Source: Methylococcales bacterium | Lineage (GTDB): Bacteria > Pseudomonadota > Gammaproteobacteria > Methylococcales > UBA1147 | Assembly: GCA_041748915.1 (NCBI GenBank) | Contig: JBGTCG010000275.1 | Location: 1,551-65,550 of the forward strand | DNA length: 64,000 nucleotides | Direction of reading: 5' to 3' | Part shown: positions 1-64,000 of the stretch, piece after piece | Layout of the letters: each line of letters begins with the position of its first letter | Numbering within the stretch: the stretch's first letter is position 1 | The notes under the pieces: model-generated | What the model saw: the letters and a program-made list of their open reading frames with translations, nothing else | What the model was told of the DNA's origin: nothing | The model's database searches: none | Translations under genes and position numbers: made by a program

Positions 1-935
1 TTCATCGCAAGATACGAGGCGCAGGAATGCCTTAGATCGTGCCATCGAAAATCAACGATCTCGGCCGCGTGCAGGCAGTTCCGCCAGGGCCGCTTCAGGT
101 CAATTGGCTTGGCCGGATTTCGGGTGGACGGAAAAACCAGGTCGAAATTTAACTGCCGGATCTTCGAGTGTTCGCGAAGCAGTTCCAAGGCTCGGCCAAC
201 CAGCGGTACGGTACGGCGCTGATTGTTCTTGGTATGCTCTAAAACGATCGTTCCGGTTTTCAAATTCACGGCATGCCAGCACAGGGTCATGAGTTCGGAT
301 TGCCGCAAACCCGTAGCCAGCGATACAACGACACAGCAATGCAAAACCGGGTTGCTCGATTTCCGGCAGGCGTCTAACAACCGCTCCCGCTCGGCATCAT
401 CCAGGAATCGAACGCGGCCGCGGGGGAGTTCCGGCAGCTCTACCCTTCCATCCCGCAATGGCGAATGTTCCAGCCACTTCCATTCATTCACGCAGACCTT
501 TAAGACGCTCGCGGCTACCTGGAAGTATTTCTTGATGGTGTCGGGAGAAAGCTTGCCGCCTTTGAAACTGATCGTATTCGCGAGCTGGTCGCGACATTGC
601 GCGAATACAGCGGAATCGAGATCCGCTAACGGTTTGTCGCCGATGGCGTGGCTCCACCAGGCAAGGATCGGCTTGCGGTTGGCTTGTTCTTTCGATTTGT
701 ACTTCGGCAGGATGCTTTCCGAATACCGCTCGATAGCATCGCCGGAGGTATGGCGCTTCGCCGCGGCGGTTCTGAAGTGGCGGCCTTCTCGAATGGCGGA
801 TTCCGTGTCCTGAATCCATTTGCGAGCATCCGTCAGCCGTTCAAACGTGGCGGTTTGTTCCGGGAATCCCTTGAGCCGGACTCGTGCTAAATAGTGGACG
901 CCTGCTTTCGACTGGCGTTTAATGATGGTAGCCAT
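1..935 (-). CDS. Tyrosine-type site-specific integrase (phage integrase family); C-terminal end runs off the left edge of the window
   Basis: Hand translation of the minus strand from the ATG at 933-935 gives 311 codons with no stop down to position 3 (MATIIKRQSKAGVHYLARVRLKGF...LATGLRQSEL...HDLRHSCASYLAM). The Arg box I and the H-x-x-R box II of tyrosine recombinases are present. It is not in the supplied ORF track because it has no in-window stop. It faces the 3' end of a tRNA. Confidence 0.85.
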   Translation of the reverse strand, partial: MATIIKRQSKAGVHYLARVRLKGFPEQTATFERLTDARKWIQDTESAIREGRHFRTAAAKRHTSGDAIERYSESILPKYKSKEQANRKPILAWWSHAIGDKPLADLDSAVFAQCRDQLANTISFKGGKLSPDTIKKYFQVAASVLKVCVNEWKWLEHSPLRDGRVELPELPRGRVRFLDDAERERLLDACRKSSNPVLHCCVVVSLATGLRQSELMTLCWHAVNLKTGTIVLEHTKNNQRRTVPLVGRALELLREHSKIRQLNFDLVFPSTRNPAKPIDLKRPWRNCLHAAEIVDFRWHDLRHSCASYLAM

Positions 936-965
936 GTGCAACACCTCGATTGTTGTGAGTGGTTA

Positions 966-999
966 GAGCACGGCAGATATTCCAGTATCTGCCGTGCTC
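966..999. repeat. Perfect 14-bp inverted repeat with a 6-nt spacer, about 30 bp upstream of the integrase start codon
   Basis: The sequence GAGCACGGCAGATA-TTCCAG-TATCTGCCGTGCTC was read directly. The arms are exact reverse complements. It lies in the AT-rich spacer between the integrase and the tRNA. Confidence 0.9.
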
Positions 1000-1107
1000 G
1001 TTTATAGGCTACCATGATTTGTTGTAGATTGTTAGTAGAAAGTGGCACAAAATTGTCATATTTTTGTTTTCTTCCGTGGTTATTTTCTAGTAAGTGCTTA
1101 ATTTTTA

Positions 1108-1184
1108 TGGTGCCCCGGAGAGGATTCGAACCTCTGGCCTTCCCCTTAGGAGGGGGATGCTCTATCCTGCTGAGCTACCGGGGC
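1108..1184 (-). tRNA. argW: tRNA-Arg (anticodon CCU), 77 nt with encoded CCA
   Basis: The reverse complement folds as a cloverleaf: acceptor GCCCCGG/CCGGGGC, D arm GCTC..GAGC, anticodon stem TCCCC/GGGGA with loop CTCCTAA (anticodon CCT), T arm AGAGG-TTCGAAT-CCTCT, discriminator A, then CCA. Confidence 0.9.
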
Positions 1185-1367
1185 ACGGGAAGGCGTGCTG
1201 TTGGATTTTACCACTCGCGCCAACCGCAAAACCAGCCTGCGCGGTTTTGCAGGTGTCCGTCCGGTTGATTACACTAATTGGTTCATCTTTTCGGCAATAA
1301 TTGAACGTCCTGAACGAAATGTTTAGATGAGCCGCGATAATCCATTGATAAACCGCTGAGGCCCCTC

Positions 1368-2357
1368 ATGCTTCACATCGTAAACGGCGAGTGCGCGGTT
1401 AGCGCGCTCAAAATAGCCGGAATTCCAGGGGAATTTTTATCCTGGGATGACCTCCTCTATGAAGGGCCGGTGCCGATTCCAGTACCTTTGGAGCGATTAA
1501 GCGCGGTTCGCGCTCGATATATTAGCGACGCCGGATGGGAAAGCTATCCGGACGCATGCCGGCATTTTAGCCGCCGTGACCTGTGCCTCGAAAACTCGAG
1601 TAACCTGGATGAGGTAATTCTCTGGAATTCGTTCGAACTTACCGACCAGTTGCATTTACTGCAGCTATTACATTGGTTTTCAACGCAACGACCGCGAAAA
1701 GCAAGGATCCGCATCATTTTTGTCGGCGATTACCTGGCCGACGACGCCGTATCGCTGATCCAAACCTCTTGGGGACGGCAGCAGGATGTAACCGATGGCC
1801 AGCTGTCCGCAGCTCAAAGTTTATGGACGGCGTTTTGTTCGGGCTCACCTCTGGCGCTATACCAATTAAATAGTTCCGCCGGGCGGCAACATGAGTTGCC
1901 GTTCATCAATCAGGCCCTTCTACGGCTGTTCCAGGAATATCCAGCGACCGGTGACGGATTGTCCCGGACCCAGCGCCAGATCATTGAGGCTTTGCTGCAA
2001 GAGCCGATGACTCCGATCGAGATTTTTGATTTCAGCCAGTCGCGAGAAAGCACGAGATTTATGGGCGACTGGTCGTTCTGGCGGCTGCTCGAGGGTCTGG
2101 TCAATGCTCCCAACCCAATGATCATGCCCCTTAGCGGCGCATGGATGCCTTTTGCACCTTTAGATATCCACTCCCATACCAGTTTTTATCGGCAACGAAT
2201 CGGGATCACGGGCGAAGGTCGTGAAGTGCTTGCCCGCCGAGCCGATGCGCTTGAATTGAACGGTATTGACCGCTGGATCGGCGGGGTTCACCTGCTTCCA
2301 GGCAAAATCTGGCGGTGGTCTGAAGAACACGGCCGGTTCTGGGCAGACGGGCCGTAA
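1368..2357 (+). CDS. DUF1835-like domain protein (function unknown)
   Basis: 329-aa ORF. The N-terminus MLHIVNGECAVSALKIAGIPGEFLSWDDLLYEGPVP matches my memory of the DUF1835 signature (H-I-x-N-G-D/E-S-A...W-x-D-x-L-x-E-G-P). No other motif was recognised. Confidence 0.55.
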   Translation: MLHIVNGECAVSALKIAGIPGEFLSWDDLLYEGPVPIPVPLERLSAVRARYISDAGWESYPDACRHFSRRDLCLENSSNLDEVILWNSFELTDQLHLLQLLHWFSTQRPRKARIRIIFVGDYLADDAVSLIQTSWGRQQDVTDGQLSAAQSLWTAFCSGSPLALYQLNSSAGRQHELPFINQALLRLFQEYPATGDGLSRTQRQIIEALLQEPMTPIEIFDFSQSRESTRFMGDWSFWRLLEGLVNAPNPMIMPLSGAWMPFAPLDIHSHTSFYRQRIGITGEGREVLARRADALELNGIDRWIGGVHLLPGKIWRWSEEHGRFWADGP

Positions 2358-2461
2358 CCGGAATGTCGTATCGATCTGGCTTGAGCCAGTCGCCGCTATC
2401 AGTGGGCGAGTTCTGCTGCCCGCCGATTCAGCCAGGAAAAACCGCGTTTTCGGCTCCGGCT

Positions 2462-3067
2462 TCATGCACGTTCCGTTTGCAGGCGATACGCCTCGGCAAC
2501 CATCAAAAAGGCCAGGAAATCATAGAGCCCGTGGATAACGACCGGGGTCAGCAACTGCCGCGAACCGGTGATATCCATCATATAAGCCATATAGAATCCG
2601 ATCAGCCCGGCGATCAGCGCATACATCGGGGTGAGCCAATGCAGAATGCCGAATATGGCGTTACTCAGCAGGAGCCCGCCGGCCAGACCAGCAAACCGTT
2701 CCAGCCAAGGTTGCAGAAAACCGCGAAACAGGACTTCCTCGGAAACGCCGGCAACGATCGCCAGAATAAGCAGTTCATGCCATCGACAGACAGAAAGGAC
2801 CGGACCAAGTATTTCCAGCAGACTGTTTTTGATCGGGTGGAGCGGTCCGACCGGGTAGCGGTAAAAAAGCATGAACAACAAAAACAATGGAAATGTGCCA
2901 ATGATTCCGTAGATCAATGCAGTGCCGTCAACTAAAAAATTCGAGAACGGATTCACATCGACTGCCCAGCCGACCAGCCAGGCAACGCCGATCATGCTGC
3001 CTTCGAACCAGAAAGCCATATTCAAAAATTCTCTACGGGTCCGGATTTGGAGTTCTAGGTCTGCCAT
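2462..3067 (-). CDS. CPBP family (CAAX/Abi-type) intramembrane metalloprotease
   Basis: 201-aa polytopic ORF with the CPBP motifs EEVLFRGFL, FGILHW and HGLYDF. Confidence 0.8.
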   Translation of the reverse strand: MADLELQIRTRREFLNMAFWFEGSMIGVAWLVGWAVDVNPFSNFLVDGTALIYGIIGTFPLFLLFMLFYRYPVGPLHPIKNSLLEILGPVLSVCRWHELLILAIVAGVSEEVLFRGFLQPWLERFAGLAGGLLLSNAIFGILHWLTPMYALIAGLIGFYMAYMMDITGSRQLLTPVVIHGLYDFLAFLMVAEAYRLQTERA

Positions 3068-3078
3068 GGTAACGGACG

Positions 3079-3264
3079 TTAAAAACCCAAGAGAGTTACA
3101 AACAGCATTTTATTCCGCTTGCAACCTAAACAATTGTCCCGAAATTTACGGATGTCTAAAGGTTTGACAATGGCTGCATGCTTGATTAAGTGAATACGCC
3201 GTCGCTTGACGGTTTCTGCGTCTTGAGCGAGGCATTGTGCTAACGGCAATCTGGAACCGTTCAT
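3079..3264 (-). CDS. Small cationic hypothetical protein (61 aa) directly upstream of the CPBP protease gene
   Basis: An in-frame ATG at 3264 is preceded by AAAGGA 7 nt upstream. The stop lies 12 nt before the CPBP start. Sequence MNGSRLPLAQCLAQDAETVKRRRIHLIKH...CLGCKRNKMLFVTLLGF. No homology was recognised. Confidence 0.3.
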   Translation of the reverse strand: MNGSRLPLAQCLAQDAETVKRRRIHLIKHAAIVKPLDIRKFRDNCLGCKRNKMLFVTLLGF

Positions 3265-3414
3265 CGTAATTCCTTTCGTGTAATCCATGACCGTTGAAAA
3301 ATATTCAGGATCGCGGCCACCCGCTTCCGGTAAGAAAATTGTCTGAGGAATGTAAAATCGTCTGGCCGATTGCTCAAAGGAATAGTAGTTTCGCGCGAAA
3401 GAAACGTGAGAACA

Positions 3415-4039
3415 TCATAATATGTTGGTCTTCGGGCGGGATTCCCGATAAAAGATATGGCGTCCTATTTTACGGGCCCTTTGAAAATTTTTAGTCCAGT
3501 TCGGGTTGGTGTAGTCCGCATGATACCAAAGCGCGCCGCCGGTAGGATCTTTTGAGGCACCGAAATAGATTTCCATAGCCAGCTTCAATGAATTGAACCA
3601 TTGAACCTGGTTATAGGGCTTATCGGGTCGTCCGTCGCACCACCAACTGAACTGACACTGGTTCAATGCCTGGTATCCGCCCTGGTGGACCACATCACAG
3701 GCCGAATCCGGAAAACGGCTATGATAAGACCCGGTTCATGACTACATGGCCCACGGCGCGGCGGCCCATCAGAGATTCACTGCGTGCTTCAAAATAAATA
3801 TTCAACGCCAGACATGCCATATCCTCGAGAAGCCGGACATACGCCATTCGATTGTCCATGTATGCAACCGCTCGAATATTGGAATTAGCGGTAACCACAT
3901 TGTCCGGAGTATGGGCTTCTTGCGTACCCGGTTGCTTTCGTTCTTCCATGAATGTTTTCCCGGCCGGGCAGACCGGGTAGACCACAACGACAAGCCCAAT
4001 GATCAGGTTGCGCGGTAACGGTAGGACGATTTTAACCAT
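3415..4039 (-). pseudogene. SleB-like cell wall hydrolase, interrupted by a frameshift near 3716-3733
   Basis: ORF 3719-4039 ends ...ALNIYFEARSESLMGRRAVGHVVMNRVLS*. The +1 frame continues RFPDSACDVVHQGGYQALNQCQFSWWCDGRPDKP...YHADYTNPNWTK...GRHIFY (ORF 3415-3693). Together these form one SleB-type domain. Confidence 0.75.
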
Positions 4040-4338
4040 CGGTTGAATCTCTCAAGAATCCTGTGCCTGGCAAAGGCGATCATAAGGCCAGAACGGTATG
4101 GTAAAAAAAATTAGCGCTTTATTTTTGTGTAAGGTTCGCCTATTGTAATTCAATCAGACGGATCAGGTAAATTCCGAGGCCAAAACCAGACCGATGGTGA
4201 AATTACTCCGCCGTTTATAGGCCGGGTTCGCCGACATCTCGAAAGATACCTCACGCATTGAACGATCCCGACCCTTATCGGCCAAGGGGGGAGTATCTTG
4301 CGGTTGTCCGTTGACGGAAATGATCGCCGCATCGCTAA

Positions 4339-5259
4339 ATGACCTTGTTTGCAGGTTGTCCTATGATTCAACCGGACTCTGAAACGTTGCACTTGTTAAA
4401 TCATGTTCCCGCCTTTTCAGGACTGGACGAACACGAACTGCACGATCTTCTGAATATTTCGGCGCGCAAGCGATTCAATAAGAATCAACCGGTATTTACG
4501 ATCGACCAGGAGGCACGGCAACTTTACGTCGTGGAAAGCGGCTCGTTTATCCTGAATCTCAGGGACCGCAAATTCAAATCCTTCAAAGCCGGCGATCTGT
4601 TTGGTGAAGTCGGAATCATCAACGAACATGTGAGGACAGGCACCATTCGTGCGCTCGAAGAATCGGTTTTGATTGCGATCGACGGCGAGGCGCTGTTTGA
4701 TGGCCGGAGTCTGAAGCCGATGACCGCATTGAAGATTATCCGGGAACTTGCCCGGATGGTGGCTTATTACCTGCGTTCGCAGGAGCAGGTTTCAACGATC
4801 GAATTGATTGATAAAGGAGAAACTGAACAGGTCGAATTCAAATCGTCGATGCGCTGGAATGCCAAATCGGGAACCAGCGACCACCTGATCGAACAGGCCA
4901 TTATCCGGACCATCGCAGCCTTCCTGAATACCAAGGGGGGAACATTGCTCGTTGGAGTCCGTGATGACGGGAAAGTGGTCGGTATCGGGTCCGACCGGTT
5001 CGAGAATAGCGACAAAATGATGTTGCACCTGACCCGGCTGATCAAGCAGCGGATCGGTACTCTTCATATGCGCTTCATTCGCTTTGAGGTCGAGGAAATC
5101 GATGGGGAGCACGTGCTGCGGGTTGACGTGGATCCGGCCACGATTCCGGCCTACATCACCGAAAGCAACAATCACGAAAGTTTTTGCGTCAGGACCGGCC
5201 CGTCAACCACGCAGATACAGGTCAGCAAGATTTATGATTACATTCAAATGCGTTTTTAA
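4339..5259 (+). CDS. Fusion protein: N-terminal cyclic-nucleotide-binding (CAP effector) domain plus C-terminal AlbA_2 / Schlafen-like domain
   Basis: The cNMP-binding signature FKAGDLFGEVGIINEHVRTGTIRALEESVLIAI is present. The AlbA_2 signature ETEQVEFKSS...IIRTIAAFLNTKGGTLLVGVRDDGKVVGI is also present. The start may be the ATG at 4363. Confidence 0.7.
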   Translation: MTLFAGCPMIQPDSETLHLLNHVPAFSGLDEHELHDLLNISARKRFNKNQPVFTIDQEARQLYVVESGSFILNLRDRKFKSFKAGDLFGEVGIINEHVRTGTIRALEESVLIAIDGEALFDGRSLKPMTALKIIRELARMVAYYLRSQEQVSTIELIDKGETEQVEFKSSMRWNAKSGTSDHLIEQAIIRTIAAFLNTKGGTLLVGVRDDGKVVGIGSDRFENSDKMMLHLTRLIKQRIGTLHMRFIRFEVEEIDGEHVLRVDVDPATIPAYITESNNHESFCVRTGPSTTQIQVSKIYDYIQMRF

Positions 5260-5267
5260 AGTATAAC

Positions 5268-5314
5268 GGCAACGCATCCCTGCGTGGCGGGACGCTCTGA
5301 CGTAATCAGAACGT
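5268..5314 (-). repeat. Intergenic repeat module A, partial copy
   Basis: GGCAACGCATCCCTGCGTGGCGGGACGCTCTGACGTAATCAGAACG aligns by eye with the reverse complement of the A copies at 30348 and 37951. Confidence 0.7.
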
Positions 5315-5354
5315 TCCTCGGCCTTGGATCGTCCGGTGGCAAACGGCAGGACTG

Positions 5355-6869
5355 TCAAATGTCACGAATCCGCCGGGTATACCGGTGCTTCACCCCCGCC
5401 GGGAAATATTCCGGGTCGCCGAATGGCCGGAATTCCAATCGCGGGATTTGTTTAGCCTCTGGAGCATAGTTCGCGAATTCGCTGTTCAATCGCAGCAACT
5501 GAGATCGAATCGAAGATGAAATGGCCGACGTTTTATCGGCATCCGCGGCAACCGCGGGCAGCAGTTCAACGACAATGCGCAGGAATTCCGAGCCGGCGCC
5601 ATCGGTTCCGGCTTCCATGACGAACTTTCCGCTGACCCAACCGGCGAACTCCGGTTGTTCCAATCCGACCACGATGTTTTCAGGATAAATATTGGCTCCG
5701 TAGAACGAAACCGTAAAATCCGCGCGGCCGAAGACCCAGACAAACGGCAGAGGAATCGTTTCGGCATCCAAACCGTAAGCCTCGAGCGTAGTGAGTCCTC
5801 GGGCGTTAAGAAATCCCATCATCTCTCGATAACTCATGATCCCGCCCCGATCCGCGATGTGATAGCGAATCAGAGGCACGCCATTGTCTCCGGTCACGGC
5901 CAAAGTTGCGCCGTCCACGACCTCGAAAAAACGGCTCATCGGATCGTATTGAACCAGCGTCGGCAGACGCGATTCGCCGAACAATTCGCGCGCGACGCCC
6001 GGACTGGTGGACAGGAAACGGCGGATCGCGATGCTCAAAGGGGTCTCGTTACCCAACACACCGCCATCGGCTGTACCGTAAAGCGAGGCGGAATCGCTGC
6101 ACGGCGAGACCGAATTCACTCGTTTCAGCATCAGTGTGCGCCATTCCTCGCTGAAAACTTCGCCCGCGAATACAAATTTTATGTGGTAGCGGCTCCAGTC
6201 CATTCCTTGCGCCGAACCGCCGTCGATCACATCTTTGATAAACGGCGGATAGCCGAGCAGGACGGTCTGTTCAAAATGCGGCCCCATCTCATGCACCACG
6301 CGCAGGATTTCATCGGGCTTGTTGCCCGGCGTCGCCACAATGAGCGGATAGCCCTTTTGCGCAAGATGCCAGCAACACGAGGTCGTGAATACTCCGCCGA
6401 CCCAATTGCCGAGCGGGAAACAAACGACCGCGAGGGTATCACGCTCGAACGCCCGGAAACTTTGGCGGAAGACCTGTTCGAACCGCAGAGCCACGTCCAG
6501 TTCGTCTAGCATCGCGCGCGGCCAGAAGATGGGACTGCCGGTGGATCCAGACGACACCGCAAGCCGATCACAAGCGGTGATCTGACCACCGTTGCAGCGC
6601 TCCGGCAACGGATATTTTTGCATATAGCCGGCTTTATCCAGCAAGGGCAAGGCCTGGAAATCCTCGAACGACGATATCCTTTCCGGAACGATGCCGCGTT
6701 CATGCAGAAATTGCCGGTATGCAGGGACCGTGGTGGCCGTAGTGTTGAACAGTTCCAATACGCGTTTACGGGGATCGGCGGCCAAGCGTTCGCTCAAAAC
6801 TGCATCCAGAGGGCTTTGCAGAAAGGTCGAAAGGCGACTGACGATCGCCGCCGGACGGTCTGTTTTCAT
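5355..6869 (-). CDS. Phenylacetate-CoA ligase family (PaaK/CapK/F390-synthetase-like) adenylate-forming enzyme
   Basis: The ORF carries the SSGSTGSPIFWPR adenylation motif and has family-typical length. I prefer the start at ATG 6869 (MKTDRPAAIV), which is preceded by GGAGAG. The longer ORF start at 6935 would run into repeat A. Confidence 0.7.
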   Translation of the reverse strand: MKTDRPAAIVSRLSTFLQSPLDAVLSERLAADPRKRVLELFNTTATTVPAYRQFLHERGIVPERISSFEDFQALPLLDKAGYMQKYPLPERCNGGQITACDRLAVSSGSTGSPIFWPRAMLDELDVALRFEQVFRQSFRAFERDTLAVVCFPLGNWVGGVFTTSCCWHLAQKGYPLIVATPGNKPDEILRVVHEMGPHFEQTVLLGYPPFIKDVIDGGSAQGMDWSRYHIKFVFAGEVFSEEWRTLMLKRVNSVSPCSDSASLYGTADGGVLGNETPLSIAIRRFLSTSPGVARELFGESRLPTLVQYDPMSRFFEVVDGATLAVTGDNGVPLIRYHIADRGGIMSYREMMGFLNARGLTTLEAYGLDAETIPLPFVWVFGRADFTVSFYGANIYPENIVVGLEQPEFAGWVSGKFVMEAGTDGAGSEFLRIVVELLPAVAADADKTSAISSSIRSQLLRLNSEFANYAPEAKQIPRLEFRPFGDPEYFPAGVKHRYTRRIRDI

Positions 6870-6900
6870 TAAACTCTCCGGATAATTTAACGAGCGGGTT

Positions 6901-6955
6901 CGAAACCGCTGATCGCGTTGATTTGGGCAGCGCATCCCCGCACTGCCGGACCTCC
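6901..6955 (-). repeat. Intergenic repeat module A, partial copy
   Basis: CGAAACCGCTGATCGCGTTGATTTGGGCAGCGCATCCCCGCACTGCCGGACC aligns with the reverse complement of A copies. The shared core is GGCARCGCATCCCYGC. Confidence 0.7.
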
Positions 6956-7147
6956 CTATTATATTTAAATGCTGTCAATAATATAGATTTCGATCGGGAC
7001 TGTGGTTCGTCCGCGACGGAATGAGATTGACGAAAAGCCGAACGGTGTTATGAGGCAGATTGCTGCATTGCAGCAATCTGCGCGATCAGGACTCCGCTTT
7101 ACCGAGTCTTTGACTTTTGTCAGGCATTGTCGGGAAAGACTTCGTGA

Positions 7148-7297
7148 GCCGCCCGCATCGACGGCTATCTCGTACCCGCAATGGTGGAGCGGCCCGGCGC
7201 TAACGAGGTTATCATCGGTACGACTGAAGAATCACTGTTCGGACCGGTGATTGTTTCCGGAACCGGCGGCATCGCTGACTTCGTAGTTTCAGTTTAG
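7148..7297 (+). pseudogene. Short relic resembling the ATP-grasp part of an ADP-forming acyl/acetyl-CoA synthetase
   Basis: A 49-codon frame bounded by stops reads AARIDGYLVPAMVERPGANEVIIGTTEESLFGPVIVSGTGGIADFVVSV, which is reminiscent of the E-x-I-x-G...FGPV-x-x-G-x-GG pattern. There is no start codon and no upstream part. Confidence 0.3.
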
Positions 7298-7444
7298 ATT
7301 ACCGAAAATTTCAAGATTGTCAGGCCGGCCGGCCGATTGCCCGGAATCCAGCCTCCATAATTGGCTTCGAGTGTGCCGACCCTGGGCGCTGGATACCCGC
7401 TTTCCAGCGGGTAAGACAAGCTTGCCGGCTAACAATGGCGGTAA

Positions 7445-7478
7445 GGGAAACGCTGAATAAATCCGTCCGGATTTCCGG
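7445..7478 (+). repeat. Intergenic repeat module B
   Basis: GGGAAACGCTGAATAAATCCGTCCGGATTTCCGG. It shares the core AACGCTGAATAAATCC and the short inverted repeat AAATCC..GGATTT with the copies at 10432, 13130 and 38058. Confidence 0.8.
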
Positions 7479-7648
7479 ACGACCTCTACTATATAAAGCT
7501 GATGGCACGGTCTCAGGCGGATTTCGCGCCTTACCCGAAAAGCAATTCCCGATTATGCTGCCGGGCTTCCGAGAGACTAATCGAAGGGAAAAGCTGCAAT
7601 TCAGAATCTTAACGCCCTTTCGTACTTTTTGCTTATTTACAGCGCATA

Positions 7649-9121
7649 ATGGATCGGGTCGGAGCCCAATCCAAATCCGTGCAGTTATCGATCCGCTCCA
7701 AACTTTTCCTGGTATTGTTGCTAGCCACCACGGTGGTGGTGGCCGGAATGTACGGATTCATGTTGTGGTCTCTGGAACAGGGTTTTATGCGCTTCGTGGA
7801 ATCGCGGCAGGAAGACAGAGTCGAGGCGCTGGTGGAGCGGTTCGGTGAGCACTATCGCCGCAATGGAGGCTGGACCAGACTGCGCGGCGACCGGCGCGTC
7901 TGGCTACAAATTCTACTGGAGGACCGCTCGGAGCGAGGATTCAGGCATAAGCGCTGGATGCGCAAAGCTCTTCGAGGTTCCGGCAGCGATTGGCCGCCCC
8001 GTCCCCCGAACCCGGAGGAGGCCGGGCATTATGTACCGTTGCCGTTCCGGGTGATGCTTTTGGCTGCCGACAAATCCCTGATTTTCGGCCGGCCGGATCG
8101 TTTAAGTCTGCTTTCGCTCAGATCCATCGAAGCCGACGGTGAAACCGTAGGCTACCTCGGAATATTGCCCGGTCCCGCGCTGAATGAATTGGGTGAAATC
8201 CGGTTCCTGGAGCAGCAAGGAAAATCGTTTGTGATCATCGCCGCGCTGATGGTGCTTTTTGCGGCCGCGCTCGCGCTTCCGCTGGCGTATACGCTGGTCA
8301 GGCCCTTGGCGCGCATCGCCGCGGCTTCCAAATCGCTCGCGCTTGGCCAGTACGGTGTGCGGGTCCCGGTTCATGCCGGCGACGAACTCGGACGTCTGGC
8401 CCGCGACTTCAACGAGCTCGCGCAGACCCTGGAGAAGACCGAACGGAACCGGCGTCAATGGGTTGCCGACATCTCCCACGAGCTCCGAACGCCCCTGTCA
8501 GTATTGCGCGGGGAGCTGGAGGCGCTGCAGGACGGAATCCGCCCGCTGGAACAGCCCGCGATCGATTCGCTTTATGCCGATGTGATACGGCTCGGCCGCC
8601 TTGTGGACGATCTCCGTCAACTGTCGATGGCCGACCTCGGGGCGTTGAGCTATCGCAAGGAATCGATCGATCCGGTGGCAATTCTGAACAATGATCTGGT
8701 TTCATTAGGCGCGGAATTCCACCGTCAAGCCATTACTGTACATCTGGATAACCGGCTCGATCGTTCCGTGACCCTGTATGGAGACCTCGACCGCCTGTCG
8801 CAACTGTTTCGTAACCTGCTGAACAATACCGTACGCTATACGGACTCCGCGGGAAGACTGGAAATTTCTGTCGAGCGGCAGGCCCGGAACCTGGTGCTGG
8901 ATTTTCTGGACAGTGCGCCGGGTGTTCCGGAATCCGAATTGCCGTTTCTGTTTGATCGTTTTTACCGGGTAGAAGTCTCCAGAAGCCGCGATTTGGGCGG
9001 CGCGGGACTGGGTCTGGCGCTGTGCCGTAAAATCGTCGAGGCGCATAATGGAACTATCAGTGCCCGACCTTCGCGATTCGGCGGGCTCGGGATCCGCGTC
9101 GAACTGCCTCTGGAATCATGA
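7649..9121 (+). CDS. baeS: Two-component sensor histidine kinase, BaeS-like
   Basis: The architecture is two TM segments, a HAMP domain, an H-box WVADISHELRTPLSVLRGELEALQDGIRP, and an HATPase region (DSAPGV...GGAGLGLALCR). It overlaps the downstream regulator gene by ATGA. Confidence 0.8.
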   Translation: MDRVGAQSKSVQLSIRSKLFLVLLLATTVVVAGMYGFMLWSLEQGFMRFVESRQEDRVEALVERFGEHYRRNGGWTRLRGDRRVWLQILLEDRSERGFRHKRWMRKALRGSGSDWPPRPPNPEEAGHYVPLPFRVMLLAADKSLIFGRPDRLSLLSLRSIEADGETVGYLGILPGPALNELGEIRFLEQQGKSFVIIAALMVLFAAALALPLAYTLVRPLARIAAASKSLALGQYGVRVPVHAGDELGRLARDFNELAQTLEKTERNRRQWVADISHELRTPLSVLRGELEALQDGIRPLEQPAIDSLYADVIRLGRLVDDLRQLSMADLGALSYRKESIDPVAILNNDLVSLGAEFHRQAITVHLDNRLDRSVTLYGDLDRLSQLFRNLLNNTVRYTDSAGRLEISVERQARNLVLDFLDSAPGVPESELPFLFDRFYRVEVSRSRDLGGAGLGLALCRKIVEAHNGTISARPSRFGGLGIRVELPLES

Positions 9122-9822
9122 TCGCGCCGTTCCGAGACAACCTGATCCTGGTGGTGGAAGATGAGGTCAAACTGGCCCGCGTCATGGAAGACTATCTGAC
9201 CAGCGCCGGTTACCGATCTTTTCGGCTCGCCGATGGATTGGCCGTCGCCGGATGGGTTCGCGCCAACGCGCCGGATCTGATACTGCTCGACATCCTGCTG
9301 CCCGGCCGCGACGGTTTGGAAATCTGCCGGGAGATCCGCACGTTCAGCCGGGTTCCCATCATCATGGTGACGGCTCGGATTGAGGAAATCGACCGGTTGT
9401 TGGGACTCGAGCTGGGCGCGGACGATTATATCTGCAAGCCCTTCAGTCCGCGTGAAGTGGTCGCCCGGGTGAAGGCGGTATTGCGGCGGTTTCGACCGGA
9501 AATGCCCGCAGTCATCCCAAAGCTGCTGGAGCTGAACCCGCTCAGTTTCCGGGTGCGCGCGAATGACCTCGAGGTGGAACTCACCGCCGTGGAGTTCCAT
9601 TTGTTCGAGACCTTGTATCGGGAGCCGGGGCGCATTTTTTCCCGCGACGACCTCATGAACAGGATTTACAATGATCACCGTGTCGTTTCCGACCGCACCA
9701 TCGACAGCCACGTCAAGAAACTGCGCAAGAAACTGGCCTGGCTGCTTCCGGGTCGTGAATTGATCCATTCGGTTTATGGCGCCGGCTATCGTTACGAGCC
9801 TGATCGGGTGGATGAAAATTGA
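9118..9822 (+). CDS. baeR: OmpR-family response regulator, BaeR-like
   Basis: Receiver plus winged-helix domains. The long stretch PDLILLDILLPGRDGLEICREIRTFSRVPIIMVTARIEEIDRLLGLELGADDYICKPFSPREVVARVKAVLRR closely matches my memory of E. coli BaeR. Confidence 0.85.
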   Translation: MIAPFRDNLILVVEDEVKLARVMEDYLTSAGYRSFRLADGLAVAGWVRANAPDLILLDILLPGRDGLEICREIRTFSRVPIIMVTARIEEIDRLLGLELGADDYICKPFSPREVVARVKAVLRRFRPEMPAVIPKLLELNPLSFRVRANDLEVELTAVEFHLFETLYREPGRIFSRDDLMNRIYNDHRVVSDRTIDSHVKKLRKKLAWLLPGRELIHSVYGAGYRYEPDRVDEN

Positions 9823-9990
9823 CGAAACAGCGAGAATCCGGCGGGTATCCTGAAACTTCCACATTTATCGATTTAATCTTCCGCATTGTTTGCATCATTG
9901 CTCCCAATTGCTTCCATGATTGGAGGCTATCGTATTCACCCAAGGAACGGTATAAACCTTCCGGATATGACATTCATGAACCAAGAGGTG

Positions 9991-10320
9991 ATGACGATGA
10001 AAATACGGCTTGCAGTTTTTGTGCTGGTGCTCGGCGTTCCGCTGATTGCTCTGGCAGTTCCTGGGGAAAAGAGCGGGGAAGGTTGGCGCCATGGACCGAA
10101 TATCGAGCGCTTGGCCACGGAGTTGAATTTAAGCGATGAGCAGAAAAGCCGGTTGGAAACCATTTTCAAAGAACAGAAAGCAAAACATAGAGCCTTACGG
10201 GAGGAAGGGCACGCCCGGATGAAGGAGGTTTTGAACGACGAGCAATTGAAAAAATGGGACGAAATGCGCGAACTCCGCCACCAGCGCTGGAAGAATAAGA
10301 AACACTGCGTTGAGGAATAG
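9991..10320 (+). CDS. Spy/CpxP-family periplasmic protein (LTxxQ-type motifs)
   Basis: Signal peptide MTMKIRLAVFVLVLGVPLIALA. The protein is helical and charged, with the motifs LNLSDEQ and LNDEQ. An AAGAGG ribosome-binding site precedes ATG 9991. The gene lies directly downstream of baeSR. Confidence 0.7.
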   Translation: MTMKIRLAVFVLVLGVPLIALAVPGEKSGEGWRHGPNIERLATELNLSDEQKSRLETIFKEQKAKHRALREEGHARMKEVLNDEQLKKWDEMRELRHQRWKNKKHCVEE

Positions 10321-10431
10321 GGAGACGGCGCCGCGCTCCACGGACGGAGTGCGAAAGCCGCTTCGATTCAAATCGCGCGGGATCCCCTCAACCTGCGCGG
10401 ATCGCAGCCAGGAAATGTTTCCGTTCTGATC

Positions 10432-10470
10432 GGGAAACGCTGAATATATCCATCCCGGATTTCTCAGCGG
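10432..10470 (+). repeat. Intergenic repeat module B
   Basis: GGGAAACGCTGAATATATCCATCCCGGATTTCTCAGCGG, located between the convergent 3' ends of the spy-like gene and the multicopper oxidase gene. Confidence 0.8.
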
Positions 10471-10483
10471 CCGGCATGAATAT

Positions 10484-12238
10484 TCAAGGTCCTGGCAACA
10501 GCTTCCTGCGTTGCAACGCGTTAACACCGAAATAGATGGCAAATCCGATTGCAATGCCGGTCAGCAGGCGTATTATCAGCGAACCATCTTCCTGATTGCC
10601 TGGCGATGGATTGGGCACGGGGCTCTCGGCCGGCGCCAAGCCCAAACGCTTTTCCGCATTGGCGATCCCGGTATCCGCAGCGACCGCGACGGGTTGGGGA
10701 ATCAGCCCCTGGGGCATACCCAATGAGTTATTCGTGTCCCAGTCCTGCCAGACCGGGAACCGGCGTTGCCAGAATTCCTTGGTGAAAAACGGCGCCAGAT
10801 CGCGGCCATGCAATGTCACCGACCCATCCGGTTGCATATAATCTTTGTACACCACCAGACTTAGGCTGCCGCCTTCCCCCATGCCGTCCGTGGTGAACGC
10901 TTTTTCCGTATGATCGTGGAACATCCAGACGCCGGCTCCGAAACTGTGCAATCCGTCGTCCACAGTGTCGATCTCCAAATCCAGTCGCTGGGCCGGAGAC
11001 ATCGCATGCACGTCACGCGTAATTCTTCCGGGGGCGCCGTTATCGACGCCGTCATAATGTGTGGCCGTTGGCTTATGGCCATGTATATGCAGCGCAAGCG
11101 GTTCGGTATGGCCGTTCAGAATCCGCAATTTGATTTTCTGATTTTTCTCGGCAACGATTAAGGACTCGCGCAAGGTATAAGGGAAGGCCCGGCCGTTGAG
11201 CATGAAATAGTCATCGTCTGCATCTGTGGAATCATACTCCTGATTGATTGCCCAGCTGATCAGGCGGGGATCGTTATATTTTTGAATCAACCGATGCAAT
11301 TCCTTGTCGGCCGACTGGTAGTGCATATCGTATTCGCGAACATATTGTTCCCGCACCGCAACCGATGGATGGCGGACTTGTCCGGCGCCGATATTGAATG
11401 TCTGAACCCAGTTGTTCGGACGGTTTTCTTCGACGACCAGCAATCCCTGAAGCCCCATCGGGATGTGAACCTGGGGCTGGACGTGGCAGTGATAATACAT
11501 CGATCCTGCTTGTCTGGGCTTGAAGGTATAGGTCTTCGTCTCTCCAGGCATCACATCCATTGCGCTGGTCTGACCGGTGCCGTCATTGCCGACGCCGCCG
11601 TGGTCCATGTACGGATGATCGACTCCGTGAAGGTGAATCGAATGCGGCATGTAATGGCTGTTCTCGAGAATCAGGTGCACGGTGTCCCCTTGTTCGACCC
11701 GGATTACCGGCGATGGAACGCGCAAGGTGGGATTGGCTTGAATGCTTGCGAAGCCGTTGGTTGACATATCCCGGGTCTTCGGCGCGAATACCCAGAAGCC
11801 GGGTTGAACCCCCGGCGCGATGTCGTAAGTCGGCACGAGCCCGGCGAAATCGGGTGAGCGGCCATTGAGTTCCATGATTTCCAACCGAATCGTGATGTTA
11901 TCGGCATCGCCGTCCCCATCGACATCATCCTTTTTTATAATCGCATCAGTACTGATGTTGGTATCCATCAGGGTATCCATCGAAATATTATTGGTACCCT
12001 TTACGAAAAGCGCAACCTCGGCCGGATTGTCGGGAGAACAGACTGGCGACTCCTGGATGTCGATCCCTTCGATCACCTGAGCCTTGCGCCACTCGCCCAG
12101 GGTTACTTGATTGCAAAAAGGTTCAGGTTTACCCAATATTATGCGTTCCGAGTCAGGCAGTCCTGTAGCCGCTTCAACGACCGGCAACAGGATAAAAAGT
12201 AATATCAAACAACAGCGATGGACGGAGATATAGGGCAT
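10484..12238 (-). CDS. Multicopper oxidase with the T1 site in the first cupredoxin domain, an Asp-rich N-terminal extension and a C-terminal TM anchor
   Basis: Copper motifs occur in the order HSIHLHG, YYHCHVQPQVHIPMGL, LHIHGHK, WMFHDH. The start at ATG 12238 (MPYISVHRCCLILLFILLPVVEA, a signal peptide) is preceded by GAGGGA. The C-terminus LIIRLLTGIAIGFAIYFGVNAL is hydrophobic. Confidence 0.8.
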   Translation of the reverse strand: MPYISVHRCCLILLFILLPVVEAATGLPDSERIILGKPEPFCNQVTLGEWRKAQVIEGIDIQESPVCSPDNPAEVALFVKGTNNISMDTLMDTNISTDAIIKKDDVDGDGDADNITIRLEIMELNGRSPDFAGLVPTYDIAPGVQPGFWVFAPKTRDMSTNGFASIQANPTLRVPSPVIRVEQGDTVHLILENSHYMPHSIHLHGVDHPYMDHGGVGNDGTGQTSAMDVMPGETKTYTFKPRQAGSMYYHCHVQPQVHIPMGLQGLLVVEENRPNNWVQTFNIGAGQVRHPSVAVREQYVREYDMHYQSADKELHRLIQKYNDPRLISWAINQEYDSTDADDDYFMLNGRAFPYTLRESLIVAEKNQKIKLRILNGHTEPLALHIHGHKPTATHYDGVDNGAPGRITRDVHAMSPAQRLDLEIDTVDDGLHSFGAGVWMFHDHTEKAFTTDGMGEGGSLSLVVYKDYMQPDGSVTLHGRDLAPFFTKEFWQRRFPVWQDWDTNNSLGMPQGLIPQPVAVAADTGIANAEKRLGLAPAESPVPNPSPGNQEDGSLIIRLLTGIAIGFAIYFGVNALQRRKLLPGP

Positions 12239-12728
12239 GGAATTCCCTCGGGTAAGAAATGGAAAGAATAGAATCAGCGGCGCGCGCAAATTGGTCTAAG
12301 TCCTCATGAAAAGTTCCCCGGACCGGAGCACTCCGGTCAAGGAATTTCAGGTCACGAATGCCGAATCGAACCCGGAAGGCTGCCGCGAAATTTTTCGGTT
12401 GCGGCCCTGCCGCCGCGGACCCCGGTAGCGACATTAGCGCTTGCCTCAAGGAGACCAATGGATTGGGCTTTTTTAACGCCTTTGACGTTATTATACCCGT
12501 GTTGAACCGCACGCGCACTCGGGTGAGGGCAACGAAATTCAAAAGCCGTTTGGCACAACTCGAAAAGAATAATATACTGCCTCAACTTCGAACTCCCGAA
12601 CGTCCGCTGATCGCACATCCAACTTCGATGCCGGGGTGTTCGAAGAGTTGCTGGACGGTAAATGTAATCGACCTTCAATTTTGTGATCGATAAACCGGGC
12701 TTTCAAGATTGTCCAAGGAGATCGAATA

Positions 12729-13097
12729 ATGACGCGGCGGATTACCTTTCTGGCGACCATCCTTTTTCTGACTCTCGCCGTCAGTTCTACCGATATTCAT
12801 GCGGTGAAAGGCGTATTGACTGGCCAGGTCGTCAAGACCCTGGTGGCGGCGAATGCCTTTGGCCAGTGCATGGCATTACTGGATCGAGAAATCAGTACCG
12901 CCAGCAATGCCCCGAACTGTCCGGGTGGATGGGTCACCTTCAGTTGTAGCGGTGTTTTCGCGTCGAAGGATATTGCCTATCGCATGTTGGATCAGGCGCA
13001 GTTGGCAAAAGCGTTGGGACGCCCGGTCGTTATCGTAGTTGACGATACCAAGAAACACAACGGAGTTTGCTTTGCGAATCGAATCGAAGTGGAGTAA
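12729..13097 (+). CDS. Small secreted hypothetical protein (122 aa, 4 Cys)
   Basis: An AAGGAG ribosome-binding site lies 8 nt upstream. Signal peptide MTRRITFLATILFLTLAVSSTDIHA. No homology was recognised. Confidence 0.5.
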   Translation: MTRRITFLATILFLTLAVSSTDIHAVKGVLTGQVVKTLVAANAFGQCMALLDREISTASNAPNCPGGWVTFSCSGVFASKDIAYRMLDQAQLAKALGRPVVIVVDDTKKHNGVCFANRIEVE

Positions 13098-13129
13098 CGG
13101 GGTATCAATCAAATCGTGATTGCTCCCAA

Positions 13130-13168
13130 GGGAAACGCTGAATAAATCCATCCTGGATTTCTCAGCGC
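13130..13168 (+). repeat. Intergenic repeat module B (part of the composite B-palindrome-A-B' locus)
   Basis: GGGAAACGCTGAATAAATCCATCCTGGATTTCTCAGCGC. Confidence 0.85.
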
Positions 13169-13170
13169 TC

Positions 13171-13203
13171 GGCAACCCTGCCAATGCGATTGGCAGGGTT
13201 GCC
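13171..13203. repeat. Perfect 15-bp palindromic hairpin with a 3-nt loop
   Basis: GGCAACCCTGCCAAT-GCG-ATTGGCAGGGTTGCC. The arms are exact reverse complements. It sits between modules B and A. Confidence 0.9.
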
Positions 13204-13281
13204 TCACAAAATCAGACGCTTACGGCGTCCGATTTTGGCATTGCATCCCCGCACTGCGGGAAGCTCTGAATTAATCAGCGC
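13204..13281 (-). repeat. Intergenic repeat module A, full-length copy
   Basis: The reverse complement GCGCTGATTAATTCAGAGCTTCCCGCAGTGCGGGGATGCAATGCCAAAATCGGACGCCGTAAGCGTCTGATTTTGTGAGGCA aligns with the copies at 30348 and 37951 at roughly 75-80% identity by eye. Confidence 0.8.
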
Positions 13282-13285
13282 TTCC

Positions 13286-13318
13286 CAAGGAAACGGGTTT
13301 GCAATAAATCATCCCGGC
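13286..13318 (+). repeat. Degenerate second copy of module B (B')
   Basis: CAAGGAAACGGGTTTGCAATAAATCATCCCGGC compared with CAAGGGAAACGCTGAATAAATCCATCCTGG. Confidence 0.55.
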
Positions 13319-13426
13319 AGTAACGCGAACTGCGGTTAATCTCTGAAATGATCAGGACGCAGGCATGGCATCTCTTCGGTCTCTGGATCACGGTATCGGC
13401 CGGGATAGCCGATTTCGAACGAAGCC

Positions 13427-13927
13427 TCAGTTTTCGGAATCGGTCAACGGATCGTCATCTGGATCGATGAATTCGCCAAGATGCCGGATCTCGTCGGGAT
13501 TTTCATCGGGCAATGAAATCGCGGTGTAGTTATCCGGATCCATGTATTCGCCAAAATGTTGAATTTCATCGGGAGTTCCGCCCGATAATTCAACTGATCC
13601 GCCCGGATCGATCGTTCCCTCCAAAGATTCCACGGTGCGGTCCCCGCTAACGGATAACGGCAGTTCCCGCACGCTTCCATTCGATCCTGAATTTCCGGCT
13701 GGTTCCTGATTGCGGGTCGGCAATCGTAGGGTGGGTCGGCTCGTCCTTGAACCGTTACCCGTAGTGATTTGATCCTGTTCTTGAATCTTCGGATCGAGAT
13801 CAGATTGCGGCGGTGTCCTGTCGGCAGGGTCATTTTCGCCTGGGCTCCAGACCCAAAGGAAAGCCGTAAAAATGCCGAGCGCTACTGCCAAACCGATCGT
13901 TCGGCGATTTCTGGAAAATATTGTCAT
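13427..13927 (-). CDS. Membrane-anchored acidic hypothetical protein with an internal repeat
   Basis: N-terminal TM segment IGLAVALGIFTAFLWVW. The C-terminal repeat PDEI(Q/R)H(F/L)GE(Y/F)(M/I)DPD occurs twice. It lies downstream of lptG on the same strand. Confidence 0.5.
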   Translation of the reverse strand: MTIFSRNRRTIGLAVALGIFTAFLWVWSPGENDPADRTPPQSDLDPKIQEQDQITTGNGSRTSRPTLRLPTRNQEPAGNSGSNGSVRELPLSVSGDRTVESLEGTIDPGGSVELSGGTPDEIQHFGEYMDPDNYTAISLPDENPDEIRHLGEFIDPDDDPLTDSEN

Positions 13928-14005
13928 CGGAAGTACGGTGTCCTCGTTGCGCAGATGCGAAGAACTTCGAGCCCCGGTTTGATCGGGACAGCAACCAATC
14001 GAACC

Positions 14006-15076
14006 CTACATCGTTCGTTTGATCATGAACAGTGAAACCATCAGGAATAATGACCCGGGTAACATGGCCGCGATCATCGGTTCGCTGCTGTAGATCAAAC
14101 CTAGATGCCCCACCAATCGATCAATCATAACGAATACCAGGCCAACCACGATTCCGACCATCATCCTTCGACCCATGGTTACCGACCGGCTTATATTGAT
14201 TACAAAGGGCACCGCGACCATCAGCATCACCAGAGTTACGAAAGGATCGATCACGCGTTGCCAGAATGCCAGTTCAAACTTGTGTGACTGCTGGCCATTT
14301 CCCTTCAGAAACCGGATATAACGGTGCAACCCCAGAATGGATAAATTGCCGGTGTTCACGATCACGACGCTTAAAAAATCCGGATTGATTGCCGATTCCC
14401 AAGTACTCTGCTCAGCGTTACCGACCGACACCAGGTTTTCATCGAATCGGGTGGTGAAAACTGTATTTAACAACCAGCGCTTTTCCGTATCGAGATAACT
14501 GGCGGTCTCGGCATGCCGGATCGATTCCAGACCCTTTTCGAAATCCAGGTTATAAATCGTAATATCGGCGAGCCGGGTTCGATCCTCGATTTGCCGGATA
14601 TTGATGAATGAACCGCCGTCCCGTGTCCAGAATCCATAGATTGACCAAAAAGCTACGCGGTTATCCTTGGTCGTCGACTTGAATTCGCGCGCGATCCGAT
14701 TAGTGGCTGGAGCAATCAGTTCGCCAATGATAATCGATATCAGCGCCAGCATGATGCCTACCCGAATCATCGCCCAGACGATTCGGGCCACGGATACCCC
14801 GGCGCATCGCATCGCGATAATTTCACGGTTGTTCGCCATCAAACCCAGCGCAAATATGGCGCCGATAAGAACCGCCGAGGGAAATAGATCATACAGGACG
14901 CTGGGTGAAGTCAGGCCAACATACTTGACGACTGCCCAAAAATCGTACCCGCCCTGACCGATCGAACGAAGTTCGTCGGCAAAGGTGAAGAACTCGACGA
15001 CCGTGACCAAAACAATAAGCGAAACTATAGTTCCCTTAAAAACTTCGGTGGCAATATATTTGTTTAGAGTGTTCAC
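14006..15076 (-). CDS. lptG: LPS export ABC transporter permease LptG
   Basis: Polytopic permease of about 356 aa with the YjgP/YjgQ family look, located directly after lptF. The start was chosen at in-frame GTG 15076 (VNTLNKYIATEVFKG); the start is uncertain. Confidence 0.85.
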   Translation of the reverse strand: MNTLNKYIATEVFKGTIVSLIVLVTVVEFFTFADELRSIGQGGYDFWAVVKYVGLTSPSVLYDLFPSAVLIGAIFALGLMANNREIIAMRCAGVSVARIVWAMIRVGIMLALISIIIGELIAPATNRIAREFKSTTKDNRVAFWSIYGFWTRDGGSFINIRQIEDRTRLADITIYNLDFEKGLESIRHAETASYLDTEKRWLLNTVFTTRFDENLVSVGNAEQSTWESAINPDFLSVVIVNTGNLSILGLHRYIRFLKGNGQQSHKFELAFWQRVIDPFVTLVMLMVAVPFVINISRSVTMGRRMMVGIVVGLVFVMIDRLVGHLGLIYSSEPMIAAMLPGSLFLMVSLFMIKRTM

Positions 15077-15131
15077 GATCGCGCCAGGCCCGCATTGAAA
15101 AGTCTTTCGAAAAATTCCGCCAGCGGCTTGC

Positions 15132-16307
15132 TCATGGAGCCGAACCGGAAGCACGTCTGAATGTTGCGAGCCGGCGCGATTTGCCGGTCAGCACCATCAC
15201 GCACCACCGCAAGCCGAGATTCCGGATCGTCAGGCCCAAACCAACTCCAAGCATCGCCGCATAAACCCACCAGTATCCGACCTGAAGCGGCACGGCGCCA
15301 TTGGTCAACCAACTTTGCGCGATACTCTGCAGATTCTTGTATAGAAGATAAACCAGAAACGCCAGTAGAATATTTCCGTAAACGCCGGTTCTTGGAGCCG
15401 CTGACGATAACGGTACTGCAAGCATTGCAAGCACGATCATGCCCAGCGGAATCGACAAGCGTTTGTGCAATTCCGTTATCTTCTGCGGATCCACGTTATC
15501 GAAGAGCTCCGCGGTCGGCATGGCTTCTCGGGTCAGCTCCAGCAATTGGTTGCTCGGCGCCCCGATCGCAACCGCATATTCCTCGAATTCCGTAATTTCA
15601 TAATCCGCCATAGCGTGTTTACCCCGGTAGCGCTGGCCGTCGATCAGGACAATGAACCGCACCCCGTCAATGATCCGGATCAAACCGCGCCGCGACAGGA
15701 TGATACTCAGCTGATTTTCCTTGCGTTCCTGAACAAAGATATTCGTCATCTGGCTATCCGACGAAATCTTCTCCGCATAGAACACGATATCACCGCGACT
15801 GTATTCATTGAATCGGCCCTCGACCAGCAAGCGGGCGTCGGCATTCTCTTTTTCATAGAGCAAAACAATCGCGGTCTGCTTCATCGCCCAGGGATTCAAT
15901 TCAAAGGACAATCCGCTCGCAATCAACGCCAGGGGCACGACGGGCAAAAGAATATACCGGGTCAGTCGCAGCAACCCGATTCCACCCGAACCGAGCGCCG
16001 ACATTTCATTATCCCGGTACATCCTGCCGAGTACAATCAGCGCCGCCGCGAATAATGCGGAAGGCATCAATTGCACGGCCACGGAGACCAATTTGAAACC
16101 GAACAGCAGAAAAATGGTTTCATTAGAAATTTCGCCATCGAATGCCTGGTTCAGGAGCTGAGCAAATTGCTTGCTCATCAAAATCAGTAACAGAACCGTG
16201 AGGACGGCCAGAAACGTTCTCGCCAGATCGAACGATATCAAACGCGCCACGACGGAAAAGATCGCAGAAGACCGCTCCGGTATCGTGTCGGCAGGGTAAG
16301 TCGTCAT
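15132..16307 (-). CDS. lptF: LPS export ABC transporter permease LptF
   Basis: Polytopic YjgP/YjgQ-type permease paired with lptG. The start is uncertain (ATG 16307 or GTG 16250). Confidence 0.85.
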   Translation of the reverse strand: MTTYPADTIPERSSAIFSVVARLISFDLARTFLAVLTVLLLILMSKQFAQLLNQAFDGEISNETIFLLFGFKLVSVAVQLMPSALFAAALIVLGRMYRDNEMSALGSGGIGLLRLTRYILLPVVPLALIASGLSFELNPWAMKQTAIVLLYEKENADARLLVEGRFNEYSRGDIVFYAEKISSDSQMTNIFVQERKENQLSIILSRRGLIRIIDGVRFIVLIDGQRYRGKHAMADYEITEFEEYAVAIGAPSNQLLELTREAMPTAELFDNVDPQKITELHKRLSIPLGMIVLAMLAVPLSSAAPRTGVYGNILLAFLVYLLYKNLQSIAQSWLTNGAVPLQVGYWWVYAAMLGVGLGLTIRNLGLRWCVMVLTGKSRRLATFRRASGSAP

Positions 16308-16724
16308 GTTAGAAGATTCGTATCTTGCAGTCCTAAAATCGAAGGTCGGCCAACAGCGGCCGGGCGCGTATTAGTACCCGCGGTTGTCGATGTTCAGAGT
16401 TCGGCAATGAACAATCGGCTCAGCTTTTGTATGGCGATCGACAATTTATCCTTACTATTTCGGGTTTCGGCGTGATGCAATTGCAGGTCGGCTTTACGTC
16501 CGGTGGATGGCTCCGGTCAACAACAACCTTGACGCAATAGCGAAGGTTGCAGCAGAATGAAAGCGCCAATTCGGATCCCGGCCGAGAGTTTATAGCGGCG
16601 GTGTTTTTCGATCGTCAGTCTCTATGTGAGTGTAAGAGGCGGGGGAAGATCCGGAGTTCAGCCATTTTTCCATTTATTCTTCACAATAACAAATAAAGCG
16701 GGACAACCGCGATTCGGGGGACTC

Positions 16725-17400
16725 ATGGCTAATAAGATCGCCTATTTTGTCGACATCGTGCTCGTTATCGATTCTACCGGCAGCATGCGGCCGGTTATTA
16801 ACCGCGTTAAATTACAAGCCCTCGAGTTTCACGGCAAGATTCTCGCGCGCATGGAAGAAAAGAAAAAAACGATTGACCGCCTGCGGATGCGAGTGGTTGC
16901 TTTTCGGGATTTCTGGGCGGACAGCGAACCGATCCGGGAAATGCCGGAATTTATCGATATGGAGAGCGCGCCGGAAAAGTTCGATGCCTTCGTCAATGAA
17001 TTGTGGGCGGACGGAGGCGGCGATGAACCCGAAAGGGGGCTTGAGGCGCTGGCGCTCGCGATCCAGTCGCCGTGGTATAAGAATGCCCGCTCCATCCAAG
17101 AAACGCAATATCATCGTCGTCTGGACCGATGCGAGTGCGCATCCTTTGGAGAAAGCGCAGGAGTCGCCGCCAAAAAATTACCCGGATCCCATGCCGGCCA
17201 GTCTCGATGAATTAACCGATGCCTGGGAGGAAATGCCGGTTGCAAGCCGGCGATTGTTGTTGTATGCGCCGGACCAGACGCCGTGGAACGAGATCGGTTA
17301 CAACTGGGAGCAGACGATTTATTATCCCTCAATCGCCGGGGAAGGCCTCGCGGAACACGATATGGATACGATTCTCGAAGCCATCGCCAACAGCATTTGA
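16725..17400 (+). pseudogene. vWA (von Willebrand factor A, TerY-like) protein, reading frame broken by a +1 shift at 17085-17097 (real or an assembly indel)
   Basis: ATG 16725 follows GGGGGA. MIDAS motif DIVLVIDSTGSM, then ...ADGGGDEPERGLEALALAIQSPWYKN in frame 1. Frame +1 continues KKRNIIVVWTDASAHPLEK...ILEAIANSI to 17400. The two ORFs are 16626-17210 and 16747-17400. Confidence 0.75.
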
Positions 17401-17533
17401 CCGGGTTCGCCTCCGCCGCCCGCGATGGACGCCGAGGGAATGATGTTGGGCCGAAATTTTCCGGGCCGACGAGCTCGCTTCGAGTCCGATTCGAAGTTCT
17501 TGTCGGGATTAACCTATAAACCTGTCTGCCGCG

Positions 17534-18796
17534 ATGTCGGGTCCTGAGATCTGTAGCCGGCACCCGCTCAACGATTCCGCGTGCTTAGCCGATCCGGCCC
17601 TGGTTTTCCGTTCCGCGGCCGCGCGAGATCACAACGGCAAGATGGATCTGAACCGCTGCGAGGACGCGGTACCGGTTCTGAAGCATTTGTCCGCAGAACG
17701 GATATTGCTGGGCGTCGCCGACGGCTTGGGAGGCTATGCGCAGGGATTTGACAATTTCAGCGGCGGCCAGATTGCATCCGCGACCGCGATGAAGGCCGCA
17801 GTAAACTATTTCAGCCATTCTTTTTCGGAACTCAAACCCGATGCCGAAGCGCTGACCAATACCATATTCAAAAAACTCAGACACCTCGCGGAAACCCGAC
17901 TGGCGCCGAGCCGGTTGCAGGGCGCACTCGGCCGCCACAAACTCGCAACGACCTTGGCGCTCGTCGTTTTGGAAGCACAACCGGAACGTTTTAGACGAAA
18001 AATCCAATGCTTCTGGATTGGTGATTCAAGAATCTATTTTTTTGATCGGGACGGCTTACATCAATTGAGCCGTGACGATAGTCTGACCCGAGCCGACGCA
18101 TTCAATTCGGTTTTCGATCCGTCACCGATGTCCCAGTTTCTTGCGGCGAGCATGGAGCGGGATTGGCGGATTCATTTCCGTGAATTTTTTCTCGACAGTC
18201 CCGGTGTGGTGATCGCGTGTACTGACGGATGTTATTCGGAGTGGCGAAAGCCCTGGCATTATGAAGCCGCTTTGCAGCAGGCGCTGGAGCACAGCGAATC
18301 GTGGCCCGGCTGGATCGACAGGATTCGGATGCGGCTCGAGCCGATGCTGTCGGATGACGCTTCAATGGCCGCCTTTCCGATCAATCTCTCAGGTTTCAAC
18401 GAATTCAAGAAGCTCCGGACCGAATCCAACGGCATTCTGGAACGGTGTATGGCAGCGGAACGGGAAGGTGTGCTAACGGCAACAGAAATCTGGTCTTCGA
18501 TGTACAAACCGGTGTATGAAAGGACACCGGCCGTGGACCCTTGCCCGGATTCAAAGACGAGACCCGATGAGTGTATGAACGATCCGGCATCGAATCCAGA
18601 ATCCGCCGCTCCGATAACCGCCGCAGTGAAAAATTTTGCTGAACCGGCGCGGCGCCGGCCGCGGCTTCTTGCCCGCCTTCATTCGGCCTGGTCGCGGTGG
18701 GGGTTAGCCTGGTTTGCCGGTTTCGTTTGCGGACTTCCGTTGGGCGAGACCGTGATCGCGTGGCTGGATTTAATTTGGCATTGGTTTAAATCCTGA
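17534..18796 (+). CDS. PP2C-family Ser/Thr protein phosphatase with a hydrophobic C-terminal tail
   Basis: PP2C motifs ILLGVADGLGGYAQG, WIGDSRIYFFD and VVIACTDGCY. C-terminal tail WGLAWFAGFVCGLPLGETVIAWLDLIWHWF. The start is uncertain (17534 or 17642). Confidence 0.8.
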   Translation: MSGPEICSRHPLNDSACLADPALVFRSAAARDHNGKMDLNRCEDAVPVLKHLSAERILLGVADGLGGYAQGFDNFSGGQIASATAMKAAVNYFSHSFSELKPDAEALTNTIFKKLRHLAETRLAPSRLQGALGRHKLATTLALVVLEAQPERFRRKIQCFWIGDSRIYFFDRDGLHQLSRDDSLTRADAFNSVFDPSPMSQFLAASMERDWRIHFREFFLDSPGVVIACTDGCYSEWRKPWHYEAALQQALEHSESWPGWIDRIRMRLEPMLSDDASMAAFPINLSGFNEFKKLRTESNGILERCMAAEREGVLTATEIWSSMYKPVYERTPAVDPCPDSKTRPDECMNDPASNPESAAPITAAVKNFAEPARRRPRLLARLHSAWSRWGLAWFAGFVCGLPLGETVIAWLDLIWHWFKS

Positions 18797-19920
18797 TGGC
18801 TGTCCGCCTGACTTCGGGCAGTCGCTTGCGCGGCTACACACTGACCACGGACATGACTTCGTCCGATGCCGGGACATCGATGTGGGCTTTTGCCGAACAG
18901 GATGGATTCGAATGTTTTTTAAAGTGTTATCTGACGCCGGTTTTCCCGGATCGGGACAGCCCGGGGTCGGAACGCTCGAAAGCCCGCAAACGCGAGCGCT
19001 GCGAGGCCTTCGAAGCGCGCATGAACCGGGTCGAAACGGTCCTTGGAGAATGCGGACCGGAGGCTTTCCTCGTGCGCAGAATCGACTTTTTCCGCCACGA
19101 CGGGAGTTATTACAAGATCACCAAAAAGATATATGCGGCTCGGTCCGGCGTATCCACATTGCCGGCGCGGAAACAATTACTGATTTTGCTGTCGGCGGCC
19201 TACTCGGTCAGAGCCCTGCATGAACGTTCCAGTTTTATCCATGCCGACATTAAACCCGAGAATTTCATGATTCAACGGACGGGCGCAGGAATGATCGCCA
19301 ATTTGATCGATTTCGATGCGGGATTTTTTACCGGCCAACCGCCTCCCGTGGAGGACCAGATCGGCGACCAGCGCTATTGGGCGCCGGAACGGATCGCCTG
19401 GATGACCCACGGGGGCAGGCTGCAACACGGCCGAAAGGCCGCCGAGCTGCGGCAATCGCTCGATGTGTTTTCGCTCGGACTGACCTTCTGCGAATATCTG
19501 GCCGGCACATTCCCGCAGGATCCTCCGGCTTATGCCTATGCCGGCGAAGCGGTGCTGAACGATATCCCGTTGACGCTACCCGAGCCCTTGCAGGCCGGCC
19601 TGAAACCGATCATGACGTTGATCCAGACGATGTTACACAGGAATGCGGCTCGCCGCCCGAGCGCCGCCACGGTGCACGAGCAATTGCGGGCCTTCAACCG
19701 GCGGCATTTTGTTTCCGAAAGCACTTATCTCAAGCTCGCGGCTTCATGGAAACGAAGTCTGGTCGCAGGCGGCCAATCCCTGCGTGAGCGGTGGGCGTCG
19801 CGCACCACCAAAGCGGTTTATCGATCCGCGTCGGAATTGCAGATCCGCGGCTTAAAGACCGGTGAACCGGCCAAGGTTTCGCCGTTCGTCAAACGTTCGT
19901 GGTTCGGGACCAAGGCATGA
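18796..19920 (+). CDS. Hanks-type Ser/Thr protein kinase (atypical N-lobe)
   Basis: Catalytic loop HADIKPENFMI, DFD(AG) in place of DFG, YWAPE, DVFSLG, and a late RRPS. There is no canonical GxGxxG loop. The start overlaps the PP2C stop (TGATG). Confidence 0.8.
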   Translation: MAVRLTSGSRLRGYTLTTDMTSSDAGTSMWAFAEQDGFECFLKCYLTPVFPDRDSPGSERSKARKRERCEAFEARMNRVETVLGECGPEAFLVRRIDFFRHDGSYYKITKKIYAARSGVSTLPARKQLLILLSAAYSVRALHERSSFIHADIKPENFMIQRTGAGMIANLIDFDAGFFTGQPPPVEDQIGDQRYWAPERIAWMTHGGRLQHGRKAAELRQSLDVFSLGLTFCEYLAGTFPQDPPAYAYAGEAVLNDIPLTLPEPLQAGLKPIMTLIQTMLHRNAARRPSAATVHEQLRAFNRRHFVSESTYLKLAASWKRSLVAGGQSLRERWASRTTKAVYRSASELQIRGLKTGEPAKVSPFVKRSWFGTKA

Positions 19921-20273
19921 AATTCTATCTTTGCTGCTGCGCCGTTTGCACCTGGAAAGGCAATAAACCGCACCGGGACGGGCAATGTCCGGTGTGCGGA
20001 AACGCTCTCGACATACAGATCCGTGAACGCCGTCTTGCGTCCAGCCCCGCGACTAAACTAGTCCTGTCGGGCCTGTCAACGGACCCGAAAATCATGCCGT
20101 CATGGTTCGGTTTGTCGATCTTGAAGGACTACAAAATTTCTGGAAAGGCATTGAGTATCCTGCTTAGGGCCGGGCGACCGATCGGCGACAGCCTCATCGA
20201 ATCGGTTTTGAAAATACGCTTTTCGAATTATGCTCTGCACCGGCTGGCCATCCGTTTCCGGGATCGCCGCTGA
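19917..20273 (+). CDS. Small Cys4 zinc-ribbon protein (118 aa), translationally coupled to the kinase gene
   Basis: Its ATG overlaps the kinase stop (ATGA at 19917-19920). The N-terminus MKFYLCCCAVCTWKGNKPHRDGQCPVCGNAL carries CxxC...CxxC. The rest is unrecognised. Confidence 0.5.
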   Translation: MKFYLCCCAVCTWKGNKPHRDGQCPVCGNALDIQIRERRLASSPATKLVLSGLSTDPKIMPSWFGLSILKDYKISGKALSILLRAGRPIGDSLIESVLKIRFSNYALHRLAIRFRDRR

Positions 20274-20407
20274 TCCGCGATCCCGAACAATCGGAAGGCT
20301 TACCGCCCGGTCAACAGGGCTAACTGTAGCCAGCCGTTTTTTGCATTTCCCGCCGCTTGCGGTTACATTGCGGCCGGTAGGTCTACGATCCCGTTCCAAT
20401 CCGAGTT

Positions 20408-21700
20408 ATGACTAAAGCCACTGATTCAGAACAACTGTTCGAAATCGCCAACCGATTTATTCCCGGAGGCGTGAATTCTCCGGTCCGGGCGTTCAAGGGG
20501 GTCGGCGGAACGCCGATCTTCATCGACTTCGCAGAAGGCGCATGGATTGTCGATTCGAGCGGAAAGCGATACATCGATTATGTGGGTTCCTGGGGGCCGA
20601 TGATTTTGGGTCACGCGCATCCGGAAGTACTGAAAACCGTCCACCGCTATGTCGACAAGGGGCTAAGCTTCGGCGCCCCGACCGAGATCGAAACCCGGAT
20701 GGCCGAAAAATTGTGTGAACTGGTTCCGTCGCTGGAACTGGTTCGAATGGTGAACTCCGGCACGGAAGCCACCATGAGCGCGATCCGGCTGGCGCGGGGA
20801 TTCACCGGACGCGATAAAATCGTGAAGTTCGAAGGCTGTTATCACGGTCATTCCGATGCCCTGCTCGTAAAAGCCGGCTCCGGCGCCCTGACCCTTGGCG
20901 TCCCGAGCTCTCCGGGCGTTCCCGCGGCGATGGCCGAACAAACGTTGACTCTGAAATTCAACGATACCGAATCGTTGTACGATGCATTTTCGGATCTAGG
21001 CAGCCAGATTGCCTGCGTGATCGTCGAACCGGTGGCCGGGAATATGAACTGTATTCCGCCGCGGCCCGGTTTTCTGGAAGCTTTGCGGGACCTTTGCTCC
21101 CTTTCGGGCAGCCTTTTGATCTTCGATGAAGTCATGACCGGTTTCCGTGTCGCCAAAGGAGGCGCGCAGGAATATTACGGGGTAACTCCGGATCTGACTA
21201 CACTCGGCAAGATTATCGGAGGCGGCATGCCGGTCGGCGCGTTCGGCGGCAAAACAGAAATCATGCGACAGATCGCCCCCCTCGGCCCGGTTTACCAGGC
21301 CGGCACTCTATCCGGAAATCCGATCGCGATGGCCGCCGGATTGAAGACCCTTGAACTGGTGTCGGTTCCAGGCTTTTACGACACCTTAAATGCCATGACC
21401 CAAACGCTGGCCCGAGGCTTGGTGGAGAGGGCCGGCGCCACGGGCATTCCGCTGGTAGCCAACCAGGTCGGCGGCATGTTCGGAGTTTTCTTCAGCGAGG
21501 TCGATTCAGTTACGAATTTTGACGCCGTCATGAACTGCAACCTGGAGCGTTTCCGGCGATTTTTCCACGGTCTTTTGGACCAAGGGGTCTATTTCGCTCC
21601 TTCGGCCTTTGAAGCCGGTTTTGTTTCCGCCGCGCATACTCGTGAAATTATCGATGCCACACTCGATGCTGCGGAAAAAGTCTTTGAATTGCTCGACTAA
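20408..21700 (+). CDS. hemL: Glutamate-1-semialdehyde 2,1-aminomutase
   Basis: 430 aa. [20 protein letters not shown], and a class-III aminotransferase over its full length. Confidence 0.95.
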
Positions 21701-21765
21701 TTCCGTCGAAGGATCAGCACGGTCGCTCCGGCAATCCCCGATTTGATCACGATCGGCGGGTTGCG

Positions 21766-23182
21766 ATGAGCGAAACCATCGAACTGACGCCGTTCTGGTC
21801 AGGTGTTCTGGCTGGAGCGGTCGCGATTTTTGTTGTATCCGCGGTGATCATCTGGCTGTTGGCGGCCCGGCATCGAAGAACCGTCACGGCGATCAATCGC
21901 CAGGCGGAACAGTGGCTCGCCGACAGGCATCAGCTCGCTACCGGTTTCGCGGTCGCGGAACAGAAAATCGCCGATTTGCAAAGGCTCGAACTGAAGATCG
22001 CGGACGAAGAAGTAATTATCGCGGCGCTGCGGGACGAAAACGTCCGGCTGAAATCCAGCTTGGCCGAAGTGACGGCGCGGATCGAAGAGGAACGCATCAA
22101 AGCCACCGAAAAGCTCGAAGTGATCAAAAGTACCGAGCAGCAAATGATTCATCAGTTCGAATCCTTGAGCTCAAAAATCCTCGAAGAAAAAAGCAAAACG
22201 TTTACGGAACAGAATCAACTGAATCTCGACCGGCTACTTTCACCATTGCGCGACCAGCTCGGGGAATTTCGGAGAAAAGTCGATGATGTCTATGTCGCGG
22301 ACAGTAACGACCGTGCCTCGCTGAGGGAGGCGATTCGTATTTTGAACCTCGAAAATCAAAGAATCAGCCTCGAAGCGAACAATGGTCCGCGCCTTGAAGG
22401 GAGATAAAAAAGTGCGGGGCGCATGGGGGGAACTGGTGCTGGATAAAGTTCTGGAACAATCCGGTTTGCGCAAAGGGATCGAATACCACAGCCAGGGAGG
22501 TTTCCGGGATCACGAAAACCGTCTGCTGAAACCCGATGTAGTCGTCCATCTCCCGGAGGGCAAGGATATCATCATCGACTCCAAGGTTTCACTGCTTGCT
22601 TATGAAGCCTATTCTTCCGCCGAAAGCGACGAACTCCGGGTACAGGCCCTGGCCGAACATATCCAGGCGATTCGCCTACACATCAAAACCTTGAGCGAGA
22701 AGGATTATTCCAGCGTTCGGGGACTCCGGTCGCTGGATTTTGTACTGATGTTCATGCCCATCGAAACCGCCTTTCTGCTGGCATTCGAACATGACGTATC
22801 CCTTTTTTCCGAGGCCTTCCAGCGGAACATCATAATCGTGACGCCGACCACCTTGCTTGCAACGCTAAGAACCATCGAAAATATCTGGCGTTACGAAAGG
22901 CAGAACGAAAACGCGCGGATTATCGCGGATAAGGCGGCGAATCTTTATGACAAAATCCGCGGTTTTGTCGAAGAATTCGAAAAACTCGGCGTCCAGATCT
23001 CAACCGTCCAGGGCACCTATGACGGCGCGCTGAACAAGCTTAGCCAGGGTAAAGGAAATCTGTTACGGCAGGCGAGCAGTTTCATTGATCTCGGCGTCAA
23101 AGTGAAAAAAACGCTTTCTAAATCCATTCTGGACCAGACGGCCGGTGATGAGTCAGGAAACTACGAGGGAAATTCAGGATAG
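21766..23182 (+). pseudogene. rmuC: DNA recombination protein RmuC, reading frame broken near 22378-22386
   Basis: ORF 21766-22407 holds the TM segment plus coiled coil and ends ...NQRISLEANNGPRLEGR*. The +1 frame (ORF 22382-23182) continues VRALKGDKKVRGAWGELVLDKVLEQSGLRKGIEY, the conserved RmuC core (E. coli: EAQNLTRALKGDNKTQGNWGE). Confidence 0.8.
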
Positions 23183-23229
23183 TCGAGTAGCCGGAAACGG
23201 GATTTCGGTGCCGACCCGAACGGCCCGGA

Positions 23230-24486
23230 TTATCGTTTCATCGAATCGAAGAATTCGGCGTTGGTTTTCGTTTCCTTCAACTTTCCGAGCAGAAATTCGC
23301 TGGCCGCGATTTCGTCCATCGGATGCAGGATTTTGCGCAGGATCCAGGACTTTTGCAGTTCTTCAGGTTCGACCAGATATTCTTCGCGGCGGGTACCGGA
23401 CCGGTTGATATTAATTGCGGGATAAATCCGCTTCTCGGCGATTTTTCGGTCCAGATGGAGCTCCATATTTCCGGTTCCCTTGAATTCCTCGTAGATGACT
23501 TCATCCATTCTCGATCCGGTGTCGATCAATGCAGTCGCAATAATCGTGAGACTGCCGCCTTCCTCGATGTTTCTGGCCGCACCGAAGAAACGCTTCGGCC
23601 TTTCCAGCGCATTGGCATCGACCCCGCCAGTCAGGACTTTACCCGACGACGGCACCACGGTATTGTAAGCCCTTGCCAAGCGGGTGACGGAATCCAGCAG
23701 GATGACGACATCCCGCCGATGTTCAACCAGCCGTTTGGCTTTCTCGATAACCATTTCCGCGACCTGGACATGGCGTGTGGGCGGCTCATCGAATGTGCTG
23801 GAAACCACCTCACCAGTCACACAGCGCTGCATTTCGGTAACTTCTTCCGGCCGTTCATCGATCAATAATACGATCATTACGCAGTCCGGGTTATTGAGTT
23901 CTATGGAATGCGCGAGATTCTGCAAAATCATCGTCTTGCCTGCTTTCGGCGGTGAAACGATGAGTCCACGCTGGCCCTTACCGATCGGCGCCACCAGATC
24001 GATCACCCGCGCGGTTAAGTCCTCAGTGGTTCCGTTGCCCATTTCCAGCGTGAATCGCTGGTTCGGAAACAACGGCGTCAGATTGGAAAATAAGAGCTTT
24101 TGTTTGGTGTTTTCCGGCGAGTCGTAGTTGATTTTCTCCAGTTTGAGCATTGCGAAGTAACGCTCGTTGTCCTTCGGAGGACGAATCTTGCCTGAAATGG
24201 TGTCCCCGGTCCGCAAATTAAAACGCCTGATCTGGCTCGGCGAAACATAGATATCGTCGGGACCCGCCAGATACGAACAGTCCGGCGATCGCAGAAAGCC
24301 AAATCCGTCCTGAAGAATCTCCAGAACCCCGTCGCCGTAAATATCCTCCCCGCCCTTGGCGTGCTTCTTTAAAATGGCAAATATGAGGTCCTGCTTCTTG
24401 GACCGGCCGATACCTTCAATTCCTAGGGATTCTGCGGCCTGAATTATTTCGGGAACGGGTTGTTGCTTTAACGCGGTAAGATTCAT
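23230..24486 (-). CDS. rho: Transcription termination factor Rho
   Basis: 418 aa with full-length Rho hallmarks (N-terminal MNLTALK..., Walker A PPKAGKT, RNA-binding and ATPase domains). Confidence 0.97.
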
Positions 24487-24667
24487 AGCTTAAGGTTCGG
24501 TTTCCGGGAACCATGGGCGAACGAAAGCCACACGGTCGAGTTAGTTTGCTCGTTAAAGGGGGATGCGACGCCAATCCGGCGTTTAAAGGGGGATCAAAGG
24601 ATTTAGGCTAAAAGCTAGCACAGTATTGACTGCCCGTCCAGCACTCTATGCAAGACGCGCTTCCGTA
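24487..24667 (-). promoter_or_regulatory. rho 5' leader with a duplicated C-rich element (candidate rut/attenuation region)
   Basis: On the transcribed strand, ATCCCCCTTTAA occurs twice (complement of 24553-24564 and 24583-24594), flanking a small ACGCC/GGCGT hairpin, 67-108 nt upstream of the rho ATG. Confidence 0.4.
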
Positions 24668-24994
24668 TCAGATGTTATTTTCGATAAATTCGGCTAGTTT
24701 GGTCTTCGACACCATGCCCACCTTAGTCGCCTCGACTTCGCCATTTTTGAACAACATCAAGGTCGGAATTCCACGTACGCCGTATCGTTGCGGTGTCTTC
24801 GGATTTTCATCGATATTTAATTTTGCAAAAGTCAGTTTGCCTTGATATTCATCTGCGATTTCATTGAGTATCGGAGCAATCATTTTGCATGGCCCGCACC
24901 ACTCCGCCCAGTAATCGACCAGCACAGGCCGCTCGGAATTCAGTACGTTATCGTCGAAATTATCGTCAGTTACAGAAATGATAGCTTCGCTCAC
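24668..24994 (-). CDS. trxA: Thioredoxin 1
   Basis: WAEWCGPCK active site. 108 aa from GTG 24994, which is preceded by GGAG. The rhlB / trxA-rho arrangement is conserved. Confidence 0.95.
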
Positions 24995-25476
24995 TCTTTT
25001 CTCCACAGGGTTGTTTTCGAACTGCCGCCGCCCCATTACATGAATGACATAAAGAGAATATCGAAGGCCGGTCGGGGAAACGGTAACTGAATGCCCATTT
25101 TGATCTTACCAGGACAAAATTTTCAAGCGTTAAAGTTTTATCGTGCCCGATATCATTCATCATGGCGACAATTTAGTCAATAAGCGGGCGCCGAAACAAT
25201 CGCTCCTGCCGCCGCAAAATCGCAGATCATTCGGTATTGGACCGATGAGTCTCGGCATCGTTCGTGTTTGCGGTGAATCAATCAGGAACGGCCACGCACA
25301 CGAATATTCCTGCAACCCAGAATGGAGTATCCTTTAGCGACCTCGTGCATAGAAACTCAAGCAGGGTTTCTGTAAAGCATCTGAAGTACAATCCGGATCC
25401 AGATCCTCGATCCAGTCTGTAGTTGACAAATCAAACCTCTCCACTTGGCGGATCGGTTTTTAATTAGGCGCACATC

Positions 25477-26859
25477 ATGCTCGACAGTCCAGATCAAATC
25501 ACCGACGACTCGAAAAAACACGTTAACCAAAATGTTTTGACCGAGACTAAATTTGCCAGTTTTGATCTTCCGGCGGCTGTGCTCGAAGGGCTGCAGAGCG
25601 CGAACTATATCTATTGCACGCCGATACAGAAAATGGCATTGCCCATCGCATTAAAAGGCCGGGATCTGGCCGGGCAGGCTCAAACCGGTACCGGAAAGAC
25701 GGCGACTTTCCTGGTGGCGATGTTCAAGGCGCTGATGACGAATCCGGTCAAACCAGACTCCACGCATCCGCGCGCATTGATTATCGCACCGACACGGGAA
25801 TTGGCGATACAGATCGCGAATGACGCCAGGCAACTGGGCCGATTCACCGATTTCAAGATCAGCCTGGTGTATGGCGGGACGGATTATAAGGAACAAATCG
25901 CGGACGTGAGCGACGGCGTCGATATACTGATCGGCACACCGGGCCGGCTGATTGATTTCTATAAACAAAAACTCTTCCGGCTGGACCGGATTCAGGTTAT
26001 CGTCCTCGACGAAGCGGATCGCATGTTCGATTTAGGATTTATCAAGGACATCCGATACCTGCTGAGAAGAATGCCGGAACCGAATAAACGGCAGGGTTTT
26101 CTATTCTCGGCAACCCTTTCCTATCGCGTGTTGGAACTCGCCTACGAGCACATGAACAACCCGGAGATGGTGCGGATTGAACCGGGAAGGATAACTGCCC
26201 AATCGGTTATACAATACGCGTTTTATCCCGCCAATGAACAAAAATATTCATTGCTGATCGGCCTCTTGAGGGAAAAGAACCCGAAACGGAGTCTTATTTT
26301 CGTCAACACCAAAAAAGCCGCCGAACAGGTCAAGGAGTACTTGAGCATAAATGGATTCGATCCCGGCGTGTTGTCCGGTGATGTGCCGCAGAAAAAACGC
26401 CAGAATCTGCTCAAGCAATTTCAGGTCGGGTCGCTCCCGCTCCTGATTGCCACCGACGTCGCCGCAAGAGGGCTGCACGTCTCCGACGTCACCCATGTTT
26501 TCAATTTCGACCTGCCCCAGGACGTGGAAGATTACGTGCATCGCATCGGCCGGACCGCCCGTCTCGGAAACAGCGGTGAAGCGATCAGCCTGATTTGTGA
26601 AGAATACGTTTATTCCCTGCCTGAAATCGAGGATTTTGTCGGCCAAAAACTGTCGATGCTGCCGATCACGCCAGACCTACTTCCGGAAATCGAAAAGCCG
26701 AGTAAAAAAAGATCCAGACCTCCTGCGAAGAAACGCCAGGCCTCCGAAAATAATCGTCACAATCCCAAAACCAACCAGCGCCCTCGCCGAAAAACGAGAA
26801 GCAAAAGCGCCGTAAAAACGGGTAGTCAGAACCTCGTAACCGAGATTCCGTCACAATGA
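25477..26859 (+). CDS. rhlB: ATP-dependent DEAD-box RNA helicase RhlB
   Basis: Motifs AQTGTGKT, PTRELA, DEAD, SAT and HRIGRTAR, with a basic C-terminal tail. It is collinear with my memory of E. coli RhlB and divergent from trxA. Confidence 0.9.
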   Translation: MLDSPDQITDDSKKHVNQNVLTETKFASFDLPAAVLEGLQSANYIYCTPIQKMALPIALKGRDLAGQAQTGTGKTATFLVAMFKALMTNPVKPDSTHPRALIIAPTRELAIQIANDARQLGRFTDFKISLVYGGTDYKEQIADVSDGVDILIGTPGRLIDFYKQKLFRLDRIQVIVLDEADRMFDLGFIKDIRYLLRRMPEPNKRQGFLFSATLSYRVLELAYEHMNNPEMVRIEPGRITAQSVIQYAFYPANEQKYSLLIGLLREKNPKRSLIFVNTKKAAEQVKEYLSINGFDPGVLSGDVPQKKRQNLLKQFQVGSLPLLIATDVAARGLHVSDVTHVFNFDLPQDVEDYVHRIGRTARLGNSGEAISLICEEYVYSLPEIEDFVGQKLSMLPITPDLLPEIEKPSKKRSRPPAKKRQASENNRHNPKTNQRPRRKTRSKSAVKTGSQNLVTEIPSQ

Positions 26860-27461
26860 ATAGAAACGAATCGTCGGATGAAAATCCACCTGAACGACTT
26901 TTTATGCCCGAAAAACCGATTATCCTGAAACGAACGACGCTCGCCAAAACCCGCCTGTTCCGTATTGAATCCATGCACCTGCGCTTTAGCAACGGAAACC
27001 GGCGCGAGTTCGAACGTCTCGCGAGAAGTACCCGCGGCGGAGGAGCGGTCCTGATCGTTCCCGTACTTTCAAAAACCACAGTGATCCTGATCCGGGAATA
27101 CGCGGCCGGCGTCGATCGATACGAAATCGGGCTGCCAAAAGGAAAAACCGATCCGGGTGAGGATATCCTGGAAGCCGCAAACCGGGAACTCAAGGAAGAA
27201 ATAGGCTTTGGCGCGCGGCGACTGACCCTTCTTTCGTCCATGACGATTGCCCCCAGCTATCTCGAGCACGCGACCGACATCGTGCTTGCCGAAGATCTCT
27301 ATGAAGAAAAGCTGCCGGGGGACGAACCCGAAGAATTGGAACAGATCACCTGGGATATCGACAGAATCAGCGATCTGGTCGCGAGCGGTGAATGCACCGA
27401 GGCCCGCAGCATTGCAGCGCTATACTTCAGCCGGGATTATTTGAAAGGCCGGAAATCTTGA
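26856..27461 (+). CDS. nudE: ADP compounds hydrolase NudE (Nudix)
   Basis: Nudix box GLPKGKTDPGEDILEAANRELKEEIGF. It is collinear with E. coli NudE (LFRIESMHLRFSNG..., APSY, GDEPE). Confidence 0.85.
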   Translation: MNRNESSDENPPERLFMPEKPIILKRTTLAKTRLFRIESMHLRFSNGNRREFERLARSTRGGGAVLIVPVLSKTTVILIREYAAGVDRYEIGLPKGKTDPGEDILEAANRELKEEIGFGARRLTLLSSMTIAPSYLEHATDIVLAEDLYEEKLPGDEPEELEQITWDIDRISDLVASGECTEARSIAALYFSRDYLKGRKS

Positions 27462-27469
27462 CCGTGTTC

Positions 27470-27755
27470 GCCGAAATCCGCTTGGGGATAAAATGCTTCG
27501 ATATCATCAGATCAATCGCGTTGCAATCCCAATTCGAAAGGAACCCAGGCGTTCTTAGCTACCCGGCCCACGCTTCAAATATGTCCACACCCCCATGCAC
27601 GGATTTTGCCTCAACCTGGTAGAAACCTTATTCAGCGAAACGGCCCGCACCTCCGGTACATCAGCGTGCAATCCAGGGAAGAATTACGCGACCGCATTGT
27701 AACGAGCATCGCCGAAATTAATTCCTCTTATAACCGCTATGATTTACCCTCTTGA
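27470..27755 (+). mobile_element. Relic of the C-terminal part of an IS630-family (DDE_3) transposase gene, with a stop and a frameshift
   Basis: One frame reads PRFKYVHTPMHGFCLNLVETLFSETART (the H-x-S-W-L-N-x-V-E-x-x-F-S type motif). The next frame reads LRYISVQSREELRDRIVTSIAEINSSYN. There is no N-terminal part, no intact ORF and no visible terminal inverted repeats. Confidence 0.5.
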
Positions 27756-27777
27756 AGGTGCGGAACCCGCCTTGAAA

Positions 27778-29127
27778 ATGACCGAATACAGAACCGCTCC
27801 GCTGGCTTCTTCGAAAATGCCAGCCGGAATTCCCAACATTATCGCCAATGAAGCAGCCGAACGCTTTAGTTATTACGGAATGCGGGCGATTTTGGTGGTC
27901 TTCATGACGCAATATATGATGGATTCATCGGGCCGGCCCGATGCCATGAGCGAAGACGAAGCGAAGGGGTATTTTCATTTGTTCGTATCGGCGGTCTATA
28001 TCACGCCTATGCTGGGCGCTATTCTGGCCGACGGGATCTGGGGCAAATTCCGGACCATCATTACCCTGTCGCTGGTTTACTGTCTGGGGCACCTCGCGCT
28101 CGCGGTTGACGATACGCGGCTTGGACTGATGATCGGACAGGGGTTGATCGCACTCGGCGCGGGGGGCATCAAACCCTGTGTATCGGCGCATGTCGGGGAC
28201 CAGTTCGGCAGGACCAATCAGCACCTATTGACGCCGGTGTTCGGCTGGTTCTATTTTGCAATCAATCTGGGCGCGTTTGCGTCGATGCTGATCACACCGT
28301 GGCTGCTGAGCCAATTCGGCGCAAATGTCGCATTTGCGTTGCCGGGCATTCTGATGTTGACCGCGACCTGGGTATTCTGGACGGGTCGTCACAAATTCGT
28401 GCACATTCCTGCGGGCGGAATCGATTTCGTGCGCGAAACATTGAGTCAGACCGGCCTGGCCGCGGTCGGCAAGTTGTCCGTAATTTATCTGTTCGTAGCC
28501 ATGTTCTGGGCGCTATTCGATCAGACCGGTTCGTCCTGGGTGCTTCAGGCGCAGAAAATGGACCGTGAACTGTTCGGCGTCGAAATCCTGCCGTCACAAA
28601 TCCAGGCGGCCAATCCGTTGCTGATCATGTTGCTGATCCCGCTGTTTGCCGCGTATTTTTATCCCGGGCTCGGACGGCTGATCCGGCTGACCGCGCTGCG
28701 CAAAATTGCGGTTGGAATGGTTGTGACCTGTTGCGCGTTTGCACTGTCGAGCTGGATTCAGATGAGAATCGATGCGGGCTTTTCACCGAGCATCGTCTGG
28801 CAGCTGGTCGCGTACGTATTGTTGACCGCGGCCGAAGTGATGGTATCGGTGACCTGCCTGGAATTCTCGTATACCCAGGCGCCACGCAGAATGAAGTCGT
28901 TTATTATGGCGTTTTTTATGATGTCGGTAGCGGTCGGTAATCTGTTCACCAGCGCGGTGAATTTTTTCATTCAGAACGAGGACGGCAGCAGCAAGCTCGC
29001 GGGCGCCTCCTATTTCTGGTTTTTCACGCTGTTGATGCTGTTCACGTCGGTGTTGTTCCTGTTCACGGTCGGGCGCTACCGAGAAGTCGTGTACGTCCAG
29101 GATGAACAGCCAACCGCGGGCGACTGA
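27778..29127 (+). CDS. POT/PTR2-family proton-dependent oligopeptide transporter
   Basis: ERFSYYGMRAILVVFM and GGIKPCVSAHVGDQF motifs, about 12 TM segments. The start was chosen at ATG 27778, downstream of the IS relic. Confidence 0.85.
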   Translation: MTEYRTAPLASSKMPAGIPNIIANEAAERFSYYGMRAILVVFMTQYMMDSSGRPDAMSEDEAKGYFHLFVSAVYITPMLGAILADGIWGKFRTIITLSLVYCLGHLALAVDDTRLGLMIGQGLIALGAGGIKPCVSAHVGDQFGRTNQHLLTPVFGWFYFAINLGAFASMLITPWLLSQFGANVAFALPGILMLTATWVFWTGRHKFVHIPAGGIDFVRETLSQTGLAAVGKLSVIYLFVAMFWALFDQTGSSWVLQAQKMDRELFGVEILPSQIQAANPLLIMLLIPLFAAYFYPGLGRLIRLTALRKIAVGMVVTCCAFALSSWIQMRIDAGFSPSIVWQLVAYVLLTAAEVMVSVTCLEFSYTQAPRRMKSFIMAFFMMSVAVGNLFTSAVNFFIQNEDGSSKLAGASYFWFFTLLMLFTSVLFLFTVGRYREVVYVQDEQPTAGD

Positions 29128-29136
29128 GCCATTTCC

Positions 29137-30318
29137 TTGAAACCGATGCCTGAAGCGTGCAGCCGGCGGATTCACTCCGTTCAATGCCCAATTATCCCGG
29201 CGATCGCGGAAAAAATCAGGAAGACGCCCGGCGCCATTTCCCTGGGTCAAGGAGTTGTATATTACGATCCCCCGGACCAGGCGCTGAATCGGATGAATGA
29301 GTTTCTGCAGAACCCCGATCATCATAAATACGGTTCGGTTCAGGGTATGCCGAAGTTACGGGATGCCATCGCGGAAAAGGTGCGCGGTGAGAACCGGATC
29401 AATCTCGACGGCTCTGAAATCGTGGTCACAGCCGGCTCTAACATGGGATTTTATTACGCTGTGCTCGCGATCAGTGATCCCGGTGATGAGTTGATCATCG
29501 CCGATCCTTATTATTTTAATCATGAGATGGCGATTACAATGGCCGGATGCCGGCCGGTCTCGGTTCCTGTCGACCGGAATTATCATTTGCAGACGGAGCG
29601 GATAGCCGCCGCGATCACCACTCGGACGCGCGCAATCGTCACCATTTCGCCAAATAATCCAACCGGCGCGGTGTATTCGGAGGCAAGTTTGCGGGCTGTT
29701 AACGATTTATGCCGGAATAACGGCATTTATCATATCAGCGACGAGGCGTATGAATACTTTGTTTACGGAAAGAACCGTCATTTTTCCCCCGCGTCAATTG
29801 TTGGCGCATCGCCCCATACGCTTTCGTTGTTTTCGTTGTCGAAAGCCTATGGATTCGCAAGTTGGCGCATCGGCTATATGGTGATTCCCGCGGGGCTTCT
29901 CGAAGCGCTTTTAAAGATTCAGGACACGATTTTGATTTGCCCGCCATTAATTTCGCAGTTCGCGGCGCTGGGTGCGTTAGAGGCCGGGCATGATTATTTC
30001 CTGTCGAGATTCGAACGAATCCGGACGATGCGGACGGAACTTCTGCGCCGGTTGAGCGATCTTTCCGAACTTGTCGAGCCGCCGGTTTCCGAAGGCGCGT
30101 TTTATATCTTGCTCAAAGTTCGTTCATGCATCGATGATCTAACTTTGGTGGATCGATTGATTCAGGGCTTTAAGGTGGCCGCGATTCCGGGATCCGCGTT
30201 TGGAATCCGGAACGGCTGTTATCTTCGGGTGGCCTACGGAATGCTCGACGAACAGAGTGCGGAAGTCGGCGCCAGACGACTGGTGGAAGGGATTCGGGAA
30301 TTGCTTTCAGCCGTATGA
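29137..30318 (+). CDS. Pyridoxal-phosphate-dependent aminotransferase (class I/II)
   Basis: 393 aa. SPNNPTG and the PLP-lysine motif SLSKAYGFASWRIGY. Confidence 0.8.
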   Translation: MKPMPEACSRRIHSVQCPIIPAIAEKIRKTPGAISLGQGVVYYDPPDQALNRMNEFLQNPDHHKYGSVQGMPKLRDAIAEKVRGENRINLDGSEIVVTAGSNMGFYYAVLAISDPGDELIIADPYYFNHEMAITMAGCRPVSVPVDRNYHLQTERIAAAITTRTRAIVTISPNNPTGAVYSEASLRAVNDLCRNNGIYHISDEAYEYFVYGKNRHFSPASIVGASPHTLSLFSLSKAYGFASWRIGYMVIPAGLLEALLKIQDTILICPPLISQFAALGALEAGHDYFLSRFERIRTMRTELLRRLSDLSELVEPPVSEGAFYILLKVRSCIDDLTLVDRLIQGFKVAAIPGSAFGIRNGCYLRVAYGMLDEQSAEVGARRLVEGIRELLSAV

Positions 30319-30347
30319 TTCATGAATAATGGATTCCAGCTAGAGAG

Positions 30348-30427
30348 GCTCTGGTTAAATCAAAGATTCCCTGTAGGCGGGGATGCTCTGCCAAATCTAC
30401 GCTTTCAGCGTCTGATTTTGGAAGGCA
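30348..30427 (+). repeat. Intergenic repeat module A, full-length copy
   Basis: GCTCTGGTTAAATCAAAGATTCCCTGTAGGCGGGGATGCTCTGCCAAATCTACGCTTTCAGCGTCTGATTTTGGAAGGCA, just downstream of the aminotransferase stop. Confidence 0.8.
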
Positions 30428-30502
30428 ACGCCGCCCTAGCAAAAGGTCCGGCGGGAAAATGTGGAAAATCTAAACGCAATCCAAGCGATTTACGGTAATC
30501 GA

Positions 30503-31108
30503 ATGAAAAAAATAAAACAGTTTTTAAACTATATCCTGATCGGAGTGCTGACGATCATTCCGGTGGCGATCGTCCTGCAAGTGGTGCTCTTTTTCAAAAA
30601 TATTGTGATCCGGCTTTTCTTCGGGGTGTACGGGTATTACGAAAGTTACCTGATCACGATACTGGCGTTTGCGCTGACTTTTGGTTTCTTCTGGTTCGTC
30701 GGATATGAGACCAAAAATCATAAATCCCATCTGATTCGCGCGGTCGACTATGTGATTGAACGAATCCCGCTGCTCAATTCGATTTATCGGGTCTCCAAAA
30801 AGTTGTTGAGCATGATTCGTTTCGAGGGCGAAGAAGGCGATCAAAGGGAAGTGGTTTACATCGAATATCCGAAGGCGGGATTATGGGTGCCGGCGTATAT
30901 GACGAACCGGCAAGGTGATATGTTCGTACTCTATGTGCCGACCTCGCCGAATCCGACTTCAGGCTTTACGGTGATCGTTCACAAATCCAAGATCATTCGT
31001 TCAGCGATGAGTCTCGAAGAAGCCACCAGCTTCGTTGTGAGTATCGGCGTCGACTTTGATAAGAGTGAAGAGGTTCATACACTTCCTGCCCGTATCGGAG
31101 AACCATAA
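30503..31108 (+). CDS. DUF502-family membrane protein
   Basis: Two N-terminal TM helices and the motif PTSPNPTSGFTVIV, which I recall as typical of DUF502. The start is uncertain (30461 or 30503). Confidence 0.65.
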   Translation: MKKIKQFLNYILIGVLTIIPVAIVLQVVLFFKNIVIRLFFGVYGYYESYLITILAFALTFGFFWFVGYETKNHKSHLIRAVDYVIERIPLLNSIYRVSKKLLSMIRFEGEEGDQREVVYIEYPKAGLWVPAYMTNRQGDMFVLYVPTSPNPTSGFTVIVHKSKIIRSAMSLEEATSFVVSIGVDFDKSEEVHTLPARIGEP

Positions 31109-31112
31109 TTCT

Positions 31113-32168
31113 CTAAACCGAGTAACCGTTGGGATTCAGGCATTGCCAGCGCCAGATGTCGGCTACCATTTCATCGAGATTTTTTTCCGTTTTCCATCCA
31201 AGTTCTTTCCGTGCCAAGGAAGGATTTGCATAAAACGCCGCGATGTCACCCTCACGGCGAGGCGCAAATCTGAAACTGATTTTTTTGCCCGTGACTCTTT
31301 CAAAGGTATTAATGACATCGAGCACACTGTAGCCATGTCCTGATCCCAGGTTATAGGGAAGGCAGTTGCCAGGCTCGAAGCGGTCGCCGTCCAGGGCTTC
31401 CAGGGCCTTTATATGGCCCTTGACCAGATCCACCACATGAATGTAGTCGCGTACGCCGGTCCCGTCGTGGGTCGGATAATCATTGCCGAACACCGACAAC
31501 TGCGGCAGCTTGCCGATCGCAACCTGGGCGACATAAGGCATCAGATTGTTGGGTATGCCGTTTGGATCTTCTCCGATCAGACCGCTTGCATGGGCTCCGA
31601 TCGGATTGAAATAGCGTAATAAAGCGATTTTCCAGGGATTCTTTGCCCGCTGTAGCCGATCCGCCGCCGCTAAATCCTGCAAGATTTCTTCAATCATGCC
31701 TTTGGATTTGCCATACGGGCTGGTGGCGCCATAAACCGGCAGGTCTTCCGTATATTCTATGGTCCCCGGCTCACCATAGACTGTTGCCGAAGAACTGAAG
31801 ACCAGTTTTTTTACATTCGCGGCCGTCATGACCTCGGTCAGTATCAATGAGCCGTAGATATTGTTCTGGTAGTAATGCAACGGCAACCGGCAGGATTCGC
31901 CAACGGCTTTTAATCCGGCAAAATGGATCACGGCTTCTATGGGGTGACGGTTAAATACATCGGTTAATGCCGTTTTGTCCCTGATATCGAACGGATAAAA
32001 CGCGACCGGTTTGCCGGTAATCTGTTCGATGCGAACAATGGATTCGGTCTTGCTGTTGGATAGATTGTCGACTACGACCACGTCATAACCGGCGTGCAGC
32101 AATTCCACACAGGCATGACTGCCGATAAAACCGGCTCCGCCCGTAACCAGGAGTGCTTTGTTTCTCAT
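31113..32168 (-). CDS. galE: UDP-glucose 4-epimerase
   Basis: 351 aa. TGGAGFIGSH, the YGKSK catalytic motif and a GalE-type C-terminus. It is convergent with the DUF502 gene, only 4 bp apart. Confidence 0.9.
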   Translation of the reverse strand: MRNKALLVTGGAGFIGSHACVELLHAGYDVVVVDNLSNSKTESIVRIEQITGKPVAFYPFDIRDKTALTDVFNRHPIEAVIHFAGLKAVGESCRLPLHYYQNNIYGSLILTEVMTAANVKKLVFSSSATVYGEPGTIEYTEDLPVYGATSPYGKSKGMIEEILQDLAAADRLQRAKNPWKIALLRYFNPIGAHASGLIGEDPNGIPNNLMPYVAQVAIGKLPQLSVFGNDYPTHDGTGVRDYIHVVDLVKGHIKALEALDGDRFEPGNCLPYNLGSGHGYSVLDVINTFERVTGKKISFRFAPRREGDIAAFYANPSLARKELGWKTEKNLDEMVADIWRWQCLNPNGYSV

Positions 32169-32282
32169 GATTATACTGATTCCTTATGTGTGAATGGTTA
32201 TTGCGTTCGCGGACACTGGAATTCAGTCTAGTACCGCGACGAAGTTAATTCCAGTCGGAAAAGTTTCCGGTTTTGGGCATGT

Positions 32283-33539
32283 TCAATTGAAATGGAAAGC
32301 GGGGTCGATCAACTCGACTTCGACCGGTTTCCCGGCCGTCACGCCGTCGCACTCGGCCGGCAATACGATAAAGCAGTTACACCGGGACACCGCGCTCAGA
32401 TGATGAGACTGCTGTTTGCCAGCGGGAGTCACCTGGGCATTTCCGCGCTCATCGAAAAACAGGTTGCCGCGCTGAAATTCCTGCCGGCCCGGCGTCTTGA
32501 CAATTTCTGAATGGCAGCAAGCCTGCATTCGATGGGTTTTGGTTGGAGCCCCCATCAAGCGCAGGAGCGCCGGCCGAACAACCTGATAGAAGGTTACAAA
32601 GACGGAAACCGGATTGCCGGGAAGACCGAAAAAGTATGCGGGTCCGATTTGGCCGAACGCCAGGGGTTTGCCTGGTTTCATTGCAATTTTCCAAAACTCG
32701 ATCCGGCCTATGGCGGCCAGGGCCTGTTTGACGAGATCCGCGTCACCGACGGATACCCCGCCCGAAGTGATGACCACATCCGAAATCGATGAGGCTTCCA
32801 CTAACGTATCGAGAATCGCATCGTGATCATCGCGAATAACGCCCAAGTCCAATGGTTCTATCCCGAGAGTTTTCAGCATTCCGTACAACGTATACCGGTT
32901 GCTGTCATAAATCTTTCCGGATTCGATCGGCTGGTTTAACGAGACCAATTCATCGCCCGTCGAAAAAAAAGCGATCCGCGGTATTCTTCGTACCCGAATT
33001 TCGTTGCAACCGAGAGAGGCGAGAATACCGATGTCGGCAGGCGAAAGCCTTTTACCATTTTCCAGAACCCGTTGGCCCCGACGGAATTCGTCTCCGGGTA
33101 TTCTGATATTGTCTTTGCGTCGGGTAACCGGGGGAACCTCAATGCTGTCACCGCTCCGGCGGACATTTTCCTGAATAACGACCGAGTCGGTATTCGATGG
33201 CAGGACTGCCCCTGTGAAGATACGAACGCATTCTCCATTTTTCACCGGTCCCAGGTACGGCCGGCCGGCCCAGGACGTTCCAGCGATTCTGAAATGAGAG
33301 CCGCCGCGAGTCTCCAATTCCGCACTGTTAAATGCATAGCCGTCCATGGACGAATGGGCTTCCGGCGGGAGATCGAACGGCGCATCGATGTTCTCGAAGA
33401 GGACTCTGCCGAGACCATCCTTGAGAATAATTTGTTCATAACCATTTAGCGGGGCTATACGGGAATCCACGATTTCCCGGGCTTGTTCCAGTCCGAGCAT
33501 TGGTTCCCGGGATTTCAGCGCACCGTCTTCAGCCCGCAT
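32283..33539 (-). CDS. moeA: Molybdopterin molybdotransferase MoeA
   Basis: 418 aa with the MoeA N, MoCF-biosynthesis and MoeA C layout (SGGVSVGDAD, PGNPVS). Confidence 0.9.
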   Translation of the reverse strand: MRAEDGALKSREPMLGLEQAREIVDSRIAPLNGYEQIILKDGLGRVLFENIDAPFDLPPEAHSSMDGYAFNSAELETRGGSHFRIAGTSWAGRPYLGPVKNGECVRIFTGAVLPSNTDSVVIQENVRRSGDSIEVPPVTRRKDNIRIPGDEFRRGQRVLENGKRLSPADIGILASLGCNEIRVRRIPRIAFFSTGDELVSLNQPIESGKIYDSNRYTLYGMLKTLGIEPLDLGVIRDDHDAILDTLVEASSISDVVITSGGVSVGDADLVKQALAAIGRIEFWKIAMKPGKPLAFGQIGPAYFFGLPGNPVSVFVTFYQVVRPALLRLMGAPTKTHRMQACCHSEIVKTPGRQEFQRGNLFFDERGNAQVTPAGKQQSHHLSAVSRCNCFIVLPAECDGVTAGKPVEVELIDPAFHFN

Positions 33540-34047
33540 ATTGGCCGATAAAATGATTCAGAATGAAATTGGCGATCTGCTCCGGCCGGTTAATGTCGAG
33601 AACCGGGATGTTCCGTTGCGCCGGCAACGGCGAATCGGTTGCGACTGCGATGATCGAGTCGTCAGCCGGATAGAGCAGGGGTTTTCCCAGGCTCGGACGG
33701 TGCAGTTCTATTTTCGGAAACCGCTCCCGTTTAAAGCCTTCGACCAGGACCAGATCGAGATTGGACTGGTCCAGATGTCTTAGCTGTTCGGACAAACGCG
33801 GTTCGCTCGGATTTTCATGTTCGGTGATCACGGCGCGGCGAAATTTGGAACTTAACATGACCGGGCTCGCGCCCGCTTCGCGCAGCCGATAGCTGTCCTT
33901 GCCGGGGTGGTCGATATCAAAACTGTGGTGGCTGTGTTTGATCAGGCCGATCCGGAGTCCACGGCATTTTAGAAGAGGTATCAACTGGATCAGCAAAGTC
34001 GTTTTCCCGGTACCGCTGAATGCGGCGATTCCTAAAACCGGGACCAT
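33529..34047 (-). CDS. mobB: Molybdopterin-guanine dinucleotide biosynthesis adapter MobB
   Basis: P-loop GIAAFSGTGKTTL and KHSHHSFDIDHPGKDS. The start was chosen at ATG 34047. It overlaps moeA by 11 nt. Confidence 0.85.
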   Translation of the reverse strand: MVPVLGIAAFSGTGKTTLLIQLIPLLKCRGLRIGLIKHSHHSFDIDHPGKDSYRLREAGASPVMLSSKFRRAVITEHENPSEPRLSEQLRHLDQSNLDLVLVEGFKRERFPKIELHRPSLGKPLLYPADDSIIAVATDSPLPAQRNIPVLDINRPEQIANFILNHFIGQYAG

Positions 34048-34058
34048 CGATTCAATCA

Positions 34059-35066
34059 TCAGCAATCGTAATATTGCCGATACCAAGCGACAAAACGTTC
34101 CACACCAGTCTCAATGGGTGTGCACGGTTTGTATCCGGTATCGGCAATGAGGTCCGAGACATCAGCATAGGTTGCGGGCACGTCGCCGTCCTGCATCGGC
34201 AAAAAGTTCTTTAGCGCTTTTCTCCCGAGGGCGCCTTCAAGCACGTGAATAAAGTACATCAAATCAACCGGGTTATTATTGCCGATATTATACAGGCGGT
34301 ACGGCGCTTTGCTCGATCCGGGATCAGGCCGGTCGCTGTCCCATACCGGATTGGGGGTGACGACGCGGTCGAGCACCCGAACCACTCCCTCAACGATATC
34401 ATCAATATACGTAAAATCCCGGCGCAAATTACCGTGGTTGAATACATTGATCGGTTGATTGGCAAGAATGGCTTTGGTAAAAATAAACAAAGCCATGTCC
34501 GGACGTCCCCAAGGACCATAAACGGTAAAGAAGCGTAAACCGGTGGTCGGAATTCCATACAAATGGCTATAGGAATGAGCCATGAGTTCATTCGCCTTTT
34601 TGGTGGCCGCATAAAGGCTGACCGGGTGGTCGACGTTATCATGAATCGAAAAAGGCATGGAAGTATTTGCCCCGTATACCGAACTGCTGGAGGCAAAGAC
34701 CAGGTGCTCGACCCGATGATTCCGGCAAGCTTCGAGGATATTACCGAATCCAACCAGGTTTGAATTGATATACGCGCGCGGATTTTCGAGGGAATATCGA
34801 ACTCCGGCCTGAGCGGCCAGATTGACCACGCGGTCGGGTTGAAACCATTCAAAGGTCGAATCGACCAGTCTCTTGTCTTCCAGATTCCCGAAAACCTCGG
34901 TAAAGCGGCCGTGCCCAATGATCCTGTTCAGGCGTTCTTTTTTCAATGAAACGTCGTAATAGTCGTTGATATTGTCGATTCCGACGATTTCGTCACCACG
35001 ATTCAACAGAGATTCCGCGACCGCAGATCCGATAAAACCGGCTGTTCCCGTAATCAGAATTTTCAT
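34059..35066 (-). CDS. NAD-dependent nucleotide-sugar epimerase (UDP-glucuronate / UDP-GlcNAcA 4-epimerase-like)
   Basis: [14 protein letters not shown] Rossmann start, the YAATKKANE catalytic motif and [12 protein letters not shown], typical of this epimerase subfamily. Confidence 0.8.
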
Positions 35067-35084
35067 CGCGATGGGTTTCCGGAC

Positions 35085-36362
35085 TTATAACGCGGCATCC
35101 ACCTGATCCGCGGGTAAAATGTATTTGACGTCGAAAAGAACACAATCAGGCTTTCCGAGGGCGCGGATTTTGCTTGCTCCCATCTCTTTAAATTGCCGAT
35201 GTGCGACGGCGACAATAATTGCGTCATAGCGGCCTTTTTGCAGTGTATGGACCAGACCAATGTTCAATTCCTTCCGGGCGTCGTCCGGATCCGCCCAAGG
35301 ATCGTAAACCTCGGCGGTTATATTGTAGCTACGTAATTCCTCAATGATATCAATCACCCGCGTGTTGCGGGTATCCGGACAGTTTTCCTTGAATGTCAGT
35401 CCCATGATCAGGACTTGGGCCTGAGAGACCTGGATGCGTTTCTTGGCCATCAGTTTAATGACGCGTTCAACGACATAGGCCCCCATTTGATCATTAATCC
35501 GCCTGCCCGCGAGAATGATCTCCGGATGATGCCCTACTTCCTGGGCTTTATGAGTCAAATAGTAAGGGTCCACTCCAATACAGTGACCACCGACCAGACC
35601 AGGCCGGAATGGCAGAAAATTCCATTTACTACCAGCAGCCTCGAGGATCTCGAACGTGTTCAAGCCAAGATTATTGAACAGCATGGCCAGTTCGTTGATC
35701 AAAGCGATATTGACATCCCGCTGGGTGTTTTCGATCACCTTGGCCGCTTCGGCAATTCGGATGCTGCTGGTTTTATGGGTTCCAGCCTTGATAACGGTCG
35801 CATACAACCAGTCGACAAATTGGGCGGCCTCCGGCGTGGAGCCCGAAGTGATCTTCTTAACCGACGCAACGCCGTGTTCCCTGTCACCGGGATTGACGCG
35901 TTCGGGGCTGTATCCGGCGAAAAAATCCAGATTGAAGGTCAGACCGGATTCCGCTTCCAGGATCGGAACGCAGATTTCTTCGGTCGCTCCGGGATAGACC
36001 GTGGACTCGTAAATAACGACATCCTTCGGCGCCAAAATTTTTCCGACCATGGCGCTTGCGTTAACCAGTGGATTAAGATCCGGACGCTTGTTCTGATCGA
36101 TCGGGGTCGGCACCGTAATGATATAGACAGTACAATCTCTGAGATCCTCTGGATCCGACGTGAACCGGAGATGCTCGGCGCCGGTAAGTCGCGCCGGATC
36201 GACTTCCAATGACTTATCGATCCCATTTTGCAAATCACCAATACGCTGAATATTGACATCCAGGCCGATCGTGTCGAAATGGTCGGCAAATTCCACGGCA
36301 ATCGACAGGCCGACATAGCCCAGGCCGATTACACCGATTCTGCATTCAGCAAGTGAACGCAT
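35085..36362 (-). CDS. Nucleotide-sugar dehydrogenase (UDP-glucose/GDP-mannose dehydrogenase family, TviB/WbpO-like)
   Basis: 425 aa. GLGYVGL Rossmann motif, catalytic-Cys region [11 protein letters not shown]. It is paired with the downstream epimerase, as in TviB/TviC-type pairs. Confidence 0.85.
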
Positions 36363-36563
36363 GTCGTTTACTTATACGTATATTCATCGATACTTGAATG
36401 GAATGGACTGGATTGATTCTAGCACACGCTGTCACGACTCACCGCGGTTCCAATAATTGGGCGCCCAGATTCTAATTTTTAGCGTAGGACGATGAATAAA
36501 TGGATAATCTAACTTCGAATGCAGACCCAGTGTGGGCGATTTAAACTTGAGCCATCCGGCCTT

Positions 36564-37946
36564 ATGATCAGGATTTTTCGGCATTACATCTCTGGAATAT
36601 TCCTCGTCCTCATCTTAATGGAGACCGGCATTTTCGTTTCCTCCGTCTATTGCGGATTACTTTTTCGGTATCAGACCGTGCTGCCGCTCGATATGTCTTT
36701 GGTAATCCAGTCGAGCCTATACGCCTCGACCCTGATGTTGGCGAATACCGGCATGGGCATGTATCAACGCAGTCAGACCTGGGGGGAACCGGAATTGTTG
36801 CTGCGAATCCTGGCAAGTCTGTTGCTCGGCACATTGTTTATGGGACTGATGTTCTATTCGTTTCCTCCAATCGCGATTGGCAGGGGCGTCTTCGGATATG
36901 CACTGCTTTCGTCATTTATGGGCGTGACGATTCTCCGCATGTTGTTCTATTCACTCATCGACCGGAAAGTCCTGAATAGGCGAGTCGTTGTGCTTGGTGC
37001 CGGACGCAATGCACGGAAGATAATCGAGCTTGAAAGGAATGCTGCCCAGAACATCGATGTTATTGGATGTATCGCATCAGATTATCACCCGATCCTCGTT
37101 CCGGAAGAAAAGTTGATCCGGCCTCGGGTGCCATTGTACGAATATGTATTGAACGAGCAGATCGATGAAATTGTGATCGCACCGGATGATCGCCGCAAGG
37201 GACTTCCGGTGGACGAAATCCTGGACTGTAGAATGTACGGATTTGAAGTCATAGATCTTCTGACATTCTTCGAACGCGAGGCCGGCTTTATCCGTGTTGA
37301 TTCCCTCTATCCCAGTTGGCTGGTGTATTCTGATGGATTCCGGATGGGCTTCGTCAGGATCAGTACCAAGCGGATCTTCGATATTACCGTCAGCCTGATG
37401 TTGCTTTTTGTAACCTGGCCTATCATGTTGCTGACGATGATTGCGATCAAATTGGAAAGCCGTTTTAAGGGCCCGATATTTTATTATCAAACCCGCGTCG
37501 GCTTGAGCTGGCGGCTTTTCAATGTTATCAAATTTCGCAGCATGCGGTTGGATGCCGAAGCCGCGGGTGGACCGAAAATGGCCCGCGAGGACGATGACCG
37601 GATAACATTGGTTGGAAAATTTATCCGGAAATTCAGGATCGATGAATTACCTCAGCTATTCAACGTCCTGAAAGGGGATATGAGTTTTGTCGGACCACGA
37701 CCCGAACGCCCCGAATTCGTCGAACAATATGCCGAGGCGGTCCCCTATTACTCGGAACGGCTCAGGGTAAAACCAGGTATCACCGGGTGGGCCCAGTTAT
37801 GTTATTCCTATGGGGATAACGAACGAGATGCGTTGCAAAAACTACAATATGATCTTTACTATGTGAAGAATTACAGTTTATTTTTTGATCTGATCATTAT
37901 CTTGCAGACCATTGAAGTTGTGCTCTGGAGCAAAGGGGCCCGCTAG
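36564..37946 (+). CDS. Exopolysaccharide polyprenyl-phosphate sugar transferase, PEP-CTERM-system-associated type (EpsB-like)
   Basis: The start MIRIFRHYIS is typical of this family as I recall it. C-terminal bacterial sugar-transferase domain (DELPQLFNVLKGDMSFVGPRPERPEF). It lies next to prsK/prsR. Confidence 0.75.
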   Translation: MIRIFRHYISGIFLVLILMETGIFVSSVYCGLLFRYQTVLPLDMSLVIQSSLYASTLMLANTGMGMYQRSQTWGEPELLLRILASLLLGTLFMGLMFYSFPPIAIGRGVFGYALLSSFMGVTILRMLFYSLIDRKVLNRRVVVLGAGRNARKIIELERNAAQNIDVIGCIASDYHPILVPEEKLIRPRVPLYEYVLNEQIDEIVIAPDDRRKGLPVDEILDCRMYGFEVIDLLTFFEREAGFIRVDSLYPSWLVYSDGFRMGFVRISTKRIFDITVSLMLLFVTWPIMLLTMIAIKLESRFKGPIFYYQTRVGLSWRLFNVIKFRSMRLDAEAAGGPKMAREDDDRITLVGKFIRKFRIDELPQLFNVLKGDMSFVGPRPERPEFVEQYAEAVPYYSERLRVKPGITGWAQLCYSYGDNERDALQKLQYDLYYVKNYSLFFDLIIILQTIEVVLWSKGAR

Positions 37947-37950
37947 GGCA

Positions 37951-38031
37951 GCTCTGATTCAATCAAAGCTTCCGGCGGTGCGGGGACGCGTTGCCAGAAT
38001 ATACGCATTCAGCGTTCGATTTTGTCAGGCA
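37951..38031 (+). repeat. Intergenic repeat module A, full-length copy
   Basis: GCTCTGATTCAATCAAAGCTTCCGGCGGTGCGGGGACGCGTTGCCAGAATATACGCATTCAGCGTTCGATTTTGTCAGGCA, just downstream of the sugar-transferase stop. Confidence 0.8.
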
Positions 38032-38057
38032 GACTCAATGGACATTAGGGCTGCCGG

Positions 38058-38100
38058 CCGATCTGAAATCGAGGGTGGATTTATTCAGCGTTTGCCTAGG
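38058..38100 (-). repeat. Intergenic repeat module B (inverted orientation, adjacent to module A)
   Basis: The reverse complement reads CCTAGGCAAACGCTGAATAAATCCACCCTCGATTTCAGATCGG. Confidence 0.8.
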
Positions 38101-38244
38101 CTCGCGCTGCAAGTAAGCGAAGGTCCCCAATTCCTCGGTCGATCGTTACTATGAAACAGATATCCATGTCAATCGCGGAAAAGGGGTGTTCTGCCGGTCT
38201 TTTCACGCAGTGATGCTATTTTCAGAATTCTTTTTTCAATAACA

Positions 38245-40350
38245 ATGAATATTGGGTTTCTAAGCTATTCGCTGAGCGCGGTGGCGTTTTTACTGTTGAC
38301 CCTGTTGATGATTGCCAGTTGGCGGGGACGTGAAGTGGGTGCGTTGCTGGTTGCCGCTTCCGCGTTGACGACCGTATGGGCGTCCGTTTTGGCCTTTCAA
38401 TCCTTGCATCATTCTCTTCCGTCATTTCTGATCTGGACGGTTGAAATTGTCCGGATTGGCGTTTGGCTGTTATTTGTGCAAAGACTTCTGGGATTCGCCG
38501 CGGGAAAGGATCGAAGTTATTCCGGATTATTCTTCCGATTTCGCTATGTAGTTTATGGGATCATTGCCTCCCTGCTGATAATCGAGTGGAGTTGGCCGTT
38601 CATCAACTCGGTTTTCCCTGGTTTTTTCGCTGCTAACCTGAAAAATTACGGTTATTTAACTTTGGCTTTGACTGGGATGGTCTTGGTTGAGCAGCTTTAT
38701 CGGAATACCCGATTGGATTATCGCTGGGCCATCAAATTCATGTGTCTCGCGATTGGCAGTCAATTCGCCTACGACTTCTACCTTTATTCTGACGCACTGA
38801 TACTACGACATATCGATTCCGATCTTTGGACGGCGCGCGGCGTCGTCGCTGCCTTCGGTGTTCCCTTGATCGCGATCTCCGCCGCAAGAAACCGGGAATG
38901 GTCGGTCAACCTTTTTATTTCCCGTGGAATCATATTCCACGCGACCGTTCTGTTAGGCGCGGGGTTTTACCTGGTGTCAATGTGCGCGGCGGGGTATTAC
39001 ATCCGGGCCTACGGCGGTTCCTGGGGCAGCGTCGCGCAAATCGTGTTGATGGTTGCCGCGTTTATGGTTCTGGCCTTGTTGTTGCTCTCCGGGCAGCTCC
39101 GTTCCTGGTTCAGAGTTTTTTTGAGCAAGCATTTTTTCAGGCATACCTACGATTATCGCCAGGAATGGTTGGACATAACGTCCATTCTATCCGAATCGGA
39201 TTCAGAATTACCGTTGCAACAGCGGGTCATCCTCGCGCTGGCGACCCTGGTCGAAAGCCCGAGCGGCATGCTCTGGGTCAGCGAAAACCAGCACTATCTT
39301 ACCAGGCGCGCGGATTTCGGAGACCCGGATATCGACATCAACAAAATCGATGCAGCCGATCCGTTGATCAAATTCATGACCGAGAGCCAATTTGTGATCA
39401 ATCTGCCTGAAATGGCTGCGGTACCGGAAATCTATGCGGGGCTGAAACCTCCGGACTGGCTGGAGCCGTACCGGAATGCCTGGGTCTTCGTTCCGTTGTT
39501 TCAGAGTAAAGAATTATATGGAATGGTCTTGTTGACCACACCGCGAACCGCGATCGTCTGGAATTGGGAGGTGATTGACATTTTAAAAACAGCGGGCATA
39601 CAGGTCGCCAGTTATTTGGCGCTGGAAGACGCTGCCTCTGCGCTTGCCGAAGCGCGCCAGTTTGAGGGATTTAACCGTTTGTCGGCGTTTGTCATTCATG
39701 ACCTGAAAAACGTGATCGCCCAGTTGAGTCTGGTCGTTCGAAATGCGGAACGGCACCGGGACAATCCGGAGTTCATGATCGATGCGATCAGAACGGTCGA
39801 ACACTCGGTGGAGAAAATGAACCGCTTAATGTCCCAACTCAGGAGCGCGGGACGTGTAGGTGCGGTGAAAGAATGGAGTGTTCAAAAAATACTGAGAAGT
39901 GTCGTGCGATTGAGAGCGCGCCAGCGTCCCAAACCTGCTTTTGAAATTCTCGATGCGGCGGATCCTTTGGTCCATGCGGATGAGGACCGGCTGTCTTCCG
40001 CTTTCGAACACATTATCCAAAATGCGCAAGAAGCCGCAGGAAAATCCGGAAATGTCCGGGTGACGCTCCAAACCAGTCAGAAAACGGCTATAGTAGAGGT
40101 CAAAGACAGCGGACCGGGAATGGATAAACAGTTTATTCAGTCTCGTCTGTTCAAACCGTTTGATACCACCAAGGGACTGACCGGAATGGGTATCGGCGCG
40201 TATGAAAGCCGGGAATATATACGATCGCTTGGCGGTGAACTGAATGTGTTTAGCGAAGTGGGGATCGGCAGCGTGTTCCGGTACCAGATTCCGGTGCTGT
40301 CCGTTCAATCCGCCGATATTTCCGTTCTGAAGGAGAATGTTTTTGAATAG
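38245..40350 (+). CDS. prsK: PEP-CTERM-system sensor histidine kinase PrsK-like
   Basis: 701 aa. A large polytopic N-terminal region, a GAF-like middle region, an H-box FVIHDLKNVIAQL and an HATPase region (DSGPGM...GMGIGAYESR). It is followed by, and overlaps, a sigma-54 regulator gene. Confidence 0.75.
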   Translation: MNIGFLSYSLSAVAFLLLTLLMIASWRGREVGALLVAASALTTVWASVLAFQSLHHSLPSFLIWTVEIVRIGVWLLFVQRLLGFAAGKDRSYSGLFFRFRYVVYGIIASLLIIEWSWPFINSVFPGFFAANLKNYGYLTLALTGMVLVEQLYRNTRLDYRWAIKFMCLAIGSQFAYDFYLYSDALILRHIDSDLWTARGVVAAFGVPLIAISAARNREWSVNLFISRGIIFHATVLLGAGFYLVSMCAAGYYIRAYGGSWGSVAQIVLMVAAFMVLALLLLSGQLRSWFRVFLSKHFFRHTYDYRQEWLDITSILSESDSELPLQQRVILALATLVESPSGMLWVSENQHYLTRRADFGDPDIDINKIDAADPLIKFMTESQFVINLPEMAAVPEIYAGLKPPDWLEPYRNAWVFVPLFQSKELYGMVLLTTPRTAIVWNWEVIDILKTAGIQVASYLALEDAASALAEARQFEGFNRLSAFVIHDLKNVIAQLSLVVRNAERHRDNPEFMIDAIRTVEHSVEKMNRLMSQLRSAGRVGAVKEWSVQKILRSVVRLRARQRPKPAFEILDAADPLVHADEDRLSSAFEHIIQNAQEAAGKSGNVRVTLQTSQKTAIVEVKDSGPGMDKQFIQSRLFKPFDTTKGLTGMGIGAYESREYIRSLGGELNVFSEVGIGSVFRYQIPVLSVQSADISVLKENVFE

Positions 40351-41692
40351 TCAAGCGTTATTGGTAGTCGAAGACGATCCTGGGCTGCAAAGCCAATTAC
40401 GCTGGAGCTTCGATCATTATAAGGTTCAGGTTGCTGACGATCGTGAATCGGCGGTCACGGCGATTCGGAAGAATCAGCCTGCCGTTGTGACTCTGGACCT
40501 GGGTTTGCCGCCCGATCCTGGCGGCGTTTCCGAGGGATTTCGGACTCTGCAAGAGATTTTGGCCGAATCTCCTCACTCGAAAGTCATTGTCATCACCGGC
40601 AACAATGATACGGAAAACGCGGTGAAGTCGATCGGTTTCGGCGCTTACGATTTTTATCAGAAGCCAATTGAGCCTGAGATATTGTCCTTGGTGGTTGAGC
40701 GCGCATTCCGGGTTTTTCGATTGGAGGAAGAAAACCGCAATCTGATCCGTCAACATTTTACCTATCCCCTGCCGGGTGTCATTGCGGCCAGTCCTGAGAT
40801 GCATGAAGTCTGCCGTATGATCGAACGGTTGGCGCCGACGGATGTCACTACGTTAATTCTTGGGGAAAGCGGTACCGGTAAAGAGATTCTGGCCCATGCG
40901 CTGCATGCGCTAAGCGCGCGCGCCAAAGGTCCGTTCGTTGCCGTGAATTCCGCCGCGATTCCCGAGAGCCTTCTTGAAAGCGAATTGTTCGGACACGAAA
41001 AAGGGGCATTTACGGGGGCTGACCGGCAGGTCAAAGGGAAATTCGAATTGGCGGATGGCGGCACGTTTTTTTTGGATGAAATTGGCGATATTCCTGTTTC
41101 GCTGCAACCCAAGTTGTTAAGGTGTTTGCAAGAACGCGTGATCGAAAGAATCGGGGGAAGGAAGCAGATTCCGGTTGACGTCCGGGTTGTCTGCGCGACC
41201 CATCAAGATATTCCGAAGTTAATTGAAGACGGCCGGTTTAGAGGCGATTTATATTACCGGATCAACGAAATGGTAGTCAGCATTCCGCCGGTTCGCGAAC
41301 GTAACGGTGATATTCTTGTGCTTGCCAAAGCCTTCCTGTCCCGCTACGTCGCCCAGATGAATTCCAAACTAACCGGCTTTTCGGAAGCCGCGATCGCGGC
41401 CATGGAATCGTATTCGTGGCCGGGCAATGTGCGTGAACTCGAGAGCAGGGTCAAGCGGGCCGTGATTTTGTCTAACGGTCCATTGATCAACATTGACGAT
41501 CTTATGTTGCCCGAGGGCAAACCGAGCGAGAAAATGACAGGTCTCCGGGAAATCCGGGACTCCGCGGAAAGACAAGCCGTTTGTCAGGCTCTGACCGAAT
41601 GTAACGGAAACGTCTCGAAAGCCGCGGAAATGCTGGAAGTGACCCGACCAACGCTATATTCGCTGTTAAACAAGTTCAAGCTTAAGGTTTAG
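40337..41692 (+). CDS. prsR: Sigma-54-dependent response regulator PrsR-like (receiver + AAA+ + Fis HTH)
   Basis: Receiver domain (LLVVEDDPG, DLGLPPD), AAA+ domain (GESGTGKE, GAFTGA, FLDEIGD) and a C-terminal HTH (NVSKAAEMLEVTRPTLYSLL). Confidence 0.8.
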   Translation: MFLNSQALLVVEDDPGLQSQLRWSFDHYKVQVADDRESAVTAIRKNQPAVVTLDLGLPPDPGGVSEGFRTLQEILAESPHSKVIVITGNNDTENAVKSIGFGAYDFYQKPIEPEILSLVVERAFRVFRLEEENRNLIRQHFTYPLPGVIAASPEMHEVCRMIERLAPTDVTTLILGESGTGKEILAHALHALSARAKGPFVAVNSAAIPESLLESELFGHEKGAFTGADRQVKGKFELADGGTFFLDEIGDIPVSLQPKLLRCLQERVIERIGGRKQIPVDVRVVCATHQDIPKLIEDGRFRGDLYYRINEMVVSIPPVRERNGDILVLAKAFLSRYVAQMNSKLTGFSEAAIAAMESYSWPGNVRELESRVKRAVILSNGPLINIDDLMLPEGKPSEKMTGLREIRDSAERQAVCQALTECNGNVSKAAEMLEVTRPTLYSLLNKFKLKV

Positions 41693-41955
41693 TTAGCTTT
41701 CCGGTTGACGCACATCCGCCGCAGGAACGTGAGCGATGTCCATTTTTGCCTGAGATCGGGCGGAAGCAACCGGCGACCGTTTATCCGTTCGAAACACTGT
41801 TGAAATAACCGCCCTTGAGTCGGCGGAGTCGTTCGCAATCAGACATCGCTCGTGAACGATGGATCGCGCTTTCCGCTAACGTGGGGCAAAATGGACGCCG
41901 TGGCCCAAGCGATTCTCGTAATGCCCCCGTCATAATTCTTCGATATACTGGCCGA

Positions 41956-44232
41956 ATGTCTGAATCTGGCCAAATACCTAAAAGCACCCCACTTTCCTCG
42001 CTCGGATTATCGTTGTTCCCGCCGAACCGATGGCGGTTTGCCCGTGACCGGCTTGCCCGATATGCAATGGCTATCGGTGGAAGCGGTGTGATCGTTGCGA
42101 TCGTACTGATTTTCTTTTATCTGATGTACGAAGTCATTCCTCTATTTCAGTCGCCAGCCGTTGACCCCGTCGCGGTTTATTCAATTCCGGGCGACGGTCA
42201 CACCCTTCTTTATGCCGTCGATGAGCAGGCCGAAATTGCTGTTCGCTATACCGATTCCGGAGAGGTCTTCTTTTTTGATACGAAAACCGGGAAGTTGATC
42301 CTTCAGAATTCCTTGGGATTGCCGGCCGATGTCCGGATCAGTTCGCTGGCGCCGAGCGATCCGCAGACCGGCATCATTGGTTTCGGCTTGAGCGACGGGA
42401 GCGTAAGGCTGGTAAGGCATCGGTTTATCGTGAGCTTTCCAAACGATATCCGCAAGATCGTACCTAAACTGGAAGTGATATTGGAGGGACAGGATCTGCG
42501 CATTTTTGACGAGCGGGTGCCGGTCCAAAAACTCGCGGTGCAAAGCTCTAAAAAAAGCACCACACTGGTTGGCTGGTCGCAAGACAGACCGATTTCCCTC
42601 ATTCGGTTTGAACAAGAAGAGGATTTTCTAAGCGATCAGGTAACTCTAAAACGGTCCGTAAATCAGATAAAAATATTGCTGGAAAAGATCGGTTATCTGG
42701 CGCTCGATAAAGATCAGCAGGTGATTTATGCTGCCGATTATCAAGGCATCCTGCTTCGATACACGATTGACCGTCGCGGCACGGTTCAGTTCGATCAACA
42801 GGTTCAAATCGTCAAAGCCGGCGAGACACTCACGAGTCTGGCGTTTCTGAGCGGCAGTCTGTCCTTGTTGGTAGGCGCCTCCAACGGCGCAATCAGTCAG
42901 TGGTTTATTGTCACCGATCATGAAAATCGCCGCGCGTTGACCAGGATTCGGGAATTTCATTCGCAACAGGCGCCGATCATCTCAATCGTGCCTGAATTTT
43001 CCCGCAAGGGATTTTTTGCCGCAGACGCTTCGGGCAATGTGGGTATTTACCACGCAACCGCTCACCGCACACTGCTGGTCCGGCAAGTTTCCGCGTCCGG
43101 CCTGAACTCCTTAGCGATTTCGCCGAGGGCGGACGCCTTTGTCACTGAAAGTCTTTCCGGAAAAACCCATTTCTGGCTGGTCGAAAATGACCACCCTGAG
43201 GTTTCCTGGTCGTCGCTTTGGGAAAGAGTCTGGTATGAAAATTATCCGGAACCGGCGTATGTCTGGCAGTCTTCGGCCGCTACCAACGACTTTGAACCCA
43301 AGTTGAGTTTGATGCCTTTGAGTTTTGGAACCTTGAAAGCGGCAGTTTACGCGATGCTGGTCGCCACACCGCTGGCTATTTTTGGCGCGGTTTATACCGG
43401 GTATTTCATGGCTTCGCGCTTACGCCAGGTGGTTAAACCGGCAATCGAGGTGATGGAAGCGTTGCCCACGGTAATATTGGGGTTTCTGGCCGGATTGTGG
43501 CTGGCGCCGACGCTGGAGCTGTATTTGCCCGGCGTTCTGATTGCGTTAGTGCTGCTGCCGTTAGGATTCTTGTCGTTTGCCTATCTGTGGCAGTTTATTC
43601 CGGCCTTGATTCGCGTCAAGGTGCCGGACGGGTGGATACCCGTGATTCTGCTGCCGGTTGTCGGATTTTTGGGTTGGCTCAGTTTTGCACTGAGTGTTCC
43701 GGTTGAACAATTGCTTTTTGACGGGGATATTCGTGATTGGCTGACTAACGATCTCGGAATATCATTCGACCAGCGAAATTCGATCGTCGTGGGATTGGCA
43801 ATGGGTTTTGCGGTCATTCCGACCATATTTTCAATTACGGAGGACGCCGTTTTCAGCGTTCCGAAGCACCTCACGGTCGGCTCGCTGGCATTGGGAGCAA
43901 CCACGTGGCAAACCATGACCCGGGTGGTATTGTTGACCGCGAGTCCCGGAATTTTTTCAGCGTTGATGATCGGCCTTGGCCGGGCTGTCGGCGAAACGAT
44001 GATCGTATTAATGGCGACCGGCAATACTGCGATCATGGATTTCAGCATCCTTCAGGGCATGCGCACACTGTCTGCGAATATAGCCGTCGAAATGCCCGAG
44101 TCCGAGGTTGCGAGCACCCATTATCGGGTGCTCTTTCTGGCAGCTTTGGTGTTATTCCTGTTTACCTTCATTGTCAACACCCTTGCGGAAATTGTCAGGC
44201 ATCGCCTGAGGCGCCGGTACAGTTCGCTTTGA
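41956..44232 (+). CDS. pstC: Phosphate ABC transporter permease PstC, long form with a large N-terminal periplasmic repeat domain
   Basis: The C-terminal 300 aa is a PstC-type permease (EAA-like region SLALGATTWQTMTRVVL). The N-terminal region of about 450 aa has WD40-like repeats (DGSVRLV, SNGAISQWF, DASGNVGIYH). The start is uncertain. Confidence 0.8.
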   Translation: MSESGQIPKSTPLSSLGLSLFPPNRWRFARDRLARYAMAIGGSGVIVAIVLIFFYLMYEVIPLFQSPAVDPVAVYSIPGDGHTLLYAVDEQAEIAVRYTDSGEVFFFDTKTGKLILQNSLGLPADVRISSLAPSDPQTGIIGFGLSDGSVRLVRHRFIVSFPNDIRKIVPKLEVILEGQDLRIFDERVPVQKLAVQSSKKSTTLVGWSQDRPISLIRFEQEEDFLSDQVTLKRSVNQIKILLEKIGYLALDKDQQVIYAADYQGILLRYTIDRRGTVQFDQQVQIVKAGETLTSLAFLSGSLSLLVGASNGAISQWFIVTDHENRRALTRIREFHSQQAPIISIVPEFSRKGFFAADASGNVGIYHATAHRTLLVRQVSASGLNSLAISPRADAFVTESLSGKTHFWLVENDHPEVSWSSLWERVWYENYPEPAYVWQSSAATNDFEPKLSLMPLSFGTLKAAVYAMLVATPLAIFGAVYTGYFMASRLRQVVKPAIEVMEALPTVILGFLAGLWLAPTLELYLPGVLIALVLLPLGFLSFAYLWQFIPALIRVKVPDGWIPVILLPVVGFLGWLSFALSVPVEQLLFDGDIRDWLTNDLGISFDQRNSIVVGLAMGFAVIPTIFSITEDAVFSVPKHLTVGSLALGATTWQTMTRVVLLTASPGIFSALMIGLGRAVGETMIVLMATGNTAIMDFSILQGMRTLSANIAVEMPESEVASTHYRVLFLAALVLFLFTFIVNTLAEIVRHRLRRRYSSL

Positions 44233-44242
44233 GGTTATATTT

Positions 44243-45874
44243 GTGAACGGTCTTCGCTCATCCGATTGGTTTCGAAGTGGCGCGCCGTGGATCTGGTTAA
44301 GCGCCGCGGCGGTTTCCCTCAGCATTTTCACTGTCTCGAGCCTGATTATATTATTGGCCGTTCGGGGTTTTGGCCATTTCTGGCCAGACGTCGTTGTCGA
44401 GATTAATCAAGGCAATCGGCATATTCTGGGTGAAATCAGGCAAGTTGAATCGATCTCCGCGAGCCGGTTAAAAGGCTTGGGAGTCGGGCTGCCTGCCGGA
44501 GAAAAGATGATCGAACGTCACCTGATCAAAACCGGCAATCGGGATATTACCGGTTCCGATTTCGGTTGGTTTTATCAGGTTGGCAAAATTCAAGTTCCGG
44601 CAGATGTGTATGTGCTGGAACGGCTAGAATGGGGCAATTTCTACGGTTTCCTGAACGCGGTAAACGGAAGGCAGGGTTCCGATATCTCGCAGATTCTGCA
44701 GGATCAGCTTGCGCGGATTCATCTGGTCCAGAGCGAAATCAAACGAATCGAAAAGATCGAGATCGGGGCGGTTAATTTTCACCTCGAAGAGCTACGGTTG
44801 AAGGCTCGACGGCTGGAGCTAAATGGGCACTTGAGCGCGGCGGATCAGGCGGTGCTTGATGCGGAACGAAGTCGCCTTGGGAAACAATACCAGTTCCTGC
44901 AACGAAAACTGAAGGAGCATTACGACAAAATCTCGCACGGTACCGTCAGTATGACGACCGGAGACCAGACGGGCGTTGAGATTCCTCTTTATAAAATTGT
45001 CAGGGCTTATCAACCTAATCAATTTTCAACACTGGATAGATTGCTATTTTACTTTGAGAAAATCTGGGAATTCGTCGCGGATGAGCCGCGTGAAGCGAAT
45101 ACCGAAGGCGGAATTTTCCCGGCAATCTTTGGCACCGTGCTGATGGTTCTTATCATGAGCGTGTTGGTTACTCCGATGGGAGTTGTCGCCGCAGTCTATT
45201 TGCGCGAATACGCGAACCAGAGCTTTTTTACCCGGCTGATACGGATTGCGGTGAATAATCTGGCTGGAGTACCCTCGATAGTTTATGGGATTTTCGGGCT
45301 CGGGTTCTTTGTTTATTTTTTGGGCGGCGGCATCGACCAGTTATTCTATCCGGAATCTCTTCCCTCCCCAGTCTTCGGGACCCCGGGCTTGCTTTGGGCA
45401 TCCGTTACGCTCGCGATCCTCACCCTTCCGGTTGTGATCGTCGCCACCGAAGAGGGTTTGGCGCGAATACCGCGCAGTATCCGGGAAGGAAGTCTCGCCT
45501 TGGGAGCCACGAAGGCGGAAACCCTATGGCGGACCGTGATCCCGATGGCCAGTCCTGCTATCATGACCGGCATGATTCTCGCGATCTCCCGGGCCGCGGG
45601 AGAGGTGGCGCCGTTAATGCTGGTTGGGGTCGTAAAATTGGCGCCTTCCCTGCCTCTCGATGCTAATTTTCCGTTCCTCCATCTGGAGCGCAAATTTATG
45701 CATATGGGATTTCATATCTTTGACGTGGGCTTTCAGAGTCCGAATATTGAGGCCGCTCGTCCCCTGGTTTATGCGACGGCCCTGTTGCTGGTCATCGTGA
45801 TCATCATTTTGAACTTAACGGCAATTGCGGTGCGAAACCACTTACGGGAACGATTTCGTGCGCTTGAAAACTAA
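44243..45874 (+). CDS. pstA: Phosphate ABC transporter permease PstA, long form
   Basis: 543 aa with a GTG start. PstA-type permease core (REGSLALGATKAETLWRTVIPMASPAIMTG). Confidence 0.85.
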   Translation: MNGLRSSDWFRSGAPWIWLSAAAVSLSIFTVSSLIILLAVRGFGHFWPDVVVEINQGNRHILGEIRQVESISASRLKGLGVGLPAGEKMIERHLIKTGNRDITGSDFGWFYQVGKIQVPADVYVLERLEWGNFYGFLNAVNGRQGSDISQILQDQLARIHLVQSEIKRIEKIEIGAVNFHLEELRLKARRLELNGHLSAADQAVLDAERSRLGKQYQFLQRKLKEHYDKISHGTVSMTTGDQTGVEIPLYKIVRAYQPNQFSTLDRLLFYFEKIWEFVADEPREANTEGGIFPAIFGTVLMVLIMSVLVTPMGVVAAVYLREYANQSFFTRLIRIAVNNLAGVPSIVYGIFGLGFFVYFLGGGIDQLFYPESLPSPVFGTPGLLWASVTLAILTLPVVIVATEEGLARIPRSIREGSLALGATKAETLWRTVIPMASPAIMTGMILAISRAAGEVAPLMLVGVVKLAPSLPLDANFPFLHLERKFMHMGFHIFDVGFQSPNIEAARPLVYATALLLVIVIIILNLTAIAVRNHLRERFRALEN

Positions 45875-45955
45875 AGGTTCTGGGGATGACATTCCCGAAC
45901 GGCTGAGGTCCGCGGCCGTATTAACCGGATTCGATCCAGGGAGGGCATTTTAGCG

Positions 45956-46798
45956 ATGGCAAAAATCATGAGGACACCGATGACTCATGGGATTGATGTG
46001 AGCCTTTTTGATTCGCGCCGTGAGAGTGAACCTCCGGAAACGTTGAACACCTGCCTCAAGGTGCGCGATTTGAATCTTTACTATGGCGAACAGAAGGCGC
46101 TGGCAGGTATCAGTCTCGACATACCAGAAAAAAAAGTAACCGCCTTTATCGGGCCGAGCGGCTGTGGAAAGTCCACGCTTCTTCGTTGTTTTAACCGGAT
46201 GAATGACCTGATCGACAATGTATCCATTGATGGCAGCATTTTGCTCGGAGAAACCGATATATACGATCGAAACCTGAATGTCGCGGATCTGCGACGGCGG
46301 GTCGGCATGGTATTTCAAAAACCGAACCCTTTTCCAAAAACGATTTACGAAAACGTTGCCTATGGTTTGCGAATCCAGGGAATCAAAAACCGGGAACTTC
46401 TCGACGAAGTTGTTGAAAAAGCGCTGAAGGATTCCGCGTTATGGGATGAGGTCAAAGATCGATTGCATGATAATGCGCTGGGTTTGTCCGGAGGCCAGCA
46501 GCAACGCTTGGTGATCGCGCGGGCCATCGCGATCGAACCCGAGGTCATTTTACTGGATGAACCGGCATCCGCGTTGGATCCGATATCGACTTTGAAAATA
46601 GAAGAACTAATATATGAATTGAAATCGGATTATACTATTGTCATTGTGACCCACAATATGCAACAGGCGGCGCGGGTGTCGGATTTCACGACTTTTTTAT
46701 ATATGGGTGAATTGATTGAATTCGGACCGACCGAACGGTTATTTACCAATCCGCGCAAAAAGCAGACTGAAGACTATATTACCGGGCGCTACGGATGA
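45956..46798 (+). CDS. pstB: Phosphate ABC transporter ATP-binding protein PstB
   Basis: Walker [10 protein letters not shown], signature LSGGQQQR and Walker B ILLDEP, with a PstB-typical N-terminus and length. Confidence 0.95.
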
Positions 46799-47511
46799 AG
46801 GAGCCTGAAACGATGCGGCAACATATTTCCAAGCGGTACGATCAGGAACTAGAAGATATACGGAATAAGGTGCTGACCATGGGCGGCCTGGTTGAGCGCC
46901 AGGTGTCGGAAGCGATTCGCTCCATCATTGATGTCGATTTGGAAGCTGCCGAAGCGGTGGTCCTCAACGACGTGAAGGTTAACGCACTGGAAGTCGCCAT
47001 AGATGAAGAATGCACCCACATCCTGGCGAGAAGACAGCCCGCGGCAACGGATCTAAGGCTGGTCATTGCGGTGATCAAAACGATTACCGACCTTGAGCGA
47101 ATCGGTGACGAAGCGAAGCGGATAGCCCGGCAGCGGATCGATATGGATGGTCAATCCGTAAAGCAGAAGCAGTTTACCGAATTCGAACATTTCGGACAGC
47201 ATGTTCTGGAGATGCTCGGTGAAGCATTGGACGCCTTCGCGCGCCTCGACGTGAAGCTTGCACTGGCGGTTGCCCATGAAGATAAGAAGGTCGACCGCGA
47301 GTACGACAGTATCATGCGGCAGCAAATGACCTATTTGATGGAGAGCCCGCGCATGATTCCGGTTTCGCTGGATATCATGTGGGCTGCGAGGGCTCTGGAA
47401 CGCGTTGGCGATCGTTGCCGCAATATCTGTGAGTACGTGATCTACCAGGTAAAAGGCAAGGACATCCGGCATATCAGCCTGGACAGGGTTGAACAAGACC
47501 TGGATTCCTGA
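46795..47511 (+). CDS. phoU: Phosphate signalling complex protein PhoU
   Basis: Two PhoU repeats (DxxxD/ERIGD motifs: [27 protein letters not shown]). ATGA overlap with pstB. Confidence 0.9.
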
Positions 47512-47819
47512 TTTTTTCTGACTGCTTTGCCGACAGTTATTCCGGCTCGGATTCGTCAGCACATTTCCGGTTCATCATGCTTGCGGTTGATCGAAAAGCA
47601 GTCCGGTTAACCAGGCCTAAACTTTGCCCGGATCACCAGATCGGATGGTCGGCGAATCGATCGCGAAAACCCAAGGCGACGGCATTCAGCCGGATTGAAT
47701 CTTCATAATTTCAATGCTGCGTTACCCCAGATTGCTGGTAAGCAATTTGAGGTTGAGTGGGGAAAGTTATTTCCCTATACTCCCGGCGGATTCTGCGCCT
47801 AAAAGTTGCCGGCTCACCA

Positions 47820-50150
47820 ATGGTTTTCGTCTATAAAAAGAAACTAGTCCTGATATTGCTGTTATTTTTTCTACGGCAAGCGATGGCGGTGGAAAGTTTT
47901 ATCGTCGAGGATATTCGCGTTGAGGGCTTGCAGCGAATTTCAGAAGGCACCGTTTTCAACTATCTGCCGGTACAGGTCGGAGAACGTTTCGATCTGAACC
48001 GTTCGGCGGACGCCATTCGCGCATTATTTAAGACCGGTTTTTTCAAAGACATTCAATTAAGCCGTGTGGGGAATGTGCTGATTGTTACTGTATCCGAACG
48101 GCCCGCTATCGCCAGTATTGAACTCAAAGGGAACAAGGATCTGAAATCGGAAGATTTATTGAATGCTTTAAAGGATATCGGTTTGAAGGAAGGACAGGTT
48201 TTCAATCGACAGACCCTGGATAAAGTTGAACAAGAATTGCAGCGCCAGTATTTTAGCCGCGGCAAATACGGCGTTAAGATTCAATCCTCGGTGACGCAGT
48301 TATCCAGAAACCGGGTGGCCATCGAGATCAACATCTCCGAGGGTACGGTTGCGAGAATTCAGCAGATCAACATTGTCGGAAATCAGGTCTTCGAGGAGGA
48401 CGAATTGCTCAAGGAGTTCGAGTTGAGTACATCGGATTTACTGTCTTTTTATACGAAGAACGATCAATATTCGAAACAGAAACTTTCGGCGGACCTCGAG
48501 CGGCTACGCTCCTATTATCTGGACCGGGGTCATATCAATTTCACGATCGAATCGACTCAGGTTTCCATTACGCCGGACAAGAAGGAAATTTATATTACCG
48601 TGAATATCAAGGAAGGTCCGGTGTTTACGCTGGATGAAGTCCGGCTTGCCGGGAATCTGGTTGTCGATCCCGACGAGTTGATTCCGTTGGTGCAAACCAA
48701 TCCGGGCGATATCTTTTCCAGAAAACTCGCTACCGAGACTTCCAAGGCGATCAGCGAAAGACTCGGTGACGACGGTTATGCTTTCGCGAATGTCAACATG
48801 GTGCCTGATATCGATGCCGAAAACCGGACTGTTGATCTGACCTTTTTCGTCGATCCTGGCAAGCGGGTCTATGTGCGCCGAATCAATATCAAGGGAAACA
48901 CCAAAACCCGCGATGAAGTCATCAGGCGGGAACTTCGACAGATGGAATCCGCGTGGTCGTCGACCGCCAAAATAGAACGTTCGAAAACGCGATTGGAACG
49001 GCTTGGATATTTTGAGCAAGTGAATGTTGAAACCCCAGCGGTTCCGGGGACCTCGGATCAGATCGATGTGGAATATTCGGTCGAGGAAAAATCGGCCGGC
49101 AACCTTTCCGCAGGGGTAGGATTTTCCCAGACCCAGGGCTTGATTTTCAATGCCAGCGTGACTCAGGAAAATGTCTTGGGGACCGGTAAACGGATTAATT
49201 TTACCTTTAACAATAGCAATGTCACGACGATTTATCGGGTTGGCTATTTGAATCCATATTTTACTTTGGACGGAATCAGCCTCGGTTACGACGTCAGCTA
49301 CATCGCGACCAACGGCACACAGGCCAACGTGTCGCGTTATGCTACGGATGAGTTTCGCTCGGGTGTCAATTTGGGAGTCCCGCTCAACGAATTTGACCGG
49401 TTAAGCATGAATCTGGACTTTAGATTCACCAAGATCAACACCTTCATCAATACACCTTGCCAAATCAAAAGCAGCTTCCCGGACGGAACTCGGAATCCTT
49501 TTTGTGGCGACACGATTGGATTCGTAGACCAAAACGGCGATAGCTTTACATCCTTTCCGATTTCGATCGGGTGGTCGCACGATTCGAGAGACAAGGCCAT
49601 TTTTGCGACCGAAGGCGGAATTCAATCCTTGCAGGCGTTGGCGACCATTCCCGGACTGAACCTGGAGTATTACAAGATTAGCTACCGCTTAAAATATTTT
49701 TTTCCGATTTCGAGTGACTTCACGTTGGCATTGAGCGGTGATCTGGGTTACGGTGACGGCTATGGAAGAACTAACGGGTTACCGTTTTTCGAGAATTATT
49801 TCGCCGGTGGTGTTCAATCCGTCCGGGGATTCCAGGATAATACGCTGGGCCCAAGAGATTCCAACCGAGATCCTTTCGGTGGAAACACCAAGTTGGTTGG
49901 CAGCGCCGAATTGTATTTCCCGATACCATTCGCAGGTGAACTGAAATCGGTTCGTCTTTCCGGATTTGTTGATGCAGGTAACGTTTTTGCTAATAGCATT
50001 TCATTGAGTGGCCTCAGATTCTCTGCAGGACTCGCAGTCGAATGGCTATCGCCGTTCGGAGCCCTCAAAGTGAGTGTCGCCGAACCCTTTGGTCAAGAAA
50101 CGGGCGATCGAATCCAACGGTTCCAGTTTTCATTCGGTTCGGGCTTTTGA
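47820..50150 (+). CDS. bamA: Outer membrane protein assembly factor BamA
   Basis: Signal peptide, five POTRA-like repeats, a C-terminal beta-barrel and the terminal FSFGSGF. The start was chosen at ATG 47820. Confidence 0.95.
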   Translation: MVFVYKKKLVLILLLFFLRQAMAVESFIVEDIRVEGLQRISEGTVFNYLPVQVGERFDLNRSADAIRALFKTGFFKDIQLSRVGNVLIVTVSERPAIASIELKGNKDLKSEDLLNALKDIGLKEGQVFNRQTLDKVEQELQRQYFSRGKYGVKIQSSVTQLSRNRVAIEINISEGTVARIQQINIVGNQVFEEDELLKEFELSTSDLLSFYTKNDQYSKQKLSADLERLRSYYLDRGHINFTIESTQVSITPDKKEIYITVNIKEGPVFTLDEVRLAGNLVVDPDELIPLVQTNPGDIFSRKLATETSKAISERLGDDGYAFANVNMVPDIDAENRTVDLTFFVDPGKRVYVRRINIKGNTKTRDEVIRRELRQMESAWSSTAKIERSKTRLERLGYFEQVNVETPAVPGTSDQIDVEYSVEEKSAGNLSAGVGFSQTQGLIFNASVTQENVLGTGKRINFTFNNSNVTTIYRVGYLNPYFTLDGISLGYDVSYIATNGTQANVSRYATDEFRSGVNLGVPLNEFDRLSMNLDFRFTKINTFINTPCQIKSSFPDGTRNPFCGDTIGFVDQNGDSFTSFPISIGWSHDSRDKAIFATEGGIQSLQALATIPGLNLEYYKISYRLKYFFPISSDFTLALSGDLGYGDGYGRTNGLPFFENYFAGGVQSVRGFQDNTLGPRDSNRDPFGGNTKLVGSAELYFPIPFAGELKSVRLSGFVDAGNVFANSISLSGLRFSAGLAVEWLSPFGALKVSVAEPFGQETGDRIQRFQFSFGSGF

Positions 50151-50262
50151 CGAATCGCGACCCCGAACGTCGTCTATGGCGCTTGCGCGCAGAGTCGCTG
50201 CGAAATGTTCCTGCTTTGGTGTAAATTGAAAAACTTTATTACATTAGTTTGGAGTTGAGACG

Positions 50263-50763
50263 ATGTTAAAAAAATACCTGATTTACCCGCTGATTGGTAC
50301 ATTGTTATCGACTTCCGCCGCAATGGCCGAATTGAAAATTGGATATATCGATTACGCTCGGGTGCTTGCAGAATCACGGCAGGCGGAACACGCTGAAAAA
50401 GAAATGGAAAGCGAATTTTCCCCGCGGAAGAATCGGCTCAACGCATCGAGGGACGATATTCAGCGAATGCAAGACAAACTAAACCGGGATGCTGCGGTGA
50501 TGAGCGAGACGGAACGGAATAAATTGCAAAACGATATCGTAAAGAAAGCGCGGGAACTAAAACGGACCGAGAATGAATTGCTGGAAGACTTTAATATTCG
50601 CCGCAATGAGATTGCTGTTGGTCTGAATAAACAGATTGGCCAGGCGATTAATGAAATGGCGAAAGAGGGCGGATATGACCTGGTCCTCACTGGCGGAGTC
50701 GGCTATGTCAGTGACGCGGTCGACGTGACGGCAAAAGTCCAGGAAATCCTGAAGAAATATTGA
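50263..50763 (+). CDS. skp: Periplasmic chaperone Skp (OmpH family)
   Basis: 166 aa with a signal peptide. A coiled, Lys/Glu-rich OmpH-like sequence immediately downstream of bamA. Confidence 0.85.
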
Positions 50764-50821
50764 TCGTCGAGTCGGTCATTGGGTTCATGAATCCTATCAT
50801 GTAAACAAATATAGGAAGGAT

Positions 50822-51265
50822 ATGATTGACATACAGAAGATAAGGGACTATTTGCCGCACCGGTACCCTTTTTTGATGGTCGATCGGGTTGTGGAATGCG
50901 AACCTGGGAAGCGGTTGCTCGCGATAAAGAATGTTACCCATAACGAACCTTATTTCCAGGGCCATTTCCCGCGGCAGCCGATTATGCCTGGAGTGCTGAT
51001 CATGGAGGCGCTTGCACAGGCAACGGGTTTGTTAGCCTCTGAAAGTTTGCCCGACGTTCTGGGCAAGGGCATGACCTACTATCTCGTGGGACTCGATAAG
51101 GCGCGCTTTAAACGGCCCGTTATACCGGGCGACCAGCTAATGCTGGAAGCTGTCTATTTGAGGCACAAGCGTAATATCTGGGCGTTTGCTTGTCGAGCCG
51201 AAGTCGATGGGGAGTTTGTGGCGAGCGCTGAAATCATGTGTGCCGCCGCGGAGCCCGAATCTTGA
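50822..51265 (+). CDS. fabZ: 3-hydroxyacyl-ACP dehydratase FabZ
   Basis: [23 protein letters not shown] and [11 protein letters not shown] motifs. An AGGAAGGA ribosome-binding site is present. Confidence 0.95.
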
Positions 51266-52032
51266 TTCATCCGACGGCAGTTATCGATCAAAAAGCAGAC
51301 CTCGCGGAAGGGGTATGCGTCGGGCCTTACACCGTAATTGATGCCGATGTCCGGATCGGGCATGGCACTACGATCGGACCGCACGTCGTTATCCGCGGAC
51401 CGAGCGCGATCGGCGAGTCGAACCGAATCTATCAGTTTGCATCGGTCGGGGAGGATCCGCAGGACAAAAAATATCGGCAAGAAGTAACCTATCTCGAAAT
51501 TGGGGACGGTAATATCATCCGGGAATACTGCACGATCCACCGTGGTACCAGACAGGATAAAGGCATTACCCGTGTTGGAAGCCACAACCTGTTGATGGCT
51601 TATGTCCATGTCGCGCATGATTGTGTAATCGGAAATAATGTCGTGATGGCGAATGGCGCGTCGCTGGCAGGCCATGTGTACTTGGATGACTTTGCGATTT
51701 TGGGCGGGTTTACGTTGGTCCATCAGTTCAGTCGCATTGGGAAATACAGTTTTTCCGCGATGGGCAGTTCCATATCCAGGGATGTTCCACCCTATGTGAT
51801 GGTCGGAGGCAGGCCAACCAAACCCTACGGAATTAATTCGGTCGGACTCGAGCGGATGGGCTTCAAAGCCGAGGCGATCCGGGAAATCCGGAGAGCGTAT
51901 AAAACCATTTATAAAGCCGGACTCCGTTTAGAAGAAGCGACCCAAGTTCTCGAAGCGATGACTGCGGATACACCCGAAATCGGCTGTCTGGCGGAATTTA
52001 TCCAAAAATCCGGACGGGGCATTTTGCGATGA
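51262..52032 (+). CDS. lpxA: Acyl-ACP--UDP-N-acetylglucosamine O-acyltransferase LpxA
   Basis: Left-handed beta-helix hexapeptide repeats. Starts [14 protein letters not shown] from TTG 51262, which overlaps the fabZ stop. C-terminal helical domain. Confidence 0.9.
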
Positions 52033-52281
52033 TGCGGCATCGTCGGATAGGTTGCGGCAACCGGACGAACGACGATAAAATGTCTACTGCCTTGGCATCG
52101 TCCTTCGATTCTCGGCGCACACGTAGGGAAGCGCTGAAATTTGATGTGGGATGAATACAAGTTTAAAGGGCGTCATTTAGAATTCCCAGGCGGTCAGGGG
52201 GCGGTCGTTCAACGGGTGGTTTTATTTGCGCGAGGCGTATAAGACGTAATCTCCTTAACCAATGTATTTGCGTATTGATCC

Positions 52282-52917
52282 GTGATTCATTGTCTAATCG
52301 CGGGTGTCGACGAAGTCGGGCGGGGATGTCTCGCGGGTCCGGTCGTCGCGTCTGCAGTGGTACTGAACCCCGCAAAACCGGTAAACGGCTTGGCTGATTC
52401 CAAGTCTCTTTCAGCGGCGCGGCGATCTCAACTTGCCGTCGAAATCCGCGAGAAATCATTGTACTGGGCTTTTGGCAGGGCGGAGCCCAGCGAGATCGAT
52501 CGATTCAATATCCTTCGGGCTTCACTGCTCGCGATGGCCAGAGCGATCCGATGCTCCCTTGCCGGCGTCCCGTCGGTATGGGTACGAGTGGACGGCAATT
52601 ATTTTCCGGATATTGGCTTCGCCGGCGAGGCGGTGGTTCACGGAGACCGTTCAGTCGCCGAAATTTCCGCCGCATCGATACTCGCCAAAGTCTACCGGGA
52701 TAACGAAATGCTGCTTCTCGATCGGATCTGTCCGGGATATGGTTTCAACAACAATAAAGGATATGCGACCCCAGAACACCTCGACGGTCTTCGGGCCTTG
52801 GGCTCGACCCGCTTTCACCGCCGCAGTTTCGGTCCGGTCAGGGATCTGCTACCGGCCGGAGGTTTGCCGATGAGTGGATCCGGGGACGCAGTTCCCGGTT
52901 ATGATAATCTTTGGTGA
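52282..52917 (+). CDS. rnhB: Ribonuclease HII
   Basis: GTG start. IAGVDEVGRGCLAGPVV and DSKSLS motifs. Confidence 0.9.
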   Translation: MIHCLIAGVDEVGRGCLAGPVVASAVVLNPAKPVNGLADSKSLSAARRSQLAVEIREKSLYWAFGRAEPSEIDRFNILRASLLAMARAIRCSLAGVPSVWVRVDGNYFPDIGFAGEAVVHGDRSVAEISAASILAKVYRDNEMLLLDRICPGYGFNNNKGYATPEHLDGLRALGSTRFHRRSFGPVRDLLPAGGLPMSGSGDAVPGYDNLW

Positions 52918-52933
52918 TGCCATCGAAGTTTCC

Positions 52934-55900
52934 ATGAAGGAACCGCGTTTCATTCACCTGCGCGTCCATTCCGAATATTCGCTGGTCGACGGGATTGTAC
53001 GCATCAAAGCGCTGGTGAACAAAGTGAAAGAGTTCGGAATGCCTGCGGTCGGCATAACCGATCAGTCCAACCTATTCGGCATGGTCAAGTTTTACCGGGC
53101 CGCGTTGTCAAAAGGTATCAAGCCGATCGTGGGAAGTGATGTTTTGGTTTTTAACCCGCGGAATCCGGGTGCTTCATTCAAAATGACCTTGCTATGCCAG
53201 AACCGTTCCGGATATCTGGCGTTAACCGAATTAATCTCGAAGGCCTACCTGGAAGGACAGCACCAGGGCGTACCGATGCTTTCGGTGGATTGGATCAGAC
53301 AGCATAACGGCGGTTTGATCGCGCTTTCCGGGGGAAGCGCCGGTGAAATCGGAAATAGTTTATTGGGCTCCAGGCCCGCGGATGCCGAGGCTTCCCTCGA
53401 AACCTGGCTGGATATCTTCGACAATCGCTTTTATATCGAGCTGCAGCGCACCGAACGGGCCGACGAAGAACAATATATCCATAAAGCGATCGAACTCGCT
53501 TTGAAATTCGCCAGTCCGGTGGTGGCGACCAACGACGTTCGCTTTTTGAATCGTGACGATTTTCGTGCCCACGAGGCGAGGGTCTGCATCCATCAAGGGC
53601 GGGTACTCGACGATCCGAGAAGGCCACGGGAATACAGCGAATGGCAGTATTTCAGAAGCCAGGACGAGATGACCGAACTCTTTTCCGATATTCCGGAAGC
53701 ATTGAGCAACTCGGTCGAGATTGCGCGCCGCTGTAGCCTTGGCCTGGAACTCGGAAAAAAGTACCTGCCTGATTTTCCGGTTCCGGCCGGTATCAGCGCG
53801 GAGAACTATTTCATTCGACTGGCCAGGCAGGGGCTATGCGACCGCTTGGACGTACATCCGCCGATTGGCGCCGCTTCGGAGCAGGAAAACCGGGAGATTT
53901 ATCAGACGCGTTTACAGCGTGAAATTGACGTCATTCTGCAGATGGGCTTCCCGGGCTACTTCCTGATTGTGGCTGATTTTATTCAATGGGCAAAGAAAAA
54001 CGCGGTTCCGGTTGGCCCGGGACGCGGGTCCGGAGCAGGCTCTTTGGTCGCCTATGCGCTCGGGATTACGGATCTGGACCCGATCGAATTCGACCTTCTT
54101 TTCGAGCGGTTTTTAAATCCGGAGCGCGTGTCCATGCCCGATTTCGATGTCGATTTTTGTATGGAAGGACGGGATCGGGTGATCGAATACGTAGCCGAAA
54201 AATATGGGCGGGAACGGGTGTCGCAGATTATTACCTATGGAAGTATGGCGGCTCGCGCGGTGGTTCGTGATGTCGGCCGGGTCCTCGGTTATTCCTATGG
54301 CTTTGTCGATTACCTCGCCAAGCTGATTCCATTCGAATTGGGAATGACGCTTGACAAAGCGCTGTCGGGCAGCGAAGAACTTGGGCAAAAATATCAGGAT
54401 GATGAAGACACCCGGGAGTTGATCGACCTCGCGCGGTCGCTGGAAGGGATTTCGCGGAACGCCGGTAAACACGCGGGCGGAGTCGTGATTGCCCCTTCCC
54501 GCTTAATCGAATTTACTCCGTTGTACTGTGAGCAGGGCGGCGCCAATCTGGTTACGCAATTCGATAAGGACGACGTGGAATCCATCGGGCTCGTGAAGTT
54601 CGATTTCCTCGGGCTCAGAACGCTGACCATCATCGATTGGGCGGTCGGCGCGATTAATGCCCGCTTGCGCTCCGCAGCAAAAACACCGATCGATATCGGT
54701 CAGATCCCGCGGGATGATCCGGCCAGTTACCAATTGTTGAAGGGATGCTCGACTACCGCAGTCTTTCAGCTTGAATCGCGGGGAATGAAAGACTTGATCC
54801 GGCGCCTTCAGCCAGATTGTTTCGAGGATATCATTGCGCTGGTCGCCCTGTTCCGGCCAGGTCCGCTCCAGTCCGGAATGGTCGACGATTACATCAATGT
54901 CAAGCATGGCCGCCAAACCTCCGAATATGCACATCCCTGGCTCGAGCCGATCCTGAAGCCAACCAACGGCGTGGTCCTCTATCAGGAACAGGTGATGGAA
55001 ATCGCCCGGAGCCTGGCCGGTTATACCCTGGGTGGCGCGGATCTCTTGCGCCGTGCGATGGGCAAAAAAAAGCCCGAGGAAATGGCGAAACAGCGGGAAA
55101 TTTTTACTACGGGAGCGGTTAGTAACGGAATAGAAGAGTTCACAGCCAACTATATTTTCGACCTGATGGAAAAATTTGCGGGCTATGGCTTCAACAAATC
55201 ACACTCAGCCGCCTACGCATTGGTCGCCTATCAAACCGCCTGGCTGAAGGCCCATTATCCCGCCGAATTCATGGCCGCCGTGCTTTCGTCCGATATGGAT
55301 AACACCGATAAGATCGTAATTTTGATCGAAGAATGCCGGTCCATGAAGCTGGAGATCCTTCCCCCGGACATCAATCGATCCGAATGCCGGTTTTCGGTAC
55401 CCGGCGAACGAACGATTCTTTATGGCCTGGGCGCGATCAAGGGAGTCGGTGAAAGCGCCATCGAAGCCATTATGCACGAACGAAACTCCGGCGGCCAATA
55501 CCGCGATCTTTTCGATTTTTGCAGACGTCTGGATCCAAATAAAGTAAATAAAAGGATCGTGGAAGCATTCATTCGCTCGGGCGCGATGGATTCGCTCGAC
55601 AAGAACCGGGCGCATTATTTAAGGCGTCTCCCGACAGCCATGAAAATGGCAGAGCAGCAGGGACGCATGGAGCAGTCCGGACAGGGTGACCTGTTTGGAC
55701 TGGGCTCGATACGGCAATTCGACACAGCGGAAAATGCGGATCCCGATGACAACGAACCCTGGACGGAAAGCCGGATGCTCAGTGACGAGAAAGCTACCCT
55801 CGGGCTTTATCTGAGCGGCCACCCGATTACCCGCTATGAAAACGAACTGTCGTCGTTTACGAGCGGCCGCATCGGCGCGTTACTTTCCGATCCAAACCGA

Positions 55901-56443
55901 TGGACCGATCGGGGCCGGATCCGAATTGCGGGGCTGATCATGGATTTTCGCACGCGAGAATCGAAGCACGGCAAAAAAATGGCTTTTGCGACGCTGGACG
56001 ACCGCAGCGGAAGAATCGAGATCGCGGTTTTCAGCGAAGTCTATGCTAATGGCCGGGAGCTTCTTTCCAAAGATGTCATTCTGGTCGCGGAAGGAACGTT
56101 GAATATCGACGATTTTTCCGGTTCGCCCCGACTGACCGTTGAAAGCCTCTATAGCCTGGAACAGGCGCGTGAAGCCTTCGCGAGCAATCTGCTGATTCAA
56201 TGGCGATGCGATGGAATTACACCTCCCGGACCTATGGATACGAACTTCGTAAACGACCTGATGCGGGTAATCAATCCGTTTCGCGGCGGCAAGTGTCCGG
56301 TATGTATCGAGTATTATACAGACGAGGCAAAGACACGAATCCAGTTCGGTGATCCCTGGAAAGTGCGTCCGACCGATGAATTACTAAATCGCCTGCAAGA
56401 TCGGCTTGGGCAAAACTGCGTGCGATTGAATTATTCCGCGTGA
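52934..56443 (+). CDS. dnaE: DNA polymerase III alpha subunit DnaE
   Basis: The start MKEPRFIHLRVHSEYSLVDG opens a PHP domain. Polymerase core (GRGSGAGSLVAYALGITDLDP, FDFLGLRTLT) and an OB fold. 1169 aa. Confidence 0.97.
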   Translation: MKEPRFIHLRVHSEYSLVDGIVRIKALVNKVKEFGMPAVGITDQSNLFGMVKFYRAALSKGIKPIVGSDVLVFNPRNPGASFKMTLLCQNRSGYLALTELISKAYLEGQHQGVPMLSVDWIRQHNGGLIALSGGSAGEIGNSLLGSRPADAEASLETWLDIFDNRFYIELQRTERADEEQYIHKAIELALKFASPVVATNDVRFLNRDDFRAHEARVCIHQGRVLDDPRRPREYSEWQYFRSQDEMTELFSDIPEALSNSVEIARRCSLGLELGKKYLPDFPVPAGISAENYFIRLARQGLCDRLDVHPPIGAASEQENREIYQTRLQREIDVILQMGFPGYFLIVADFIQWAKKNAVPVGPGRGSGAGSLVAYALGITDLDPIEFDLLFERFLNPERVSMPDFDVDFCMEGRDRVIEYVAEKYGRERVSQIITYGSMAARAVVRDVGRVLGYSYGFVDYLAKLIPFELGMTLDKALSGSEELGQKYQDDEDTRELIDLARSLEGISRNAGKHAGGVVIAPSRLIEFTPLYCEQGGANLVTQFDKDDVESIGLVKFDFLGLRTLTIIDWAVGAINARLRSAAKTPIDIGQIPRDDPASYQLLKGCSTTAVFQLESRGMKDLIRRLQPDCFEDIIALVALFRPGPLQSGMVDDYINVKHGRQTSEYAHPWLEPILKPTNGVVLYQEQVMEIARSLAGYTLGGADLLRRAMGKKKPEEMAKQREIFTTGAVSNGIEEFTANYIFDLMEKFAGYGFNKSHSAAYALVAYQTAWLKAHYPAEFMAAVLSSDMDNTDKIVILIEECRSMKLEILPPDINRSECRFSVPGERTILYGLGAIKGVGESAIEAIMHERNSGGQYRDLFDFCRRLDPNKVNKRIVEAFIRSGAMDSLDKNRAHYLRRLPTAMKMAEQQGRMEQSGQGDLFGLGSIRQFDTAENADPDDNEPWTESRMLSDEKATLGLYLSGHPITRYENELSSFTSGRIGALLSDPNRWTDRGRIRIAGLIMDFRTRESKHGKKMAFATLDDRSGRIEIAVFSEVYANGRELLSKDVILVAEGTLNIDDFSGSPRLTVESLYSLEQAREAFASNLLIQWRCDGITPPGPMDTNFVNDLMRVINPFRGGKCPVCIEYYTDEAKTRIQFGDPWKVRPTDELLNRLQDRLGQNCVRLNYSA

Positions 56444-56605
56444 TGAATAGAGTGATATTATAAAGTGTTCCGACAACAATCGTACCCTGTTACCCGGTCA
56501 CGGATTTGGAGCGGGAATTAATAAACGTATTTATTATCTGACTCCGGTTTGGATCCGAGGATTTTTCCCGTTTCCGTCAGATTACGTTCGGGTGGTCTTT
56601 CCTGA

Positions 56606-57418
56606 ATGATGAAGGTTGTGCTCGGACTTGAATATGACGGCCGGGATTTTTGCGGATGGCAATGGCAGCCGAATTGCCGTTCCGTGCAGAAGACACTGGA
56701 GAATGCGCTTTCCTTTGTCGCTGACGAGCCGGTTTCTGCAGTTTGCGCCGGACGGACCGATGCCGGTGTTCATGCCCTTGGCCAGGTGGTACACTTCGAA
56801 GCCCGGGCGGAGCGGGCGGTGCATTCGTGGATTATGGGTGGCAACAGCCGCTTACCCCCGAGTATTCGAATTGTGTGGGCGCGTCCAGTGGAGCGGAATT
56901 TTCATGCCCGCTCCAGCGCGATCGCGCGTTATTACCGCTATGTGATCCTGAATCGGCCGGTGTATTCGGCCCTTTATCACGGACTGATGACCTGGTGCCA
57001 TCAACCCCTGAATGTGGAGTCGATGATTCAGGCATCGCGAGTGTTCATCGGCGAACATGATTTTACTTCGTTCAGAGCTCAAGCCTGTCAGTCCAACAGC
57101 CCGTGCAGACGCCTTTACCATATCGGTATCCGGAGAGAAGACGAACGGATTGTAATTGATGTTGTCGGTAATGCATTTCTGTATCACATGGTCCGTAATA
57201 TCGCGGGGATCTTAATCGAGATTGGAGCCGGAAAAAAACCACCCGGGTGGACCGAACAGGTGTTAAGGGCGAAGGACCGCAAACAGGCGGGCGTGACAGC
57301 CCCGCCGGATGGACTTTATCTGGCCGGTATTTACTATCCGGAAAATTTCCGGCTGCCCAGGCACCCGATGTTTGATATTCTGCCGGAAGGTGAACGACGA
57401 TATCAGAAGATTAGATAA
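56606..57418 (+). CDS. truA: tRNA pseudouridine(38-40) synthase TruA
   Basis: LGLEYDGRDFCGWQ and the catalytic GRTDAGVHA motif. Confidence 0.9.
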   Translation: MMKVVLGLEYDGRDFCGWQWQPNCRSVQKTLENALSFVADEPVSAVCAGRTDAGVHALGQVVHFEARAERAVHSWIMGGNSRLPPSIRIVWARPVERNFHARSSAIARYYRYVILNRPVYSALYHGLMTWCHQPLNVESMIQASRVFIGEHDFTSFRAQACQSNSPCRRLYHIGIRREDERIVIDVVGNAFLYHMVRNIAGILIEIGAGKKPPGWTEQVLRAKDRKQAGVTAPPDGLYLAGIYYPENFRLPRHPMFDILPEGERRYQKIR

Positions 57419-57508
57419 CGGTCCGACCTGCATTCTAAACTGCTCGTTCTACACCAAGTCAAGTAATCTGAACGGCGATATCCAGAGAATTTCGACCTCG
57501 CAGCGCTA

Positions 57509-58183
57509 ATGAACAATAGTAACGATTTTAAACGTACGCGGGTTAAAATCTGTGGTTTAACCCGAACGGTAGATGCACTGTGCGCGGCGAAGCTCGGGGC
57601 TGACGCGATTGGATTGGTGTTTTACCCGCCCAGTCCACGCGCCGTTTCGGTGGATGTCGCACGGGAGATAGTCACGGGTTTGCCGCCGTTCGTTTCCGTG
57701 GTGGCTCTGTTTGTTGACGAGCGGCCTGAGCGGATTCGTGAAGTGATCGATAGCGTGGCCGTGGATTTGTTACAGTTTCATGGAGAGGAGTCTCCTGAGT
57801 TTTGCAGTTCGTTTTCCGTTCCTTATATCAAGGCGATCCGGATGGACAGGCACGTTGATCTCGGCGATATTGAGCGGCGGTACCGCGCCGCGCGCGGCTT
57901 ATTGCTGGATGCCTGGCATCCCGAGCAGAAAGGCGGAACGGGATTGCAATTCGATTGGACGCAGATCCCGCGGCACTGCCGGATGCCAATCATACTCGCG
58001 GGTGGTTTGAATGTGGAAAATGTCAGCAAAGCGCTGGCGCGGACCCGTCCCTATGCGCTCGACGTAAGCAGCGGTGTCGAGATTGGCAAGGGGATCAAGG
58101 ATCGCGATAGAATGGGTGCATTTCTTAAAGAGGTCCACCGTTTTGATTGTAGAAAAAATGAGTACGGAAACGATTATATTTGA
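57509..58183 (+). CDS. trpF: Phosphoribosylanthranilate isomerase
   Basis: [23 protein letters not shown] and LDVSSGVE motifs. Confidence 0.9.
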
Positions 58184-59369
58184 CGTGCCCGATTCGCGCG
58201 GCCACTTTGGTCCTTATGGAGGAGTATTCGTTGCGGAAACCCTGATCGCCCCGATTCAGGAACTTACCGAGGCGTATCAACGCTATCGCGCGGATCCGGT
58301 ATTCACGGCCGAACTGGATGCCGACCTTAAGCATTATGTCGGCCGTCCGTCTCCGGTTTATCATTGCGAGCGTTGGAGCCGGGAAATCGGCGGCGCGCAA
58401 ATTTTTCTCAAGCGCGAAGATTTGAATCATACCGGAGCCCACAAAATCAATAATACCGTCGGTCAGGCGTTGCTTGCGAAAAGAATGGGCAAACAACGGA
58501 TTATCGCCGAAACCGGGGCCGGACAACACGGCGTCGCAACTGCGACCGTGGCTGCGCGGATGGGGCTGGAATGCGTCGTGTACATGGGCGCGGAGGATAT
58601 CCAGCGCCAGTCGCCGAATGTATTTCGCATGAAACTCCTGGGCGCGACCGTAGTTCCGGTCCATGCCGGTTCGAAAACATTGAAGGATGCGCTGAACGAA
58701 GCCCTGCGGGACTGGGTGACCAACGTCGACAACACCTTTTACATCATCGGCACCGTAGCCGGACCTCATCCGTATCCGGCCATGGTGCGTGATTTCCAGA
58801 CTATAATCGGCCGGGAAGCGCGCCAGCAGATGATGGAAATGACCGGCCGGCTGCCTGACGCACTGATCGCTTGCGTGGGCGGCGGATCGAACGCGATCGG
58901 CTTGTTCCACCCTTTCCTGAAAGATTCTTCGGTCCGGTTGTTCGGGGTTGAAGCGGCCGGAGACGGGATCGAAACGGGTCGCCATTCGGCGCCTCTTTGC
59001 GCGGGCCGGCCCGGGGTGCTGCATGGCAACCGGACGTATTTGATGGAAGACGAGGATGGTGAAATCATCGAAACCCATTCGATTTCGGCCGGGTTGGATT
59101 ATCCCGGCGTCGGGCCCGAGCATGCCTGGTTGAAGGATATCGGCCGGGCGACCTATGTCAGTATTACCGATCGGGAGGCGCTGGAAGGTTTCCATGCGTT
59201 AACGCGGTCGGAAGGCATCATTCCGGCGCTCGAGTCCAGTCATGCCTTGGCTTATGCGATGAAACTGGCTCCCCGGATGAGCCGCGACCAGTCCTTACTG
59301 GTCAACCTGTCCGGCCGCGGGGATAAAGATATGCCTACGGTGGCGCGAATCGAGGGTATTTCATTATGA
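58158..59369 (+). CDS. trpB: Tryptophan synthase beta chain
   Basis: GHFGPYGG, the [14 protein letters not shown]-lysine motif and GGGSNAIG. The start was chosen at ATG 58158. Confidence 0.95.
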
Positions 59370-60172
59370 ATCGAATCGACCGTAAATTCTCAGGACTCGT
59401 GAAATCCGGTCGAAAGGCGTTGATCCCGTTTATTACGGCCGGTGACCCAGTTCCTGAATTTACCGTCAATGCGATGCACGGTCTCGTAGCGGCTGGAGCG
59501 GACCTGATCGAGCTCGGGGTGCCGTTTTCCGATCCGATGGCGGATGGACCTGTCATTCAACGAGCCAGCGAACGCGCGTTGGCAAACAAGGTCAATTTAA
59601 AACAGGTGATCGAATTTGTTCGGCAGTTCCGGGTAAAGGATCAGGAGACGCCCGTCATTTTGATGGGATACTTGAATCCCGTGGAATGCATGGGATACCG
59701 TCATTTCGTGGAAGCCTCCCAATCCGCGGGCGTTGACGGCGCACTGACGGTGGACATGCCGCTTGAAGAAGCCCAGGAACTGGCCGGTTTATTAAGGGAA
59801 GCCGAGATCGCACCAATCTTTCTGCTGGCGCCGAATACTTCGAGCGAGCGAATTAAAAAGCTTGATGAGATCGGTCGCGGATTTTTGTATTATGTTTCAT
59901 TGAAAGGAGTAACCGGCGCGTCACATCTGGACCTGTCTGACGTGGGTAAGAAAATTCGGCAGATCCGCGCCAACACCCGCTTGCCGATCGGCGTCGGTTT
60001 TGGGATCAAGGATGCCCATACAGCGGCATCCATCGCGCAGCTGGCGGATGCGGTGGTGGTTGGCAGCGCGATAATCAGCCGCATCGAATCCGCACTGGAT
60101 CAGCCGAAAGCAGAGATTCAACGGCAAATTACTGAGCTTACACAATCGATGCGGGCCGCATTGGACAAATGA
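59366..60172 (+). CDS. trpA: Tryptophan synthase alpha chain
   Basis: [17 protein letters not shown] and [10 protein letters not shown] motifs. ATGA overlap with trpB. Confidence 0.95.
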
Positions 60173-60182
60173 CTAAAAGCCT

Positions 60183-61094
60183 ATGAGTTGGTTTCAAAAA
60201 CTGGTTCCTTCAAAAATCCGGACCAACGGCGCCAGTAAGGGCGCGGTTCCCGAGGGTCTGTGGAACAAATGCAGTGCCTGTGATGCGATTTTGTACAAGG
60301 CCGAGCTTGAGCGGAATTTCGAGGTGTGTCCAAAGTGCGGGCATCATATGCGGATCAGCGGACGCAAGCGGTTACACCTGTTTCTCGATACTGAAAACCG
60401 CCAGGAGATCGGTGAGGATATGAAGCCCAAGGATCCGCTCAGATTCAAGGACACCAAGAAATATAAGGACCGCATCGTTCAGGCGCAGAAACAAACCAAC
60501 GAGAAGGATGCCATGATTGTAATTGAAGGCAGCCTAAAACGGCGTCCGATTGTCGCTGCGGCATTTAATTTCGAATTTATGGGCGGTTCAATGGGATCGG
60601 TTGTTGGCGAGAAATTTGTGCGTGGAGCGACCATGAGTTTGCAACGCGGCATTCCTTATATCGTCTTTACAGCAAGTGGCGGGGCGCGGATGCAGGAATC
60701 GCTGATCTCCCTGTTTCAAATGGCGAAGACCAGCGCGGTTCTGGCCCGATTATCGGATGCGGGTATTCCGTTCCTTCCAGTAATGACCGACCCAACCATG
60801 GGTGGCGTCTCCGCCAGCCTGGCGATGCTCGGGGATATTAACATCGCCGAACCAAATGCGCTAATTGGTTTCGCCGGCCCGCGGGTTATCGAACAAACCG
60901 TTCGGGAAAAATTACCCGACGGTTTCCAGCGCAGCGAATTTCTTCAGGAACACGGCACAATTGACATGATTATCGATCGGCGGGAAATGCGTGACCGAAT
61001 CCATGAATTGATCGGTATTTTATTACCTGTGGCGAATTCGGCTGACACCGCACCAGTTACTGCCGATTTAAGTCCGATGGAAGTCGGCAGCTGA
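60183..61094 (+). CDS. accD: Acetyl-CoA carboxylase carboxyltransferase beta subunit
   Basis: N-terminal zinc ribbon CSACDAILY...CPKCGHH and a carboxyltransferase domain ([19 protein letters not shown]). Confidence 0.95.
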
Positions 61095-61180
61095 TTCCTC
61101 GCAAATTATTTTGCAGTTGGATATTGTTTATCGCCACGTGCGCCATTGTAAATTTCCGGTTGATTCTGTGATGCTTTCTG

Positions 61181-62485
61181 ATGCGATTTGAAACATTGAG
61201 CAAATGGCTGGCATGGCAGGAATCATTCCACCCGCGCTCGATCGATTTGGGGTTGTCGCGAGTCCGGTCGGTCTACCTCGGCCTGGATTCCGCGTCCAGT
61301 AAGCCACTGACCATTACCGTTGCAGGAACCAACGGTAAGGGATCCTGCATCGCTTTTTTGTCGGCGATTCTACGGGCTGAGGGCTATCATGTAGGAGCCT
61401 ATACTTCGCCGCATTTATTACGTTATAACGAACGAATCCAAATTGATGGCGAACCGGTTGGCGATGCTGCGATTTGTGATGCATTTGAACGGATCGATCG
61501 GGCGCGTGGCGCGACATCCCTGACCTATTTCGAGTTCGGAACCCTTGCGGCACTTGACCTATTCGTACGTTCCGACGTCGATGTTCAACTGTTGGAGGTG
61601 GGTTTGGGGGGTCGTCTGGACGCGGTGAATATTATCGATGCGGATTCAATGCTGGTGACGTGTATCGAGATTGACCACGTTGACTGGCTGGGAGAGTCCA
61701 GGGAAGCGATCGGCCTCGAAAAAGCCGGAGTTTTTCGTCCCGGTGTAGGCGCAGTGGTTGGGGAAATCAATCCGCCAGACTCGATTCTGCGCTATACGGA
61801 AAAGCACAATATTCCGTTGTACCGATTCGGCCGGGACTTTTATTATCGATTGAATGGTTCTGACTGGAACTGGGTTTCCGGAGATATCACGTTAAACGAA
61901 TTGCCGTTTCCCGCGTTACCTGGCGACCATCAATTTCAAAATGCTGCTTCGGTATTACAAATTCTTAAATTAGTCCGAGAGCGTTGTCCGGTATCACGAC
62001 AGGCGGTTTGTACGGGCTTGAAATCGGTATCTCTTCCCGGTCGTTTTCAATTCATACCCGGCGCACCGTCAGTATTGCTCGATGTCGCGCATAATCCACA
62101 AGCGGCGGGCACTCTGGCCAGATTTATTCAAAAAAATTTTGATCAGCGACGCATAATTGCTGTGTTTTCGATCATGGGGGACAAGGATATCCGCGGAGTC
62201 GTTGAAAATCTTAAACCCAGGGTATCGCATTGGTTATTCGCACCATTGTCGACGCCTCGCTGCGCGTCCGAACAGGAGATCGTGGAAATTTTTTCGGTCA
62301 GTTGCATCGAGAATATAACGACTGGATTTTCCTGTCCCGAAGAGGCATTTAATGGAGCCGCGCGGATAACCAGCGGCAACGACCTGGTCGTGGTATTCGG
62401 TTCATTTTTTCTGGTTGCCGAATTCTTAAAAAATGAGAATCGTTTCCGGCGCCCCGAATTGGTTTCGGCGGCTTTGCAAACGTAA
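61181..62485 (+). CDS. folC: Bifunctional folylpolyglutamate synthase / dihydrofolate synthase
   Basis: P-loop VAGTNGKGS with a Mur-ligase-like layout. Position after accD as in enterobacteria and pseudomonads. Confidence 0.9.
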   Translation: MRFETLSKWLAWQESFHPRSIDLGLSRVRSVYLGLDSASSKPLTITVAGTNGKGSCIAFLSAILRAEGYHVGAYTSPHLLRYNERIQIDGEPVGDAAICDAFERIDRARGATSLTYFEFGTLAALDLFVRSDVDVQLLEVGLGGRLDAVNIIDADSMLVTCIEIDHVDWLGESREAIGLEKAGVFRPGVGAVVGEINPPDSILRYTEKHNIPLYRFGRDFYYRLNGSDWNWVSGDITLNELPFPALPGDHQFQNAASVLQILKLVRERCPVSRQAVCTGLKSVSLPGRFQFIPGAPSVLLDVAHNPQAAGTLARFIQKNFDQRRIIAVFSIMGDKDIRGVVENLKPRVSHWLFAPLSTPRCASEQEIVEIFSVSCIENITTGFSCPEEAFNGAARITSGNDLVVVFGSFFLVAEFLKNENRFRRPELVSAALQT

Positions 62486-62521
62486 TCGATTTCATTTGCG
62501 GTTCAGCCCGTTGAACAAATA

Positions 62522-63034
62522 ATGGATCCGGTCTTGAAACAGCGTTTGGTCGGCGCGACGGTTCTATCCGCATTAGCCGTGATCCTGGTTCCGATGTTGT
62601 TTGACGGTTCCGGAAATAGGCTGGATGCCCAGGACTTTGAAATTCCGGTTGTCCCTCCCAGCATCGAACAGAGTCAGCCGGAAACGCCTGAACAGCCGGT
62701 GAATGTTGAGTCCGTATTGCCGCGGGCATCTCCCCCTGCGCCTGCCCAAAATTTATCGACCGAGGCGACGAAACCCCACCAGGAAAGTCAAAAAACGCTG
62801 ACAGCCTGGGTTATCCAGGTCGGGAGCTTCAACAAGGTAGGAAATGCGGATCAACTGCGGGATCAGTTACGGAAAGCAGGATTTCCCGCTTATGTGGAGG
62901 CTGGAAAGAAGAACGGCGCGCCACTGTTTCGGGTTCGGGTCGGTCCAGAACTCGATCCGCAACGAGCGCGGACGCAGCGCGAAAAAATTGCAAGGAAATT
63001 TAAGCTCAATGCCATTGTACTACCGAACGAGTGA
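62522..63034 (+). CDS. SPOR-domain cell-division protein (DedD-like)
   Basis: N-terminal TM segment (LVGATVLSALAVILVPMLF), a Pro-rich linker and a C-terminal SPOR domain (WVIQVGSFNKVGNADQLRDQLRKAGFPAY...FRVRVGP). Confidence 0.7.
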   Translation: MDPVLKQRLVGATVLSALAVILVPMLFDGSGNRLDAQDFEIPVVPPSIEQSQPETPEQPVNVESVLPRASPPAPAQNLSTEATKPHQESQKTLTAWVIQVGSFNKVGNADQLRDQLRKAGFPAYVEAGKKNGAPLFRVRVGPELDPQRARTQREKIARKFKLNAIVLPNE

Positions 63035-63414
63035 CCGATCTCGTTAGGTTATTCGGAGACATGGCAGTAGTAGTGTATGGGGGGCTAATTTGGTAGAATC
63101 TGATCTACATTTCTACCGAAAGTCGTTGCAGGCCGAAAATTAAGTAGTGAATAGAAATGCCTTAATCCGATGTTATTTTTCGTGAGATGTTCTAAGTGGA
63201 TTGGCCGAGGTCTGCGGCGGAACGAAAATAAAATCTAAATTGCGGTTTACGAACGGCATGAGTGTTCCGAAATACGATGCGGGGAAGGGGGTGTGAGTGT
63301 GCATCTTTGGGTAAGTACGCTCAATGGCCGAATTTAATATCAGAAAGCGACTAAAATGGACTGCTGTAGACAGTTAGGTCGAGCGGCCGTTGAAGAGGAT
63401 AAAGGTAATTTCAG

Positions 63415-63907
63415 TTGGATTGGATTGATTACGGATTTATTGGTTCAATCGGTAGGTTTGCAGTCATTGGGCTGATTCGGGGATTAGCCGCAGAAGCAGT
63501 TTCGCTGATCGTTTGGATTATCGCATTCTCCGTGGCTCCGAGCTTCAGGCAGGATTTGTCAATCTATATCGGAGCGATGTTTTCGCATGCATCGGTCAGG
63601 ATTGCGGCGTCGTTCGTGGCGTTTTTCCTGCTGGCGCTGACTGTGGGACATTGGCTCGGACTGGTCCTACGGCAACTGGTTCGTTCGAGTGGTCTGAGGG
63701 GATCCGATCGTCTCGCGGGTCTTCTATTTGGAATGGGCCGGGGTGTTTGGTCTGCTGGTTGCAATAATCGTGATCCTAGCTGGTCTAACTCCGTTGCTAG
63801 GGGAGTCTTCATGGCGTGAATCGAATCTGATTTCTGTGTTCCGGTCGGTTGCTATATGGACAAAAAAGCAGAGTTCGTTCGGAATCGCTTCAAAAACAGA
63901 TTATTGA
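63415..63907 (+). pseudogene. cvpA: Colicin V production protein CvpA, frame broken in a G-run at 63740-63743
   Basis: Frame 1 reads ...RLAGLLFGMGRGVWSAGCNNRD.. and stops at 63819. The +1 frame from 63743 continues VFGLLVAIIVILAGLTPLLGESSWRESNLISVFRSVAIW to TGA 63905-63907, the expected CvpA C-terminus. Confidence 0.75.
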
Positions 63908-64000
63908 TATTGATTCGTCGGTGGTCGCCCAGTCCGGGACCGGCCGACCAAAGAACGGGTTTAGCGATCAAATTCTGACGCCGGGAAACGCGGCCCCATA

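Follow-up and report, generated by a model that had tools for sequence, protein, structure and literature searches.

A four-gene vWA, PP2C phosphatase, Ser/Thr kinase and zinc-ribbon operon sharing TerY-P triad architecture and most likely disabled in a Methylococcales genome

We identified four same-strand genes at positions 16725-20273 (+) of the window (the whole stretch of 64,000 nucleotides analysed here, from contig JBGTCG010000275.1 of a Methylococcales bacterium), adjoining the LPS-export genes and encoding a von Willebrand factor A (vWA) protein, a PP2C phosphatase, a Hanks-type Ser/Thr kinase and a small zinc-ribbon protein. The reading we favour, at slightly better than even confidence, is that this is an operon of a widespread family sharing the phosphorylation-triad architecture of TerY-P, and that the copy is most likely disabled here. 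Judged from sequence, the cassette resembles TerY-P in architecture only. Since a full-length vWA protein cannot be made, the cassette is most likely disabled or decaying in this genome. Every coordinate and motif quoted in the initial annotation was found again on the sequence.

The stop and start codons of the PP2C and kinase genes overlap as TGATG (18794-18798), and those of the kinase and fourth gene as ATGA (19917-19920); both were read directly from the sequence and agree with the translational coupling proposed earlier. Upstream, the divergent intergenic region between lptF (-) and the cassette (16308-16724) measures 417 bp, as lptF starts at 16307 (-) and the vWA ATG lies at 16725. It had been called an ORF-free leader, and no independent ORF of at least 60 aa was found in it. 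The region probably holds the promoters of both lptF and the cassette. A weak sigma-70-like site is located at 16529-16558 (+), promoter-like sites there being not above shuffle expectation, and Rfam gave no family match to the leader at E<=1. The hairpin GGCTAACTGTAGCC at 20318-20341 (+), with a T-run behind it, resembles a terminator and lies 45 nt past the stop of the fourth gene and before hemL (20408); it is a consensus match only, and the count of such sites was not above that in shuffles.

On the lptF side the cassette is followed outward by lptF, lptG, two small unknown ORFs and a Cu-oxidase gene, and on the other side by hemL, rmuC (split), rho and trxA. Among the flanks named earlier, LptF and LptG were backed by Pfam, and the downstream gene is one that we take to be hemL from its sequence as read. 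No ter, McrBC/CoCoNuT, restriction, or other DNA-processing or effector genes were found near the cassette in the window, in line with its earlier description as a stand-alone variant.

The vWA gene (16725-17400, +) is, by its sequence, a pseudogene. Frame 0 (16725-17210) encodes DIVLVIDSTGSM, the DxTxS of the MIDAS site, together with the family motif GGGDEPE, whereas VVWTDASAH is encoded in frame +1, which stays open as far as the normal stop (17400); the gene is therefore frameshifted. Through DNA alignment with five intact orthologues, the lesion was located to a 4-nt tandem duplication TCCA-TCCA (TCCATCCA) at 17091-17098 (+), opposite which all five (L099, L001, L004, L005 and L018) show a 4-column gap. 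The gene is 676 nt long here and 672 nt in the orthologues, whose products have 223 aa. The frame shifts after residue 123, ahead of the last MIDAS Asp, so no uninterrupted frame spans both DxSxS and the distal TDA Asp in this genome, and the frame-0 product of 161 aa lacks the conserved TDA-motif Asp and the C-terminal half. The repaired protein matched Pfam VWA_4 (PF25106) at 6.7e-12 and 45.7 bits (cut-off 27), and Pfam VWA (PF00092) at 13.7 bits, below the cut-off. Both the MIDAS start and WTDASAH noted earlier are thus present, but the disruption had only been hinted at by mention of a repaired vWA.

An assembly or read error could still have produced this frameshift, which counts against the preferred reading. 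We consider it unlikely that the cassette is intact and functional and that the lesion is a sequencing or assembly artefact of a metagenome-assembled genome. The contig does look MAG-derived and its closest relatives are all MAGs; rmuC, 5 kb downstream, is a second frameshifted gene in the window; and the other three genes of the cassette have their full length and undamaged catalytic motifs. However, the lesion is not a homopolymer-length error but a clean tandem duplication of 4 nt, the identical 161-aa truncated product is recorded from two sources (NCBI and Logan), and the large essential genes of the window (dnaE, rho, lptF/G and hemL) run without interruption.

The second gene (17534-18796, +) encodes a PP2C-family Ser/Thr phosphatase of 420 aa, which matched Pfam PP2C_2 (PF13672) at 8.4e-15 and 55.3 bits (cut-off 24). 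It carries the motifs VADGLGG, GDSRIY, CTDG and SDDAS; its metal-binding motifs (ED44, D63-G64, D164, D231-G232 and D274-D275) are intact, and these residues are 96-100% conserved among 64 family members. The closest solved structures are bacterial PP2C phosphatases, for example 2j82. The C-terminus consists of a variable linker and a Trp-rich hydrophobic stretch (about 388-420) kept across the clade. The hydrophobic tail reported earlier is therefore real, but the membrane tether proposed for it is marginal in this copy, where the best mean over 15 residues on the Kyte-Doolittle scale is 1.55, under a standard transmembrane threshold, and no 19-residue window reaches 1.6.

The kinase (18796-19920, +; 374 aa) is of the non-RD type (HAD), with the motifs HADIKPEN, DFD, YWAPE and DVFSLG, and matched Pfam Pkinase (PF00069) at 1.6e-16 and 61.0 bits (cut-off 31.7). 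The three enzyme and domain calls made at the outset (VWA_4, PP2C_2 and Pkinase) thus all lie above the gathering cut-offs. K43, D151, K153, N156, D172, the APE motif (P197-E198) and R287 are intact, with 98-100% conservation of the catalytic residues across 65 relatives. With the beta-3 Lys, D-x-K-x-x-N, DFG Asp and APE in place, it is predicted to be an active Hanks kinase; no canonical Gly-rich loop is evident. Its C-terminal tail is disordered and basic, with SASELQIRGLK.

The fourth gene (19917-20273, +) encodes a small zinc-ribbon protein of 118 aa, for which only 19 relatives were found among 5.8 billion proteins. Its N-terminus is a knuckle pair CxCxxC-x7-H-x4-CxxC (C6, C8, C11, H19, C24 and C27); then come RxRR in a basic stretch, the motif SGLSxDxK, which is invariant, and an amphipathic helical C-terminus. 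In an alignment of 19 homologues, the knuckle residues together with S51, G52, L53, S54, D56 and K58 do not vary. No family match was found in Pfam, NCBIfam or PADLOC, and the AF2 model is of low confidence (pLDDT 58). SGLSxDxK duplicates the motif of the kinase tail: both proteins contain h-x-h-[RS]-G-L-[KS], a short motif found in 33 of 64 tails of kinases vs 0.8% of control segments. In the Methylococcaceae relative P0016 / L019, the kinase and zinc ribbon form one protein of 483 aa carrying both motif copies. The earlier description of the Cys module as a protein of its own is well supported, and the module has a fused counterpart in this relative; TerY-P kinases with a zinc ribbon at the C-terminus are described in PMC11090510.

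Among GTDB species representatives, spread over many phyla, at least 423 loci encode this type of vWA. In the best 79 of these, on which gene order was counted, vWA, PP2C and kinase genes occur together in about 62, which upholds the triad-like architecture first proposed. At 50% identity the vWA-PP2C-kinase family forms hundreds of clusters from many phyla; it is widespread and horizontally scattered. The identical gene order in at least 10 independent contigs of relatives shows that the arrangement is more than chance, and contigs of Methylococcaceae and other Gammaproteobacteria carry all four genes with an intact 223-aa vWA. Among 88 vWAs, the MIDAS residues show 96-100% conservation. In 36 of 62 loci, the ORF that follows the kinase gene opens with CxxC...CxxC, a start seen in 2.9% of background ORFs. 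The C-terminus of the fourth protein is variable among relatives (PASTA, LRR, FGE-sulfatase or S1), and 14 of 31 such proteins contain a TM segment.

The majority of flanking genes in relatives are housekeeping genes, and about 10% of 132 immediate flanking proteins match defence models (such as AbiL, DrmA, AriA, LmuA/B and SduA). Hardly any members of the family come from viral contigs and few from plasmids, where the cassette occurs next to resolvase, IS1 and methyltransferase genes. Among lptF relatives, pepA adjoins lptF in L101 and the cassette is absent there, while L099 keeps it beside lptF as in the window; in L001, L004 and L005 it lies between quite different genes. The cassette is thus accessory and variable in position, as had been supposed. 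The suggestion of an inserted module was otherwise unsupported: GC and GC3 are inside the host range, and no flanking repeats, integrase, tRNA or mobility genes were found around the cassette, so there is no sign of recent insertion.

PMC7699616 and PMC11090510 describe TerY-P as a triad of vWA, PP2C and STK whose kinase carries a fused OB fold or zinc ribbon, and report it as a named anti-phage system that acts on T7-like phages (Gao et al. 2020); the earlier statement that it has no experimentally defined function is therefore outdated. The cassette, too, has vWA, PP2C and Ser/Thr kinase as one unit. Like the TerY-P of Gao et al., it has a vWA/MIDAS, PP2C and Hanks kinase core in one operon able to stand alone, and an extra nucleic-acid or metal-binding module associated with the kinase; the Gao kinase bears a C-terminal OB fold, whereas in the cassette the kinase tail is disordered and the zinc ribbon is encoded by a gene of its own. 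The TerY-P of ter loci and of Type II / III-A CoCoNuT (McrBC-related) systems (Anantharaman 2012; Bell et al. 2024, PMC11090510) shares the vWA, PP2C and STK and has a zinc ribbon at the kinase C-terminus, which in the cassette is split off by a 4-nt overlap and in P0016 fused. The cassette differs in lacking McrB/McrC, helicase, HEPN, WXG100/FtsK and ter genes, in its VWA_4-type vWA and in a zinc ribbon without a TerY_C match.

It is very improbable, in our view, that the cassette is a bona fide canonical TerY-P, whether the tellurite-resistance-linked triad or the anti-phage system of Gao et al. Three identical enzyme and domain classes in one operon, a kinase-associated zinc ribbon as in CoCoNuT-linked TerY-P, and S1/OB domains on the zinc-ribbon protein of the relative L031, which recall the Gao kinase-OB fusion, speak for it. 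The vWA was not of the TerY type in any of the sequence tests: it had no match to the PADLOC TerY model even at E<=10, though E. coli YegL matches that model weakly, and it belongs to Pfam VWA_4 and not to VWA (PF00092) like YegL. Pfam TerY_C matched none of the cassette proteins, zinc ribbon included, and tblastn of the vWA against 72,556 plasmids found no TerY of ter plasmids. Three of the four proteins, the vWA and PP2C among them, had no PADLOC match; the kinase gave a weak one to STK_OB (E=0.0019), restricted to residues 126-178 of the catalytic core, and has no OB fold. The flanking genes show no linkage to ter, DNA-processing or restriction modules.

The E. coli yegL-pphC-(yegJ)-yegI locus likewise encodes a vWA protein together with a PP2C phosphatase and a eukaryotic-like Ser/Thr kinase of atypical kind, with kinase and phosphatase activities biochemically shown (bioRxiv 10.1101/819920, 10.1101/303594). 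YegI differs in being a 648-aa two-pass membrane protein with several conserved kinase residues missing, YegL belongs to Pfam VWA/VWA_2, and the locus has no zinc-ribbon gene. BLASTP against YegL, PphC and YegI gave E=3.9, 0.12 and 0.35, that is, no detectable similarity, which gives no support to orthology and also speaks against a canonical TerY-P. The best solved-structure matches of the family vWA profile are integrin beta-8 and beta-6, which share the DxSxS of the beta I-like (MIDAS) domain; these matches are weak (E about 1e-3) and indicate kinship at the fold level only. Pfam Integrin_beta matched one relative faintly.

In the mechanism that we propose for the TerY-P-like operon, the kinase and PP2C would form a reversible phospho-switch, and the zinc-ribbon protein would dock on the kinase as adaptor or substrate, bringing a variable sensor or anchor domain in other lineages. 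The vWA would use its MIDAS metal site to bind a partner, which may be the tail motif, acidic or phosphorylated, and the output, by analogy with TerY-P, might be stress or phage-conflict sensing. The defence-model matches among flanking proteins of relatives speak for this explanation. The PADLOC TerY mismatch, the absence of effector, ter or restriction genes nearby, the housekeeping flanks of relatives, the near-absence from viral contigs and the rarity on plasmids weigh against this explanation. PASTA, LRR and FGE-sulfatase partner domains are also typical of ordinary receptor-kinase signalling rather than of defence. The idea of a phospho-ligand is weakened, since at the tail-motif position needing phosphorylation Lys or Asn occurs just as frequently as Ser or Thr.

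A possible though less probable reading is ordinary non-defence signalling by a split receptor kinase, in which a soluble kinase and PP2C would be recruited via the zinc-ribbon adaptor to sensors and report envelope or nutrient state, unrelated to phage or tellurite. Partners in relatives bear their sensor domains behind a TM segment like classical bacterial receptor kinases, the cassette lies beside lptFG in two genomes (the window and L099), and the mainly housekeeping flanks, host-like composition and scarcity of PADLOC matches fit as well. Against it stand the patchy occurrence across phyla, the differing position among close relatives, the resolvase, IS1 and methyltransferase neighbours on plasmids, the defence genes among neighbours, the dispensability of the cassette (absent at lptF in L101, broken here), and the vWA protein, not normally part of housekeeping eSTK/eSTP pairs. 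A more speculative and improbable reading is a distinct modular four-component signalling/immunity system, where a constant N-terminal zinc ribbon would link a soluble kinase to swappable PASTA, LRR, FGE-sulfatase, S1 or TM parts serving as sensors or anchors, an integrin-beta-like MIDAS protein would read a phosphorylatable tail motif repeated on kinase and partner (LRG[S/T]L, or SGLSxD in this clade), and PP2C would reset the switch.

The local importance of this copy is low because it is probably decaying, and to call such a cassette a TerY-P defence system by architecture alone is premature. The vWA-PP2C-kinase-zinc-ribbon family escapes current defence-finder models. Few bacterial immune or stress modules rest on Ser/Thr phosphorylation, and vWA-PP2C-kinase triads belong to them. 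What the family adds is a conserved motif in the tails and a clear fourth component, a zinc-ribbon protein whose C-terminal domains can be exchanged; if the modular reading were true, it would be a bacterial, phosphorylation-gated counterpart of metal-dependent RGD-type ligand recognition. The family offers handles in its docking partners, candidate phospho-sites and natural fusions.

Four genes on the plus strand, flanked by lptF (15132-16307, minus strand) and hemL (20408-21700), were identified through ORF listing and direct reading. The cassette consists of a vWA gene (from 16725, with its +1 frame ending at 17400), a PP2C gene (17534-18796), a Ser/Thr kinase gene (18796-19920) and a Cys-rich gene 4 encoding 118 aa (19917-20273). 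What the initial annotation had observed was confirmed as a whole: the four-gene order, the TGATG (18794-18798) and ATGA (19917-19920) overlaps and the divergent intergenic stretch of 417 bp were all exact on direct reading, and the vWA, PP2C and kinase assignments were upheld by Pfam (VWA_4, 6.7e-12 on the repaired vWA; PP2C_2, 8.4e-15; Pkinase, 1.6e-16; all exceeding the gathering cut-offs), as were the LptF and LptG identities. Gene 4 had no Pfam match, and the NCBIfam search of the cassette proteins revealed only generic sub-threshold matches. The 417-bp leader gave no Rfam match at E<=1, and no riboswitch, sRNA or structured RNA was found in it. The cassette is bracketed by a site weakly resembling a promoter (16529-16558) and by a hairpin resembling a terminator (about 20318-20331), such sites being no commoner than chance. 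The phosphatase had been described as membrane-tethered; its C-terminus is indeed Trp-rich, hydrophobic and conserved, but the window copy falls short of the transmembrane threshold, and this C-terminus may instead mediate peripheral membrane association.

In a word-indexed set of 5.8 billion proteins, no more than 38 relatives of the kinase were found. About 20 of these are close, all belonging to metagenome bins of Methylococcaceae or other Gammaproteobacteria, and their contigs bear the same four genes; more distant kinases (28-38% identity) belong to vWA-PP2C-kinase operons with different partners. Through a pattern scan with the vWA alignment, using one genome per GTDB species, we found at least 423 loci of the VWA_4 type in Methylococcaceae, Cytophagales, Cyanobacteria, Actinomycetota, Clostridia, Bacteroidales, Verrucomicrobiota and Chloroflexota, and the family also occurs on two plasmids. 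When 1.84 billion representatives were searched exhaustively by HMMER with the N-terminal vWA half as query, 434 clusters (50% identity) reached E<=1e-10. When all ORFs of the best 79 of the at least 423 loci were searched by jackhmmer, vWA, PP2C and kinase were found together in about 62. The commonest order is vWA-PP2C-kinase, with PP2C-kinase-vWA in some Actinomycetota and Clostridia.

Active-site and MIDAS residues were 96-100% conserved: K43, D151, K153, N156, D172, APE and R287 in 65 kinases; ED, DGxGG, GDS, TDG and DD in 64 PP2Cs; D16, T18, S20, G98-G99, E103 and D134 in 88 vWAs, with D100 at 90%. Selection is therefore acting on the family as an enzymatic unit. In Cytophagales, Raineya, Thermonema and Microscillaceae (relatives' loci L021-L027, L036, L037, L043 and L064), close VWA_4 homologues of about 50% identity were also found, around which neither PP2C nor kinase could be detected, and therefore the vWA family is not strictly tied to the triad; some of these genes have a sigma-54 response regulator and a TPR-histidine kinase in their vicinity. 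Several long proteins carry tandem copies of the vWA domain, including P0123 (1549 aa, seven matched stretches), P0183 (1125 aa, five), P0121 and P0122.

A zinc-ribbon fourth gene is a general feature of the vWA-PP2C-kinase family. An N-terminal CxxC-x(n)-CxxC ribbon opens the ORF directly 3' of the kinase in 36 of 62 GTDB loci, versus 2.9% of background ORFs, and these ribbons match Pfam RanBP-type, Zn_Ribbon_1 and DZR weakly. The small protein of the window type has only 19 relatives, all of one clade. Elsewhere the ribbon is followed by an FGE-sulfatase domain (L020:10931-11947), three S1 domains (L031:11117-11953), LRR (L079:6469-8202), PASTA (L087:10952-12676), LRR plus multi-TM (L089:6942-8240), a coiled coil or no recognisable domain, and a TM segment lies just after the ribbon in 14 of 31 post-kinase zinc-ribbon proteins. 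A single ORF of 483 aa encodes kinase and ribbon together in Methylococcaceae bacterium UBA1147 (P0016, L019:9808-11385; a cluster of 22 member sequences), and this natural fusion argues that the two proteins act together. The AF2 model of the window zinc-ribbon protein, built with 19 homologues, was too poor for fold search (pLDDT 58, pTM 0.29), and the combined alignment for modelling the fusion was dropped since MAFFT aligned the short zinc-ribbon proteins to parts of the kinase domain. Bacteroidota loci (L032, L040, L046, L061, L063, L072, L073 and L077) share a DUF4407 protein of about 470-590 aa, encoded one gene past the zinc-ribbon gene, which may be a fifth component there.

The kinase C-terminal tails (relatives' loci L016-L094) are low-complexity and disordered, and contain a short motif once or twice (for example LRGSL, LRGKGL, KLRGTLI and RLRINL). 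The strict pattern [RKG][LIVM][RK][GI][STKNR][LGM] was found in 33 of 64 kinase tails versus 0.8% of control segments; a looser expression was discarded for its 26% background. In the window clade the kinase tail reads SAS-x-L-x-V-RGLK and the zinc-ribbon protein contains an invariant K-V-x-L-SGLS-x-D-x-K; the window copies are located at 19840-19920 (kinase tail, IRGLK) and 20050-20090 (zinc-ribbon protein, LSGLSTD), in the peptides SASELQIRGLKTGE and KLVLSGLSTDPK. The P0016 fusion has both copies, one on each side of the ribbon. Some Clostridial kinases end in F-x-P-A-G-D-L in place of this motif. Among solved structures, the vWA profile best matched the I-like domains of integrin beta-8 and beta-6 (E about 1e-3), which is suggestive of a possible MIDAS-ligand relationship. 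Since Lys or Asn is as frequent as Ser or Thr at the variable position, a simple universal phospho-ligand model is argued against.

The kinase, PP2C and gene 4 of the window are full-length with intact active-site motifs, and the vWA gene is broken. Its frame 0 contains the MIDAS start DIVLVIDSTGSM and stops at 17210, and its +1 frame contains WTDASAH and the conserved C-terminus, ending at 17400. The vWA orthologues are all intact with 223 aa. Through nucleotide alignment with five of them, we found a 4-nt insertion in the window gene producing a tandem TCCA-TCCA at 17091-17098 (TCCATCCA), which gives a gene of 676 nt versus 672 nt in the orthologues. The truncation costs the protein the TDA motif's conserved Asp, together with some 100 residues that include invariant Trp, Arg and Pro positions. 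A programmed frameshift was rejected because all five aligned orthologues are unshifted. It may also be that the lesion is an indel error of assembly: 5 kb downstream, rmuC is split on the plus strand into two overlapping ORFs (21766-22407, with Pfam RmuC positions 2-55, and 22382-23182, with positions 57-290), and two such errors would then stand in place of two real pseudogenes. However, the vWA lesion is a tandem 4-nt duplication, unlike a homopolymer-type error, and the truncated product of 161 aa is recorded exactly in both NCBI and Logan sources; the rmuC frameshift also lies outside any homopolymer. Assembly quality remains a caution for the vWA lesion because rmuC is split too; the cassette is probably non-functional in this genome, and the window copy is likely a relic.

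Comparison of lptF and cassette neighbourhoods in relatives bore out the accessory status proposed in the initial annotation. In locus L099, whose LptF is 72% identical, the cassette likewise runs divergently from lptF-lptG, and its vWA is intact. Synteny with the window extends beyond lptG to a multicopper-oxidase gene and an ORF of 122 aa lacking a Pfam family (window 10484-13097; L099:6544-9252), which favours vertical descent of the entire lptFG-cassette neighbourhood within this sub-lineage. In L101 (LptF 76% identical) the canonical pepA adjoins lptF and the cassette is absent, the MAG GCA_022616595 carries lptF on one contig and the cassette on another, with different neighbours, and L004 and L005 show still other contexts; therefore the cassette is accessory and positionally variable. 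For a recent insertion no support was found. GC and GC3 of the cassette are within the host range (0.55-0.69 versus 0.607 +/- 0.04) with no compositional anomaly, and mobile-element borders were rejected, as no meaningful direct or inverted repeats and no mobility genes flank it; there is no sign of recent transfer or mobility. Phage origin was likewise rejected, the vWA family being nearly absent from viral contigs: only four weak matches among 2.9 million, plus an unannotated, possibly viral record of 12 kb ('Bacteriophage sp.', human faeces) encoding a full-length VWA_4 homologue with 42% identity (H12, MT836186.1:2094-2777).

Roughly a tenth of 132 immediate flanking proteins in relatives (a raw, uncontrolled proportion) matched defence models, including AbiLi/ii, DrmA, AriA, LmuA/B, SduA, RT-protease and PDC candidates, and the remainder were mostly housekeeping; a link of the family to conflict systems is suggestive. 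Two flanking proteins in the scanned triad loci matched Pfam HSP70, and in E. coli K-12 the HSP70-family yegD adjoins yegI directly (L015:1-1027), so a recurring association of such triads with an Hsp70-like protein is possible. Two members of the Methylococcaceae clade whose cassette contexts otherwise differ (L001:10089-10682 and L004:9114-9707) both encode a DedA/VTT-domain membrane protein 0.6-1.5 kb downstream of it; this protein is absent at the corresponding window position.

TerY-P is defined as TerY (vWA), PP2C and STK (PMC4978471), an architecture matched by the cassette. The stand-alone TerY-P kinase is described as bearing an OB fold and the CoCoNuT-linked one a zinc ribbon (PMC11090510), and the latter fusions are mirrored by P0016. 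However, the window vWA gave no match to the PADLOC TerY model at a cut-off as loose as E<=10, while a weak match to it is obtained with E. coli YegL; YegL belongs to Pfam VWA/VWA_2 and the window vWA to VWA_4. No Pfam TerY_C match and no linked ter or restriction genes were found at the window locus, and pairwise comparison of the cassette proteins with YegL, PphC and YegI of E. coli revealed no similarity. The TerY-P-triad-like label therefore stands for the architecture and not for membership: the cassette works like a TerY-P triad rather than being a TerY-P system. By this analogy, we consider it a putative TerY-P-like phospho-switch, set apart by its vWA family and by a fourth component in which the zinc ribbon is split off. 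The earlier statement that TerY-P has no experimentally defined function is outdated, because TerY-P has been named as an anti-phage system, with activity against T7-like phages (PMC7699616). Overall, the initial interpretation was partly supported.

The analysis shows four co-translated genes, intact catalytic sites of kinase and PP2C, a MIDAS-type vWA family, a duplicated tail motif, a vWA disrupted in this genome, and a kinase-zinc-ribbon association supported by the P0016 fusion. In the mechanism we propose, the kinase would autophosphorylate or phosphorylate the zinc-ribbon partner, and PP2C would undo this phosphorylation. The ribbon would tether the partner to the kinase, and with it, in other lineages, a domain for sensing or anchoring; the vWA would bind a partner via its metal site, with stress or conflict signalling as the presumed output. 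The window locus itself is likely a relic, and the family merits experiment.
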